From: Alphaproteobacteria bacterium
GTDB taxonomy: Bacteria > Pseudomonadota > Alphaproteobacteria > Bin95
Assembly: GCA_964291285.2 (NCBI GenBank)
Contig: OZ219785.1
Coordinates: 608,001-672,000 of the forward strand
Reading direction: 5' to 3'
Length of the DNA stretch: 64,000 bases
The position numbers and the translations under genes are program-made. A model generated the notes under the pieces. That model saw nothing but the letters and a program-made list of their open reading frames with translations, was not told where the DNA came from and did not search any database. Below are positions 1 to 64,000 of the stretch, in pieces (within the stretch, counting starts at the first letter, position 1; the number at the start of each line of letters is the position of its first letter).

Positions 1-1046
<1,046 letters not shown>

Positions 1047-1069
<23 letters not shown>

Positions 1070-1661
1070 GGACTTCGCGCGCATGACCGGTGTTTCACGT
1101 GAAACATTGGCCCGACTCGCCCGGCACCTGAAATTGCTGGCCCGCTGGCAGAAGCGCATCAATCTGGTCGGAGCGGCGACCCTCGCGGACCCCTGGCGCC
1201 GGCATGTTCTGGACAGCGCCCAGCTCGCGCCGCTCGTTCCTGCCGGCGCGCGGCTGGCGGACCTCGGCTCCGGCGCGGGCTTTCCCGGCCTGGTGCTCGC
1301 CATCATGCGCGGCGGGCCGGTCGATCTCATCGAGAGCGATGCACGCAAGGCCGCCTTTCTCACCGAGGCGGTGCGCGCGACGGGGGCCCCGGCCGCGGTG
1401 CACAACGCGCGCGCCGAGGCCCTCGCCTTCAAGGCCGATGTCGTCGCCGCGCGGGCCTGCGCGCCGCTCGACCGGCTGCTCGGCCTCGCGCTGCCGCTTC
1501 TGGCCCCGGGCGGCGTCTGCCTGTTCCTCAAGGGCGCGCGCGCCGAGGAGGAGATCGAGGCCGCCCGCGCCCGCTGGCGGATCACGGTGCGCCGCCGCCC
1601 GAGCCTGAGTGCGCCCGAGGGCGTGGTCCTCGAACTCGGAGATGTCTCCCATGCCGCCTGA
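1047..1661 (+). CDS. rsmG: 16S rRNA m7G527 methyltransferase RsmG/GidB
   Basis: VSRET N-terminus, [22 protein letters not shown]-binding motif. Confidence 0.96.
1091..1106. promoter_or_regulatory. parS centromere site (ParB binding)
   Basis: Perfect 16-bp palindrome TGTTTCACGTGAAACA matching the parS consensus, inside rsmG just upstream of parAB. Confidence 0.95.
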
Positions 1662-2442
1662 CGGCGCGCGCATCCACGCTGTCGTCAACCAGAAGGGCGG
1701 CGTCGCCAAGACGACCACCGCCGTCAATCTGGCGACGGCGCTCGCCGCCACCGGCCGCCGGGCGCTCGTGGTCGATCTCGATCCCCAGGGCAATGCCAGC
1801 ACGGGCCTCGGCATCGCTTCGGACCGGCGGCGGCTCGGCGCGTGGGATCTCATGCTGGCGGGCGCCCGCCTCGACGATGCCGCATTGGCGACAGGGCTCG
1901 CCGGTTTCGACATCGTGCCCTCCACGGAGCGGTTGTTCGGGGCGGAAATCGAACTGGCGGATACACCCCGGCGGGAGACGAGGCTGCGCGACGCGCTCGG
2001 GGGCGCGAACGGGCGCTACGACTATGTGCTGATCGACTGCCCGCCCTCGCTCGGTCTGCTCACCGTCAACGCGCTTGCCGCCGCCCGGCGGGTGCTGGTG
2101 CCGCTCCAGACCGAGTTCCTGGCGCTCGAAGGCCTCGTCCTGCTCAGGCAGACCGTCGAGGCGGTGCGCGCCGCGCTCAATCCCGGCCTTTCCTATGCGG
2201 GCATCCTGCTCACCATGTCCGACCGCCGCAACCGCCTCTCCGCCGAGGTCGAGGCCGATGTGCGCGGCCATGCCGAATTCGGCCGCCTGGTTTACGATAC
2301 CGTCATCCCGCGCAATGTGCGCGTGTCGGAGGCGCCCTCGCACGGCAAGCCGGTCATCGTTTACGATATGAGGGCCAGCGGCTCGCAGGCTTATATCCGC
2401 TTTGCAGGCGAGTTCCTGCGCCGGGAGGAGGGCGCGCCATGA
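1651..2442 (+). CDS. parA: Chromosome partitioning ATPase ParA
   Basis: NQKGGVAKTT deviant Walker A, DLDPQGNAS, IDCPPSLG, IPRNVRVSEAPSHG. Confidence 0.96.
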   Translation: MPPDGARIHAVVNQKGGVAKTTTAVNLATALAATGRRALVVDLDPQGNASTGLGIASDRRRLGAWDLMLAGARLDDAALATGLAGFDIVPSTERLFGAEIELADTPRRETRLRDALGGANGRYDYVLIDCPPSLGLLTVNALAAARRVLVPLQTEFLALEGLVLLRQTVEAVRAALNPGLSYAGILLTMSDRRNRLSAEVEADVRGHAEFGRLVYDTVIPRNVRVSEAPSHGKPVIVYDMRASGSQAYIRFAGEFLRREEGAP

Positions 2443-3290
2443 GCAGCGACAGACCGGCCCGTCTCGGCGGCGGCCTTTCGACGCTGATCCCGGACATTCC
2501 GGTTCCGGAGCGGGACCCGGCGTCCGGCGTCCGCATGGTTGCGAAGGACCAGCTGGAGCCCGGGCGCTTCCAGCCCCGGCGGCGCTTCGGCGAGGAGGCG
2601 CTCAACGCGCTGGCGGTGTCGATCCGCGAGCACGGCATCCTCCAGCCGATCCTGGCGCGGCCCATGGCGGACATGCCCGGCCGTTACGAGATCGTTGCCG
2701 GCGAGCGGCGCTGGCTGGCCGCGAGGCGGGCCGGGCTCGCGGAAGTCCCGGTGACGGTGCGCGAGTTGGACGACCGGACCGCGATGGAGGCCGCGCTCGC
2801 AGAGAACGTCCAACGCAGGAACCTCTCGCCGATCGAGGAGGCCGAAGGCTACCAGCGCCTGCTGGAGGAGTTCGGCTGCACCCAGGAGCGGCTTTCGACC
2901 GTGGTGGGGCGCAGCCGGGCGCATATCGCCAACACGCTCCGGCTGCTTATGCTGCCGGACCCCGTGCGCTATCTGGTCGATGACGGGACGCTGTCCGCCG
3001 GCCATGCCCGCGCCCTGCTCGCGGCCCCGGATCCGGCCTCGCTGGCGGACCGGGTGATCGCCCAGGGCATGAGCGTGCGCAGCGTCGAGCGCCTGGTCAG
3101 GGAGCAGCACGGCGCCCGCCGGAAAGCGGCGGCCGGGAAGGACGAGGACGCGCTGGCGCTCGAACTGGAACTGGGCGAACGGCTCGGCCTCACGGTGTCG
3201 CTGGCGCAACGGGGCGGGGGCGGCAGCCTCACCCTGCATTACCGCAGCCTGGAGCAGCTCGACGACCTGCTGGAGCGCCTGCGAAGCTAG
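2439..3290 (+). CDS. parB: Chromosome partitioning protein ParB
   Basis: FQPRRRF, GILQPIL, IVAGERRW arginine patch, ENVQR, HTH; ATGA overlap with parA. Confidence 0.96.
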   Translation: MSSDRPARLGGGLSTLIPDIPVPERDPASGVRMVAKDQLEPGRFQPRRRFGEEALNALAVSIREHGILQPILARPMADMPGRYEIVAGERRWLAARRAGLAEVPVTVRELDDRTAMEAALAENVQRRNLSPIEEAEGYQRLLEEFGCTQERLSTVVGRSRAHIANTLRLLMLPDPVRYLVDDGTLSAGHARALLAAPDPASLADRVIAQGMSVRSVERLVREQHGARRKAAAGKDEDALALELELGERLGLTVSLAQRGGGGSLTLHYRSLEQLDDLLERLRS

Positions 3291-3327
3291 CCATCTGGAA
3301 CTGAAGTAGGGTTTCACTTTATATATT

Positions 3328-3843
3328 CTCTGGACGGCGTTCGGATTGCAGCCGCATCGGGAACAGGCGTTCAAGCTCTCCGGCGGCCCGTTGTTCGTGG
3401 ACAAGGTCCGCGGCATCGTCGGGCTCTACCTCTCGCCGCCGGACCGCGCGCTGGTGCTTTGTGTCGATGAGAAGAGCCGGATCCAGGCGCTCGACCGCAC
3501 GCAGCCTGTCCTGCCGATGCTGCCGGGCACACCCGAGCGACGCACACACGACTACAAGTGCCATGGCACCACCTCGCTGTTTGCCGCCCTCGATGTCGCC
3601 ACCGGCTTCGTCATCGGCAAATGCTACCGGCGCCACCGGGCCAGGGAGTTCCTCGACTTCCTGAAGCGAATCGACCGCCGCGTTCCCGCACGCCTCGACG
3701 TCCACATCGTCATGGACAACTACGCAACCCACAAGACCGCGGCGGTCAGGGCCTGGCTGGCGCGAGGCCCCACTGGCATGTCCACTTCACGCCGACCTCC
3801 GCCTCCTGGATCAATCGGGTCGAGCGATGGTTCGCCGAACTGA
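3328..3843 (+). pseudogene. IS630 family transposase fragment (both ends missing, frameshift near 3765)
   Basis: LQPHR..FKLS, VGLYLSPP..ALVLCVDEKS, HDYK.HGTTSLFAALDV, VMDNYATHK, then HFTPTSASWINRVERWF in another frame. Confidence 0.9.
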
Positions 3844-3966
3844 TGCCGGCGGTCTCCATGTGGGACTCATGTGTTCTTCCGTCATGCCCGGAACAAGTCC
3901 GGGCATGACGGAAGAGGGCAACCGGGCGCCGGTTCCGTCATGGATTTCAGTCAATGACCGTTGGTA
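3844..3966. repeat. MITE-like element, left copy, with internal REP-type hairpin
   Basis: Imperfect terminal inverted repeats; internal hairpin CTTCCGTCATGCCCGGA-ACAAG-TCCGGGCATGACGGAAG; inverted homologue at 7526-7592. Confidence 0.75.
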
Positions 3967-4010
3967 TCAGTTCGCACTTTTGAGGTCATGCATGGTACGG
4001 TTCGGATGTG

Positions 4011-5330
4011 TCAGGTCCTCATCAGGCTTGGCAGCCAGGCAATGATCCCGGGGAAGATCATGCAAAGAGTGAGACCCAGTATCATGAGAAGGACAAACGG
4101 TGTCGTCGATTTGTAGATATCCATCATGGTCACGCCTGGTGGCACAACCGCCTTCATGTAGAACAGATTGAATCCGAAAGGTGGCGTCAGAAAGGCCAAC
4201 TCCATGTTAATCACGAACAGTATCGCAAACCAAAGTGGATCGAAGCCCAGAGAGGTAACGATCGGGAAAAAGAGGGGGGCGGTCAGCAAAACGATGCCCG
4301 CCGGATCGAAGAACATTCCCAACACGAGCAGGATGATCTGCATGGTAATGATCACCATCCATGGATCACCGATACCCGTGATCAAGTCACCTACGAGCGT
4401 AGAGGCACCGGTTACGGCGTAGAGCGCTGTGAACGCCGAGGCGGCGAATACAATCCAGATTACCATCGCGCTCAATCGCAGCGTGATGAATAGCGCCGAG
4501 GTGAAGTTTTCCCAGTTGAACGACCGCTTGATCACCGCACTGACAATCGCGCCGAGGGCGCCGATTGCCGAAGCTTCGCTGGGCGTAGCGAAGCCAAAGA
4601 ACATGGACCCCATCACCGCAAAAACCAGGCTGACGGGAAGCAACAACGCCCGCAGTAGTTTCAAACGCTCAGCCGCCGGAAGTCGATCATCCGGCGGCAC
4701 GCTCGGTCCCATGTCCTTCTGGATGTAACAGCGGATCAGGATATACCCGACAAACAATGAGCTGAGCAGCAACCCGGGAACAATGCCGGCAATGAACATC
4801 TGGCCGACCGACTGTCTCGAGGTCAGAGCGAGGATGATCATCAGCACGCTCGGTGGAATGAGGATTCCAAGTGAACCGCCTGCCGATATGCAACCGAGCG
4901 CTATGTCTTTCTTGTAGCCGCGCCTGAGCATTGAGGGCAGTGCAATCAGGCCCATCGACGTAGTGGCGGCACCGCTGATGCCGACCATCGCTGCAAACAG
5001 CGTGCAGATGAGTACTGTCCCGGCCGCAAGCCCACCGCGGAGCCCGCCCATCCAGTGGTACATCAATTCGTACATTTCTTCGGCGATGCCACATCGCTGC
5101 AGCAAGGCACCCATGAATATGAACATGGGCACGGCCACGAGCAGGAACAGGTCCATGGCCATGTATGTTCGATTTGCGAGGATCGGCAACGCGTGCGGTC
5201 CCCACAAGAAGATGATGAAGAAAGTTGCGACGCCGCCAATCGCGAACACCAGCGGCAGCCCCGAAAGCAGAAGCACAACGAGACTGCCAAACAGGATAAC
5301 TGTTAGCCACTCCGGGCCAAGGCCAAACAT
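4011..5330 (-). CDS. dctM: TRAP transporter large permease (DctM type)
   Basis: Polytopic membrane protein with GSLGILIPPS, ATPSEA and LTPPFGFNLF motifs. Confidence 0.93.
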   Translation of the reverse strand: MFGLGPEWLTVILFGSLVVLLLSGLPLVFAIGGVATFFIIFLWGPHALPILANRTYMAMDLFLLVAVPMFIFMGALLQRCGIAEEMYELMYHWMGGLRGGLAAGTVLICTLFAAMVGISGAATTSMGLIALPSMLRRGYKKDIALGCISAGGSLGILIPPSVLMIILALTSRQSVGQMFIAGIVPGLLLSSLFVGYILIRCYIQKDMGPSVPPDDRLPAAERLKLLRALLLPVSLVFAVMGSMFFGFATPSEASAIGALGAIVSAVIKRSFNWENFTSALFITLRLSAMVIWIVFAASAFTALYAVTGASTLVGDLITGIGDPWMVIITMQIILLVLGMFFDPAGIVLLTAPLFFPIVTSLGFDPLWFAILFVINMELAFLTPPFGFNLFYMKAVVPPGVTMMDIYKSTTPFVLLMILGLTLCMIFPGIIAWLPSLMRT

Positions 5331-5407
5331 GAGCTAACTCCTGCGGGGCTGTCGTCGAGACACAACGGTCGACACGTCAGTGGACATACGGAGCGAGACG
5401 GCGGGGG

Positions 5408-5941
5408 TCAGGGAACCTGCATGCGTACCGGAAAGATATCTTCGCCCTTGATGACGATCATCACGTCGCGGATCAGCTTGGCAAGAACCTGCATCAGGAA
5501 CAGCAAGCATCCCACCGGCAGCGTTGTGCGCAACGGATAATAGATGGGTTTCCAATGTGTCATCGTGGTCTCTCCAAGCCGCCAGGAATTGATGGTGATC
5601 TCCAGCGATACCCAAAACAGCACGCCCAGAAAGAGGAACGTGAAGCCGCTGGTGACGATATCGAGCATCGCACGCCCCCGAGGCGAGAGCTGACCCCAGA
5701 AGATGTCCACATTGACATGGCCGCCGGTCATGTGCGTGTAGGCCCCGCCAAGCACAATGTAGCCGCCGTACAGGAAAAGCGATATTTCATAAGCCCAAAG
5801 CGACGGCGCATTGAAGAAGTACCGCATCACGATTTCCCAGACCATGATGCAGAGCATCGGGACGATCGTGAACGCGACGACCCAGGCAAACCTCGCGTTA
5901 AGCCAGTCCGTAAAATGCAGATAGTACTGGATTGCTTTCAC
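5408..5941 (-). CDS. dctQ: TRAP transporter small permease (DctQ type)
   Basis: 4 TM helices, EIVMRYFFNAP, HVNVDIF; between dctP and dctM. Confidence 0.92.
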   Translation of the reverse strand: MKAIQYYLHFTDWLNARFAWVVAFTIVPMLCIMVWEIVMRYFFNAPSLWAYEISLFLYGGYIVLGGAYTHMTGGHVNVDIFWGQLSPRGRAMLDIVTSGFTFLFLGVLFWVSLEITINSWRLGETTMTHWKPIYYPLRTTLPVGCLLFLMQVLAKLIRDVMIVIKGEDIFPVRMQVP

Positions 5942-6215
5942 CGTCCGTTCCTATCCAGACCGGTCGCGCCAGCGAGGCACTCGGGCCACTGGCAGCCATA
6001 GTGATACCGTCAGCGCGACTTACGCCTCTTTGGCAGCGCCCGAAGCGCGCTGCCATGAATTACCCCGGCCTCGGCCGGCCCCCGAGGTCGGTGCATGCAA
6101 GGATCAAGGATGCACCGACCTTGGGAGCCTCGGGTACGACGCGTCACGGCTGGCGCATCCTGCCCTGCCCGCCGCAAGTCGCGGGGCGTTTCACGCTGGA
6201 ACCGCCAGGCAGGCC

Positions 6216-7379
6216 CTAGACAGGAAGCTGCTTCGGACCGTAGTAGTTCTTGTACAGTTCCCGAGCCGCGCTGTAGATGTCGATCATCTTGTCGATGTGG
6301 GGCATCGTACCCCGTTTGCTGATGAACTTGTCCCAGCACCAGTCGGCTGCTTCCCTCAATTCCTCGTCCGGCATGAGGATCGTTTCCACGCCGCCGTCCG
6401 CCAGTTCCTTGCGGCCGTTGGCATCCGTCGGGATGGTGAGGGCAGTGATATCGAGGTTATAGACGCGGGCAGCTGACAGTAACACTTCCTGCAAGTCCGC
6501 CGGCATCTCGTTGTAGGTCTTCAAGTTCATGATGATCTCGGTGATGTCGTACGGTGCCACCGAGGGATTGATGTAATACTTGCAGACCTCGTGCATCTTC
6601 ATACCGGCCCAGGCATCCGGCGCGCCGAACGCGGCGGCGTCGAGGATCTTGGTCTGGATGGCAGTGTAGATCTCACCGCCCGGTAACACGACGATGGACG
6701 CGCCGTTCTTGACGAGCCATTCGGCCCAGATGCCGAACGCGCGCACCTTCATGCCTTGGAAGTCGGCGTAGCTCTCGACCGGCCGCGTCGACATCATGGC
6801 GCCCCATTCGTCGGAGCAAGTGTAGGACAGGTGCATCACGTTGTGCGGCGCATAAGCCTCGCGCCAGAGCTCCTTGAGCCCCATGAACTGGTACATGGTC
6901 TCATAGAACTCAACGTTCGTGACCGGAAAAAACGGCACGGACCAGAGATACTCACCGACCGGCACGGTGCCGCGGTGGTAGATCGAGGCCGTGACGGCCA
7001 GGTCGGCCACGCCGGTGCCGACACCGTTGAAGGTTTCGCCGATGCCGAGCAGCACTTCGGCATCGAAGTTCGTCACCTCAATGCGGCCGCCGGACAATTT
7101 GTTGATGCGATCGACGAACCGACCCACGGCGCGGTCCTGCGACTCGATGCCGATACCCGTCCAGTTGCTCTGCAGCTTCAGTTTCCACGTCTTGTTCTCT
7201 GCCCTGGCGATCGCGGGCATGGCGAGCGCCGCCGCACCGGCGCCTGCGACGCCCATCGCCGTGGTCTTCAGATAGTCGCGCCGGCTCATTGCCTTCTTTG
7301 GGCCGACCGCTTCGCCAGTGGATGGCGTACTCCTGGCGTCCCCAGGCGCAGCCGGGAACTTGATCTGCTTGTCAGCCAT
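6216..7379 (-). CDS. dctP: TRAP substrate-binding protein (DctP/TakP-like) with Tat signal
   Basis: SRRDYLK twin-arginine signal, GMKVR, PGGEIYTAIQT..LDAA. Confidence 0.9.
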   Translation of the reverse strand: MADKQIKFPAAPGDARSTPSTGEAVGPKKAMSRRDYLKTTAMGVAGAGAAALAMPAIARAENKTWKLKLQSNWTGIGIESQDRAVGRFVDRINKLSGGRIEVTNFDAEVLLGIGETFNGVGTGVADLAVTASIYHRGTVPVGEYLWSVPFFPVTNVEFYETMYQFMGLKELWREAYAPHNVMHLSYTCSDEWGAMMSTRPVESYADFQGMKVRAFGIWAEWLVKNGASIVVLPGGEIYTAIQTKILDAAAFGAPDAWAGMKMHEVCKYYINPSVAPYDITEIIMNLKTYNEMPADLQEVLLSAARVYNLDITALTIPTDANGRKELADGGVETILMPDEELREAADWCWDKFISKRGTMPHIDKMIDIYSAARELYKNYYGPKQLPV

Positions 7380-7525
7380 TGCATTTCCTCCAAAAGTCTG
7401 GTTTTCCAAGCGCTTCTAGCGCCGCATTCCCAATGGTTTGCCGGTATCTGCCGGTTTGCCGTTGAGCACCGCCGTGATCGTGCATGATATTTTACAAGGG
7501 TGCAAGGCTCGTATGGCGGGTGTCG

Positions 7526-7592
7526 TACCAACGGTCATTGACTGAAACTCATGACGGAAGAAGACATGAGTCCCACATGGAGACCGCCGGTA
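7526..7592. repeat. MITE-like element, right copy (inverted, internally deleted)
   Basis: Reverse complement matches 3844-3886 joined to ~3943-3966; TA at both ends. Confidence 0.75.
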
Positions 7593-7602
7593 TAACCAAT
7601 CG

Positions 7603-7642
7603 ATTGAACTTCCGGTACTACAATTGAACTTCCGGTACTACA
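7603..7642. repeat. Exact 20-bp tandem duplication at an IS701 end
   Basis: ATTGAACTTCCGGTACTACA x2. Confidence 0.9.
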
Positions 7643-7865
7643 GTTGTGTGTTTTGTCGATATTTATAGTGGGAGACGGCGACAGAGGCTTGATGCATTCG
7701 TCGCCGGAGGGACCACTGGATGATGTCGGGCGGCCTGTTCGGTGTCTTGAAGACGAGGCGGGCGAGCAGGGTTCGGATTTCGGGAACCGGGGGAACGAGA
7801 GCGGCGAGCAGCATCAAGCGGCGGTTGGCGTTGCGGGACCCGTTTCGTTCCGCTTGCCGGCTGCA
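7623..7865 (-). mobile_element. IS701 family remnant (transposase C-terminus and end)
   Basis: Minus strand reads VPEIRTLLARLV...IIQWSLRRRMHQASVAVSHY...TQL*, ending CAACTGTAGTAC, typical of IS701 3' ends. Confidence 0.75.
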
Positions 7866-8251
7866 GCGGCGGCCACGCGGTGGAAGGCGTCTCTCCCGTC
7901 GACTCCGCGAGCCGCCAGCGCCTTGCAGATGCGATTCGCGGCGATCAGGTTGCGTTCGGTGAGATGCTGGAGCGTCAGCCGGATGTCCTCGGGGTCTTCG
8001 GCGAAAGTCCGCGTCACTGCCGCCAGGAAATCCTCGACCTCGTCCGGATAGTTGAATTTCGGCTCAAGGCCGTAGGAATCGGCGTGAGGCATTTTCCCGC
8101 CCGGCGTCGCGATCGTCACGTCGACGCCGGCCGCCCCGAGAATCTTCAACGGCTTGTATAGTTCCTCCGCCCAGAAGCCCGTTTCGTGTGGCGTGCCGTC
8201 GGCCAGCGCAATCTCGTCGGCGGTCGAAACGATCATCAGAACCCGCGGCAT
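7814..8251 (-). pseudogene. DJ-1/PfpI (type 1 glutamine amidotransferase-like) protein, C-terminally truncated by the IS701 remnant
   Basis: VLMIVS..HETGFWAEEL..AGVDVTIATPGG N-terminus; catalytic Cys region absent; reading frame runs into IS sequence. Confidence 0.75.
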
Positions 8252-8469
8252 TCCCTTCTTCTCGAAATTTCGGTCTCCGAAAAGCGTGCGCAAGCAAAAT
8301 CGAGAGTTGGCGACGAAACGGAGTTTATCGCGTCGATATCGGCAACTCTTGCCCAATTTTGTCTAAGACTTGCCCATTCCTGCAAGGCCGCTTCCGAATT
8401 CCGGCGCCCAGGCCGCCGCACGCTCACGAAAACCCGACCGAGGCCCGCCTGGCTTCGCTCGATGGCTGA

Positions 8470-8561
8470 ACCGGACAGCGATGGAACAAGTCCAGGCATG
8501 ACGGAAGCGCAGTCCGGCGCTCCGGGTCGGACCGACACGAACTTCAGAAGCAGGACACTAG
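8470..8561. repeat. REP/MITE-like remnant abutting the mlaC stop
   Basis: GGAACAAGTCCAGGCATGACGGAAG nearly identical to 3890-3914; ends CGAACTTCAGAAGCAGGACACTAG. Confidence 0.55.
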
Positions 8562-9166
8562 CCCGCGATTCTTGCGCGGAGCTTGAGCAACAGCCCGTCG
8601 AGGCCGCCGGATTCGAGCACGATCGCGGAGAACTCCTCGCGCTGGGAGATGACCATGCTCACGCCCTCGATCACGAGGTCGGTAATTGCGTAGGCGCCGT
8701 CCTTGCGGTCCACCCGCCAGTCCAGCAGGACCGGCGGGCCCTTGGTGCGGGTCGCCGTCGTGTAAACCATCGACCAGCCCTTGAAGTCGCGGACCCCGTC
8801 CACGTTGATCTGCAGACCCGCCAAGTCTTCGAACCGGTTCGCGTAGAGACCGGACAGGTAGTTTTCCAGCAGCCTCCTGAAATCCGCCCGTTGCGCGGGC
8901 TTGGCCCGGCGCCAGTGCCGCCCCAGCACCAGCTTGCCGATCTTGTCCAGATCGAAATCCCGGCTCAGCACCTCGCGGAAGCGGGCCCGCCGCTTGTCGA
9001 TCGGCGTGGCGGGGTCGGTCAGTTGCGGCAGCACATTGGCCGCGAGCTCCCGAATGAAGTCGCCGGCGCCTTCGTCGGCCGTTGCCGGGCCTGCAAAGGC
9101 AAGGACAAGGAAGGGCATGAAAAGCGCGAGGACCCACGGACGCATGGCGGAAGCTCCCGATGTCAC
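8558..9166 (-). CDS. mlaC: MlaC/Ttg2D phospholipid-binding periplasmic protein (start may be ATG at 9145)
   Basis: Signal peptide, FDLDKIGKLVLGRHWR, ITDLVIEGVSMVISQREEF. Confidence 0.92.
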   Translation of the reverse strand: MTSGASAMRPWVLALFMPFLVLAFAGPATADEGAGDFIRELAANVLPQLTDPATPIDKRRARFREVLSRDFDLDKIGKLVLGRHWRRAKPAQRADFRRLLENYLSGLYANRFEDLAGLQINVDGVRDFKGWSMVYTTATRTKGPPVLLDWRVDRKDGAYAITDLVIEGVSMVISQREEFSAIVLESGGLDGLLLKLRARIAG

Positions 9167-10062
9167 TTGGCCGGCCGGGTCCCGGCGGGCGGCTCGCCGC
9201 GGCTGAAGTCGGGCCGGGGCGGCGGATAGGCGTACTCCTCGTCCTCGTCGTCCTTCCCGCCGCGGAGATACCTCTCCTGGCCGCCATCGACCTCGAAGGC
9301 CCGGCGCTGGCGGTAGAGCGTGCGGATGAAGGCGTAGTAGTCGAGCGCGTTCGCCTTGAAATCGTCGAGCGTATCCAGATTGCGGTACCGGAAATCGATC
9401 GTCGCCATACCCGCCCGGACCAGCGGCATATGGTCGATGTCAGTCCTGCGGAAGGCGATATCGACGGGGTCGGCGATACCCTGGACAATGAGACCGGCTC
9501 CGTCGCGCAGGTTGGAAGGGCCTGCGATCGGCAACACCAGGTAAGGCCCTTCGCCGACGCCCCAGGATGCCAGCGTGCTTCCGAAATCCGTGCTGCGGTG
9601 GGGCAGGCCGTAGTCCTCGGCGACATCGATGAGGCCGGCGAACCCGATCATCGTGTTGAGGATGAAGCGCTGCGCGGTGTCGCCGGAGCGGTCCCATTCG
9701 CCCTGGGCGACATCGTTGATGAATGTGAACGGGAGCGACAGGTGGCGGATCACATTGCGCACGCCGCGCTTTGCCGGAGCGGGCATGACCTTGCCATACA
9801 TGACGGCGACGGGGCGGAAAACGATCGTGTCGAGCATCTCGTTGACGGCGAAGACCATCCGGTTCAGCGGCTCCAGCGGGTCGCTGTAGGAAATATCCAC
9901 CGGTTCCTCGCCGGCGCTCGAAGGCAGCGGCGCGGCGATGGCAAGGAGGAAAACCAGAAGGAAAGCCGGCACGGCACGGGGCAACCGGGCCACGGCAGCG
10001 GGGCGTCCGCTGGCAACCGGAGGGCAGGCTATGCAGGGTCTGCTCCCGAACCCTTCTCGCAT
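9163..10062 (-). CDS. mlaA: MlaA/VacJ family protein
   Basis: DPLEPLNR, RFILNTMIGFAGLIDVA, DFGSTLASWGVGEGPYLVLPIAGPSNLRD; start uncertain. Confidence 0.9.
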   Translation of the reverse strand: MREGFGSRPCIACPPVASGRPAAVARLPRAVPAFLLVFLLAIAAPLPSSAGEEPVDISYSDPLEPLNRMVFAVNEMLDTIVFRPVAVMYGKVMPAPAKRGVRNVIRHLSLPFTFINDVAQGEWDRSGDTAQRFILNTMIGFAGLIDVAEDYGLPHRSTDFGSTLASWGVGEGPYLVLPIAGPSNLRDGAGLIVQGIADPVDIAFRRTDIDHMPLVRAGMATIDFRYRNLDTLDDFKANALDYYAFIRTLYRQRRAFEVDGGQERYLRGGKDDEDEEYAYPPPRPDFSRGEPPAGTRPAK

Positions 10063-10248
10063 CTGCGTTTCCGCACTCTCCGGGCATGTCCCGCGAGTGG
10101 TTAGCATACAACTCCGGAACCGCAAACACACCGCCTGCGCCTGCAGGTGACAGGGCGGGCAGGCGCCCCTATAAGGAGCCGGCATCATGCCCCAGCCCGA
10201 CGCCATTTCCCTTTCGCCGACCGCCGGGCGCCGCCCGGGGCTCGTCCC

Positions 10249-11127
10249 GTGACGCTCGCCGTTTCCTTCGAATTCTTTCCGCCGAAGACGACGGCGGGGG
10301 AGGGCGGCCTCAGGCGCGCGCTGGATGGCCTGGCGCCGCTCGGGCCCCGTTTCATGTCGGTCACTTGCGGGGCCGGAGGCGGGGCGGGGGAAAGCGCGCG
10401 CGGGCGCACGGCAGCCGTCGCGGCCCGCATCGCGCGCGAAACGGGGCTCGCCGTGGCCGCGCATCTGACCTGCGCCGGCGCGTCGCGGGAGGAGATCGAC
10501 GACACGGCCCGCGCCTACTGGCAGGCGGGGCTGCGCCATATCGTGGCGCTGCGCGGCGACCCGCCTTCCGGCATCGGCGAGCGCTACAGGCCGCATTCCG
10601 GCGGCTATGCCTATGCGCTCGACCTTGTCGCCGGGCTCCGCCGCCTGCACGATTTCGAGATCAGCGTCTCCGCCTATCCGGAGGGCCATCCCGATGCGCC
10701 GGACCCGGCGTTTGAAATCGACTATCTGAAGCGCAAGCTGGACGCCGGGGCGGCGCGCGCGATCACGCAGTTCTTCTTCGAAACCGACTGCTTTCTCCGG
10801 TTCCGGGACAGGTGCCGCAAGGCCGGGATCGATTGCGAGATCGTTCCGGGCATCCTGCCTGTCGGCAATTTCACCCAGGCGAAGCGGTTCGCCGCGCTTT
10901 GCGGAACGCGGGTGCCGGCCTGGCTCGAAGCCCAGTTCGAGGGCCTCGACGACGACCCGGAGACACGGCGCATGGTCGCGGCCACGGTCGCGGTCGAACA
11001 GTGCCGGCGCCTGGAGGCCGAGGGCGTGGGAAGCCTCCATTTCTACACCCTCAACCGGCCGGAGCTCACCCGGGCGGTCTGCCACATGCTGGGCGTGCGT
11101 GCGAATCTGCGCCGGTCGGCGGCCTGA
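10249..11127 (+). CDS. metF: 5,10-methylenetetrahydrofolate reductase
   Basis: VSFEFFPPK, AAHLTC, IVALRGDPP, AYPEGHP, AITQFFF, LHFYTLNR; GTG start inferred. Confidence 0.96.
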   Translation: MTLAVSFEFFPPKTTAGEGGLRRALDGLAPLGPRFMSVTCGAGGGAGESARGRTAAVAARIARETGLAVAAHLTCAGASREEIDDTARAYWQAGLRHIVALRGDPPSGIGERYRPHSGGYAYALDLVAGLRRLHDFEISVSAYPEGHPDAPDPAFEIDYLKRKLDAGAARAITQFFFETDCFLRFRDRCRKAGIDCEIVPGILPVGNFTQAKRFAALCGTRVPAWLEAQFEGLDDDPETRRMVAATVAVEQCRRLEAEGVGSLHFYTLNRPELTRAVCHMLGVRANLRRSAA

Positions 11128-11133
11128 GCGCGT

Positions 11134-14100
11134 TCACTTCCGGGTCAGCGAAAACTCGATGCGCCGGTTGCGCCGGTAGGCTTCCCTTGTGTCCGCCGGA
11201 TCGAGCGGGTGGTATTCGCCGAACCCGGTGGCGGCCAGCCGCTCGGCGGGCACGCCGGCCTCCTGCAGCAGCCTGACCACCGCAACCGCCCGCGCGACCG
11301 ACAGTTCCCAATTGGTCTTGTAGGGGGACCGGTCGCGAAGCCGTTGCCGGTCGGTGTGGCCGTCCACGCGCAGCACCCAGTCGAGATCTTCCGGGATCCG
11401 GGCCGCCACATCGGTCAGGGCGCTGCCGATCCGGCGCACACGCTCCTTTCCCTGCCTGTCGAGATCGGCAGAACCGCTCAGGAACAGCACTTCGGCCGGC
11501 AGGTAGAAGCGGTCGTCCTCGGTCCGCACCAATTGCTGGCCCGCCAGCGCCTCGCGCAGCTTGCCGACAAATTCCGAGCGGAAGCGGCGCATCTCGTCGA
11601 TCTTGCGCACGAGCGCGCTGTTGAGCCGCGCGTCGAGAACCAGCGTCTCCGCTCCCTCGGCCTTCGCCTCCGAGGCTTCCAGCGCCGCGTTGAGCCGCTT
11701 CACCTGCTCCTTGAGCGCCCGGATATTGGCGGCCAGCCGGGCGACCTGGGCTTTCGCCAGCCGTGATTCGGCCTCGGCCTTCTCGGCCTGCGTCCTCAGA
11801 TACGCCAACCGGTCGACCTGTTCGGCCTTCTCCGCTTCGAGCTTCTCCCTCGCCGCCTCGAGCGCCCGGCGAAGCGCTTCCAGCCGCTCGATTTCCCCGA
11901 TCTGCTCGTCGATCCGCCGGCGCAGCGAAGCGATGCGGTCCTCGCTGTCCCGCTCGATGGCATCCAGGTCGGCCAGCTGGTCCCGGAGGCGGGTGTTTTC
12001 GACCGCGAGCTGCATCACGCGGGTTTCCGCCGCCTCGTAGAGGGCTCTGTCCACGGCATCCGCCGCGCCGGTCTCGCCGCGCACCGCAACGCCGCGCCGC
12101 AATTGCAGTTCCTCGCGGGCTTCGGCGAGGCGCTTGCGCGCGAGGTCGAGCTGCTGGCGGAGCCGCGCGGCGTTGGCGAGCGCTTCCTCCAGCCTGCCTT
12201 CCCCGACACGCTGGCCCGCGTCGCGTTCCGCGGTTGCTTCGGCAAGCGCTGTCTCCAGCCGGGCGGCTTCGGTGCGCTGCGCGTCCCGCTCGCGTTCCGC
12301 GGCCGCCAGCCGCTCCGCAAGCGACGCTGCGTTCGCTTCCGCCGCCGCGAGCGCTTCCCGGAGCTTCACGGCTTCGGCGGTTTGCGCGTCGCGCTCGGCC
12401 TCCGCGCTTTCGAGCAGCCGGGCGCGGGCGGCTGCCTCCGCCCTCGCTTCCGCGAGCGCCTGCTGCAGCGCGGCAAGCTGCCGGTTCGCCGTTTCCTCGA
12501 ACCGGGCCGTATCCGCTTCCAGCCGCCTGATTTCCTCCCGCCCGGCAGCCTGGCCGGCCTCGGCCTGCTTCAGGCTTTCGGCCAGGGCAACGGCCCTCGC
12601 CTCGGCGGCCGCAAGCGCTTCGGTCAGCGCATCGATCCGCTGCTGCCGGGCAAGGCGGGCGATCTCCGTATCGACGAGCCGGCCGGCAAGGGAGTCGATC
12701 TCCTCCTTCGCCGCCGCCAGCGCATGTTCCAGACCGGCGATAGCCGCGCGGGCGGTTTCCGCGTCCTCGGCAAGCGTCCGCTTCAGGCCCGCGATCTCCC
12801 GCTCGCCGGCTGTCAGCCCGGTTTCGGCTTCGGCGAGGCGCCCGGCAAGGCCCTCCGCCCTTGCCTCGGCCGCCGCAAGCTCCTGTTCCAACGCCGCGAT
12901 GCGCGATGCCGCCGTTTCGGACTCCGCCTCCAGCACCCGTTTGAGGCGGGCGATTTCATCCTCCCCGGCCGCTCGCCGGCTCTCCGTATCCCCCAATCGC
13001 GCGGAGAGCGACGCGGCGTCCGTCCTGGCTTCCGCCAGCGACCGCTCCAGCGACGCCGCCGTCTCGGTTTCCGCCGCCAGCGCCTGCCTCAGCCGCGCAA
13101 TCTCCTCCGCCCCTGCGGCCCTCCGGGTCTCGGTGTCGCCGAGCTGTGCGGAGAGGGACGCCGCTTCCGTCCTCGCTTCGGCCAGCGACCGTTCCAGCAC
13201 CGCCGCCGTTTCCGACGTCTCATCGAGCGCTTGCCTGAGCCTGGCGATGTCTTCCGCCGCAGCCGCCCGCCGGCTTTCCGTATCGGCGAGCCGGGCCGAA
13301 AGGGAGGCGGCGGTCTCCCGTTCCTCCTCCAGCGTCCGTTCCAGCGCCGCAATGTCCGTGCGCGCGGTCTCGGCCTCCGCAGTTCGCGCGGCTTCCAGCC
13401 GGGCGATTTCGTCCCGCGCCGCGAGACGCCGGTCCTCGGTTTCGGCGAGCGCCGCGCCAAGACGGTCGATTTCCTCCAGCGCCCCGGCCAGAGCCTGCTC
13501 CAGGGCCGCAATCCGGGCCCGCGCCTTCTCCGCTTCCCCGGCGCGCGCGGCCTCCAGCCGGGCGATTTCGTCCTGCCCTGCGAGCCGCCGGCCCTCGATA
13601 TCGGCAAGCCGCGCCGCCAGCCGCCCGATCTCCTGCTGCGCGCTTGCCAGCGCCTGTTCCAGAGCCGCGATCCGCGCCCCCGCCGCCCGGGCCTCTCCGG
13701 CGCGCGCCGTTTCCAGTTGCGCAATCTCTTCCCGCCTGGCGTTCAGGTCGGCTTCTGCTTCCGCCAATTGCCGGGAAAGGCGCCCGATTTCGTCCTGGGC
13801 CGCCGCCATCTCTGAGCGTGCGGCATCCGCCTCGGCAAGCCGGCCTGCCTCGGTCTCCTTCAGCCGTTCGGTGAGCCGGTCGATTTCCGCTTCCGCCGCC
13901 GCCAGCGCGCGCTCCAGCCCGGCGATGTCGGATTTCGCCGCATCGGCCTCTTCGGCGCGCGCCGCCTCGAGCCGCGCGATTTCCTCCCGGCCCGCGGCCT
14001 CTCCCGCCTCGGAGTCCGCCAGCCGGGCGGTGAGGCGGCCGATTTCGATTTCCGCCGCCGCCAGCGCCTTCTCCAGTGCGGCGATGTCGGCGGCCGCCGT

Positions 14101-15033
14101 CTCCGTCTTCTCCGCCAGCGCCGTCTTCAGCCGCGCCGCCTCGTCGTTCGCCTGGGCGAGCGCGCGGCGGGCCTCGCCCAGCGCGGCCTTGAGCCGCTCC
14201 GCCTCGGCGGCCTGCGCGTCGCCCTCGGTCCGGAGAGCGGCCAGCTCGTCCTCCAGCGCCGCGCGCGCCGCCAGCAGGCCGCGAACCATCCGGTTGAGCT
14301 CCGCCAGCTTCTCGGCCTGCGCGGCCGTCTCCTCCCGGCTCGCCAGCAGCGCGGCGTCGAGGCGCGCGACCTCGTCGGCGCGGCGGGCGGATTCCTGCTG
14401 CACCGCCTCGATCCGGGCCTTGAGGGCGTCGGCCTCCCGGTCGCGCGCGGCGAGCCGTTCGAGATTGGCGGCGAGCAGGCGCCGCGCCTCGGCAAGCGCC
14501 CTGTCGGCATCGCTTTTCTGCTGCCGGGATTCCGAGAGCGCCGCCTCCAGCGCGTCCCGGCTGCGCTGGAGCGCGATCAGGTTGCGCTCCAGGCGCTCGA
14601 TCTCGCTTTCCTGGATCTGCAGCCTGTCCCGGTCGGCGGCCGCGCTGTCCGTCAGCCGCGCGAAGTCCTCGCGCAGCAGCAGGACGGTGCCGGCGGCCTG
14701 CTCGGCTTCGGCCGTCATCGTCTCCAGCCGGCCGGCATAGTCGTCGCGCGCCTCGGTGACGATGCGCAGCTCGGCCGTCAGCGCCTCGAGGTCGTCGCGC
14801 AGGTCGGCATTGGTCGTCTGCTCGAGCGCCAGCATCTCGGCAAGCTCGGCAAGCTCGCGGTTCAACCGCGACAGCGCCTCGTCGCGCCCGGAGAGCGCCT
14901 CGTTCAGGAAGAACTGCGCCAGAACGAAGACCATGACCAGGAAGACGACGACCATCAGCAGGCTCGCCAGCGCGTCCACGAAGCCCGGCCAGGTGTTGAT
15001 GTCCCGTCTGCGTCTGCTCGTCCTGCCCGCCAT
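11134..15033 (-). CDS. MotB/OmpA-type peptidoglycan-binding membrane protein with very long repetitive coiled coil (1299 aa)
   Basis: WPGFVDAL MotB-like TM segment; C-terminal LRVDGHTD..NWELSVARA..NRRIEF OmpA domain; ~1100 aa of heptad repeats. Confidence 0.88.
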   Translation of the reverse strand: MAGRTSRRRRDINTWPGFVDALASLLMVVVFLVMVFVLAQFFLNEALSGRDEALSRLNRELAELAEMLALEQTTNADLRDDLEALTAELRIVTEARDDYAGRLETMTAEAEQAAGTVLLLREDFARLTDSAAADRDRLQIQESEIERLERNLIALQRSRDALEAALSESRQQKSDADRALAEARRLLAANLERLAARDREADALKARIEAVQQESARRADEVARLDAALLASREETAAQAEKLAELNRMVRGLLAARAALEDELAALRTEGDAQAAEAERLKAALGEARRALAQANDEAARLKTALAEKTETAAADIAALEKALAAAEIEIGRLTARLADSEAGEAAGREEIARLEAARAEEADAAKSDIAGLERALAAAEAEIDRLTERLKETEAGRLAEADAARSEMAAAQDEIGRLSRQLAEAEADLNARREEIAQLETARAGEARAAGARIAALEQALASAQQEIGRLAARLADIEGRRLAGQDEIARLEAARAGEAEKARARIAALEQALAGALEEIDRLGAALAETEDRRLAARDEIARLEAARTAEAETARTDIAALERTLEEERETAASLSARLADTESRRAAAAEDIARLRQALDETSETAAVLERSLAEARTEAASLSAQLGDTETRRAAGAEEIARLRQALAAETETAASLERSLAEARTDAASLSARLGDTESRRAAGEDEIARLKRVLEAESETAASRIAALEQELAAAEARAEGLAGRLAEAETGLTAGEREIAGLKRTLAEDAETARAAIAGLEHALAAAKEEIDSLAGRLVDTEIARLARQQRIDALTEALAAAEARAVALAESLKQAEAGQAAGREEIRRLEADTARFEETANRQLAALQQALAEARAEAAARARLLESAEAERDAQTAEAVKLREALAAAEANAASLAERLAAAERERDAQRTEAARLETALAEATAERDAGQRVGEGRLEEALANAARLRQQLDLARKRLAEAREELQLRRGVAVRGETGAADAVDRALYEAAETRVMQLAVENTRLRDQLADLDAIERDSEDRIASLRRRIDEQIGEIERLEALRRALEAAREKLEAEKAEQVDRLAYLRTQAEKAEAESRLAKAQVARLAANIRALKEQVKRLNAALEASEAKAEGAETLVLDARLNSALVRKIDEMRRFRSEFVGKLREALAGQQLVRTEDDRFYLPAEVLFLSGSADLDRQGKERVRRIGSALTDVAARIPEDLDWVLRVDGHTDRQRLRDRSPYKTNWELSVARAVAVVRLLQEAGVPAERLAATGFGEYHPLDPADTREAYRRNRRIEFSLTRK

Positions 15034-15063
15034 GTCTATGCCGGTTGCCGCGGTCCTCCCGGA

Positions 15064-15840
15064 TCAGAGGCCGAGAATGTCGCGCATGGAGTAGAGGCCG
15101 GGGGGCTTGCCCGCCGACCAGCGCACCGCGCGCAGCGCGCCGCGCGCGAACAGCGAGCGGTCCATGCAGCGATGGGTGAATTCGAGCCGCTCGCCCTCGG
15201 CGACGAACATGACCGTGTGCTCGCCCACCACATTGCCGCCGCGCAGGGTGGCGAAGCCGATGTCGCCCGCGCGCCGCGCGCCTGTGTGGCCCTCGCGGCT
15301 CCATTGGGCCACGGCGTCCAGGTCGGTGCCGCGCCCGGATGCGGCGGCCCGGCCGAGGCCGACCGCCGTGCCGGACGGCGCATCCACCTTGTGCTTGTGG
15401 TGGATCTCCATGATCTCGATGTCGTATTCGTCGCCCAGCATCGCGGCCATGCGCTCGACGGTGGCGAACAGCGCGTTCACCGTCACGCTCATATTGGGCG
15501 CATAGACGATGGGCAGGGTCTCCGCCGACTTCGCGAGCGCCGCCTCCTGCCCGGCGTCGAGGCCGGTGGTGCCGATGACATGGCGCGTGCCGGCCGCCGC
15601 CGCCATCGCCGCATGCTCGACGGTCGGGCCGGGCAGGGTGAATTCGATCGCCGCGTCCGCCGCCCCGAACACCGCCGCCGCGTCTTCGCCGATGGCGACG
15701 CCCCCGCCGAGGTCGCGCCCGAGCGCGGGATGGCCCGGCGCCTCGCAGGCCGCGACGAGTTCCAGGTCGTCCGCCGCGCGCACGAGTTCCACCAGCAGCC
15801 CGCCCATGCGCCCGCCGGCTCCGATGATGCCAATCCGCAT
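15064..15840 (-). CDS. dapB: 4-hydroxy-tetrahydrodipicolinate reductase
   Basis: GAGGRMG, VIGTTG, EIHHKHKVDAPSGTA. Confidence 0.97.
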   Translation of the reverse strand: MRIGIIGAGGRMGGLLVELVRAADDLELVAACEAPGHPALGRDLGGGVAIGEDAAAVFGAADAAIEFTLPGPTVEHAAMAAAAGTRHVIGTTGLDAGQEAALAKSAETLPIVYAPNMSVTVNALFATVERMAAMLGDEYDIEIMEIHHKHKVDAPSGTAVGLGRAAASGRGTDLDAVAQWSREGHTGARRAGDIGFATLRGGNVVGEHTVMFVAEGERLEFTHRCMDRSLFARGALRAVRWSAGKPPGLYSMRDILGL

Positions 15841-15881
15841 TTCTGTCCTCCGGCTCTTGCGGCAACAGGGCTGCATGTAGC

Positions 15882-16664
15882 ATGAAACGGCCCGAAATGA
15901 CCGAAACTCGTATCTATGTCCTCGGCAATGAGAAGGGCGGCACCGGCAAGTCCACGGTGGCGTTCAACCTCGTTGTCGGCCTGCTGCGCGCCGGCAAATC
16001 CGTCGGCTGCATCGACCTCGACCCCCGCCAGGCGACGCTTTCGCGCCAGGTCGAAAACCGCCGCGCCTATGCGGAACGCACCGGAACCGCGCTGCCGCTG
16101 CCGGAGGCCGAAACCGCGGACGGGCCCGAGGCGCTGGGCCGGACGCTGGAAGCGCTGGCGGCGCGGCACGACGCGGTGGTCGTGGACACGCCGGGCCGGC
16201 CCGACGCCGCGTCCCGCGAGGCGCACAGCCATGCCGACGTGCTCATCACGCCGCTGAACGACAGCCATGTCGATCTCGACCTGATCGGCCGGCTGGAGCC
16301 CGGCACGCGCAATGCCGCCCTGCCGGGCGTCTATGCCGAACTGGTCTGGAAGCAGCGGATGATGCGCGCAAAGGCCGGCCGGGAGGCGCTGACCTGGATC
16401 GTGATGCTGAACCGGATGCGCCAGGTCGATGCCCACAACACGCGCGAAGTCCGGAGCCTGCTGCAGAACCTCGCCAAACGCTTCGCCTTCGACATTGCCC
16501 CCGGCTTCGGCGAGCGCATGATCTTCCGCGAGATGTTCCCGGACGGCATCGGGCTGATGGACCTGCGCCAGCCGGGCATCGAACGCACGCTCTCCATGAG
16601 CCACGTCGCGGCGCGCAACGAGGTGCGCCGGCTGCTCGACCTGCTGGGCGTCCCGCCGATCTAG
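15882..16664 (+). CDS. mipZ: Division plane positioning ATPase MipZ
   Basis: GNEKGGTGKST, DLDPRQ, TPLNDSHVDLD, GFGERMIFREMFP.G, SHVAARNEVR. Confidence 0.92.
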   Translation: MKRPEMTETRIYVLGNEKGGTGKSTVAFNLVVGLLRAGKSVGCIDLDPRQATLSRQVENRRAYAERTGTALPLPEAETADGPEALGRTLEALAARHDAVVVDTPGRPDAASREAHSHADVLITPLNDSHVDLDLIGRLEPGTRNAALPGVYAELVWKQRMMRAKAGREALTWIVMLNRMRQVDAHNTREVRSLLQNLAKRFAFDIAPGFGERMIFREMFPDGIGLMDLRQPGIERTLSMSHVAARNEVRRLLDLLGVPPI

Positions 16665-16742
16665 CCGGCTGGGGCCCGCCCTAAACCGTCACCCCCGCGA
16701 AGGAGCGCGTGAAGGAATCGGAGCGGCAGCCGCCCGGCGTCG

Positions 16743-16839
16743 CTCATCCTGAGTAGCGCCGCTTCCGGCGCCAGCCGGGAGCGGCGCGTATCGAAGGACC
16801 GTTCCTCGATACGCGGCTGGCGCCGCTACTCGGGATGAG
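16743..16839. repeat. Alphaproteobacterial REP-like palindrome (CTCATCCTGAG type)
   Basis: CTCATCCTGAGTAGCG...CGCTACTCGGGATGAG with inner CGCGTATCGA/TCGATACGCG stem. Confidence 0.8.
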
Positions 16840-16895
16840 GGGGAGAGGGCGCGGGCGGGCGTTCTTCTGCTACAATCGCGGCAGGGCAGGTTGGC

Positions 16896-18077
16896 ATGGT
16901 GGCGAATCTGGAGATTCCGGCAAGCGGCAGGGCGGTGGATGCGCACTGGCTGCAGCGGGCGCTGGCCGCCGGCGGCGCACCGGACCTCCCGGCGATCCGG
17001 AGTCTCGCCGTCCAGGAGATTGGCGGCGGGTTCGGCCTGCTGGGCGAAATCCTGCGCTGCCGCGTAACCTGGGAGGAGGAGGCCGAAGGGGCGCCCGGCA
17101 GCGTCGTCGTCAAGCTGCCTTCCCCGGATCCGAAAAGCCTGCGCCTGTGCCGGCGCCTGTCGCTCTACAGGCGGGAATACGACTTCTACCGGCATATAGG
17201 CGCACAGGCGCCGATCCGCTCGCCGGCCCTGCTTTACGGCGACTTCGAGCCGGAAAGCCACCGCTTCGTCCTGGTGCTGGAGGACCTGGGCGGGATGGTG
17301 CCGGGGGACCAGATCGCCGGCGCGACCGCCGGGCAGGCAAGGTGCGTTGTCCGCGCGCTGGCGCGGATGCACGGCTTCTACTGGAACAGGACCGACCGGC
17401 CGCCGCTCGCGGGGTTCCACAACTCCTTCAGCCCGAAACGCCTCAGGCTCCTGCAATTCGTCTATCTCGCGAACCTCGCGCCGGCGCTCGACCGCATTGA
17501 GGGCCTCTTCGCGGGCGAAATGCGCCGCGTCGCCAAAGCCTACGGCCTGAGCGTGGCCGACTATCTGGGCAGGATCGCCGCTGCGCCCACCACCCTCGTC
17601 CACGGCGATGTGCGGCTTGACAACATGTTCTTCGACGCCGGCGACGGGGACGCCGCCGCCATGATCGACTGGCAGGTCTGCGGCATCGGCAGCGGCCTCT
17701 ACGACGTCGCCTATTTTCTCGCCGGCAACATATCGACCGAACTGCGCCGCGAAATCGAGCGCGACGCCCTGATGGAATACCGGGACATCGTCGCCGGCAT
17801 GGGCGCGGAAGACTTCACCTTCGAGGATTGCTGGCAGCTTTACCGGCGGAACATGGTTTCGCTGCTGATGGTCGCGGTTCTCGTGTGCGGCGGGCTGGAC
17901 CTCGAGGACGACCGCAAACGGCAGCTGGTGGAAACCGGCGTGCAGCGGACCCTCGCCGCCATCGAGGACCTGGACGCCGCCGAATTCCTGCCGGCGCGCC
18001 GGCCGTTCTTCAGCCTGGCCGGCGGTGTCGCCGCGTTCTTCGGCGCGGCCTACCGGGTGCGCCGGGCGCTGCGCTAG
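16896..18077 (+). CDS. Phosphotransferase (APH/ecdysteroid-kinase-like family)
   Basis: VVKLP, YRREYDFY, LVLEDL, HGDVRLDN, IDWQ, DVAYF. Confidence 0.85.
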   Translation: MVANLEIPASGRAVDAHWLQRALAAGGAPDLPAIRSLAVQEIGGGFGLLGEILRCRVTWEEEAEGAPGSVVVKLPSPDPKSLRLCRRLSLYRREYDFYRHIGAQAPIRSPALLYGDFEPESHRFVLVLEDLGGMVPGDQIAGATAGQARCVVRALARMHGFYWNRTDRPPLAGFHNSFSPKRLRLLQFVYLANLAPALDRIEGLFAGEMRRVAKAYGLSVADYLGRIAAAPTTLVHGDVRLDNMFFDAGDGDAAAMIDWQVCGIGSGLYDVAYFLAGNISTELRREIERDALMEYRDIVAGMGAEDFTFEDCWQLYRRNMVSLLMVAVLVCGGLDLEDDRKRQLVETGVQRTLAAIEDLDAAEFLPARRPFFSLAGGVAAFFGAAYRVRRALR

Positions 18078-18202
18078 CCCGGCGCCCCGACCGCCTGCTC
18101 CCGCGCCCCTTTCGCCGCCGCCGCGAAGGCGGTGCGCCATGCTGTCTGCGGCGGTCCGCAGGAAAATTGGCGGATTTTATCGAAACGACATCATAAAACC
18201 GC

Positions 18203-18211
18203 TTATCCACA
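18203..18211 (+). promoter_or_regulatory. Single consensus DnaA box in an AT-rich intergenic patch
   Basis: TTATCCACA exact match, with a GANTC site nearby. Confidence 0.35.
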
Positions 18212-18393
18212 CACTCATTTAACGAATCATGCCCTATAGAGGGGCGCATTCGGATTTGCCGGCCCGATGACGCGGAATGCTGCGGGCCGGCGGCCGGGGC
18301 GTGCCGCGCCGGACATTGCGCCAGTGCGGCTTCTTTTGGGGGCGGCGGCAGCCGGGGGGCTGGTCGCCGGTTTCGTAATCGAGTGGGATATCC

Positions 18394-21300
18394 ATGTTCG
18401 AAGACAATCCCGGCAACGCGCCGCAGACCGGGGCAACGCCATGCCCGGCATCGTTTCCGAACGCGGCAGGCACGAGTTCGCGCGTTTCGGGAGCGCCGGG
18501 CCGTTCCTGCGCCCTGCCGGACGCAAGGGCCGTGGGCCGGGGCCTGCTGCGCCGCGCGGCGGCCGCCCTGCTGCTCGCCCTGCCCGTGCTCGCCGCGCTC
18601 GCGCCGGCGGCCGAGGCCCGGCCAGGACAGCCCGGCGGCTTCTCGGCGACGGTGATAGACGGGCGCAATGCCATCGATTTCTCATGGACCACGCCCACGA
18701 ACACGGGCGGCACTGCGTTGATCCGCTACGAGATCCAGTGGCGGGAGGACGCGACGGGCAACTGGGTCCAGTTCCCGGAGACCGGGAGCAAGGATATTAA
18801 CAACCCCGCGGCCACCAGCGCCACGCTCACCGACGCCGACGGCCTGCAACCCAATACCGACTACGACTTCCGCATCCGGGTCTTCAACAGCGACAGTACA
18901 CCCAACAGCTACTTTACTGCCGATGTCGAGGAGAGGACCGGAGGCATGGCGTTGACCGCGCCCGGGGTGCCAGTCTTGCGGGCTGCGGGGGGCCACGAAC
19001 TGGTGAACGGCATGTCCGCCGGGATCGAGTTCCGCTGGGGCGCCCCCGTCGACGACGGCGGCCGCGAGGTTACCGGCTACGACTGGCGGTGGCGGAAGCA
19101 GGGCGAGGCCAGCTACAGGGCGCCCATCCGCGTCGGCCCGGGCGCGTCTTACGTGCGCGTCCCGGAGGCCACCGGCGACACCGCCTATCTCTTCCAGGTG
19201 CGGGCGGTGAATGCGTTGGGCGCCGGTTCCTACGATGGTTTGACCGTGCTGGAGCGGCCGGCGGCCCCGCGAAACCTGAGGGTGGCGGTGAACGGGGCGG
19301 GCACGGAGGCGGAGCTGTCATGGACCCAGAACGCCCGCATGCACTGGAGCATCGAGCAGGCCGAAGTGACGGGCAGCGGCTGCGGAAGCTACGGGGCCCC
19401 CCCAAGGTTTCAGGGCGCGGCGTCCTACACCGCGAGCAGCCTTGCCTCCGGCCGGCACTATTGCTTCCGCGTGCAGGCCGTTACCGACTTCCGCCGCAGC
19501 CTGCCCGCCATCGTGCGGACCGACGGGGTCGTGGAACGGCAGCCGGACCCGCCGGCCCCGCCACCCAGCCCGAACCCGCCGCCCAATCCGAACCCGCCGC
19601 CCGATCCGGAGCCGGCGGAGCGGCCGGCGCGGGTGACGGGCGTGACGGTGACGCCGGGCGTCGGCGCGCTGGCGGTGCGCTGGAACGCGGCGGCCGGGGC
19701 GGCCCGCTACCGGGTGCAGTGGAAGTTGGCGTCGCAGTCGAACTACGACGCAAGCCCGCAAGCGGAGACGGCCGGCACGAGCCATACCATCCCCGGCCTG
19801 ATGGCGGGCACCGACTACACGGTGCGGGTGACCGCGACCAACAGCGCCGGGGACGGACCGGCCTCGGCCGACGCCGGCCCGGCGTCGCCGACGGCGGCGC
19901 TGCGGGTCGCGCGGACGGACCCGGCGCGGCTGACGGAGGACAATGTTCACGGCGCGACCGTGACCGTGCGGCTGCTGGGCGCGGCGTGGGAAACCTCGAT
20001 CCCGGCCCGCAGCGTAACGGTAACCGGCCTGCCGGACGGCATGACGGCCAGCGAGCAGCCAGAACGCGTGTCCGACAGCGAGGCGCGGATCACGCTCTCC
20101 TACACGCCGCCCGAGGGGGTGGACGGGCTGGACGGCGACGCGCGGCTGACGGTGACCGCCGCCGCCGCCTCGCATAGCTGGACCGAAGACCTGACGGCGC
20201 GTGTGACGGTCCATGCCCGGCGCGCCCCGGCGGCGCTGGCGGCGGTGCGCTGGCTCTCCCGCTTCGGGCGCACGGTGGCGGACCATGTGATGGCGGCGGT
20301 GGGCGCGCGCCTCTCGGAGCCGGCGGGGCAGGGCGACCGGCTGCGGCTGGCGGGGCATCGGGTGAGCGCCCCTGCCGCCTTGCTTACCCCCCCTCCCGCC
20401 GGGCGGGAGGGGTCGGGGGAGGGCCTCCCGGCGCGACGGACGCCTGACGGGGCTTCGCCCGCCGGCCTGGCGGCCGGCCCCCTCACCCGTCCTCTCCCCG
20501 CAAGCGGGGAGAGGGGAATTGCGGCGGCGCAGACGCTGGCGGCCCGCGACCTGCTGGCGGGGACCTCCTTCCGCGTCTCGGCGGTCGGGGGCGAGGGCAT
20601 GGCGGACATGGGCTGGACGGCCTGGGGGCGGGTGGACCTGTCGGGCTTCGACGGGGACGAAGGCGGCCTCTCGCTCGACGGCGACACGATGACCGCCACG
20701 GTCGGCGCCGACATGCGGCGCGGGCGGCTGCTGGCCGGCGTGGCGGCCGCGCACAGTTCCGGCAGCGGCGAGTACCGGGACGTTGGCGGAACAGCGGGCG
20801 ACCTCGACGCCTCGCTCGCCTCGGTGCATCCCTATGTGCGCATCGAGGCGGCGGGCGGCCTCTCGCTCTGGGGCGTGCTCGGCTGGGGCGGGGGCGACAT
20901 GACGCTCGACCGGCGCGACGGCGACAGGGAGAAGGCCGACCTCGAAATGACGATGGCGGGCGCGGGCGCGCGGGGCCCGTTGCCGTCGCCCTCGGACGGC
21001 ATGGCGCTGGCGTTGCGCGCGGAGGCGTTCGCGTCCCGGATCGAGGCCGACGGCGGCGGCGATGCGCTGAAGGGCGCGGAGGCCGAGGCGTGGCGGATGC
21101 GCCTTGCGCTGGAAGCCTCCTGGGACGAGACGGAGGCGGGTTTGCGCCCGTCGGCGGAACTCGGCCTGCGCCATGACGGCGGCGACGGGGAGACCGGGAC
21201 CGGGGCGGAACTGGGCGGCGGCGTCGCCTGGGCCGGCCCGGACGGCGTGTCGGCCTCGCTGCGTGCCCGCGCGCTGCTGGACGGCGACGGGGTCTCCGAA

Positions 21301-21684
21301 TGGGGCGGCGGGGCGATGCTGGCCTATGCGCCGGGCGCGGACGGGCGCGGGCTGCGGCTGTCGCTCGCGCCGACTGTGGGCGCGCCGGAGGGCGGCGCCG
21401 AGCGGCTGTGGCGCGCGGACGCGGCGGCGCTGGCGGGCGATGAACGAGACGCCGCGCCGCGCCTCGACGCCGAGGCGGGCTGGGGCCTGGCGGCGCTGGG
21501 CGGGCGGGGCCTGCTGACGCCATACGCCGGCCTTGCCCTCTCGGACGCCGACGACCGCCGCTACCGGCTCGGCGCGCGGCTCACGCTGGCCCCCGGCGCG
21601 GATGCCGGCCTCGCCGCCGAACGCTCCGAAACCGCCTCCGGCCCCGAACACGCGCTCACCCTCGACGCCCGCCTGCGCTGGTAG
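18394..21684 (+). CDS. Autotransporter with fibronectin type III passenger domains (start uncertain)
   Basis: Signal peptide ending PAAEA; about 4 FN3 repeats (W..P..GG..I..Y..QW, L.P.T.Y.FRVRA.N); Pro-rich linker; WLSRFGRTVA helix and beta-barrel ending LRW. Confidence 0.88.
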   Translation: MFEDNPGNAPQTGATPCPASFPNAAGTSSRVSGAPGRSCALPDARAVGRGLLRRAAAALLLALPVLAALAPAAEARPGQPGGFSATVIDGRNAIDFSWTTPTNTGGTALIRYEIQWREDATGNWVQFPETGSKDINNPAATSATLTDADGLQPNTDYDFRIRVFNSDSTPNSYFTADVEERTGGMALTAPGVPVLRAAGGHELVNGMSAGIEFRWGAPVDDGGREVTGYDWRWRKQGEASYRAPIRVGPGASYVRVPEATGDTAYLFQVRAVNALGAGSYDGLTVLERPAAPRNLRVAVNGAGTEAELSWTQNARMHWSIEQAEVTGSGCGSYGAPPRFQGAASYTASSLASGRHYCFRVQAVTDFRRSLPAIVRTDGVVERQPDPPAPPPSPNPPPNPNPPPDPEPAERPARVTGVTVTPGVGALAVRWNAAAGAARYRVQWKLASQSNYDASPQAETAGTSHTIPGLMAGTDYTVRVTATNSAGDGPASADAGPASPTAALRVARTDPARLTEDNVHGATVTVRLLGAAWETSIPARSVTVTGLPDGMTASEQPERVSDSEARITLSYTPPEGVDGLDGDARLTVTAAAASHSWTEDLTARVTVHARRAPAALAAVRWLSRFGRTVADHVMAAVGARLSEPAGQGDRLRLAGHRVSAPAALLTPPPAGREGSGEGLPARRTPDGASPAGLAAGPLTRPLPASGERGIAAAQTLAARDLLAGTSFRVSAVGGEGMADMGWTAWGRVDLSGFDGDEGGLSLDGDTMTATVGADMRRGRLLAGVAAAHSSGSGEYRDVGGTAGDLDASLASVHPYVRIEAAGGLSLWGVLGWGGGDMTLDRRDGDREKADLEMTMAGAGARGPLPSPSDGMALALRAEAFASRIEADGGGDALKGAEAEAWRMRLALEASWDETEAGLRPSAELGLRHDGGDGETGTGAELGGGVAWAGPDGVSASLRARALLDGDGVSEWGGGAMLAYAPGADGRGLRLSLAPTVGAPEGGAERLWRADAAALAGDERDAAPRLDAEAGWGLAALGGRGLLTPYAGLALSDADDRRYRLGARLTLAPGADAGLAAERSETASGPEHALTLDARLRW
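20389..20516. repeat. REP-like double hairpin embedded in frame in the autotransporter
   Basis: CCCCTCCCGCC/GGCGGGAGGGG and CCTCTCCCCGC-AA-GCGGGGAGAGG; sibling at 49299-49333. Confidence 0.8.
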
Positions 21685-21710
21685 GAGCAGCCTCCATCCG
21701 GCGGGCCATG

Positions 21711-21870
21711 TCGTCATCCCGGCCCCCGCCTGTCCTCGCGCACTGGCGGGGAGGCCGGGGTCCAGCCATCGGCCCTCGCGGCAGCTTCGGCGGTGGATCC
21801 CGTTCTCCACCGGCCGCGGCGGCATCGGGAGTCATGGATGGACCCCGGCTCGCGGGGGCCGGGGTGACGA
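21711..21870. repeat. REP-like palindrome (GTCATCCCGGC type) between convergent genes
   Basis: TCGTCATCCCGGCCCCCGC...GCGGGGGCCGGGGTGACGA outer stem; GCCGGGGTCCA/TGGACCCCGGC inner stem. Confidence 0.78.
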
Positions 21871-21919
21871 AAAGGGGGATCGGGGCGGCGAAAGGAGCGC
21901 AGCGGGTGCCGCCGCTGCC

Positions 21920-22804
21920 TCAGCCGCCTTCGCGGTGCCAGGCCTCGCGGTCGAAGGCCACATGGTCGCCGAAGAAATGGACCGCGCGGTCGAGGCCGCG
22001 AAGGTCGGCTGCCGCATAGCTCCGGCTCGGGCCGTCGAGCGCCTCTGCGCCGGCGCGCGCGGCCACCCAGGCGTCGGCCGGTTGCAGGGTGCTCTGCCGC
22101 TGCACCACGTCCCAGATATAGTAGTGGTGCGGGATGACGACCCGGGGCCGGAGCGTGTCGATGATGTGCTCCACCATGGCGAAGCCCATGACATGCTGCG
22201 AGCCGTCCACCGGCAGGAGCGCGATGTCGATGCGCCCGAGCGCCTCCCAGACCTCGGGCGGCGGGTTGTGGCGGTTGTCGCCCCAGTGGAGGATGCGCAG
22301 CCCCCCGGTCTCGACCGTGATCAGGCAGTTGTCCCAGGAGCGGGGGTTGTCCGGCGGCTCGATGTTCGCGCCGCCGAAGGCCGCGTGGATCTTCTTGAAG
22401 TCGTAGAGCGCGGCGCTCGAGTCCGTCGCATGCTTGTCGGCAATGCCGCGAATGGCGACATCGGCGAACTCGTAACGGCCGATGGGCCGGTCGAGCAGCA
22501 CATGCGCATCCAGCCGGTGCAGCGCGTCATGGTCGAAATGCGCGTGCGTGGAGGCGCCGATATCCACCGCCGTCAGCGGGAAGTCGCGGAAATACCAGTC
22601 CCAGCGCCGCGAGGGGTGGTTGCGCCAGGGATCGACCATGACGGTGACCCCCTTCGGCGAGGTGATCCGGAAGGCCGAGCTGCCGAAATAGGCGATCTCG
22701 ACCGGCCCGTCGCGCGCCGGCGAGCGGTCGGCCTGCAGCTCGATCATCCGGTTGTGGTTGCTCGTCATCCGCCAGGCCGTCAGGCCCGTGTCGAGTCCGG
22801 TCAT
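21920..22804 (-). CDS. MBL-fold metallo-hydrolase (UlaG/Lactamase_B_3-like)
   Basis: STHAHFDHDA metal motif, HWGDN, IPHHY. Confidence 0.85.
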   Translation of the reverse strand: MTGLDTGLTAWRMTSNHNRMIELQADRSPARDGPVEIAYFGSSAFRITSPKGVTVMVDPWRNHPSRRWDWYFRDFPLTAVDIGASTHAHFDHDALHRLDAHVLLDRPIGRYEFADVAIRGIADKHATDSSAALYDFKKIHAAFGGANIEPPDNPRSWDNCLITVETGGLRILHWGDNRHNPPPEVWEALGRIDIALLPVDGSQHVMGFAMVEHIIDTLRPRVVIPHHYYIWDVVQRQSTLQPADAWVAARAGAEALDGPSRSYAAADLRGLDRAVHFFGDHVAFDREAWHREGG

Positions 22805-22821
22805 CGTCTGTCCCTCTCCCC

Positions 22822-23847
22822 TCAGGCGTTGCCGCGGTCCTCGCGCCAGAGGCCGAGCTTTTCCTGCACGACGCGGTCCGAGAAGCTGAACAGCACGGCG
22901 TCCCCGGCCGCGCTGTGCCGGACCGCATGCCAGCTCGGCACCACGAAAATGTCGCGCGGCCCCCACGAAAAGACCGTCTCACCGCCGATGCGCGTTTCGC
23001 CGCTGCCCTCGACGACCGCGAACACCGCCGCGTCCGTCGCGCGGTAGCTTGCCGTCCCGAAGCCGGCCGGCAGCAGTTGCAGGTGCGCGGCTATCGTGGG
23101 CATGGCGTGGCCGCCGTCCACCGGGTTGGCGTAGCGCAGCTTGAGGCCGTGGCAGGGGTCCCAGGCCTCGCGCCGGCGCATCGCCTCCAGCGCTTCGCGC
23201 GAGCGGGCATAGGGGTAGTTGAACACCGGCGAGGCCAGCGCGCCCGGTTCGTGGTCCACCGGCAGCAGCCCCTGGCCGTAGCGGGCGAGGCTGTCGCCCT
23301 CCGGCCGCGAGAGCGGCTGGCGGTTCTCGCCGAGCCGTTCGGCGAAGGAGGCGTCCAGCATCTGCACCATCGGGATGTCGAGCCCGTCGAGCCAGATCAT
23401 CGGCCGGTCGGAGTCGTTGCCGTGGTCGTGCCAGGTCCAGTGGGGCGTGATGACGAAATCGCCCTCCGCCATGGTGGTGCGCTCGCCTTCCACCGCGGTG
23501 TAGGCGCCTTTGCCCTCGACGACGAAGCGCAGCGCCGACTGGCTGTGGCGGTGCGCGGGCGCGACCTCGCCGGGCAGCACCAATTGCAGGCCGGCATAGA
23601 GCGAGGTGGTGATGCGCGAGGAGCCGCGGAGGCCGGGGTTCTCCAGCACCAGCACGCGGCGCTCGGCCTCCTCGGCGGTGATGACGGCGCCCGACTCCAT
23701 GACGGGGCCGCGCACCTCGTCCCAGCGCCAGTGAGCGGGGCGGCAGGCGCTGGCGGGCTCGGGCGTGATCAGGCGGCCCATGACCTCCCAGAGCGGCGCC
23801 AGGTTCCGCGCCCCGATCTCCTCGTAGAACGCCGCCCTGTCCGTCAT
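22822..23847 (-). CDS. gtdA: Gentisate 1,2-dioxygenase
   Basis: [48 protein letters not shown]. Confidence 0.95.
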
Positions 23848-24015
23848 CGCCGCCTCCGCCCCGATTGCCGTGGCACCTTAGCCCGTCCGGCCCCGAATCC
23901 GAAGGACAGAGCGGGGAGGTTGCGGCATGCGAATCGGATATAATGCGCCCGCTTTTGCATTTCCGGCGGAACGACGGCGGCAGGGTCCGCAAGGGCTTTC
24001 GCGTTGGGAGGAATC

Positions 24016-25437
24016 ATGAAGCGTGCAAAGGAAAGAACCGGTTTTCGCCCGCAACGAAAACTGTCCGCCGCTCCGCCTGTCTCCCTGTCCCGGGTCGCGG
24101 CGGTCTTTGCCGTCCTGGGGGCATCCTTCGCCCTGCTCTGGCCCGATGCCGCGGAGGCGGCCGTCGAGGGGGAGACGAAATTCGTCCTCGACAGCTTCGC
24201 CTTCCTCGTCTGGGGCGCGCTCGTCATGTGGATGTGCGCCGGCTTCACCATGCTCGAATCCGGCTCGGTGCGCACCAAGAACGCCTCGGTCATCTGCCTG
24301 AAGAATATCGGCCTCTACTCGATCGCCGGCCTCGCCTTCTACTTCCTCGGCTACAACCTCATGTATGTGGGCGTGGACGAGGGCGGCTGGATCGGGACCT
24401 TCACCTTCCTCTACGGCACGAGCCCGGACGAGATCGCCCTGCTCGGCGGCGATGCGTCGAAGGCCGAGGCCGTCGTCGGCAACGGCTACGCCGTCATGTC
24501 CGACTGGTTCTTCCAGATGGTCTTCGTGGCGACCACCGCCTCCATCGTCTCCGGCACCCTGGCCGAGCGGGTCAAGCTCACCTCCTTCTTCGTCTTCATC
24601 GCCATCCTGACGGCCGTCGTCTATCCGATCGTCGGCGCCTGGACCTGGGGCGGCGGCTGGCTCGCCGCGATGGGCTTCCAGGATTTCGCCGGCTCCACCA
24701 TCGTCCACTCGACCGGCGGCTGGGCGGCGCTCGCGGGCGCGGTGATCGTCGGGCCCCGGAAGCACAAGTTCCGCGCCGACGGCAGCCCGAGGGCGACGCC
24801 GCCCTCGAACGTCCCGGCCGTGACGCTCGGCGTCTTCATCCTCTGGCTCGGCTGGTTCGGCTTCAACGGCGGCTCGCAGCTGGCGCTCGGCGGTGCGGCG
24901 GACGTGGTCGCGCTCGCCAACATCCTCGCCAACACCAATCTCGCCGCCGCCGCCGGCGTGCTGGCGGCGCTCGCGCTCGCGCGGCCGCTGTTCGGGCGCA
25001 TCGACCTGCTGGCGGGCCTGAACGGCGCCATCGGCGGCCTCGTGGCGATCACCGCCGGACCGGACATCGTCGAACATTACTGGGCCGTCGTGATCGGCCT
25101 GGTCGGCGGCGCGGTCACCACGGCGGGCCTGAAATTCCTCGAGGTCCTCAGGATCGACGACGTGGTCGGCGCGGTCCCGGCGCATCTCTTCGCCGGCGTC
25201 TGGGGCACGATGGCGGTCTGCATCGCGGCGGGCGGCGACGTGCTGGTCCAGCTTACCGGCGTGCTCGCCGTCGGCGCCTTCGTCTTCGGCGCCTCACTGC
25301 TCATCTGGCTCGGCCTCAAATACACGATGGGCGCGCGCGTGTCCGAGACGGTCGAGGAGCTCGGCCAGGACGCCGCCGAGCTCGGCATCGAGGCCTATCC
25401 GGAGTTCGTGCTGATGCCGGAGGTGGACGACGACTGA
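24016..25437 (+). CDS. amtB: Ammonium transporter
   Basis: FFQMVFVATTASIVSGTLAER, DFAGSTIVH, WFGFNGGS, IDDVVGAVPAH. Confidence 0.94.
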   Translation: MKRAKERTGFRPQRKLSAAPPVSLSRVAAVFAVLGASFALLWPDAAEAAVEGETKFVLDSFAFLVWGALVMWMCAGFTMLESGSVRTKNASVICLKNIGLYSIAGLAFYFLGYNLMYVGVDEGGWIGTFTFLYGTSPDEIALLGGDASKAEAVVGNGYAVMSDWFFQMVFVATTASIVSGTLAERVKLTSFFVFIAILTAVVYPIVGAWTWGGGWLAAMGFQDFAGSTIVHSTGGWAALAGAVIVGPRKHKFRADGSPRATPPSNVPAVTLGVFILWLGWFGFNGGSQLALGGAADVVALANILANTNLAAAAGVLAALALARPLFGRIDLLAGLNGAIGGLVAITAGPDIVEHYWAVVIGLVGGAVTTAGLKFLEVLRIDDVVGAVPAHLFAGVWGTMAVCIAAGGDVLVQLTGVLAVGAFVFGASLLIWLGLKYTMGARVSETVEELGQDAAELGIEAYPEFVLMPEVDDD

Positions 25438-25455
25438 GAGGACCGGCGCCCCCCG

Positions 25456-26313
25456 TCAGGCCATGCCGGCTTCGACGCGGGGGTCGGCGCCGGCGCGGTC
25501 CTCGGCCGCATCGGCAAGCGCCGGGTCGGGGTCGCGCGGAAGCTGGATCATCACGCGCAGGATCTGGTCGCCGCGCGGGCCGCCGGCCGGATCGGGCACG
25601 CCCTTGCCCTTCAGCCTCAGCCGCGCGCCGGAACTCGTCATCGGCGCGATCCGCACCGTCACCGGGCCGTCCAAGGTCGGCGCGCGCACCCTGCCGCCCC
25701 GGACGGCCTCGGCGAGCGAGACCGGCAGATCGACCAGGATCGTGCGGCCTTCGCGCTGGAACCAGGGATGCGGCTCGACCGAAATCTCGACCTCCGCATC
25801 GCCGGGCGGCCCGCCGGAGGGGCCCGGCTCGCCGCGCCCGGCAAGCCTGAGCCGCGCGCCGTCCTCCGTCGCAGGCGGCACCTTGAGCGCGATGCTCTGC
25901 CCGGATTTCAGGGTAAGCCGCACCGTGCCGCCCTTCGCCGCGTCGATGAAGGGCACCGGCACCCGGTAGCGCATATCGGCTCCGCGCCTCGGGCGGTTGC
26001 GGAAGCCGGAGAAGATGTCGCCGAACAGGTCTCCCGGATCGAAGCCGCCCTGTCCGCCGAAATTGCCGAACCCGCCGAAGGGCGCGCGCTCGCGGCCCTC
26101 GGCGTCGATCTCGCCGCGGTCGAAGCGGGCGCGCTTGTCCGGGTCGCCCAGCAGGTCCCATGCGGCTGCGGCGTCCTTGAAGCGCGCCTCGGCCTTCGCA
26201 TTGCCCGGATTGCGGTCCGGGTGGTTCTCCTTGACGATACGCCGGTATGCCCGCTTCAGCGTCCCGGCGTCAGCGTCGCGCGGGCAACCGAGAGCCGCAT
26301 AGGGGTCGCGCAT
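25456..26313 (-). CDS. DnaJ-class co-chaperone (CbpA type, no Zn finger)
   Basis: J domain with HPD, G/F region, DnaJ C-terminal LRLKGKG. Confidence 0.9.
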   Translation of the reverse strand: MRDPYAALGCPRDADAGTLKRAYRRIVKENHPDRNPGNAKAEARFKDAAAAWDLLGDPDKRARFDRGEIDAEGRERAPFGGFGNFGGQGGFDPGDLFGDIFSGFRNRPRRGADMRYRVPVPFIDAAKGGTVRLTLKSGQSIALKVPPATEDGARLRLAGRGEPGPSGGPPGDAEVEISVEPHPWFQREGRTILVDLPVSLAEAVRGGRVRAPTLDGPVTVRIAPMTSSGARLRLKGKGVPDPAGGPRGDQILRVMIQLPRDPDPALADAAEDRAGADPRVEAGMA

Positions 26314-26789
26314 CAGGCCGCGGGCTGGACGATCTTCCAGCTGCCGTCCGGCTGGCGGCAGGCCGTGCCGTAGGCGGTCTGCTCCTCGCCGCCGACGATG
26401 ATGCCGGTCTGGAACTCGCGGCAGTAGCGGCCCGAATCCTCCTGCCAGGTGCGCGTCGGCACGACCCAGCCGGAATTGCCGCTGTCGGGATTTTTCCATT
26501 CCGTCCGGTCGCCGGTGCGCCCGCGTTCCAGCGCGCCCTGCGTCGTCCGCTCGGCCCTGGCGCGATCGGCTTCGTCCAGGTCGCGGCCGATCTGGCTGCC
26601 GAGCAGGCCGCCCAACAGCGCGCCGGTGGCGATCGCCACCTTTCTTCCGCGGCCCTTGCCGACCTCGTTGCCGAGGACCGCGCCGCCGACGCCGCCGATA
26701 ATGGTGCCGAGGGTCTGCTTGGGGCCCGAGTCGGGGCCGCAGGCGGCCAGCAGGAAGACGGCTGCCGCGACGGCGAGTGCTTGTTTCAT
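26313..26789 (-). CDS. 17 kDa surface antigen-like glycine-zipper lipoprotein (RT0821/Lpp0805 family)
   Basis: LLAAC lipobox, Gly zipper, WKNPDSGNSG, CREFQ, TACRQPDGSW. Confidence 0.9.
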   Translation of the reverse strand: MKQALAVAAAVFLLAACGPDSGPKQTLGTIIGGVGGAVLGNEVGKGRGRKVAIATGALLGGLLGSQIGRDLDEADRARAERTTQGALERGRTGDRTEWKNPDSGNSGWVVPTRTWQEDSGRYCREFQTGIIVGGEEQTAYGTACRQPDGSWKIVQPAA

Positions 26790-26902
26790 CTGAGAACCGC
26801 CCCTTTGTTCCGGCCGCAACCGCGCGCTTGCCTCGGCGGCAGCCCGGCCTATTGTGGATATCCACTCTCCAATAAGGTGCGCCGGGGGCGGTTCGTCAAG
26901 GG

Positions 26903-27505
26903 ATGCGGGAAGCGGAAGAGGGTGAAATCGGGCGCGACCCGGTGCGCGCCGTCCGGCGCTGGATCGAGGAGGCCGAGGCCTGCGAGCCGGTGGACGCCAA
27001 TGCCGCCGCGCTCGCCACGGTGGGCGCGGACGGCATGCCGTCCTGCCGGATCGTGCTGGTGAAGGCGGTCGAGCCGGAGGGGCTCGTCTTCTACACCAAC
27101 TATGAAAGCCGGAAGAGCCGCGAGCTCGCCGCCCGGCCGCTCGCGGCGCTGACCTTCCACTGGCGCGTGCTCGACCGGCAATTGCGGGTCGAGGGGCGGG
27201 TCTCGCGGGTCGAGGACGCGGTCTCCGACGCCTATTTCGCAAGCCGCGACCGGGGAAGCCGGATCGGCGCCTGGGCGTCCCGCCAGTCGGAGCCGGTCGC
27301 CGGCCGCGCGGCGCTCGAGGCGCGCGTGGCGGAGATGGAGGCGCGGTTCGGCCAGGCCGACATTCCCAGGCCGGTCTTCTGGGGCGGGTTCCGGCTCCGG
27401 CCCTCGCGCATCGAGTTCTGGCGCCGGGGCGAGCACCGCCTGCACGACCGCATTGCCTGCCGCGCCGAAGGGGAGGCGTGGACGAGGGAGAGGCTCCAGC
27501 CATAG
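26903..27505 (+). CDS. pdxH: Pyridoxamine 5'-phosphate oxidase
   Basis: FYTNYESRK, QLRVEG, GAWASRQS, WGGFRL, EFW..RLHDR, RLQP. Confidence 0.96.
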   Translation: MREAEEGEIGRDPVRAVRRWIEEAEACEPVDANAAALATVGADGMPSCRIVLVKAVEPEGLVFYTNYESRKSRELAARPLAALTFHWRVLDRQLRVEGRVSRVEDAVSDAYFASRDRGSRIGAWASRQSEPVAGRAALEARVAEMEARFGQADIPRPVFWGGFRLRPSRIEFWRRGEHRLHDRIACRAEGEAWTRERLQP

Positions 27506-27875
27506 TTCCCGGCGCGGGCCGGATCGCTGCCGTCCGATGCTCTCCGCCCCGATATGTCGGCGAAACGACGCCCATCAAATAGAATATTTTTTCTCTCTAT
27601 GGACATGTTCCAGGCATTATGTTCTGATTATGCCCATGGTCATGCCTCCACCAGTCCCTCATGCCGCTTCGATACGCGCCTTTGGCACGGCCAATTTCCC
27701 GATCCGATCTCCTGTCCGGCGTCCTTCTTCCGACATCGTCGGCGCCCCGCCTCGCAGGTTGCCGTGTCCTCCGGGTGATCGCGCCCCGGCGCGCACCTCG
27801 TCCTGCGGCCCTTTGCCGGCGTTCCTGCCGCCCGCGACCTCCGGCGATCCTCCGCCGGACCGACAGTGATCCGCA

Positions 27876-28160
27876 ATGGAAACCCCGATTTTGTCATTTC
27901 TTTCAAAGCTCGGGCCGTTGAAGCATCAACTGCTCTTGTACTCCCTCGTCGGCTGCATTGTGCTTCTGTACGCCGCGCACCGTTCCGATGAATGGCACGG
28001 ACTCATTTTGAATATCGGCGCTATATTGGTGCTTTTGTGCGGTTCTGCCTTTTGGCTCCTCGCCTATCTGAAGCTGCCAAACAACGCGCAGGAAAAAGCG
28101 TTTCTGAGCAGCACTGCCACCATGGTCCTGCACGACAGAGCTGAACGAGCCAGTCCATGA
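27876..28160 (+). CDS. Small 2-TM hypothetical protein
   Basis: Two hydrophobic helices; ATGA overlap with the next gene. Confidence 0.6.
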   Translation: METPILSFLSKLGPLKHQLLLYSLVGCIVLLYAAHRSDEWHGLILNIGAILVLLCGSAFWLLAYLKLPNNAQEKAFLSSTATMVLHDRAERASP

Positions 28161-29959
28161 CACCCCCTTCCGCGAATGCACCCACCATCCTCGCGATTTT
28201 AAGCGGAAAGGGAGGCGTCGGGAAAACCATGCTGGCCGCCGCCACTGCCTATGAGCTTTCTCGCGTCCAGCCTACACTAATTCTTGACCTCGACTTCTTC
28301 AATCGTGGTCTCTCCGGCTTGCTTCTCAACAATAGACTTGGAGACGAAGTCTCACCGCCGCTCTTCTTTGTCGACGACTCCGCCGCGCCATGGACGGTTT
28401 CGAAAGTAACCACCAATATTTACACCGTCTCGTTCCCCGATATACCCGACGCCATTTCTTCCCGCCTCTCTTCCATTTCCGTTAATTCTCTCGCTACCCA
28501 GCTCCACGATTGGATACTTGAGATAACACGTGCCACAGGCTGTCGTGCTGTCGTCTTAGACTGTCATGGTGGTCCGGATGCTCTTTCCTTTGCTGCCGCG
28601 ACAATCGCAAATAAATCTTTGCTGGTTTCGGAGCCAGATCGAATCACGATGTACGGAACACTTCACTTTTTACGAAAAATTTCAGAACTTTCCATTGATA
28701 TTACCAATGTTCATCTGGTGCTTAATAAAGTCATAGACTCATTCACGTCCAGATTTCTGTTAAATACCTATGATACTCATCTAAAGGATCGTTTCTGTGG
28801 CAAGCCTCTATTGGCTTTGTTTCCGTTGGAGGGGTACCTTACAAAGCATTTTGAGCATAGACCATTTGTTACGGCGGATTTTCCAGAATCAATACTGGCG
28901 CGCAAAACTCAAATAATGCTGGCTAACCTTCTGGCTAAAGATACATCAGAGCTTGTACCTGAGCGAGCACGGAATATGTATCAGCCAATAGCCTTCTTTT
29001 GGAAATTCTATATGGGGAGAACACCTAAAGTACTGCAGGTAGACTTTGCCATGATAGCAGGGTTTTTGGTTCTTTTGTTGCTTATTGCTGCGGAGATAGC
29101 TGCGAAGTTTGTGGGTATAGACGACGGCAGAAATGCGATATTATTGCCGATGGCAGCGAGCGTCCCTATTTGGGCATTATTCACTGGGCTATTATCTTGG
29201 ACTAAGCAGTTAGACCAGAAGATGACTCTGTTTTCAAGAAGGGGATATCGGATCTATTTTTTATGTTGTGCTGCAGGAATTTTTCTTATGTGGACGGCAC
29301 CTATAGAATTGGCGGCGTATGTGATTGCAAATATAGAGCCGTTAGATGAAGTGTTCAAGCCAATGAAGTATCTTTGGTATGTAATGTTCGTGGTCATGTT
29401 ATTTATCTGGGGAAGGCAGGTGTTTCGTGCCGAGGAGGACACCAAATATTCCTATCGCCAGATGGAACCGACAATTAGATTTGTGCTGGCATTGATTATC
29501 TTGGCCGGTGCGGCGAATGTTACTGTAGATCGGGGATTCCTCACAGATATGCTACTGAAGGATGGCAGCTATCGGAAATATGGATTTATCACATTGACAA
29601 AGAAGGAGGTTGAGGAGGGGGCGAAGAAGGCGGCGGAGTTGCAGATAGATGCCCCGTCCGTTTTCGGGAGGGTGGAAGATGGGACCAAATGGTACACGAT
29701 GAATATCGGGGAGGAGAAGAGGTACCTAATAGCCGTGAAGGCGGAGTTTGGGGACCCCCGGGTGGGATTATTTGGAGCGGACGAGGCCGATTATGAGTAT
29801 ATCGCACAAGATGACGATGGAGGAGTGCGTTTCGATTCGCGGCTTGAGGAGCAGTTGAAGGCGGGGACCTATTACGTAGGTGTTCGGGGGTTTCTTGGAC
29901 AGCCGGTTCGGTACTGGATAGGTATCGTCGGCGGATTGAGGGCGGTAACGGAGCAGTAG
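28157..29959 (+). CDS. MinD/ParA-family ATPase fused to multiple TM helices and a C-terminal PPC-like domain
   Basis: SGKGGVGKT, LDLD, LDCHGG, VLNKV; about 5 hydrophobic segments; AQDDDGG..DSRL...GTYYVGVRGF. Confidence 0.78.
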   Translation: MTPPSANAPTILAILSGKGGVGKTMLAAATAYELSRVQPTLILDLDFFNRGLSGLLLNNRLGDEVSPPLFFVDDSAAPWTVSKVTTNIYTVSFPDIPDAISSRLSSISVNSLATQLHDWILEITRATGCRAVVLDCHGGPDALSFAAATIANKSLLVSEPDRITMYGTLHFLRKISELSIDITNVHLVLNKVIDSFTSRFLLNTYDTHLKDRFCGKPLLALFPLEGYLTKHFEHRPFVTADFPESILARKTQIMLANLLAKDTSELVPERARNMYQPIAFFWKFYMGRTPKVLQVDFAMIAGFLVLLLLIAAEIAAKFVGIDDGRNAILLPMAASVPIWALFTGLLSWTKQLDQKMTLFSRRGYRIYFLCCAAGIFLMWTAPIELAAYVIANIEPLDEVFKPMKYLWYVMFVVMLFIWGRQVFRAEEDTKYSYRQMEPTIRFVLALIILAGAANVTVDRGFLTDMLLKDGSYRKYGFITLTKKEVEEGAKKAAELQIDAPSVFGRVEDGTKWYTMNIGEEKRYLIAVKAEFGDPRVGLFGADEADYEYIAQDDDGGVRFDSRLEEQLKAGTYYVGVRGFLGQPVRYWIGIVGGLRAVTEQ

Positions 29960-30198
29960 AACGATGTGGAATGTGAAGGGCGCGCTGCAGGAGGGCGTTA
30001 GGGGCCGTCCATAGAGCGACAGTTCGGGTCGTTGCTGCGAGGGGTGCCGGCGGTATAGTTTTGACCAGGTGGGGGCGCAGCGTTGGCTAGGGTAGAATTA
30101 CGGCGGCCCCTGGCGGCAAAGTAAGCGGAAGTCGGAGTGCATCGGGCAAACTTCGGCGGGTGCATGTTCCGGCATCTTCGCGATTGGGAGGTGCCTTA

Positions 30199-31050
30199 GG
30201 CAGAATCGACATTCATCGCATCCAGAGGATAGCAGAAGCGATGTGTATGAAGGCGAGGAAGTATATTGCTTTTCGGTCGTATCGGGTTGCGATGCGGCGG
30301 AAGTGTTTGATCTTGTTGAAGTAGCGCTCGATGCGGTTTCGGTGTTTGTAGATTTCGGCGTCATAGCCGATGAGACGCTTTCGCGTTGGATTGCAGGGGA
30401 TGACGGCCTCGGCCTCGATGTCGGCGATGCGGTTGCGGATGGCATTGGCGTCGTAAGCAGCGTCGGCGAGCACATGGCGGGGCCGAAACCCCTCCATCAA
30501 CGCCAGGGCCTTTGGCGCGTCGCCGGCCTGTCCGGGCGAGAGGATCACGCGGAGCGGTCGTCCGAGAGTGTCGCAGGCGATGTGTATTTTGGTCGTCAGT
30601 CCGCCTCTGGAACGCCCCAGAGCCTGATCCCGGCCCCCCCTTTTCCGGTCGCCGCCTGTTGATGCGCGCGCACGATGGTGCTGTCGAGCATGAGATAGCC
30701 ATTGTCGCGATCCGCCGTCAGGGTATCGAACACCCTCTCCCACACGCCCACTTTGGCCCAGCGTGTGAAACGCTTGTGCACCGACTTCCACTTCCCATAG
30801 CGCGGCGGCAGGTCGTGCCAGTGGGCGCCCGAACGAAGCACCCACAGAACCGCGTTGACGAACAACCGGTTGTCTGCTCCCGAACGCCCCGGATCGCCCG
30901 GCTTGCCCAGAAGCAGACCTTCGATGCGGACCCACTGCGCATCCGTCAGCTCATAGCGCTTCACCATACGCCCAACTCCAACCGAAAATCAGTTGGAGCG
31001 TCATGAATCACATAATGTCTTCCCAGGGAATCCTGTATGTCGATTGAACC
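30199..31050 (-). mobile_element. IS5 family element (two-ORF, programmed frameshift type)
   Basis: TIRs GGCAGAATCGACA / GGTTCAATCGACA, TA on both sides; slippery A4G8 run near 30633-30644. Confidence 0.92.
30213..30967 (-). CDS. IS5 family transposase (frameshift-joined orfA/orfB)
   Basis: ELTDAQW, LDSTIVRAHQ, GRSRGGLTTKIH, ADAAYD, IERYFNKIKHFRRIATRYD. Confidence 0.92.
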
Positions 31051-31144
31051 TAGGGCAGTTCGGTGCGAAAGAAGACGCCGCCTGCACGACCGCATCGTCT
31101 GCCGCGCCGAAGGGGGCGTGGACAAGAGAGAGGCTCCAGCCAAG

Positions 31145-31975
31145 ATGATCCGGGATGATCTCGACCATTACCGCGACAACGGCTTCATCCATCCCAGGCC
31201 CCTTCTGGCGCCTGCCGAGGCCGCCCGCTACCGCAAGGCGTGCGAGGCCTCCTGCGTCGAAGCCGGACGAAAGCCCTCCCGGCGCCAGCAGGACAACCGC
31301 GTCAAGCCCTACCTGCTGTTTCCCTGGGCGGCAGAGCTCGTGCGCCATCCGGGGCTGCTGGACATGGTGGAGGCGCTCATCGGCCCCGACATCCTGGTGT
31401 TCCACACCACGGTCTGGATCAAGGAAGGCGGCAGCGGGTCCTTCGTGCCCTGGCACCAGGACGGCACCTATTTCGGCCTTGAGCCGCTGGAGCAGGTGAC
31501 CGCCTGGGTGGCGCTGACCGAATCGACCAGGGAGATGGGGTGCCTCCGCTTCCTGCCGGGCTCCCACCGCGAGGGCCAGGTGCAGCACCGCGACCGTGAC
31601 GACGAGGCGCTCATGCTGTCGCGCGGCCAGACCGTCCAGCGCGCCGTGGACGAGGACAGCGCCGTCCATCTGGAGTTCGCGCCGGGCGAGGTTTCCTTCC
31701 ACCACACGATGGCCATGCACAGCTCCGGCCCCAACCGCTCGGCCCGGCGGCGCATCGGCATCGGCATCAGCTACATACCGGCCCATGTCCGCCATGTAAC
31801 GCCCGTTCGGCTCTCGGCTTCCCTGGTGCGCGGCCGGGACCGCTACGGCCATTTCGACCCGGAGCCGCGCCCCGAGCGGGACGGCGGGACGGCTGCCGAA
31901 GCCGTCCATGCCGACAGCCTCGACCGCTTCTGGCGCGCCTCGGAATACATCCCGGAGATGCAGGGCATCCACTGA
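31145..31975 (+). CDS. PhyH-family Fe(II)/2-oxoglutarate dioxygenase
   Basis: WHQD, VTAWVAL, GCLRFLPGSH, HSSGPNRS..RR. Confidence 0.9.
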   Translation: MIRDDLDHYRDNGFIHPRPLLAPAEAARYRKACEASCVEAGRKPSRRQQDNRVKPYLLFPWAAELVRHPGLLDMVEALIGPDILVFHTTVWIKEGGSGSFVPWHQDGTYFGLEPLEQVTAWVALTESTREMGCLRFLPGSHREGQVQHRDRDDEALMLSRGQTVQRAVDEDSAVHLEFAPGEVSFHHTMAMHSSGPNRSARRRIGIGISYIPAHVRHVTPVRLSASLVRGRDRYGHFDPEPRPERDGGTAAEAVHADSLDRFWRASEYIPEMQGIH

Positions 31976-32206
31976 AGGCCGGGGCGGGCCCGGAACGGTG
32001 AGAAGCGGGCAGGAGCCGGTCGCCGGCGGAAATTTGTTCGTGTTTTATGATTTATTTCTAGATTGGCACTTGACATATAGCGGATTGTGATATGATGGTC
32101 CCCAGGGAAGCGGTATCCGGAGCCGCGTCCCCGGGTGCTGCGCGGCCGAGCGGCGCCATTTTTGAAAACCTGCGAGAAGCCGACGGGAGAGCGACTGTGT
32201 TGTCGG

Positions 32207-33340
<1,134 letters not shown>

Positions 33341-33568
33341 TCAGGCGCGCGAGCCGCGCCGGCGCCGACACGCGCCCGCGCGGGATACGCGCGGAAAAGG
33401 GACCCGCTCCCGTCCGCAGAAGGAGGAACGATGAAACAACCGAGCCCTGCCGCCGGGACCTTTGCCGAAGCCTGGGCAGTGGACATGAACGCCGCGAAGC
33501 CGCAGGTGCCGGCGGGCGGAGCGTTATGCCCGGATGGATCACGGAACATGCCCTACACGCATGCAGAA

Positions 33569-33648
33569 CATGACATCTCATGACATTCCATGACACATGG
33601 CGAGGGAGGCCGGGCGCGCCTCATGACACAACATGACATATCATGACA
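33569..33648. repeat. Two triplet arrays of CATGACA at exact 10-bp periodicity
   Basis: Copies start at 33569, 33579, 33589 and 33622, 33632, 33642. Confidence 0.9.
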
Positions 33649-33699
33649 TGGCGCCGGAGCGGGCCGCCGCGGGGCTCCCGCGGGCCTGCCGGCGCGCGG

Positions 33700-33727
33700 T
33701 TGACAGGCCGGGCGGGCAGGGCAGAAT
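33700..33727 (+). promoter_or_regulatory. Putative sigma70 promoter of tRNA-Gly
   Basis: TTGACA-16 bp-CAGAAT, 11 bp before the tRNA. Confidence 0.55.
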
Positions 33728-33738
33728 GACGGGCGGAA

Positions 33739-33813
33739 GCGGGCGTAGCTCAGTGGTAGAGCATCGGCTTCCCAAGCCGAGTGCCGTGGGTTCGATCCCC
33801 ATCGCCCGCTCCA
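33739..33813 (+). tRNA. tRNA-Gly(CCC)
   Basis: Cloverleaf GCGGGCG/CGCCCGC acceptor, anticodon loop TT-CCC-AA, TTCGATC T-loop, U73, encoded CCA. Confidence 0.97.
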
Positions 33814-33839
33814 GCTTGACGCCGGCCCGGGGAGAGGCG

Positions 33840-34697
33840 ATGGAATATCGCGAAATCGAGGTTGCGCCGGTCGCAGGCGCGCTCGGGGCCGAAATCGGCG
33901 GCGTGGACATATCCGGGCCGCTGGCAAGCAGCGTTTTCGACGAAGTTCGCCGCGCTTTCCTCGAACACCGGGTGATTTTCTTTCGCAACCAGTCGCTCTC
34001 GCCCCGCTGCCAGCGCGACTTTGCCGCCCGCTTCGGCCCCTGCAACCGCTATCCCTTCGTGGCCGGGCTGGAGGAATGCCCGGAGGTGATCCCGATCATC
34101 AAGGAGCCGGAGGAGACCTTCAATTTCGGCGGCCTCTGGCATTCCGACACCACCTATCTGGAGAAGCCGCCGCTCGGCACCCTGCTCTACGCCGTCGAGA
34201 CGCCGCCGCATGGCGGCGACACGCTGTTCGCCAACACCAAGCTCGCCTATGACGCGCTCTCGGACGGCATGAAGGCGGCGCTTGCCGGGCTCCGGGGCCT
34301 CTCCAGCGCGAAGATCCGCTATGCGGAGGCCGGGCGGTCCGGACAATTCGCCAAATTCAAGGGCGCGATGACCGCAATCGGCCTCGACCGGGAAGAGACG
34401 CTGGAAGCCTGGCATCCGGTGGTCCGCACCCATCCCGACACCGGCGAGAAGGCGCTCTATCTCAACCGCGCCCACACGATGCGTTTCGAGGGCTGGACCG
34501 AGGCCGAGAGCCGGCCCTGGATAAACTGGCTCTGCGAGCATATCGCGCGGCCGGAATTCACCTGCCGGTTCCGCTGGGAGCCGGGCTCGGTCGCGCTCTG
34601 GGACAATCGCTGCACGCACCATTTCGCGCTCAACGACTATCACGGCCACCGCCGCCACATGCACCGCTGTACCATAGAGGGCGACCGGCCCTCCTGA
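33840..34697 (+). CDS. TauD/TfdA family dioxygenase
   Basis: GALGAEI.GVD, WHSDTTY, GGDTLFA, HPVVRTHP, WDNRCTHH. Confidence 0.93.
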   Translation: MEYREIEVAPVAGALGAEIGGVDISGPLASSVFDEVRRAFLEHRVIFFRNQSLSPRCQRDFAARFGPCNRYPFVAGLEECPEVIPIIKEPEETFNFGGLWHSDTTYLEKPPLGTLLYAVETPPHGGDTLFANTKLAYDALSDGMKAALAGLRGLSSAKIRYAEAGRSGQFAKFKGAMTAIGLDREETLEAWHPVVRTHPDTGEKALYLNRAHTMRFEGWTEAESRPWINWLCEHIARPEFTCRFRWEPGSVALWDNRCTHHFALNDYHGHRRHMHRCTIEGDRPS

Positions 34698-34731
34698 GGG
34701 TCCCTGCCCCGCCGTAACTTCCGGAGAGTCC

Positions 34732-35808
34732 ATGAACAGCAAGACCGCGCCCGGGGGCGGGCCGAAGATCGCCATCGTCTGCGCCGGCGCCGTCGGCGCC
34801 CATGTCGGCGGCCACCTGACCCGCGCCGGCTACGCGCCGATCCTGGTCGATTTCTGGCCGGAGCATGTGGACGCCATGCGCCGCGGCGGGCTGAAGCTCA
34901 CCGGCATGACGGAGGCCGAGTGCTTCACCCAGCCGGTCGAGGCCTGGCACATCGCCGAGCTGGAGCGGCTCTCGCGCGAGCGTCCGGTCGATATCGCCTT
35001 CGTGTGCGCCAAGTCCTACGACACGGTCTGGGCGACGGAGATGATCCGGCAATATCTGGCGCCGGACGGCTTCGTCGTGTCGCTCCAGAACGGCATCAAC
35101 GAGGAGCGGGTGGCCGGCGTGGTCGGCTGGGGCAAGACGATGGGCTCGATCGCGAGCCTGATCGCGGTGGAACTGCACGGCCCCGGCGAAGTGCGCCGCA
35201 ATGTGCAGATCGGCGGGGAGAGGCACACCGTCTTCCGCGTCGGCGAGCCGCACGGCCGGGTCACCGACCGCGCGCGGCTCGTCGCGGAGATGCTGGGCCA
35301 TGTGGACAGCGCGGTCGCCACGTCCAACCTCTGGGGCGAGCGCTGGTCGAAGCTGGTCATCAACTCCATGCGCAACCCGATGTCGGCGGCGACCGGCCTC
35401 GGCGGCAATGAGGCGGACCGGCTCGACTACACCCGCCGCCTCGCCATCCGCATCGCCGGCGAGGCGATCCGCATCGGGCTCGCGCACGGTTTCACACTGG
35501 AGAAGCTCTACGGCATGGAGCCGGAGCGCGTCGCCGAGGCGGCGGAGGGCAGCAATGAGGCGATGGCCGAGATCGAGCAGGTGCTGGAGCGCAACGCACA
35601 GGGCCGTTCGGGCGGCCAGCGCCCCTCCATGGGCCAGGACATCCAGAAGGGCCGTCGCACGGAGATCGACTTCATCAACGGGCTGGTGGTGGATTATGCC
35701 GAACGCCTCGGCCTTCCCGCCGACGCCAACCGCGCCATCGTCGAGGTGGTGAAGCGCGTGGAACGCAAGGAAATCGCCCCCGCCCCGGAAAATGTCCGGC
35801 ATATCTGA
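34732..35808 (+). CDS. Ketopantoate reductase (PanE/ApbA) family protein
   Basis: AGAVG, KSYD, LQNG, WSKL, SMGQDI..GR.TEID.ING. Confidence 0.88.
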   Translation: MNSKTAPGGGPKIAIVCAGAVGAHVGGHLTRAGYAPILVDFWPEHVDAMRRGGLKLTGMTEAECFTQPVEAWHIAELERLSRERPVDIAFVCAKSYDTVWATEMIRQYLAPDGFVVSLQNGINEERVAGVVGWGKTMGSIASLIAVELHGPGEVRRNVQIGGERHTVFRVGEPHGRVTDRARLVAEMLGHVDSAVATSNLWGERWSKLVINSMRNPMSAATGLGGNEADRLDYTRRLAIRIAGEAIRIGLAHGFTLEKLYGMEPERVAEAAEGSNEAMAEIEQVLERNAQGRSGGQRPSMGQDIQKGRRTEIDFINGLVVDYAERLGLPADANRAIVEVVKRVERKEIAPAPENVRHI

Positions 35809-35843
35809 GGGATAGGCTGGGCGAAAGGGAGGAACCGCCTGTC

Positions 35844-37358
35844 ATGCCGGACAGCGAGAATATCGTTCAAGGCGGGCTGACCTGGAACATCCTGAAACAG
35901 GTGTTCCCGGTGGCGGCGTCGCTCAGGCGCGAGCATTGGGACCTGCTGGCCGGAACCGGAATCGCGGAGACGCAAAGGAATGACGACGAACTGTTCTACG
36001 AGGCGCTGTTGCACAAATTCCGGCGCGATGGAGGATTCGCGGTCGAGCTCGACCGGAGGTTTCTCGGGTCGAAAAAGAAGAAGGACAGGGAAAAAGCCTT
36101 CACCTATCGCGCAAGCCGGTGGCTGACCCAGACGATTCCCGAATTGCTCTCTTATGACGACATACTCGACGCGCCTGTCGACCTGTTCGGCGACGCTACC
36201 GCCGAGCGGGACCTGCGCGACATCATCGTGGACATGCGCCGGGTCGAAAGAGAAGCAAAGGCCCGCCTCGCGCCGCTTGCCGAAGAACGATGGAAATCGG
36301 CCGGCGCGGAACTGCGCGGCCTTCTGGGCGAGCTGGACCGCCCGACGCCGGACGCGGTCGAACGGATAGAGGCCGCCGCCGAGGCGCTTTTGGAGGCCGG
36401 CAGGGAAGTCCGGAAACAGGCTGCGGAACTGGAGCGAAGCCGCACCGATATCCGGATCCTGCTTGAGGCTCTTCCCGACCTGGGCCGCGCCGCCGAGACA
36501 CTGGAGCGCCTCGAAGCGCTCGGGGCCGCGCAATTGGCGGAGCTGGCCGAAATCGCACACGAAGCCCGCATGCCGGTCGATGCGCTGGCCGAGGCGGAAA
36601 CAGGGCTGGCGGCAAAGGAGAAGGAGTTCGAAAGGCAGAGGGCCGAGGGCGCGCCCTGGTCGGCAATCGCGAGGCAGGCGGAGGCCCTGGCGGAACTCGA
36701 AGAGGAAAGGAGCCGCCAGCTTGCAGCGGTGGAGGCCGTGCTGGCCCGGATGGCGACAGCCTCGGCGGCTGCGGAAACCGGGCCGCCTCCCGCGCGCGAC
36801 CGTCCGAAAACCCGAAGCCGCCGCAAGGTTCCGGCTGCGGGCCGCGCTGCGGAGCCCGCGGACGGGGACCGCCCGGCCAGCGGTGCGGCGGAAGACGGGG
36901 CGGTTGAGCCTGCGGGGAAAACCGGCCTCCCGCCGCCCGCGTCCTGGGACGGGTTCGCCGACTGGTGCGGCAAGCATCTGGGCGGTCGTCTTGCCCTGTC
37001 GCCGCGCGCCTGCAGCTCGATCAAGAAGGCGCGATACGAAGATGTCGAGCTTGCGGCGCAATGCCTGGCATGGCTGGCCGGCGACTATCGCCGGTCGCGG
37101 CTGGAGGGCGCGGGCAACAGTCTGCAGGGTCCGGTCCCGGCCGGGTCCGGCGTCCGTAACGACAGATGCGGCGGTGATTCGTTCGAGTTCGACTGGCAGG
37201 GGAAGCGGTTGCAGGCCGACTGGCATATCAAGAGCGGCGGCAATACCCGCGATCCTGCACGGTGCCTGCGCATCTACTATTGCTGGCACGAAGACGACAG
37301 CGGCGGGCAGGTCGTCGTCGCAGACATGCCGGCCCATGTGCGAAGCCGCGCAACCTGA
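35844..37358 (+). CDS. Hypothetical coiled-coil protein with putative RelE-like C-terminal domain
   Basis: GGAGG RBS; coiled-coil middle; C-terminal WHIKSGGNTRDPARCLRIYYCW..VVVADMPAH. Confidence 0.6.
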   Translation: MPDSENIVQGGLTWNILKQVFPVAASLRREHWDLLAGTGIAETQRNDDELFYEALLHKFRRDGGFAVELDRRFLGSKKKKDREKAFTYRASRWLTQTIPELLSYDDILDAPVDLFGDATAERDLRDIIVDMRRVEREAKARLAPLAEERWKSAGAELRGLLGELDRPTPDAVERIEAAAEALLEAGREVRKQAAELERSRTDIRILLEALPDLGRAAETLERLEALGAAQLAELAEIAHEARMPVDALAEAETGLAAKEKEFERQRAEGAPWSAIARQAEALAELEEERSRQLAAVEAVLARMATASAAAETGPPPARDRPKTRSRRKVPAAGRAAEPADGDRPASGAAEDGAVEPAGKTGLPPPASWDGFADWCGKHLGGRLALSPRACSSIKKARYEDVELAAQCLAWLAGDYRRSRLEGAGNSLQGPVPAGSGVRNDRCGGDSFEFDWQGKRLQADWHIKSGGNTRDPARCLRIYYCWHEDDSGGQVVVADMPAHVRSRAT

Positions 37359-37376
37359 ACGCAGCCCCGGGGCCGC

Positions 37377-38033
37377 TCACAGCCTCCGGAGGCGCTCGAA
37401 GCGATGCAGCATGAAGGCCGTGCCGAGCGCGGGGGCTGCGAGGTTGACGAGCGGCACGGTCATCAGCCAGGCGATGACGATGCCTGAGAGCCATATCCGG
37501 TAGCGGTAGCGGCGGCGAAGCGCGCGTGCGGCCTCCGGGCCGAACCGGCGGAGCGCGGCCGCCTCGAAATACTCCCGCCCGCAGAGCCAGCCGTTCAGGA
37601 GCCAGAACAACAGGAGCCCCAAGGGGGGCACGAACAGCCAGACCGGCAGCAGCAGGAGGTTGATGCCGAGCGCGGCCCCGGCGAAGAAGGCGGTCTGCCG
37701 GAGCGTTTCGCCCCAGCCCTGCGCCCCGGGCGGCCCGAGACCCGGATAGTGGCGGGCTTCGACGGCGCTTGCGGCGCGCTCCAGGAACAGGCCCTGCAAG
37801 GCGGCGGCCGCGGCCGGGAAGAGCATCGCGCCCGCCGCCAGCGCCGCCGCGCCTCCGGCAAGCCCCGCCGCGACGTCGAGCCAGCCGACGCCGGTGAGTC
37901 CGCCAAGCGCCCATCCGGCGCCTGCCGCGAGCGCGGCCAGCAGCAGCGCGGCGAGCAGGCAGGACAGCAGCACCACGCGGCGGAAGCGCCGGTCGGAAAG
38001 TTGCACGAAAGCCTTGAAGAGGTCGGCGATCAA
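37377..38033 (-). CDS. EI24/CysZ-like membrane protein
   Basis: Hydrophobic; VEARHYP, NGWLCGREYFE, VPLVNLAAP; TTG start overlapping the upstream stop. Confidence 0.82.
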   Translation of the reverse strand: MIADLFKAFVQLSDRRFRRVVLLSCLLAALLLAALAAGAGWALGGLTGVGWLDVAAGLAGGAAALAAGAMLFPAAAAALQGLFLERAASAVEARHYPGLGPPGAQGWGETLRQTAFFAGAALGINLLLLPVWLFVPPLGLLLFWLLNGWLCGREYFEAAALRRFGPEAARALRRRYRYRIWLSGIVIAWLMTVPLVNLAAPALGTAFMLHRFERLRRL

Positions 38034-38397
38034 GGTGCAGCGTCTTCCTCGAAGCCGTAGGCGCGGGCGAGAAGCCGGACCGGGTGCTCGACCGTCCGGG
38101 CCGGGGCGCCGGGAGCGAGCCGCTCCATGCCCTGCGCGATATGCAGCGCGGCGAGCGGGCATTCGGAGACCACATGACCGCCCGCCTCCAGCGCCCGCTG
38201 CGCGGTCGGGCGACCGAGGCGGAGCGCGATCTCGAAATTGTCCTTGAGGCAGCCCCGGAAGCCGCCATGGCCGGAGCAGCGCTCGATGACCTCGACGGCC
38301 GTGTCGGGAATGAGCTCCAGGAGTTCGACTGCCTTGCGCCCCATGTTCTGGGCGCGGGCATGGCAGGGGATATGGACCACGACCGGCCCGTCGAGGC
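38030..38397 (-). pseudogene. Fe-S oxidoreductase (GlpC/CCG-domain) C-terminal remnant cut by IS21
   Basis: HIPCHARAQNMG, ERCSGHGG, SECPLA, HPVRLLARAYG; upstream sequence replaced by the IS21 end. Confidence 0.82.
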
Positions 38398-39042
38398 TGT
38401 AGGTGACGGTCGTAAAAGGCGCTTATTTGCTGGCGTTGCGCGTTTTTGCGGGGCGTGATGATCGCAGTGATTGTGGTGCGGCGGTGTTTGTGACGGGGGC
38501 CTGGGACGGAAGGAGGGCGTAGCCCGACTGGAGTCGCCGGCCCCCGTCGCGTTGATATTTTCGCCTGCCGAGGGGAGGGTGTCCTGGCGCTGTCGGCGGG
38601 GGTCGCCGGGCTGCGCGAGGGGGTAGACTGGGGCTGCTGAGAACGATGCGGCGCCGGCCCCGTTTGCTAGGTGGCAACGACCGGCGCCGCACCCCCCGAG
38701 CCATGCAAGGCACGGCCCGTATGCGCAGTATCGTAGGCGTTCGGGCGTGGGTCCACCCCGTTCTCATCGGTCTTTGCGATGAGGAACGCCGCCCGCCTGT
38801 TCACCTGCGCTTCGTGCCATCGCCAGGTTGTGCTGTGCCGGCGGTGCGACCACGGCAACATCTACTGCTCGCGTCCGTGCAGCGGCCGGGCGCGGCGGCG
38901 CTCGCTGCGCCTTGCCGGGCGTCGCTACCAGAACAGCCGGCGGGGCCGTCACAAGCATGCCGAACGCCAGCGGCGCTACCGCGAGCGCCGTCGCGTCCGT
39001 GCGCCTGAGGAGGGGCGCCGTGCGCAGAAAGTGACGCATCAC

Positions 39043-40738
39043 CCTAAATCCGGCAGTTGAGGATGGCTTGGCCTTGCCGAATCCCTTGTAGTCTGCGGGT
39101 ATGAGCGGCTTTTCAGGGGCCGAAGAGGCTCACCCTTTGGGTGATTATCCTGGCGCTGTGCGGGATGTCGCCCGAGCGTCGGTGAAGGTGGACACCTTCG
39201 GCGGCGCGGTTCATGTGGAATGGGACCCTGATGCGGCGGTGACGCCGCTGGGGCATCTGGCGTTTTTCTCGGAATACCTGAAGGTAAGCGGTCGCTTTGA
39301 CGCTTTGGTTGCGGACTGCCCGCTGCACTACACGAGCCCGAACGCGCCGTCGAAGCGGGATGTCCTGGGGACGGTTCTTCTGTCGGTTCTGGCGGGGCAG
39401 TCTCGCTATGCGCACATCACGTCGCTGCGCGGCGACGGGGTGAACCCTGCGCTGCTGGGTATGGACAAGGTTGCGAGCGAGGATTCGGTGCGGCGCGGTC
39501 TGGAGCGGATCGGTGCGGATGTCGGCACATCGTGGCTTCAGGGCCATCTGGACGAGGTGGTCCGTCCGCTGCTGAGGGAGCCGTGGGTTCTGGACTGCGA
39601 CACGACGATCAAGGCGCTTTACGGTCGTCAGGAGGGGGCGGTTGTGAGCTACAACCCGAAGAAGCCGGGCCGCCCCTCGCATGCCTGCCATGCGTTCCTG
39701 ATGGCGGGCACGCGGCTTGTTCTGGATGTCGAGGTGGCGCCGGGCAACCATCACCATTCGAGGCGCGCGGCGCCGTCCTTGTGGGCGTTGCTCGACCGTC
39801 TCGGTCGGGATCGCTGGCCGCGTCTGGTGCGGGGCGATAAGGACTGGGGCAGCGAGGCCAACATGGCGTCGTGCGAGGCTGCGGGTCTGGACTATTTGTT
39901 CAAGCTGCGCCTGACGAAGGGGGCGCGCCGGCTTGCCGAGCGGCTGATGGTGCGGGACGGCTGGGAGGATGCAGGCCAGGGCTGGTCGGGGATCGGGGCC
40001 GATCTGCGTCTGCAGGGCTGGAGCCGGACGCGCCGGGTTGTGGTGCTGCGTCGGCGGCTTCCTGCGACGCTGGCGCTGACGCGTGGCGACAAGGCCCAGG
40101 GCGAGCTGTTCTGGACCGAGGCGCAGCCCGGCACCGGGGTGTGGGAGTTCGCGGTGCTGGCGACCTCGCTGGACCTGGAGATACGCTCGCTGGCCCAGCT
40201 CTACCGCGACCGGGCGGACGCGGAGAACGGCTTCGACGAGTTGAAGAACCAGTGGGGTTGGGGCGGCTTCACCACGCGCGACCTGACGCGCTGCCGGCAC
40301 ATGGCCCGGCTGATCGCGCTCATCTACAACTGGTGGAGCCTGTTCGTGCGCCTCGCCGACCCCGACCATCACCGCGAGGCGATCACCAGCCGGCCGCTGC
40401 TCCTGCACGGGGTTGCCCGCCAGACCCACCACGCCGGCCAGACCCGGCTGACGGTGACCTCCCATCACGGGCGTCGCAAGACGGTGATGGCGGCGCTGCG
40501 CCGGATCGCCGGCTTCTTCCGGTCGCTGACGCAAACTGCGGAGCAGTTGAGCGCCGGGGATCGCTGGCGCCGCATCCTCGCCGAGGCGCTCAGGAAATAC
40601 CTCCATGGCCGCGAACCGGGGCGTCAACCCTGGCTGCCGCCACCCAGGGCCGCGACCACGTGCTGAAATCCACGCCCAAATCCGACCGTTCACACTACCC
40701 CGAGACAGCGATCAAGCTCGTCAACTGCCGGATTTAGG
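39043..40738 (+). mobile_element. IS1380 family element
   Basis: Perfect TIR CCTAAATCCGGCAGTTGA; 5-bp TSD ATCAC at 39038-39042 and 40739-40743. Confidence 0.92.
39101..40666 (+). CDS. IS1380 family DDE transposase
   Basis: LDCDTT..LYG.QEGA..YNP.KPGRPSH, RGD, YRDRADAENGFDELKNQWG. Confidence 0.9.
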   Translation: MSGFSGAEEAHPLGDYPGAVRDVARASVKVDTFGGAVHVEWDPDAAVTPLGHLAFFSEYLKVSGRFDALVADCPLHYTSPNAPSKRDVLGTVLLSVLAGQSRYAHITSLRGDGVNPALLGMDKVASEDSVRRGLERIGADVGTSWLQGHLDEVVRPLLREPWVLDCDTTIKALYGRQEGAVVSYNPKKPGRPSHACHAFLMAGTRLVLDVEVAPGNHHHSRRAAPSLWALLDRLGRDRWPRLVRGDKDWGSEANMASCEAAGLDYLFKLRLTKGARRLAERLMVRDGWEDAGQGWSGIGADLRLQGWSRTRRVVVLRRRLPATLALTRGDKAQGELFWTEAQPGTGVWEFAVLATSLDLEIRSLAQLYRDRADAENGFDELKNQWGWGGFTTRDLTRCRHMARLIALIYNWWSLFVRLADPDHHREAITSRPLLLHGVARQTHHAGQTRLTVTSHHGRRKTVMAALRRIAGFFRSLTQTAEQLSAGDRWRRILAEALRKYLHGREPGRQPWLPPPRAATTC

Positions 40739-40915
40739 ATCACCCTTTGACCCGTTCACCGCGCCGTCCTGTTGTGGCGGGCATGCCGGCGGGGCGCTCG
40801 GGAAGGAGGCCCTTCGGACCCGACCGTCCCGCCGGAGTGTTCCGCTGCGATCACTGCGGGCGGTTCTGCGCCCGGGCGGTCTATCCGGGCCTGCGCCCGG
40901 CGCGAAGGGAGTGAG

Positions 40916-42421
40916 ATGGCGATCGACCAGCAGACCCGGGCCGAGATCCTGCGGCTGTATTTTGCCGAGAAGTGGCGGATCGGCACGATCGCGCGCCAGC
41001 TCGGCGTCCACCACGGCACGGTCGAGCGCGCGGTGGCGGCCGCCGGGGCGCCCACGCCTGAGAAGCGGCGCAGATCTTCGATGATCGATCCGTTCCTGCC
41101 CTTCGTCCGCCAGACCCTGGCGGTCTGGCCGAAGTTGCCCTCCAGCCGGCTCTACCGGATGGCGGTCGAGCGCGGTTACCGGGGGTGCGAGAGCCACTTC
41201 CGGCGCATGATCGCGCCCGAGCGTCCGCGGCCGGTGGCCGAGGCCTATCTGCGCCTCAAGGCCCTGCCCGGCGAGCAGGCCCAGGTCGACTGGGCCCACT
41301 TCGGCAAGGTGAGGATCGGGCGTGCGGAGCGCCCGCTGATGGCCTTCGTGATGGTGCTCGGCCACTCGCGCCGCCTCTTCCTGCGCTTCTACCTCAACGC
41401 CGGGATGGACAACTTCCTGCGCGGCCATGTCGAGGCCTTCGAGGCTTGGCAGGGCGTGCCCCGCGAGCTCTGGTACGACAATCTGAAGAGCGTCGTGCTG
41501 GAGCGGCGCGGCGACGCCATCCGCTTCAATCCCCGGCTTCTCGACTTCGCAGGCGCCTACCGCTTCCTGCCGAAGCCGGTCGCGGTCGCCCGAGGCAACG
41601 AGAAGGGCCGCGTCGAGCGGGCCATACGCTATGTGCGCGACAGCTTCTTCGCCGCCCGCGCCTGGCGTGACCTCGACGATCTCAACGCCCAGGCCCGGGA
41701 GTGGTGCGAGGGCGTCGCCGCCGACCGCCCCTGGCCGGACGACCGCTCCCTCACCGTGAGCGAGGCCTTCGAGCGCGAGCGCGGCTCCCTGATGGCGCTG
41801 CCCGACGACCGTCCCCCCGTCGACGAGAGGGTCGAGGTCAGGATCGCCAAGACCCCCTATGCCAGGTTCGACCTCAATGACTACAGCGTCCCGCATACCC
41901 ATGTCCGGCGCACCCTCACCGTGGCCGCGACGCTGGAAGAGGTGCGCATCCTCGACGGCATGGAGGTCATCGCCCGCCATCCGCGCAGCTTCGACAAGGC
42001 GGCCCGCATCGAGAACCCCGAACACATTGAGGAGCTGGTCAGGCGCAAGCGTCACGCCCGCAGCCTGCGCGGGCAGAGCCGGCTGCTCCAGGCCGCGCCC
42101 AACAGCGAGCGCCTGATCGCCGAGGCCGCCCCCCGCGGCGCTTATATCGGCGCCACCGTCGCCGCCCTGCTGCGCCTGCTCGACCAATACGGCGCCGCCG
42201 AGCTCGAAGCCGCCATCGACGAGGCCCTCGAACGCGGCGTCCCCCATCCCAATGCCGTGCGCCTCAGCCTCACACGGCGGCGCGAACTGCAGGACAGGCC
42301 GCCGCCGATCCCCATCGACCTGCCCAGGGACCCGCGCGTGCGCGACATCGCCGTGCGCGATCACGATCTCGGCGGATACGACGGGCTGGCCGGCTACCAT
42401 GAAAAGGACAGCGAAGAATGA
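40916..42421 (+). CDS. istA: IS21 transposase IstA
   Basis: HTH, PGEQAQVDW, YDNLK, EKGRVER, FDLNDYSVP. Confidence 0.94.
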   Translation: MAIDQQTRAEILRLYFAEKWRIGTIARQLGVHHGTVERAVAAAGAPTPEKRRRSSMIDPFLPFVRQTLAVWPKLPSSRLYRMAVERGYRGCESHFRRMIAPERPRPVAEAYLRLKALPGEQAQVDWAHFGKVRIGRAERPLMAFVMVLGHSRRLFLRFYLNAGMDNFLRGHVEAFEAWQGVPRELWYDNLKSVVLERRGDAIRFNPRLLDFAGAYRFLPKPVAVARGNEKGRVERAIRYVRDSFFAARAWRDLDDLNAQAREWCEGVAADRPWPDDRSLTVSEAFERERGSLMALPDDRPPVDERVEVRIAKTPYARFDLNDYSVPHTHVRRTLTVAATLEEVRILDGMEVIARHPRSFDKAARIENPEHIEELVRRKRHARSLRGQSRLLQAAPNSERLIAEAAPRGAYIGATVAALLRLLDQYGAAELEAAIDEALERGVPHPNAVRLSLTRRRELQDRPPPIPIDLPRDPRVRDIAVRDHDLGGYDGLAGYHEKDSEE

Positions 42422-43212
42422 CCGACACCCTCATGAACCGCGCCCGCGCGCTGGGCCTGCACGGCCTCCTCGCCCATTGGGGCGAAGTCGCGGAGCGCGA
42501 CTGGCTCGCCTCCCTGATCGCGTGGGAAGAAGATGAGAAGCGCGCCCGAAGCCTCAAACGCCGCCTCGCCGACGCCCGCCTCGGACAGTTCAAGCCGCTC
42601 GCAGACTTCGACTGGGACTGGCCAAGGCGCTGCGACCGCATGGCCGTCGAGGACCTCATGACCCTCGACTTCCTCAAGGAGGCCGCAAACCTCGTACTGG
42701 TCGGACCCAACGGCGTCGGAAAGTCCACCATCGCCGCCAATATCGCCCACCGCGCCGTCCTCGAAGGCCACATCGTGCGCTTCGCAACCGCCGCCAGCCT
42801 GCTCGGCGAACTCGCCGCCATCGACTCCGACACCCTGCTCCAGCGCAGGCTGCGCTTCTACGCCCGACAGCACCTGCTGGTCATCGACGAAGTCGGATAT
42901 CTCTCCTACTCCAACCGCCACGCCGACCTGCTGTTCAACATCGTCTCAAGCCGCAGCCAGCAGAACTCAACCATAATCACCACGAACCGCCCCTTCGCCG
43001 AGTGGAGCGAGGCCTTCCCAAACGCCGCCTGCCTGGTCGCCCTCGTCGACCGGCTCGTCCACAACGCCGAGATCGTCGCCATCGACGGCGACTCCTGGCG
43101 CCGCAAGGAAGCCGAGGAACGTCAGAAGCAGCGCAGCGCCGAACGCCGCCGCCGGCGCGGACCGAAAGCCGGGCAAAGCACTGGAAAGGCGAACCCGGTC
43201 CCGTCGCCATAG
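42418..43212 (+). CDS. istB: IS21 helper ATPase IstB
   Basis: GPNGVGKS, LVIDEVGY, TTN..F.EW, DRLVH, GDSWR. Confidence 0.95.
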   Translation: MTDTLMNRARALGLHGLLAHWGEVAERDWLASLIAWEEDEKRARSLKRRLADARLGQFKPLADFDWDWPRRCDRMAVEDLMTLDFLKEAANLVLVGPNGVGKSTIAANIAHRAVLEGHIVRFATAASLLGELAAIDSDTLLQRRLRFYARQHLLVIDEVGYLSYSNRHADLLFNIVSSRSQQNSTIITTNRPFAEWSEAFPNAACLVALVDRLVHNAEIVAIDGDSWRRKEAEERQKQRSAERRRRRGPKAGQSTGKANPVPSP

Positions 43213-43214
43213 CC

Positions 43215-44087
43215 ATGCATCCCTCCCGCCCCCGCGAGCGGCGGGTGCGGGCCGAGAGCCTGCGGGGCTATCCCCTCGAACCCGTCGCCCGAGCCCTCGG
43301 CTACCGCAGCGATCCCGACAATGCCGTGCGCTGGAGACGGCCAGGATCGGTCCTCTCCATCAACCGCTTCATGTTCTACGACCATCTGCGCGCAGAGGAG
43401 GGAGCCGGGGCTATCGAACTGGCGGTCCATGCGCTCGGATGCACCCCGCCGGACGCCATCGACTTCCTCGCCGAACTGTCCGACCTCTCAATGCCCCCAG
43501 GCGGCCGCCGGCAGGCGCCGGCCAAGGACCCCCGCTGGCCCAACCTCCGGCGATACCTCGTCGAGCGGCGCGGCCTCGCGGACGCGCTCGTCACCCTGTG
43601 CCGCGACCTCGGCCTGGTCCATGCCGACCCTCACGGCAACCCCGTGTTCGTCCGCCGAAACGCCGCCGGCGAGGCTACCGGCATCGAAACCGTCACCGCT
43701 GACCGCAAAACGACCGCGGGCGGCGGCTTCTGGATGTCCTGGGAGACCGAATGGCCACACGCCGTCATCCTGGACGGCAACGCCCTCGACGCACTCTCCA
43801 TCCTCTCCCTCCACCTCGGCCCGGTAAAACGCACCGAATGCGCCACCGTCTCCACCGGCGCCGTCGCCACCAAAGTCCCCAAATGGATCGAGGCATGGAA
43901 CCCGCGCCTCATCTTCTGTGCATACGACGCCACCACAAACGGCGATCACGCCGCAAGGCGCCTCGCCCGCAACGACACCAGAATCGTCCGGCTGCGACCC
44001 GCACTCGACAACCGGGACTGGAACGACATGCTCATCCGCGACCGAGCCGGCGAACCAATCGAAACCGATGACCAACAGATCAACTGA
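43215..44087 (+). CDS. DUF3991/Toprim primase-like protein (IS21 cargo)
   Basis: GAGAIELAVH, YLVERRGL, NPVF, LDALS, CAYD...GD.AA, DWND. Confidence 0.75.
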   Translation: MHPSRPRERRVRAESLRGYPLEPVARALGYRSDPDNAVRWRRPGSVLSINRFMFYDHLRAEEGAGAIELAVHALGCTPPDAIDFLAELSDLSMPPGGRRQAPAKDPRWPNLRRYLVERRGLADALVTLCRDLGLVHADPHGNPVFVRRNAAGEATGIETVTADRKTTAGGGFWMSWETEWPHAVILDGNALDALSILSLHLGPVKRTECATVSTGAVATKVPKWIEAWNPRLIFCAYDATTNGDHAARRLARNDTRIVRLRPALDNRDWNDMLIRDRAGEPIETDDQQIN

Positions 44088-44147
44088 AAAACCGCAACCG
44101 GCCGAAAAATGTCAGCGAATAGGCGCGCTCTGTAACCGTCGCTAACA

Positions 44148-45328
44148 TCTGTGGCCCAGAGGCAGACGAGGCTGTAGAGCCCGCAGAGGACGGGGGTGGT
44201 TCGTGCGATCGCCGCGTGTGACCACTGGCGTTGTGTTTCGAGCCCGAGATGGGCGCGCAGTTCCTGGAAGGTGACCTCGACCTGCCAGCGCCGCACGAAG
44301 GTGGCGATGATCTTGGCCGGCTCCATGTTGGTGTCGGTGCAGAAGAACGCCTGCGGGTCCCGCTCGCCTTCCGGGTCTCGCACCAGCACCCATCGGATGG
44401 CCTTGGGAGGTGTGCCGGGACGATACCAGAGCGCGGTATCGGAGATGATCTGGAGTGTCTTTTCCTTCGAACTTCCGTACCAGCGCGGAAGCGTGATGCT
44501 TGTCCAGCGGGCATCGGGGTCGTCAAGGCGGGTCTGGAGCTTGGGCAGGGGCGGCCCCTTTTGCCGGGGTCGACCGCGTTTGTTCGGGTCGCGCGGCGGC
44601 GGGGGCGCGAAGAGGTTGGCATCGAGCCTCAGCCTGCTGATGAGGGTTGCGCGCTGTCCGATGCGCCAGGCGAGTTCGTGGGTTCCGAAACTGCTGTCGG
44701 CGACGAAGACGATCGCGCGTTGCGGGACCCAGCGAAGGATTTGAAGCATGCCCTGTCGCGCCCAGTCGGTGAGTTGCTTGTGACGCCGGCCTTGCCTGGC
44801 GGCGAAGCGTTCGGACGGGGCCAGGATGGTCAGGAAGGGCAGGGCCCTGATGCCCGGCGACCAGGGCAGCGGGACAAGCAGCATGAAGCTGAGCCAGCGC
44901 AGCCCGCTGGTCTTGACGAAATGGCCATGGCTGGAACGCACCGGGTCGCGATAGATGCCGCGCGCCTTGATACGCGCGCCCCAGCGGCGCTCGATGGTGT
45001 CATCGAGCCCGATGATGATCGGTCCCTGCCCGGCAAGCCGCGCCACCAGCACGAGCACGAGCCGGCGTGAAAGGTCACGCGGGTCCCAGCGGGCGCGATT
45101 GAGAACCTGATGGCAGGACGAGAATGTCTCGCACATCGCCCGCCCGGTCACCCGCAGGCAGGCCGACACGGTTCTCTTGCCCGGCGCCAGCAACGCTCCC
45201 ATGACCAGAACCGCCACCAGCCGCCAGGTCGGGGATGAGAAGGCGCCTCGAAAGGGCTCCAGCCAGTCGATCAGGAACGGCGGAACCGGATCGCCGATGG
45301 CGCTCGAAGGGTCGTCGAAATGTGTCAT
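44148..45328 (-). pseudogene. IS701-like transposase, C-terminus removed at the IS21 right end
   Basis: GALLAPGKRTV, LDDTIERRWG..I..RGIYRDPVRSS, ADSSF, RWQVEVTFQE. Confidence 0.87.
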
Positions 45329-45437
45329 GACGACCTTCGAATCCAGAAGCATCCGGCATGCAAGGGCGCCCGCATGCGACCGGGTGAATCAGCATCGCTG
45401 CAGCGACAGAAGCCATCCAATCCGATATCACTGCTTC

Positions 45438-45725
45438 ATGGCCGCATCCGACCCCTGTCTGGCGCGCATCGAAGCGTTCAACAAATCCAGGGGCGGGGGC
45501 GTGACGGTCACCAGGGTGCGCGGCGGCTACAATCTGTATCTCACGGCCACGCAGGCACCGATCGCAAGGCTCCAGCCGAAAGGCTCAGGTGACAAGATGA
45601 GGGTGCGCTACTGGTCCTGGCGCCAGTCCTGGCAGGACGTCGGAGACATGGGGGGCATCGTGCTCCCGCTCGAACAGGCCCTCGACAAAATCGCCAAAAA
45701 CGAGATCTTCTGGACATGGACGTGA
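45438..45725 (+). CDS. Small hypothetical passenger protein inside the IS701-like element
   Basis: 95 aa, divergent from the transposase, followed by the IS end TGTACAAAGTCGAGCTTAG (~45734-45752). Confidence 0.6.
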   Translation: MAASDPCLARIEAFNKSRGGGVTVTRVRGGYNLYLTATQAPIARLQPKGSGDKMRVRYWSWRQSWQDVGDMGGIVLPLEQALDKIAKNEIFWTWT

Positions 45726-45764
45726 GGTAATTTTGTACAAAGTCGAGCTTAGAAAGAAGCGCTG

Positions 45765-47021
45765 TCATACGACCCGAGGTGGTAATTCCAGGTTGTGGTT
45801 ACCGACCTCATTTCTGTACTGCTGGAGTATCTCACTCTCGGTACACTGTGATCGGCCCAGCATGTACAGAAGCAACTCCAGGAGGGAGCCCCTCTTGAAC
45901 CGGCGGATAGTACGAGTGTCAGGGTTCCACATCAGCCCGGCATATGGACTATGGCCTAGATTCCTCGGGAGTTTGGCCGTTTCGCCGACCGCATCGGCGA
46001 GGCTCATTTCGTGTGTGAGCCGCGCGATGATCGTGACGAACATGATCAGACCGACGGGGCGGAAGAGAGCACTTTCATTCCTGAACCGGCGGACAATTGT
46101 CTCAGTATCCTCTGCGGAGAAGAAGTTGCCCAATTCGGGGAAGCCTGCGGCGAGCGCCTCGAAGAGTTCCCTGGCATGCTGGTAATAGGCATTCAGCTGG
46201 TCGTCGTCCGGCCTGGATTTCTTCAGCTTGCCGGCCGAGGAGCGCAAGGCAATGTTAGCCTGCGTAAACCAGGTGAGCAAAATGTCATAGAGGTTAACTA
46301 TGGTGGTGAGACTAGTGAAGTTGGTCGACGGCATGTTGCTGGAACCAACAAAGGCGATGCGGTCATCACCGAACATGTCGGGATTTTCGTCGATCAGCCA
46401 GCGGACGGTCAACGCCATGACGTCGTCCTCATCGAGCGCGATGACATCAAACTTGGAGACCGGTTTGGCCGTCTTGTTCAAGGTCGTGAAAAGACGTCGG
46501 GTTCTGCGCAGGCCTTGGTCTGATTTTTCATGCGCCACGAACATGACGGGGACCTCGTCAGTCGGAGCAACGATGCTTCTTTCCTCGACGGCGGCTTTGA
46601 TTCCGGACAACCGGTGCTGCCCATCGAGTGCGAAGAGCTTTTCGTCTCCACGCAGGGTTAGAAAGCCGACAGACAGCATGATATCAGAAGTCAGGATATC
46701 GAGTTCGTTCGGGCTTCCCTTTCTCTGGACGTTGGTAAGGGGGTGCCAGTTCGGTTGGCCGCCATAGGTGGCAACAACGAGGGCGTTGAATAGGCGGTCT
46801 GGTTGGGTCGCTAGGTAACTGGCGATCTCTTTGGACCGCATCTCTTTCAGCTGGCGTTGGATCATCTCCGAGAGCCGTTCGCTCTTGTGGAGTTCGTCGG
46901 CGTAGTCAACCCTCGTTGCCAAGGTGGACAAGTCGACCAAGCAGCAGTAATAGACCCAGTTGCCCATCGTGCCGCGAAGGGCGGGAAGTACAATCGAACC
47001 GGACATGCTATCGTCAATCAT
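45765..47021 (-). CDS. DGQHR-domain (DndB-like) protein
   Basis: IQRQL, FALDGQHRL, RRLFTTLNKTAKPV; lower GC. Confidence 0.88.
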   Translation of the reverse strand: MIDDSMSGSIVLPALRGTMGNWVYYCCLVDLSTLATRVDYADELHKSERLSEMIQRQLKEMRSKEIASYLATQPDRLFNALVVATYGGQPNWHPLTNVQRKGSPNELDILTSDIMLSVGFLTLRGDEKLFALDGQHRLSGIKAAVEERSIVAPTDEVPVMFVAHEKSDQGLRRTRRLFTTLNKTAKPVSKFDVIALDEDDVMALTVRWLIDENPDMFGDDRIAFVGSSNMPSTNFTSLTTIVNLYDILLTWFTQANIALRSSAGKLKKSRPDDDQLNAYYQHARELFEALAAGFPELGNFFSAEDTETIVRRFRNESALFRPVGLIMFVTIIARLTHEMSLADAVGETAKLPRNLGHSPYAGLMWNPDTRTIRRFKRGSLLELLLYMLGRSQCTESEILQQYRNEVGNHNLELPPRVV

Positions 47022-47180
47022 GGGAACGCCGCCATCATCGCCGCTGTGTCGGCGTTGATATCGTTCTTGCAGCAAGGGGGCAGAAACGCGGTGATCAAAC
47101 GCTTCTCCATTGCCTCGAGTTCCGACGACGTGACGTTGTCGGACACGGGCGCGAAATGGAAACGCAGAATAGGGTGCCAG
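47018..47180 (-). pseudogene. C-terminal remnant of an upstream partner gene (GIY-YIG-like tail), cut by IS5
   Basis: Open frame WHPILRFHFAPV...LEAMEKRLITAFLPPCCKN...AF P* whose TGA overlaps the DGQHR ATG. Confidence 0.55.
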
Positions 47181-47183
47181 TTA

Positions 47184-48058
47184 GGTCCTGTGGACGGATT
47201 TGATCAAGATGAAGGCAGCGGCGAGTGCGACGAAGGAGCTGAAGTTTGTGGCGGTCTTTTCGCAGCGCAGGGCGATGCGTTTGAAGCGTTTGAGCTTGCC
47301 GACGGCCTGTTCGATGCGCGCCCGTCCTCTGTAGAGCGCGCTTGCGAAGCGCTTTGGCCTGTTTTTGATGTTCTTCCGGTAGGGAATGACGGTCAGGGCG
47401 CCTCTTTTCCGGGCGAGTTGGCGGTTTCCGGCGCTGTCATAGCCCTTGTCGGCGACGATGGCGCGGGGCCGGACATCGGGGCCGATGTCCATCAGGGTCT
47501 CGAAATGCGGACTGTCGGCTGCCTCGCCGCCGGTCAGGTCGAAGGCGATCGGCAGGCCGTCGAAATCGGTCTTCAGGTGGATTTTGGTGCTGAAACCGCC
47601 CCGCGAGCGTCCAAGCGCCTGACCCTGCTGCCCCCTTTTGCGCCGGCCGCCGATACATGCGCGCGGGTCACGGTCGAATCGAACATCTGAACCAGGTGCG
47701 CCGTGCTGCTCAAATCCGCCAGCGTGGCGAAAAAGTCCTCGAACACCCCTGAACGGCTCAGACGGTGAAAACGCCGCCATACCGTATTCCAGTGCCCGAA
47801 CCGCTCCGGCAGCGCCCGCCAGGTGATGTTGTGAACCGCAAAGAAGTGCAGCGCCTCCAGAAACAGACGGTCGTCCTTCGCCTTCGCACCCCGCCTCGGA
47901 AGGCAAAGCCGGAAAACCTCCAGCGCAACCTCCCAGTCTCCATTCGTCATCTTCGTCGACATCAACGAAACCCCCGAATCGCCGACGCCTCATGATTCAG
48001 ACAAATCCTCGCACGGGAATCCCTGAACACGCTCCTGAGTCAATACGTCCACAGGGCC
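47184..48058 (-). mobile_element. IS5 family element (frameshift type)
   Basis: TIRs GGTCCTGTGGAC / GGCCCTGTGGAC with TA flanks; transposase 47181-47965 (FDSTVTRAH, GRSRGGFSTKIH, ADKGYD); AAAAGGGGG slippery site. Confidence 0.9.
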
Positions 48059-49278
48059 TAGGGATCCTCCTGCGCCTCAGGACGAACCGGCCGGACAAGG
48101 TCGAAATCCTCTTCCTCACTGGCCTCGCGGGGATCGGCGCGGCCAAGGCGCGAAAGGACGAGAAGGAGCGGGAGGCGTTACTAAACGGAGCCATCGCGGC
48201 GCTGCGTGCCATCCTGATCGACCGTCCGGAGCTGATCCGGGTGCGCCTCGAACTCGCCCGCGCCTTCTTCCTGAAGGAGGAGGACACGCTGGCACGGCGG
48301 CATTTCGAGCAGGTGCTGGCCGGCAGGCCGCCGCCTCCGGTGGTCGCCAATATCGCCCGCTTCCTGCGCACCATGCGCACCCGGCGGCGCTGGGAGGCGC
48401 ATTTCGGCGCAGCCATAGCCCCGGACAGCAACCTCAACGCCGCGTCGGGCAGCCGCACGATCTTCCTCGACACCCCCTTCGGCCGCCTGCCCTTCACCCT
48501 CGACGACCCTTCGACGCCCAAGTCCGGCCTCGGCGTCTCCCTCTGGGGCGGCGGCGAATACCAGTATCCGCTGGCGCCGCGCTGGCGGCTCCGCTCCGGG
48601 GCGAACGCGAGCATCCGGGAATACAAGGGCGGGACCTTCGACCGCCATTTCCTCTCGGCGCATCTGGGGCCGCGCCGGCTGATCGACGCCCGCACCGAAG
48701 CGAGCCTGCTGGCGACGGTGGACCGGCAGTGGACCGCCGGCGCGCCGGAGACCGACCGCTTCGGCCTGCGGCTGGAGGGGGAGCACCGGCTGACGCCGCG
48801 CCTCGCCCTGTTCGGCCGTGCCAGTGCCGCGCGGCGCAACTGCCGCGACTGCGACTGGCTCGACGGCCCGGTCGGCGATGTCTCGCTGGGCGCAAGCTGG
48901 GCCGCGCTGCCGATTCTCCGCCTCGGCGGCAATGCCGGCTGGAACTGGAGCCGCGCCAACCTGGAGCACTGGCGCAGCGCCGGGCCCCGGGCCAGCCTGG
49001 GCGCGACGCTGGCGCTGCCGGCCGGCTTCACCGTCGGGCTGCGCGCCTCCCTGCAGCGCACGGAATACCAGGGCCGCGGCTTCGCCCACAACACCATCGA
49101 CCGCGAGCCGCGCGAGGACGAGATGCAGTCGCTCTCGCTCTCGGTCCACAACCGCGCCGTCACCCTGGCCGGCTTCAGCCCGCGCCTCTCGCTCATCCGC
49201 GAGGAGCGCGACACCAACGCCCAGGCCCTCGACTACAAACGAAACCGCGCCGAACTCTCCTTCGTGCGCCAGTTCTGA
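48059..49278 (+). pseudogene. Surface lipoprotein assembly modifier (Slam/DUF560), N-terminus lost at IS5
   Basis: RVRLELARAFF TPR, APDSNLN, beta-barrel ending FVRQF; no signal peptide. Confidence 0.8.
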
Positions 49279-49298
49279 AGCCCGTCACGCGGAGAGAA

Positions 49299-49333
49299 CC
49301 CCCACCCGGCCTCCCCCGCAAGCGGGGGAGGGG
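49299..49333. repeat. REP-like hairpin
   Basis: CCTCCCCCGC-AA-GCGGGGGAGG; same family as 20491-20514. Confidence 0.7.
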
Positions 49334-49370
49334 AAGACAGGAGCAGGCGGGAGACGCGGGTCCGGCGGCG

Positions 49371-51635
49371 TTATGCGTCCTGCCCGTAGGGGTTGGCGGG
49401 CGGCGCGGCGCCCTCCCCCTCCCCGTCTTCGCCGCCGGCGGGCGGAACCGGCGCGTAATGGGCCGGCGCGGGCCCGCCCGCGGCGAGGCGCCTGCGGGCC
49501 TCGGCCGGCGTTTCGACCAGCGCCGCGGCCGCGAGCGCCGCCTTGCGGTCCACCGGGTCGGGCGCCTGCCTGTCCGGCGGCGGCATGGCGTCGGCGTGGT
49601 AGTAGGCGATCTTCTGGCGCGCGGCGTCGACCCGCTTGCCGGGGTCGATCTCGCGTTCGTTGGCGCCCTTCGCGGCCACCGTGACGCCGTCCACGATCTC
49701 GTGGTCGAACCACCATTTCTTCACGGGGTTGCGCCGGCCGTTGCCGAGCCGGTCGTCGAGCCATGTCGCGACCGGCACCAGCGCCGGCTTCAGGAACATC
49801 GCGTTGACGCCGAGCCAGCTTGCCGCGCGCGGCAGGAGGCCGCCGTCCATGTCCACCACCTTGTTGAGCGGGCAGGTCTTCATGCAGCGCCCGCAGGCCG
49901 AGCCGCGCATGTTGGTGAGCCGGTAGCGGGTGCAGCGCTCCACGTCCGGCTTCCACATCTCGTAGCCGTTGAACATCACCTTGTCCCCGTGCGGAATGGC
50001 GTCGCAGGGGCACTCGCGGTCGCATTTGTGGCAATGGTCGCAGAAATACTGGAGGCCGAAATCTATCGGCCGGTCCACCTCCATCGGCATGTCGGTGGTG
50101 AGCACCACGGACTTGAAGCGCGGGCCGACGAAGGGGTTGAGCACAAGCTCGCCGATGCGGCTGAGTTCGCCGAGGCCCGCCCAGAGCAAGAGCGGGATGT
50201 GCAGCACGTCGCTGTCCGCATTGGTCTGCGCGCGCGACGGGAAGCCCAGGCCCCGCAGCGTCTCGCCCATGATGCCGGCGATCTCCGCGCCGCGCAGGTA
50301 GCCGCGCATGGACTGGGCCCCGGAAATCCAGTCGTCGCCGCTCGCCCCCTCCATCGTGTCGTAGCCCTGGTCGATCAGCATGACGACGGCGTAACGGTGG
50401 TACATCGGGATGGGGCTGCCGTCCTCCCGGTGCGAGAACCAGGCATAGCGCGGGATCTCGCAGATGCCCGTGAGGTCCGAGCCGAGGAAGTAGGAGAGCG
50501 CCTTGACCGCGCGGGCGTTCGCCGCCGGGTCGCCGTAGCGGTCCCCGTCGTTCTCCGGCGCGGCGGTCTCGCCGTCCTGGTGGGGCACCATGGCGCGGAT
50601 GAGCTGCAGCTGGGAGAAGGAGAGCGGGTGCTTGAAGGCGAAGCGGGCGCGCTCGCGCTGCGATTTCCCGCCGAGGTCGCCCTTGGCCGCGCGGGTGAAG
50701 AAGGCCGCCCGCTGCGGCACGCGCGGCACCTCCTCGTCGATGATGAGCGTGGTCGGCCGGTCCACCCGGCGGACCTGCTCCATCGGGTAGCGGCTCCAGT
50801 GGGATTTCCGCTTCGCCCGGCGGGCGCGCTCGCGGCCGGAGACCGCGCCGGCGATGCCCTTGCGGTACGCCCGGTTGCGCGCCCCGGCCGCGCCGGGGCC
50901 GAGCGGGGTGTCGCATTCCAGTTCGTAGTTGGTCGAGATCGCGGCGAGCGCGAAGCCGCCCTCGATATAGGGGTTGAGCAGCCCGCCGTCCTCCGCCGCG
51001 CCGAACGCGGCGAACGTTGCGAATGGCGGCGTTGGCGCCGCCGCGCGCAGGCAGAGCCCGGCCAGCACGGCGAGCCGGGCGCGGTCGAGGCCGTCATCGC
51101 CGGCATGGTGGATGCGGGCCTCGAAGCCCATCTGGCGGATATGGCCGGCGGTGCAGCCGGCGATCTCGAGCGCGCGCATCTCGGCCGTCGCGGCCACCGC
51201 CTCCTCCACCCAGGCGCGGGCGAGGTTGCCCCGGTCCGGCAGCGCGGGACAGGCGACCAGGATGACGACCGCATGGCTGTGGCCTTCCAGCGCCTCCGCG
51301 CCCTCCAGCCAGGCGTTCTCCGGTATCCGGCAGATGCCGACCTGGTCCGCGTCCATGAAATAGGAGCAGCCCTTGATGTCCTCCGCGCGCCGGTCGAGCC
51401 GGGCCGGCACGGGCGCCGTCTCCGCCGCCGGGCCGCCCTCCGCAAAGCTGGCGAACAGGTCGCGATAATGGAGCACGGCCGGCCCGAGCGCCCCGCCCGC
51501 CTCCGCGGCTTCCGAAGGCCCCGCCCGCGGGCGCGCCGCCTCCGCCGCGATGACGGCCCCGTCGCGCGGCAGCACCTCCATCGGATAGGTGCCGAGATGG
51601 AACGGCCGGTTCTTCGATGCGTGGTGGAACAGCAT
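49371..51635 (-). CDS. Catabolic-type reductive dehalogenase (cobalamin, 2x[4Fe-4S])
   Basis: AGLGELSRIGE..LNPFVGPRFKS..TTD, FCDHCHKCDRECP, CGRCMKTCP; duplicated N-terminal domain; no Tat signal. Confidence 0.92.
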   Translation of the reverse strand: MLFHHASKNRPFHLGTYPMEVLPRDGAVIAAEAARPRAGPSEAAEAGGALGPAVLHYRDLFASFAEGGPAAETAPVPARLDRRAEDIKGCSYFMDADQVGICRIPENAWLEGAEALEGHSHAVVILVACPALPDRGNLARAWVEEAVAATAEMRALEIAGCTAGHIRQMGFEARIHHAGDDGLDRARLAVLAGLCLRAAAPTPPFATFAAFGAAEDGGLLNPYIEGGFALAAISTNYELECDTPLGPGAAGARNRAYRKGIAGAVSGRERARRAKRKSHWSRYPMEQVRRVDRPTTLIIDEEVPRVPQRAAFFTRAAKGDLGGKSQRERARFAFKHPLSFSQLQLIRAMVPHQDGETAAPENDGDRYGDPAANARAVKALSYFLGSDLTGICEIPRYAWFSHREDGSPIPMYHRYAVVMLIDQGYDTMEGASGDDWISGAQSMRGYLRGAEIAGIMGETLRGLGFPSRAQTNADSDVLHIPLLLWAGLGELSRIGELVLNPFVGPRFKSVVLTTDMPMEVDRPIDFGLQYFCDHCHKCDRECPCDAIPHGDKVMFNGYEMWKPDVERCTRYRLTNMRGSACGRCMKTCPLNKVVDMDGGLLPRAASWLGVNAMFLKPALVPVATWLDDRLGNGRRNPVKKWWFDHEIVDGVTVAAKGANEREIDPGKRVDAARQKIAYYHADAMPPPDRQAPDPVDRKAALAAAALVETPAEARRRLAAGGPAPAHYAPVPPAGGEDGEGEGAAPPANPYGQDA

Positions 51636-51690
51636 GGCCCCGCCGCCTTGTCCGCGCTCGCCCGACTCCAGCCCGCCGCCCGCCCGGCTG

Positions 51691-52857
51691 TCAACCGGCC
51701 CCGTGCGTCTCCACGGCGTGGCGGCCGATTATGTTGCGCTGGATCTGGTTGGTGCCCTCGACGATCTGGAGCACCTTGGCGTCGCGGAAATAGCGCTCGA
51801 CGGGGTTGTCGGCCGAAATGCCGGCGGAGCCCCAGAGCTGCACCGCGTCGGTCGCGACCGACATGGCGGCGTCGGTGGCCAGGCATTTCGCCATCGCCGC
51901 CCAGGGCGCGAGCGCGCGGCCCGACACGCCCGCATCCGAGAGCGCGGCGGCCTTGCAGACCATCTGCCGGGCGGCCTCGGTGCGCATCGCCATGTCGGCC
52001 AGCATCCAGCGCACGCCCTGGAAGTCCGAGACCGGCTGCCCGAACGCCTCCCGCCCGCGCACATAGTCCGCCGCCAGGTCGAGCGCGCCCTGGGCGAGGC
52101 CGACGCCGCGCGCGCCGATCATCGGGCGCGAGCGGTTGAACGCCTCCATCACCGTCAGCCAGCCCTCGCCCTCGGGCCCGATGCGGTTCTCCTCCGGCAC
52201 GAAGGCGCCGTCGAAGAAGAGCGGGCAGGAGGGGATGCCGCGCGAGCCGAGCTTGCGTTCCGGCTGGCCTATGGTGAGGCCGGGCGTCCCCGTCTCGACC
52301 GCGAACACGGAAATGCCGCGATGGCGCGCACCCGGATCGGTCTTGGCGGCGACGACGATGAAATCGGCTTCCGGGCTGTTGGTGCACCAGGCCTTGGCCC
52401 CGTCGAGGCGGTAGCCGCCCGGCTCGCGGACCGCGCGCGTGCGGATGCCGGCGGCGTCGGAGCCGGACTGCGGCTCGGTGACGGAGATCGCGGCCTTCAG
52501 TTCGCCGCCGGCGAGGCCCGGCAGCCAGCGCTCATGCTGCTCCGGCGAGCCGCCCGCCAGCACGGCCGCGAACGGCGTCCACTGCACCAGCAGCAGGTAG
52601 GCGGTGTTGTAGCACACGCGCCCCAGCTCCTCGATGGCGAGGCAGCCGGAGAGCACGCTGTCCGCGCCGCCGTAACGCTCCGGGAAGGGCAGGGCGAAGA
52701 GGCCGAGGTCGCGCAGCGCCGCGAACATGTCATGCGGATAGGCGGCCTCGCGGTCGATCTCCGCTGCGCGCGGCGCCACCTTCTCGCGGGCGAACGCGCG
52801 CACCGTGTCGCGCAGCAGCCGCTGTTCCTCGCCGAGCCCGAAATCCTCCGCGAGCAC
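51691..52857 (-). CDS. Acyl-CoA dehydrogenase family protein
   Basis: TEPQSGSD, KLG.RG, R.AFG, YFRDAKVLQIVEGTNQIQR. Confidence 0.93.
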   Translation of the reverse strand: MLAEDFGLGEEQRLLRDTVRAFAREKVAPRAAEIDREAAYPHDMFAALRDLGLFALPFPERYGGADSVLSGCLAIEELGRVCYNTAYLLLVQWTPFAAVLAGGSPEQHERWLPGLAGGELKAAISVTEPQSGSDAAGIRTRAVREPGGYRLDGAKAWCTNSPEADFIVVAAKTDPGARHRGISVFAVETGTPGLTIGQPERKLGSRGIPSCPLFFDGAFVPEENRIGPEGEGWLTVMEAFNRSRPMIGARGVGLAQGALDLAADYVRGREAFGQPVSDFQGVRWMLADMAMRTEAARQMVCKAAALSDAGVSGRALAPWAAMAKCLATDAAMSVATDAVQLWGSAGISADNPVERYFRDAKVLQIVEGTNQIQRNIIGRHAVETHGAG

Positions 52858-52869
52858 TAACCCGCCGCC

Positions 52870-53985
52870 CTATTCCGCGGCAACGTCAAGCGGCGGGGCG
52901 GCGCCGATCTCGACGCCGGTGTCGTGGGCCTTGAGGCGGGGCAGCACCTTTTCGGCGAACAGGCGCTGGTTCTCGCGCGCGATGTCGTAGGGCATGCCGC
53001 CGTAGGAGAGTGCGGCCAGGAAGCCGCCGCAGCCCGCGCGCTCGACATTGGCGATCACGCCGTCGACCACCTCGTCCGGCGTGCCCCAGACCTGGAGGTC
53101 GGCGAGGAAGCGCACGAAGGTGTCGATGCCGTGCTTGTGGATGTTGCGGGCGAGCGCGCCGTAATACTCGTAGCCCGGAATGTCGGCGAGGCCCTCATTG
53201 TGGAACTCGTAGTGCTTGAGGGCCGAGCGGCAGTAGCCGACGATGTAGTTCTCATACATCTCGCGCGCCTTCTCGCGGTCCTCATGCACGGCGACGAAGC
53301 TCGCGATGATCGGCTTCGGCGCTTCCTCGCCGTCATTGTATTGCCGGTAGAGCTCGCGGTAGTTCTCCAGCTCCTCCAGCGTCTTCTCCCAGGGTTTCTG
53401 GGCGATGATGAGGATGCCGATGCCGAGCCGGGCCATGATCTCCGCCGACTGCGGCGAGACGGAGGCCGCATAGGTGCGCCCGCGGAAGGACTTGAAGGGC
53501 CTGGGGCGGATGTCCGTCGGCGGCTGGCGGAGATGCTTGCCGTCGCTCTCCATGGTGCCGGTCTCCAGCGCACCCATCACCGCCTCGGCATATTCGACGA
53601 AGCGCTCGCGGCTCTCGCCCATTTCGAGGCGGAAGCCGTTGAACTCGACCCGCCCGAGGCCGCGTCCCATGCCGAAGATCACCCGCCCGTTCGACAGGTG
53701 GTCGAGCAGCGCGATCTCCTCCGCGACCCTGACCGGCTCGTGCCAGGGCAGCACGACCACCATGGAGCCGAGGCCGGCGCGCGTGGTGCGCCCGGCCATG
53801 TAGGTCAGGAACTGGGTCACGCTCGGGCACATGGTGTAGTCGGTGAAATGGTGCTCCGCCGACCAGATGCTGTCGAAGCCCATCGGCTCCGCCGCCTCGG
53901 CGAGCGCGACCTCCTGGCGCCAGACCTCGCGATCGGTGAGTTTCTTGTCCGGATTCTGGAAAAAGCAGCTCAGGCCGACATGCAT
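52870..53985 (-). CDS. LLM-class flavin-dependent oxidoreductase
   Basis: GFDSIWSAEHHF, PVRVAEE..LLDHLSNGR..GMGRG. Confidence 0.9.
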   Translation of the reverse strand: MHVGLSCFFQNPDKKLTDREVWRQEVALAEAAEPMGFDSIWSAEHHFTDYTMCPSVTQFLTYMAGRTTRAGLGSMVVVLPWHEPVRVAEEIALLDHLSNGRVIFGMGRGLGRVEFNGFRLEMGESRERFVEYAEAVMGALETGTMESDGKHLRQPPTDIRPRPFKSFRGRTYAASVSPQSAEIMARLGIGILIIAQKPWEKTLEELENYRELYRQYNDGEEAPKPIIASFVAVHEDREKAREMYENYIVGYCRSALKHYEFHNEGLADIPGYEYYGALARNIHKHGIDTFVRFLADLQVWGTPDEVVDGVIANVERAGCGGFLAALSYGGMPYDIARENQRLFAEKVLPRLKAHDTGVEIGAAPPLDVAAE

Positions 53986-54100
53986 GGGACGGGCGCGCTC
54001 CTCGGGTCGCATTGGACGGTGTTCGCAGCCCGCCGAACCTGCCCCGTTCCGCGCCTGCGGGTCAAGGGACCGGGTATCGCGGGGCGGACTGGCGAGACAA

Positions 54101-57684
<3,584 letters not shown>

Positions 57685-57687
57685 GGA

Positions 57688-58809
57688 TCACACGCGCATC
57701 GGCATCAGCACATAGAGCGCGCTCGAATCCACCATGTCGCGCACCACTGTGGGCGCTGCCGGGTCGGCGAGCTCGAGCGCCGCCGTGCCGCCTTCGATAC
57801 GGCGCAGGATTTCAAGCAGGTAACGGGCGTTGAAGCCGATCTCCATCGGCGCCCCGTCGAACCGCACGTCGATTTCCTCCGTCGCCGTGCCGTAGGTCGG
57901 ATCGGCGGCGGACAGTTGGACGCTGTCGCCGTCGATGGCGAGCTTGACCGCCCGGGTGCGCTCGGACGAGATCGCCGACACGCGGTCCACCGCCTCGGCC
58001 AGCGCGCCGCTTTCGACTTCGAGCCGCTTGTCGTTGCCGGCCGGGATCACGCGCTCATAGTCGGGGTAGGTGCCGTCGATGAGCTTGGAGGTGAGCTCGA
58101 CGCTGCCGATGACGAAGCGGATTCCGGTTTCGGACAGCGCGATCGAGACATCGCCGTCCTCGCCGTCCAGCAGCTTGCGGAGCTCCTGCACCGCCTTGCG
58201 CGGCACGATCACGCCGCCCGGCATGTCCTCCGCGCCCGCCGGCCTCGGCACCTCGACCCGCGCCAGCCGGTGGCCGTCGGTCGCGACCGCGCGCAGCACC
58301 GGCACGCCCTCATGCTCGGTGGTATGCAGGTAGATGCCGTTCAGATAGTAGCGCGTCTCCTCGGTCGAGGCGGCGAAGCCGGTCCGGTCGATCAGGCCGC
58401 GCAGGTCCTCGGCGGCAAGCTGGAAGCGGCAGGCGAACTCGGTCTTGGAGAGCTCCGGGAACTCTTCCGGCGGCAGGGCGGAGAGCGTGAAGGTGGACCG
58501 CCCGCAGCGCAGCCGGATGCGGTCCGAGCCGTCCTCGGTCTCCAGCTCCACCTGCGCGCCGTCGGGCAGCTTGCGGGCGATGTCGTAGAGCACCTGCGCC
58601 GGCAGCGTGGTGCCGCCGCCCGAGACCGCGTCGGCGTCCACTGTCTCAACGGCGCCCAGCTCCAGGTCGGTCGCCGAGAGGCGCAGCCGCCCGTCTGCCG
58701 CTTCGAGCATGACATTGCCCAGAATCGGGATCGTGTTGGCCCGTTCGACCACGCTCTGCGCATGGCTGAGCGATTTCAGGAACTGGCTGCGTTCGATGGT
58801 GAGCTTCAT
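57688..58809 (-). CDS. dnaN: DNA polymerase III beta clamp
   Basis: ATDLE, EETRYYLNG, ATDGHRL, LIDGTYPDY, GFNARYL, LMPMRV. Confidence 0.98.
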   Translation of the reverse strand: MKLTIERSQFLKSLSHAQSVVERANTIPILGNVMLEAADGRLRLSATDLELGAVETVDADAVSGGGTTLPAQVLYDIARKLPDGAQVELETEDGSDRIRLRCGRSTFTLSALPPEEFPELSKTEFACRFQLAAEDLRGLIDRTGFAASTEETRYYLNGIYLHTTEHEGVPVLRAVATDGHRLARVEVPRPAGAEDMPGGVIVPRKAVQELRKLLDGEDGDVSIALSETGIRFVIGSVELTSKLIDGTYPDYERVIPAGNDKRLEVESGALAEAVDRVSAISSERTRAVKLAIDGDSVQLSAADPTYGTATEEIDVRFDGAPMEIGFNARYLLEILRRIEGGTAALELADPAAPTVVRDMVDSSALYVLMPMRV

Positions 58810-58894
58810 CGTCGCTCCCGGAGCGGCTATGGTATCGACCGGCTGTCTTTCGGTAGCCAGACAGTATAGCAGCCCCGATTCGGGAGGGGAATCA

Positions 58895-59656
58895 ATGTTG
58901 AACGCCGCCGAACTGGAAAAATACAACGCGGACGGCTACGTGACGCCCGATTTCCGGCTCCCGGAACGGGATCTGGAGGACATCCGCGCGCATCACGACC
59001 GGCTGGTCGCGCGCCACCCCGGATACCGCGATTACTGCCCCAACCTGCTGGCCCACGACCTGGCCTTCCTGAACTGGGCGCGGGTGCCGGAAATCCTGGA
59101 CATGGTGGAGCAGGTGCTGGGCCCGGACATCGCGCTCTGGAACTCCAGCTTCTTCGCCAAGCCGGCGCTGAACGGGCGCAAGACGCCTTGGCACCAGGAC
59201 GGCGAATACTGGCCGGTGCGCCCGCTCGCCACCTGCACGGTGTGGATCGCGGTCGACGCCTCGACGCAGGAGAACGGCTGCCTGAACGTGCTGCGCGGCT
59301 CGCACAAGGACAGGCGGCTCCGCGCCCACGACACCAATGACGACCCGGCCTACACGCTGAACCAGGAGCTGCGCGAGGAGGAGTTCGACGAGGACCTCGC
59401 CGTCCCCATCGAGCTGGAAGCGGGCCAGGTCTCGCTGCACGACGTCTATCTGGTCCACGGCTCGGAGGCCAACAACTCCCCGAAGCCGCGCCGCGGCATG
59501 ACCCTGCGCTACATGCCGACCACCTCGGTGTTCGACCGGGAGATCGCCGCCGGCCTCGCCCGCGACAAGGGCCTGGTGAACCACGCGGACCGCACGCTCT
59601 TCCTCATGCGCGGCGAGGACCGCTCCGGCCGCAACGACTTCCGCATCCGCCTCTGA
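58895..59656 (+). CDS. PhyH-family Fe(II)/2-oxoglutarate dioxygenase
   Basis: PWHQDG, TVWIAVD..ENGCL, HGSEAN.S..RR. Confidence 0.9.
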   Translation: MLNAAELEKYNADGYVTPDFRLPERDLEDIRAHHDRLVARHPGYRDYCPNLLAHDLAFLNWARVPEILDMVEQVLGPDIALWNSSFFAKPALNGRKTPWHQDGEYWPVRPLATCTVWIAVDASTQENGCLNVLRGSHKDRRLRAHDTNDDPAYTLNQELREEEFDEDLAVPIELEAGQVSLHDVYLVHGSEANNSPKPRRGMTLRYMPTTSVFDREIAAGLARDKGLVNHADRTLFLMRGEDRSGRNDFRIRL

Positions 59657-59688
59657 GGGCGGTCGGGCGGTCGGAGGAACAGGCGGCG

Positions 59689-60888
59689 ATGGCGAACGGC
59701 GGACCGGACCTTGACGGGCTGCGCTTCTTCAGCGAGCCGTTGGACAGGGGCGTCGCCTCCTTCTTCGTTGGCCGCTCTACACTGATCGAGGACATCGAGC
59801 GCGCCACCGCGTCGGCGCTGCGCAATGCTTCGGCAGGTTGGCGGTATGCCAGCCCCACCCGACTCATTCAGGGAGCGCCCGGAGCCGGCAAGTCGGCCCT
59901 GCTCGCCCATCTGGAGCAGAAATGGTCGTTGGCGGGCAAAGCGGCGCCACATGTCCTTCCCGTCCATTTGGAGGAGTTGGCGGACCCGAACCGCATTGCA
60001 CAGGCGATTGCAGCCCGGCTGGACCCGCGCCGGGCGGAACGCTTCCGACGCACGGAGACCCGCAGCGGCAGCATCGGCATTAGCGGCGTCGGCGGCACAT
60101 GGGCTGCCAAAACCGCGCCGCCGGCCGGGTTCGGTGCATTGCGCGACATGTTTCCGCCGGACCGCTGGGAGCGTCCGGTCTGCCTGCTGGTCGATGAGGT
60201 GCAGAACCTGGAGCCCGGCCAGGCGGGCATCGTCCGGCGCCTTCACGAGGCGGTGGACGGCCTGCCCATTGTGCCGGTGTTGGCGGGGCTCGCCAATTCG
60301 CCGCATGTGCTGGCGAAGCGCGGCATTTCCCGGCTGTCTGTCGGGACCGTTCACATGCTGGGACGCTTGGAGCCAGGCCAGCCGGCGGAGTCCGTGAAGA
60401 TGATGCTCGAACGCTTCCGGGTCGAAGCGGCCGAGGTCGAGGCAGCGCGCTGGGCAACCTTGCTGGAAGAACTATCGGACCGCTGGCCGCAGCATCTGCG
60501 TAACGGGATGCGCGCGCTGGCAAACGGTCTGCTTGCATCGGGCGGCGTTCTGGCTTCCGTTGACGAAAAGGCGGTTCTGGCCGGGGCGGAGGAACGCCGT
60601 CTGGACTCTTACCGGGCACGGCGCAGCCCCGAAATGCTCGGCTCCGGCCTGCTGCTGGCCGCCGCGATGGAAGCGGTTCCCGAGGACGGCCTCGGCTATG
60701 TCGAGACGCTTTGCATCATCGAGGAAAGCGCCGGCGCGGCAAGCGGCTGGCGCTTGCCGGCGGGCATGGGGCCGGAAGAATATCTGGACCATCTGGTCCA
60801 CCGGGGCGCGCTCCAGGACGACGGAACCGGACGGCTCGCCTGCCCGATTCCGAGTTTCCGTCAATTCCTGATCGAGGCCGTGAGGTGA
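59689..60888 (+). CDS. AAA+/STAND-like ATP-binding protein
   Basis: FVGR, GAPGAGKS, LLVDEVQ, C-terminal winged-helix-like CPIPSF. Confidence 0.8.
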   Translation: MANGGPDLDGLRFFSEPLDRGVASFFVGRSTLIEDIERATASALRNASAGWRYASPTRLIQGAPGAGKSALLAHLEQKWSLAGKAAPHVLPVHLEELADPNRIAQAIAARLDPRRAERFRRTETRSGSIGISGVGGTWAAKTAPPAGFGALRDMFPPDRWERPVCLLVDEVQNLEPGQAGIVRRLHEAVDGLPIVPVLAGLANSPHVLAKRGISRLSVGTVHMLGRLEPGQPAESVKMMLERFRVEAAEVEAARWATLLEELSDRWPQHLRNGMRALANGLLASGGVLASVDEKAVLAGAEERRLDSYRARRSPEMLGSGLLLAAAMEAVPEDGLGYVETLCIIEESAGAASGWRLPAGMGPEEYLDHLVHRGALQDDGTGRLACPIPSFRQFLIEAVR

Positions 60889-60903
60889 GCCGGCGGGTCC
60901 CGT

Positions 60904-61356
60904 TCAGACTGCGCGGCTGAGCGGTTCTCCGGTCGGGCAGCAGGCGGCCTGCCTCTCGTCTTCCGCCCTCGGGCCGAGCGCGTTGAAGAGCGCGTCCGTG
61001 TCGTCGGTGATCCGGTACCACTCCCAGCGCAGGCCCTGCGGCTCCGTCGCCCAGACCTTGTTCTGCGTGGCGTGGCAGCAGCGCGTCTCTTCCTCGATCA
61101 GATGGTCGATGCCGGCGGCCTCGAGGCGCTCCGTCGCGGCGGTGACATCCTCCTCGCGGAAGACCTCGACGCCCAGATGGTTGATGCGCTCGCCCGCGCC
61201 GGGGCGCTCGAACAGCACCAGCTTGAGCGGCGGGTTGTCGATGGCGAAATTGGCGTAGCCCGGCTTGCGCTTGTGGACCGGCGCGTCGAACATCTTCGAG
61301 TAGAAGTCGATGGCCTCTTCGAGATCGTCCACATTGAGGGCGAGTTGCAGGCGCAT
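60904..61356 (-). CDS. ArsI/CadI family VOC metalloenzyme
   Basis: QLALNVDDL, PGYANF, NHLGVEV, TRCCHATQNKVW..P.G..WE. Confidence 0.9.
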   Translation of the reverse strand: MRLQLALNVDDLEEAIDFYSKMFDAPVHKRKPGYANFAIDNPPLKLVLFERPGAGERINHLGVEVFREEDVTAATERLEAAGIDHLIEEETRCCHATQNKVWATEPQGLRWEWYRITDDTDALFNALGPRAEDERQAACCPTGEPLSRAV

Positions 61357-61367
61357 GGCAGCCTCCT

Positions 61368-61676
61368 TCAGGGCCGGGCCGGAGGCTGGCAGACCCCCCG
61401 GCAGCAATCTTCGGTAAGGAACCGCAGCAGCGCTTCCATGTGCGGGAAGTCGGCGGCATAGACGAGCTCGCGGCCCTTGCGCGCGCGCCGCAGCATGCCG
61501 GCCTCCTTCAGGGCCTTCAGATGGAAGGAAAGCGTCGCCGCCGGAATGTCGAGCGCCCCGGCGATGGCCCCGGCCGGCAGGCCCTGCGGCCCGCGCTCGA
61601 CCAGCAGGCGGAACACGTCGAGGCGCGTCTCCTGCGCCAGCGCGCCCAGGGCGGCGATGGCGGCATCCTTTTCCAT
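61368..61676 (-). CDS. arsR: ArsR/SmtB family regulator
   Basis: ALAQETRLDVFRLLV, TLSFHLK, C-terminal EDCC.G.C. Confidence 0.88.
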   Translation of the reverse strand: MEKDAAIAALGALAQETRLDVFRLLVERGPQGLPAGAIAGALDIPAATLSFHLKALKEAGMLRRARKGRELVYAADFPHMEALLRFLTEDCCRGVCQPPARP

Positions 61677-61706
61677 ATTTCCAATATAGTCGAATTGATG
61701 AGCCTG

Positions 61707-62609
61707 TCAAGCAGCGTGGGACGAAGACCCTCCGGGGGCGGGAACGGGGCGCCCCGTCCCGTGGAAAGCGGGGGCGGCGAAGGCGAGGCGGCGGGCCATG
61801 ACGCGGATGGCTTCCGGGTTGCTGTCCACCAGCACGGCATGCCGGCCGTTGCGGACCGCCGCTTCGCCCGTCGTACCGCTGCCGGCGAAGAAATCGAGCA
61901 CCCGGTCTCCCGGATCGGAATGCACGCGCACGATGCGGTTGAGGATCGCGATCGGCTTCTGCGTGGGGTAGCCGGTCTTCTCCTTCCCGTTCGGGCTCAC
62001 GATGGTCTGCCACCACACGTCGGTCGGCGTCTTGCCGCGCGCCGCCTTCTCCGGCCCCACAAGACCGGGGGCCATGTAGGGGATGCGGTCGATGTCGTCA
62101 TGGCGGTAGGTATAGTTGTCCGGGTCCTTCGCATACCAGAGGATGTTGTCGTGCTTGGCGGACCAGCGCCGTTTCGACCGCGCGCCGTAGTCGTAGGCCC
62201 AGACGATCTCGTTGATGAAGCACTCGCGCCCGAAGATTTCGTCCAGCAGCACCTTGCAATAATGCGATTCCCGGTAGTCGATATGGAGGAAGAACGAACC
62301 CTTGGGCGCGAGCAGGCGGTGCGCCTCCCGCAGCCGGGGTTCTATGAACGCCAAGTAGTCGTCGAAGGCGTCGTTCCAGGAGGAGGCGCCGAGGCGGACC
62401 GTGCGGTAGCGCCTGCCCTGGAAGCCCGTCCGGTCGCCCTCATCGTCGCGGATCGTGCGGAGCCGCGTGCGGGCCTGCGCCTTGCCGGTGTTGAAAGGCG
62501 GGTCGATATAGATGAGGTCGAAGCTGCCGTCCCCGAAGCGGGAGAGCACCTCCAGATTGTCGCCCAGATGGATTTCGAGCTTCGGCGAGGGGCTCTGCGG
62601 GGCCGTCAT
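61707..62609 (-). CDS. Orphan site-specific DNA methyltransferase (N6/N4, beta class)
   Basis: YIDPPFNT precedes YPTQKP and LDFFAGSGTT; no adjacent restriction nuclease. Confidence 0.9.
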   Translation of the reverse strand: MTAPQSPSPKLEIHLGDNLEVLSRFGDGSFDLIYIDPPFNTGKAQARTRLRTIRDDEGDRTGFQGRRYRTVRLGASSWNDAFDDYLAFIEPRLREAHRLLAPKGSFFLHIDYRESHYCKVLLDEIFGRECFINEIVWAYDYGARSKRRWSAKHDNILWYAKDPDNYTYRHDDIDRIPYMAPGLVGPEKAARGKTPTDVWWQTIVSPNGKEKTGYPTQKPIAILNRIVRVHSDPGDRVLDFFAGSGTTGEAAVRNGRHAVLVDSNPEAIRVMARRLAFAAPAFHGTGRPVPAPGGSSSHAA

Positions 62610-64000
62610 GCCGCGCGGGCCAGCCGGCCGGGCAGCGCGCCGGTCGCCTCGCCCTCCTCGAAGGTGACCTCGCCGGCGCAGACGGTCGCCCGGTAGCCCT
62701 CGGCCCGCTGCACCAGCCGGCGCCCGCCGGCCGGCAGGTCGTGGACCATGACCGGCGGGCGGATCCGCAGCCGGTCGAAGTCGATGACGTTGATGTCCGC
62801 GCGCAGCCCCGGCTCCAGCCGCCCCCGGTCGGAGAAGCCGTAGAGCGCGGCGGTGTCCGCCGTCTGCGCCTTCACCAGCCAGGGCAGCGGGAAGCCCGGC
62901 CCCCGATGCCTGTCCCGGCCCCAGTGGGTCAGCACATAGGTCGGGATGCTGGCGTCGGAGATCAGCCCGCAATGCGCGCCGCCGTCGCCGAGGCCGAGCA
63001 CGGTGCGCGGATGGTCCATCATCCGGCGGATGTCCCGGTGGTCGAGGCGGCTGTAGTTCACGAAGGGGAAGAAGATCAGCTCCCGCCCCTCGCGCTCCAG
63101 CATCCGGTCCAGCACCAGTTCGCGCGGGTCGCAGCCCTTCCGCTCCGCCTCGGCCAGCACCGAGCTTTCCGGCGCGGGCTCGTAGTCGGGCGGGTCGCCG
63201 AGGGTGAACATCTTGTGGAAGCCGCCGATCACGTCCTGCATCAGCCGGCTGCGGTGGTTGCGCCGCTGGCCGAGCAGCTTCGCGCGGAAGTCCGGCCGGC
63301 GGAGGATCGCCACCCGCTCCGCCAGCGGCAGATGCGCGATCTCCCGGTATGCGGGCATGGTCGAGAAGGGATGCAGCGAAGCGGAGAGGCCGAGCATCAG
63401 CCCGACCGGCCGCGCCGCCACCTGCGCGTGCAGCGCCACGCCGTCGGCGGCGGCTTCCTCCAGATAGCCGAGCACGCTCGCCCACTGGTCCGGGCGCTCG
63501 TCGCGCTGTACCACGGTGAGCCAGGCGCGCCCGTTCGCACGCTCCGCCATGCGGCGCAGCAGGCCGAGTTCGTAGGCCTCCTCGTCGAGGTCGGAAATCC
63601 AGCCGATGGTACGCCCCCCGACCGCGCCGACCGCATCCGCCAGCCCCAGCAATTCGCGTTCCTCGGCGAAGGCGCCCGGCACCCGGTCGCCGTCGGCGGT
63701 CAGGTGCGCGATGGTGCGGGTGGTGGTGAAGCCGCGCGCGCCCTCCTCCAGCGCCTCCCGGACGACATCGGCCATGAGGCGGACATCGTCTTCCGTCGCC
63801 GGCTCGTTGGCGATGCCGCGTTCGCCCATCGCATAGGCCCGGACCGCGCAATGCGGCACCTGCGCGGCGACGTCGATGGCGCGCGGGCGCGTCTCCAGCG
63901 CATCGAGATATTCGGGGAAGCTCTCCCAGTCCCAGGTGAGACCTTCGGAGAGGGCGGCGCCCGGAATGTCCTCCACGCCCTCCATCATGCGGATCAGCGC
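62606..64000 (-). CDS. N-acyl-D-amino-acid deacylase family amidohydrolase (5' part outside window)
   Basis: [33 protein letters not shown]. Confidence 0.88.

Follow-up and report, generated by a model that had tools for sequence, protein, structure and literature searches.

What is a primase-like gene doing inside an insertion sequence whose family is known for moving with a transposase and a helper ATPase alone? To our knowledge, members of the classical IS21 family carry two genes only, istA and istB, and IS21, which serves structural and biochemical work as a model of ATPase-regulated transposition, has been described with two proteins. Consistent with this, IstA and IstB are the only proteins described in the accessible portions of the IS21 literature (PMC11208146, PMC10122671). 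In the window analyzed here (a 64,000-nucleotide stretch of an alphaproteobacterial genome), positions 38398-44147 constitute one 4,049-bp copy of an IS21-family element, split by a 1,696-bp IS1380-like insertion, and the last of its genes, ORF4, resembles a DnaG/gp4-type primase.

A four-gene IS21-family element that moves as one unit

A search of the host's own genome recovered 22 copies of the element, 18 uninterrupted and four interrupted; the uninterrupted copies are at least 99.7% identical and, except for two of 4,058 bp, 4,049 bp long. All 22 share the start TGTAGGTGACGG and the end CCGTCGCTAACA, which in the window copy fall exactly at 38398 and 44147. These limits are formed by a left terminal inverted repeat that starts with TG (IRL, 38398..38442, plus strand) and a right one that ends with CA (IRR, 44103..44147, minus strand), and IRL matches the reverse complement of IRR at 29 of 45 positions, as compared with a mean of 11.9 and a maximum of 22 in 2,000 shuffles. 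The IS21 trait of imperfect repeats ending 5'-TG...CA-3' is thus present. The IS21 family also generates short direct target duplications of 4-8 bp; among the 22 copies, duplications were perfect and of 5 bp at 14, of 7 bp at one, imperfect or offset at three and absent at four, including the window copy, for which no duplication was found across the adjoining 1.6-kb IS either. Since 22 copies have identical ends, 18 of them are uninterrupted at 99.7% identity or more, and 14 of 22 are flanked by 5-bp duplications, and since ORF1, IstA, IstB and ORF4 lie inside the repeats in every copy, we conclude that the four genes move as one unit and that the window element is a copy of a recently active IS21-family insertion sequence in which ORF1 has been disrupted by an IS1380-like element. 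The 22 copies bear out an earlier note on this DNA, which had described imperfect TG...CA repeats around about 4.05 kb with four packed, co-oriented genes.

The IS1380-like insertion sequence (39043..40738, plus strand) is a secondary insertion outside the IS21 unit. It encodes a 521-aa DDE transposase (Pfam DDE_Tnp_1_4, 4e-18), has 21-nt terminal inverted repeats that are 95% complementary, is bounded on both sides by a duplicated ATCAC (39038-39042 and 40739-40743) and gives 44 BLAST hits in the host genome. Separately, the flanks of two inverted copies of the IS21-family element, which lie about 245 kb from each other, have been exchanged, as is characteristic of an inversion; the elements drive genome rearrangement in the host organism as well.

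Membership in IS21 is supported by both core proteins. IstA (istA, 40916..42421, plus strand, 501 aa), the IS21 DDE transposase, scores 244.4 bits with NCBIfam NF033546 transpos_IS21 (cut-off 160) and matches Pfam Mu-transpos_C_2 (2.5e-24) and rve (1.4e-4), and IstB (istB, 42418..43212, plus strand, 264 aa), the DnaC-like AAA+ helper ATPase, scores 208.1 bits with NF038214 IS21_help_AAA (cut-off 200) and matches Pfam IstB_IS21 (9e-55). The istB gene directly follows istA, its start overlapping the istA stop (ATGA); ORF1 joins istA at TGA-G-ATG and istB joins ORF4 at TAG-CC-ATG, the latter with a gap of 2 nt between stop and start, which we count as coupling. The mobile unit is therefore a tightly coupled four-gene operon, ORF1-IstA-IstB-ORF4. 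The one IS21 trait that is absent is a coding content of istA and istB only, as every copy has ORF1 and ORF4 within its repeats; these extra genes mark a variant of the family and are no ground for exclusion from it. In a literature search, we found no description of an IS21 element with a primase-like gene, although a named entry in ISfinder or TnPedia is possible, and no paper in which IstB and toprim occur together; DUF3991 and Toprim appeared together in one paper, on Bacteroidales conjugative elements.

Upstream of the operon is a 381-nt non-coding leader (38398..38778, plus strand), whose final ~170 nt hardly vary among 13 lineages (80% mean column identity in the leader alignment A3). 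The final leader hairpin is predicted to pair with the ORF1 start codon, and a 393-nt leader fold is better than that of shuffled sequences (z = -2.9). Of 43 pairs predicted by RNAalifold, however, only one shows a compensatory change, so that leader conservation could equally act at the DNA level (IstA sites or a promoter), and we set aside a defined RNA structure despite the strong conservation and the z score. When the intact element was compared with Rfam (E up to 1), nothing matched, and a promoter scan of the host-genome element copy returned no site; a CTGACA-16/17 nt-TA[GC]A[CG]T pattern was visible by eye in nine of the 13 lineages of A3 and is absent in the window lineage. ORF1 is 144 aa in intact copies and is cut in the window by the IS1380-like insertion into a first part that is Cys- and Arg-rich (38779..39042, plus strand; CxxC-x6-CxxC-x6-CxxxC) and a second part (40744..40914, plus strand; KVTHHP...CxxCxxxC) whose stop codon is followed, after 1 nt, by the istA ATG. 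Nine Cys residues are invariant across 14 ORF1 sequences; ORF1 has no Pfam or NCBIfam family, only unnamed clusters in the Atlas, and its AF2 model is poor (pLDDT 57), being confident only in a helical hairpin at residues 32-73.

ORF4 is predicted to have a primase fold with altered catalytic motifs

ORF4 (43215..44087, plus strand) encodes 290 aa, laid out as a zinc-binding-domain-like region (residues 1-92), DUF3991 (108-160) and Toprim (170-290). DUF3991 was recognized by Pfam at 28.0 bits (cut-off 24.5) and Toprim_2 at 19.2 bits, below its cut-off of 22.1. The AF2 model (pLDDT 85.3, pTM 0.82) has as its top Foldseek match the zinc-binding and polymerase domains of Aquifex DnaG (2au3, E 6e-6). 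In VIA comparisons, residues 103-290 aligned with the T7 gp4 primase (Z 12.5, 165 residues, rmsd 3.0), residues 4-91 with the DnaG zinc-binding domain 1d0q (Z 6.3, 85 residues), and the protein with DnaG cores at Z 10-11. The modeled structure thus indicates for ORF4 a fold of the DnaG/T7-gp4 primase type, at a sequence identity of 12-18% to solved primases.

The residues expected of an active primase are largely missing from this fold. The position of the catalytic Glu is occupied by G, D, A or K across 12 lineages, and the DxD motif reads D-[AT]-T, its second Asp being Thr throughout the lineage and its first Asp being N or Q in two lineages. DWND is mostly kept, with the variants SWND, GWNE and DWNG, and the Asp of DALS and the GD Asp remain. 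A WRGM..GS.KD motif that is invariant in intact relatives is gone, and residues 1-92 contain no Cys/His ligand set, H57 and C76 alone being conserved. By comparison, ESA[IV]DA, DAD..GD and DWN[DEN] are kept in all 16 Toprim homologues from other transposon contexts, and P0089, P0090 and P0092 likewise keep the Glu, DxD and DWN[DEN]. Judged from these alignments, loss of the catalytic residues is specific to the ORF4 lineage, and the earlier note was right, as measured against the 16 motif-intact homologues, in reading the acidic motifs (the Glu of ES.IDALS, and DxD) as altered and DWND as kept. Four of the six positions that we take to be the acidic positions of DnaG are still mostly acidic in ORF4, so residual metal binding is possible.

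ORF4 is retained under purifying selection

We collected 64 related loci from 18 assemblies; all were found through ORF4, so that ORF4-less members of the same lineage would escape the search, and within this set the four genes occur in order and near full length at 51 loci, and at 62 the gene immediately before ORF4 is istB or a remnant of it. Together with the position of ORF4 inside the repeats in 22 of 22 copies, this supports the proposal of the earlier note that an IS21 subgroup carries a primase-derived gene in its transposing unit. In each of 12 lineages all four genes are open and free of internal stops, and the ORF4 frame stays open down to 55% amino-acid identity, with length differences that preserve the frame. 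By the NG86 method, which is crude in DNA of 70% GC, median dN/dS over 66 pairs was 0.24 for istB, 0.33 for istA, 0.40 for ORF1 and 0.57 for ORF4. For one deep pair, bootstrapping of ORF4 gave 0.48-0.83, with none of 500 bootstraps reaching 1, and by part (one pair) dN/dS was 0.47 in the zinc-binding-domain-like region, 0.55 in Toprim, ~0.87 in DUF3991 and ~1 in linkers. GC content by codon position in ORF4 follows the order GC3 > GC1 > GC2. These values, about 0.6 for ORF4, indicate purifying selection, and ORF4 has stayed open and under selection for as long as the lineage has been diversifying; the neutral decay that the earlier note had named as a test of its proposal was not seen.

The lineage is spread through many marine and sponge-associated Alphaproteobacteria bins, and ORF4-bearing elements reach high numbers, with 22 copies in the host genome and, in three further assemblies, 19, 16 and 11 loci. 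Contigs from two RNA libraries map to ORF4 (X22, 243 nt with one mismatch; X23, 1,103 nt at ~84% identity), a weak hint of expression given that DNA carry-over is possible. Complex prediction for IstB and ORF4 with both alignments, run without controls, scored 0.10 against a mark of 0.32 and is uninformative on binding either way. Apparent fusions of IstB or IstA with ORF4 (P0030, P0043, P0075, P0077) proved to be internal-deletion or frame artefacts and not domain fusions.

Relatives and probable origin of ORF4

The earlier note had regarded homologous IS21 copies that stop right after istB, and Toprim homologues unlinked to IS21, as findings that would speak against its proposal. The outcome was mixed. 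IS21 relatives without the Toprim gene and unlinked Toprim homologues both exist, but at a distance: the former only at 50-62% IstA identity and with a different, small fourth gene, and the latter only at 31% identity or less, while every close ORF4 homologue (at least 55% identity) lies inside the IS, directly after istB. Toprim-less ORF1-IstA-IstB elements were found on plasmid 1 of Burkholderia sp. PAMC 28687, on pMTS3 of Cupriavidus sp. P-10 and on a Methylotuvimicrobium alcaliphilum plasmid (the loci L115, L116 and L118 are those of this Burkholderia, Cupriavidus and Methylotuvimicrobium group). Like the window lineage, these sister elements have a homologous Cys-rich ORF1 upstream of istA and similar TG...CA ends, and their IstB is 52-66% identical; unlike it, their fourth gene encodes a 63-80-aa acidic protein with a conserved C-terminal D-x-[SP]-F, which is unrelated to ORF4 (hhalign probability 0.3%). 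A search with IstA through 400 genomes of the class yielded more distant elements only. IstA of the window lineage is 54-62% identical to that of Toprim-less ORF1-bearing IS21 and 27% to that of the other Toprim-bearing IS21 group.

Because the nearest IS21 relatives have ORF1 but a small unrelated fourth gene, ORF4 appears to have been acquired. In the tree, the ORF4 proteins form a clade (support 100/100) that is joined (85/75) by homologues encoded behind rve and AAA_25 genes, and the source was probably an active primase borne on a transposon. The earlier note's suggestion of a relaxase origin was not supported, as the nearest intact relatives follow a DDE transposase and an AAA_25 ATPase, outside relaxases. 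These DUF3991/Toprim genes of other DDE-transposase and ATPase modules resemble ORF4 in lying directly after the ATPase gene and differ from it in keeping all Toprim catalytic motifs; their IstA is only 23-32% identical, and some contexts have AAA_25 or AAA_22 ATPases in place of IstB. Searches of the available DNA around the rve plus AAA_25 and the AAA_22 contexts found no convincing inverted repeats. At three metagenome loci, a primase-like gene, a KorB-like gene, IstA and IstB are enclosed by 47-52-nt inverted repeats. A primase-like gene behind the ATPase gene is thus seen in at least two unrelated IS21 lineages as well as in other DDE-plus-ATPase modules.

What might ORF4 do?

We infer that ORF4 is a dead primase, acquired and maintained by selection in a four-gene IS21 element, that acts as a non-catalytic helper at a replication step, and we give this joint explanation an even chance of being correct. 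A Toprim-less ancestor of the ORF1-IstA-IstB type would have acquired the ORF4 gene from a still active-looking transposon-borne primase, and the acquired gene would then have lost its catalytic residues. ORF4 would no longer make primers; made together with IstB, it would bind DNA at a replication-dependent step of IS21 movement, either when the element is copied out or when the strand-transfer product is repaired, and there hold or recruit host replication proteins or stabilize a forked or single-stranded intermediate. IS21 is among the families thought, in the portion of a preprint available, to use a copy-out-paste-in pathway in which a 3'OH primes synthesis of the circular copy (bioRxiv 10.1101/2023.06.07.543989), and the same proposed pathway is mentioned in an excerpt of PMC11208146. 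Against a helper role, sister IS21 elements without ORF4 are still bounded by TG...CA, so ORF4 is dispensable for IS21 chemistry itself, and among the four genes constraint is weakest on ORF4, with its DUF3991 part at a dN/dS of ~0.87.

Alternatively, ORF4 could regulate the transposase-ATPase pair as a target selector, which was the earlier note's idea, as an immunity factor or as a copy-number brake. We consider this unlikely. Tn7- and Tn5053-type elements carry target-choice genes in the slot after the ATPase gene, which is where ORF4 lies, translationally coupled to istB, and dead enzymes often turn into regulators; however, inspection by eye of the 5-bp duplications and flanks of the 22 copies revealed no common target sequence, the fold is that of a primase without a known selector domain, and the high copy numbers here and in the three other assemblies argue against a strong brake.

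Somewhat less likely again is that ORF4 is still an enzyme (a primase, another nucleotidyl-transferase or a nuclease) with rearranged acidic residues that primes or cuts DNA during transposition. The whole fold is kept at high model confidence, the DALS and GD Asp residues remain, as do the first DxD Asp and DWND in most lineages, and relatives in other transposons look catalytically intact. Such an enzyme is difficult to reconcile with a Glu position that is unconserved even within the lineage, a second DxD Asp that is Thr throughout, the variation at the first DxD Asp and at DWND, the loss of WRGM..GS.KD and a Toprim_2 score below the Pfam cut-off.

A passenger role, in which ORF4 would benefit the host or the element in some process other than transposition, we regard as improbable, a little more so than continued catalysis; it might assist plasmid or conjugative transfer, for example, or interfere with replication proteins of the host or of phages. 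Modules of the DUF3991/Toprim type are frequent on conjugative plasmids and at the C-terminus of MobV relaxases, they belong to a large superfamily (3,015 representatives at E up to 1e-3), and in a sample of 400 genomes none of eight DUF3991 loci adjoined istAB. Yet all homologues of at least 55% identity lie in the IS behind istB, to which ORF4 is coupled translationally, and the recurrence of primase-like genes after the ATPase gene in unrelated lineages suggests a role tied to transposition. Finally, a functionless relic, open by chance in GC-rich DNA and through the youth of the copies, is very improbable: ORF4 has the highest dN/dS of the four genes, its catalytic residues are lost and long chance ORFs are common in the 70% GC DNA of the window, but its frame is open in all 12 lineages to 55% identity with frame-preserving length differences, dN/dS is below 1 in 500 of 500 bootstraps of the deep pair, codon-position GC is of the coding type and the folded model is confident.

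Returning to the non-catalytic helper, a wider and more doubtful reading is that DDE-plus-ATPase transposons (IS21 clades, Tn552-like and related elements) have repeatedly recruited replication-interface proteins, differing between lineages, into the slot after the ATPase gene. In some lineages the recruit would be an active DnaG-like primase, so that copy-out or replicative transposition could be self-primed; in the sister IS21 clade it may be the small protein with its SSB-tail-like C-terminus; and in the window lineage the dead primase could be an adaptor that links the IstA-IstB transpososome with replication proteins of the host. A transposon-encoded replisome-recruitment module of this kind, if real, has no counterpart in current models of IS21 transposition. 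A highly proliferative IS21 lineage has retained two further genes throughout its history. One is a primase turned pseudo-enzyme whose active versions occupy the same slot in other transposons, and this makes directly testable the question of how replication at the transposition intermediate is secured by copy-out or replicative elements.

Comparison with known systems

The element resembles IS21 and IS5376 in its IstA and IstB scores above equivalog cut-offs, ATGA overlap, imperfect TG...CA ends, 5-bp duplications and multiple copies, and differs from them in the conserved ORF1 upstream, the primase-like ORF4 downstream, the 381-nt conserved leader and a total length of 4.05 kb. ORF4 shares with DnaG, the primase half of T7 gp4 and the N-terminal half of Twinkle a three-part architecture (a zinc-binding-domain-like module, an N-terminal polymerase subdomain and Toprim); unlike DnaG-type primases, it lacks Cys/His zinc ligands, the catalytic Glu and a helicase-binding or helicase domain, and has D-x-T in place of DxD. 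Another primase-family protein tied to self-copying insertion sequences is IEE, a PrimPol-helicase that, according to the available part of the preprint, enhances excision of copy-out-paste-in insertion sequences (bioRxiv 10.1101/2023.06.07.543989). The two proteins differ in kind, IEE being an archaeo-eukaryotic-type primase fused to a helicase and ORF4 being DnaG-type, catalytically degenerate and IS-encoded. IEE is encoded outside the insertion sequences on which it acts, whereas ORF4 travels within its own.

Gene content, copies and boundaries of the element

On the forward strand of the window, a Cys-rich ORF of 93 aa (38779-39060), a 521-aa DDE transposase gene (39101-40666), the genes for IstA and IstB, and ORF4 (43215-44087; 290 aa), which matches DUF3991 and, weakly, Toprim_2, follow one another within 38398-44147. 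The 521-aa transposase gene is part of a separate 1,696-bp IS1380-like element (39043-40738) that has 21-nt terminal repeats (95% complementary), is flanked by a 5-bp duplication (ATCAC) and splits ORF1 of the window copy, of which the 93-aa ORF is the 5' portion. In naturally intact copies elsewhere in the genome ORF1 is 144 aa long, and 1 nt separates its stop from the istA ATG; because this junction is followed by ATGA at istA/istB and TAG-CC-ATG at istB/ORF4, the four genes form a single, tightly coupled operon. In one copy a 132-bp insertion that looks like a miniature element (contig 1:1163630-1163761) has landed precisely at the ORF1/istA junction, after the stop of the one gene and before the start of the other. 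A BLAST search of the genome gave 44 hits for the IS1380-like element, 14 or more at 100% identity, and the IS21 copy at contig 4:400813 has another of these elements inserted in its ORF4.

Searching the 6.1-Mb genome (5 contigs) for copies of the IS21 element recovered 18 uninterrupted copies (4,049 bp, or 4,058 bp in the two that have a 9-nt leader insert) and four interrupted ones, as well as one decayed copy (86-95% identity) and four solo end fragments. The same start and end bases delimit all 22 copies, which upholds both the boundaries named in an earlier note and its view that the four genes lie inside one pair of terminal inverted repeats as one mobile unit. When the ends are compared as inverted repeats, 29 of 45 positions match (shuffle mean 11.9, maximum 22). 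A perfect 5-bp target duplication flanks 14 of the 22 copies, with 7 bp in one, imperfect duplications in three and none in four. The variation among the 18 uninterrupted copies amounts to six single positions and the 9-nt insert, and the spread of the element in this genome is therefore recent. Two duplication-less copies on contig 4 (400813-406562 and 645215-649263) are inverted and about 245 kb apart, and since each carries flanks of the other (CTTCC/CCCTG and CCCTG/CTTCC), they bear the signature of an approximately 245-kb inversion by recombination between copies.

The window copy has no target duplication (GAGGC on its left, TCTGT on its right), and its left flank (38030-38397) is a CCG-domain gene truncated to its 3' part; the missing duplication and the truncated gene point to a rearrangement or deletion at this site. 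Its right end adjoins a 1.6-kb DDE_5 (IS701-like) element (44148-45753) with at least 18 near-identical copies in the genome. The DDE_5 transposase frame has no stop before the element end and continues 200 nt into IS21, hence the 468-aa ORF at 43946-45352. Just past this cluster of insertion sequences, a 436-aa DndB-family protein (Pfam 5e-25) is encoded on the minus strand (45765-47075) in DNA of lower GC content (0.54-0.58), which may mark the border of a DNA-modification or defence island.

Predicted structure and catalytic residues of ORF4

An AF2 model of ORF4, built on a 42-sequence alignment, was confident (pLDDT 85.3, pTM 0.82). Foldseek returned 14 PDB matches at E <= 1e-3, and every one of those displayed (ranks 1-10 and 14) is a primase or primase-helicase, the top match being the zinc-binding and polymerase domains of Aquifex DnaG (E 6e-6). 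In VIA-align comparisons, residues 103-290 matched the T7 gp4 primase (Z 12.5, 165 residues, rmsd 3.0) and DnaG cores (Z 10-11), and residues 4-91 matched the DnaG zinc-binding domain 1d0q (Z 6.3, 85 residues). As both portions find matches, ORF4 has a complete DnaG/gp4 primase architecture, with neither a helicase-binding nor a helicase part, in keeping with the primase-like nature first proposed from its sequence. The zinc-ligand set is absent from the ORF4 sequence.

The altered acidic residues of the Toprim domain also proved to be a property of the lineage: the Glu position is G, D, A or K and the DxD position is D-[AT]-T, with the first Asp replaced by N or Q in two lineages. The DWND motif is kept in the window copy, as the earlier note had it, but is variable across the lineage. 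The motifs are intact (ESA[IL]DA, DAD..GD and DWN[DE]) in three homologues that are 37-43% identical (P0089, P0090 and P0092) and in every one of the 16 homologues that stand in other transposon contexts, so that the loss of catalytic residues is specific to this ORF4 lineage.

Conservation and selection

A one-genome-per-species scan with ORF4 as query found 64 loci (55-78% identity) in 18 assemblies, mostly labelled Alphaproteobacteria, Thalassobaculaceae or Defluviicoccus bins, with a few labelled Dehalococcoidia, Gemmatimonadota or Pseudomonadales. All four genes were present in order and near full length at 51 of the 64 loci, bearing out the predicted linkage in other genomes, and an istB gene or remnant immediately preceded ORF4 at 62; the two exceptions are a decayed locus and one truncated by a contig end. 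Several assemblies were multi-copy (e.g., 19, 16 and 11 loci).

No internal stop occurred in any of the four genes across 12 representative lineages. Median dN/dS (NG86, 66 pairs) was 0.24 for istB, 0.33 for istA, 0.40 for ORF1 and 0.57 for ORF4, values best taken relative to istA and istB because NG86 is crude in such GC-rich DNA. Within ORF4, dN/dS was 0.47 for the ZBD-like domain, 0.55 for Toprim, 0.87 for DUF3991 and about 1 for the linkers; in one deep pair the bootstrap interval was 0.48-0.83, and 0 of 500 replicates reached 1. Together with open frames and a GC content of 0.70/0.52/0.83 at codon positions 1/2/3, these values show a real gene under moderate constraint and not neutral decay, the outcome that would have told against the earlier reading.

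Sister elements and the origin of ORF4

Plasmids of Burkholderia, Cupriavidus and Methylotuvimicrobium carry IS21 elements in which an ORF1 homologue precedes istA, and a sample of 400 genomes from the same class gave three further such loci, in two genomes; two of these three loci have the CA end of the window element, and one the TG start too. IS21 elements lacking the Toprim gene thus exist, at 50-62% IstA identity. ORF4 is absent from them, and a conserved acidic protein of 63-80 aa (core WTPEQALAVFELLDDLR) follows istB instead. Comparison rejected this protein as an ORF4 homologue, the two being unrelated. Of the 29 sequences in its alignment (A6: L021:7694-7912, L022:7760-7951, L023:7691-7897, L115:3007-3237 and 25 database proteins), 23 end in D-x-[SP]-F and one in NDEIPF. 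The main SSB of the window genome ends in DDDIPF and several SSB paralogues in [DE]-x-IPF, and from this resemblance the small protein may, as a lead, mimic the SSB tail through which replication and repair proteins are recruited. Bacteria usually have one or a few SSB genes. In the window genome PF00436 (SSB family) matched at 39 places, a far larger number, nearly all above cut-off; many are frames of 145-152 aa or 262-271 aa that recur in groups, and the excess suggests many integrated plasmid-like or conjugative elements.

In the ORF4 tree, the lineage of the window element is monophyletic (100/100) and joins, with moderate support (85/75), homologues with intact catalytic motifs, encoded after an rve transposase and an AAA_25 ATPase. 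Given this placement and the ORF1-bearing sisters without ORF4, the simplest reading is that an ORF1-IstA-IstB element gained an active transposon-borne primase gene and that catalysis was lost later.

Primase-like genes in other transposons

A metagenome scan seeded with intact relatives yielded 26 loci, 14 with an IstB gene directly upstream of the Toprim gene. Two of these belong to the lineage of the window element; in the remaining twelve, which have intact Toprim motifs, IstB is only 26-35% identical to that of the window element. Nine of the twelve extend far enough upstream for IstA to be detected, at 23-32% identity to the window IstA. In the three whose upstream ORF was scanned with a match, a KorB-like gene stands in the place of ORF1. 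In three loci of this distant group, each about 5.1 kb (L098:464-5571, L106:9-5113 and L113:18-5093), genes for a KorB/ParB-like protein, IstA, IstB and an intact DUF3991/Toprim protein are enclosed by inverted repeats of 47-52 nt, with doubled GCTCAG...TGACCC sites, or by the end motif that these repeats share.

Among the remaining 12 loci, six are mere fragments or of insufficient length, and six have an intact Toprim gene after a RecA/DnaB-like AAA_25 ATPase with a wHTH protein (L088 and L089, the latter with rve), or after a TniB-like AAA_22 ATPase or a lone rve transposase (L095, L102, L109 and L112; rve alone in L109). No terminal repeats were found in the flanking DNA examined around the AAA_25 and AAA_22/rve loci. 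Since Toprim genes follow IstB, AAA_25 or AAA_22 in separate contexts, DDE-plus-ATPase transposons have recruited a primase-like gene more than once, always after the ATPase gene. Toprim homologues unlinked to IS21, which the earlier note had counted against its proposal, do exist, at 31% identity or less: PF13154, the DUF3991 profile, matched eight loci in seven of 400 other genomes of the phylum, none with istA or istB within 1.5 kb. The plasmid homologues of ORF4 are mostly C-terminal parts of MobV relaxases, and its superfamily has 3,015 representatives at E <= 1e-3.

Leader and ORF1

The final ~170 nt of the 381-nt leader (window 38600-38778) are near-invariant in 13 lineages, exceeding the coding genes in conservation (leader alignment A3). 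The sequence CTGACA-16/17 nt-TA[GC]A[CG]T precedes this portion in nine of the 13 and is absent from the copies in the window genome. The last predicted hairpin would pair with the ORF1 start codon; covariation is seen in just one of 43 pairs of the predicted structure, and Rfam gave no match for the leader. Nine Cys and a KVTHHP motif are invariant in ORF1, which also has an Arg-rich helical hairpin, and family searches found no named family for it.

Proposed role and relation to the IS21 family

ORF4 lies inside the mobile unit, would by position be co-expressed with IstB, and is primase-shaped, catalytically degenerate and selected. We give even odds to its being a non-catalytic helper that would act at a replication-linked step of transposition. 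One preprint lists IS21 among circular-intermediate families that presumably use copy-out-paste-in, in which a 3'OH primes copy synthesis (bioRxiv 10.1101/2023.06.07.543989), and an IS21 structural paper cites the same proposed pathway, names the helicase loader DnaC as a close paralogue of IstB and likens IstA to MuA after strand transfer (PMC11208146). An intact element-encoded primase would suit such a step in lineages retaining the catalytic motifs, and it is from the proposed pathway and these intact primases that we infer the role.

ORF4 could instead be a regulator or target selector; its primase fold, which has no known selector domain, speaks against this reading, which we judge unlikely. 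Residual enzyme activity, which would draw on the retained fold, faces altered acidic residues throughout the lineage and is rather improbable. It is improbable that ORF4 is a passenger, selected for a role outside transposition, in view of its close linkage to istB. The degenerate motifs might mark a functionless relic, which the constraint on the gene makes very improbable. For the non-catalytic helper that we prefer, the template-binding-type N-terminal domain and the Toprim core are the best conserved parts, which suggests that DNA or partner binding is retained.

A search of published papers found no description of an IS21 element with a primase-like gene. IstA scored 244.4 bits on the NCBI IS21 transposase equivalog (cut-off 160) and IstB 208.1 bits on the helper ATPase equivalog (cut-off 200); these scores, the TG...CA ends and the short duplications assign the element to IS21, from whose family description it departs in coding content.
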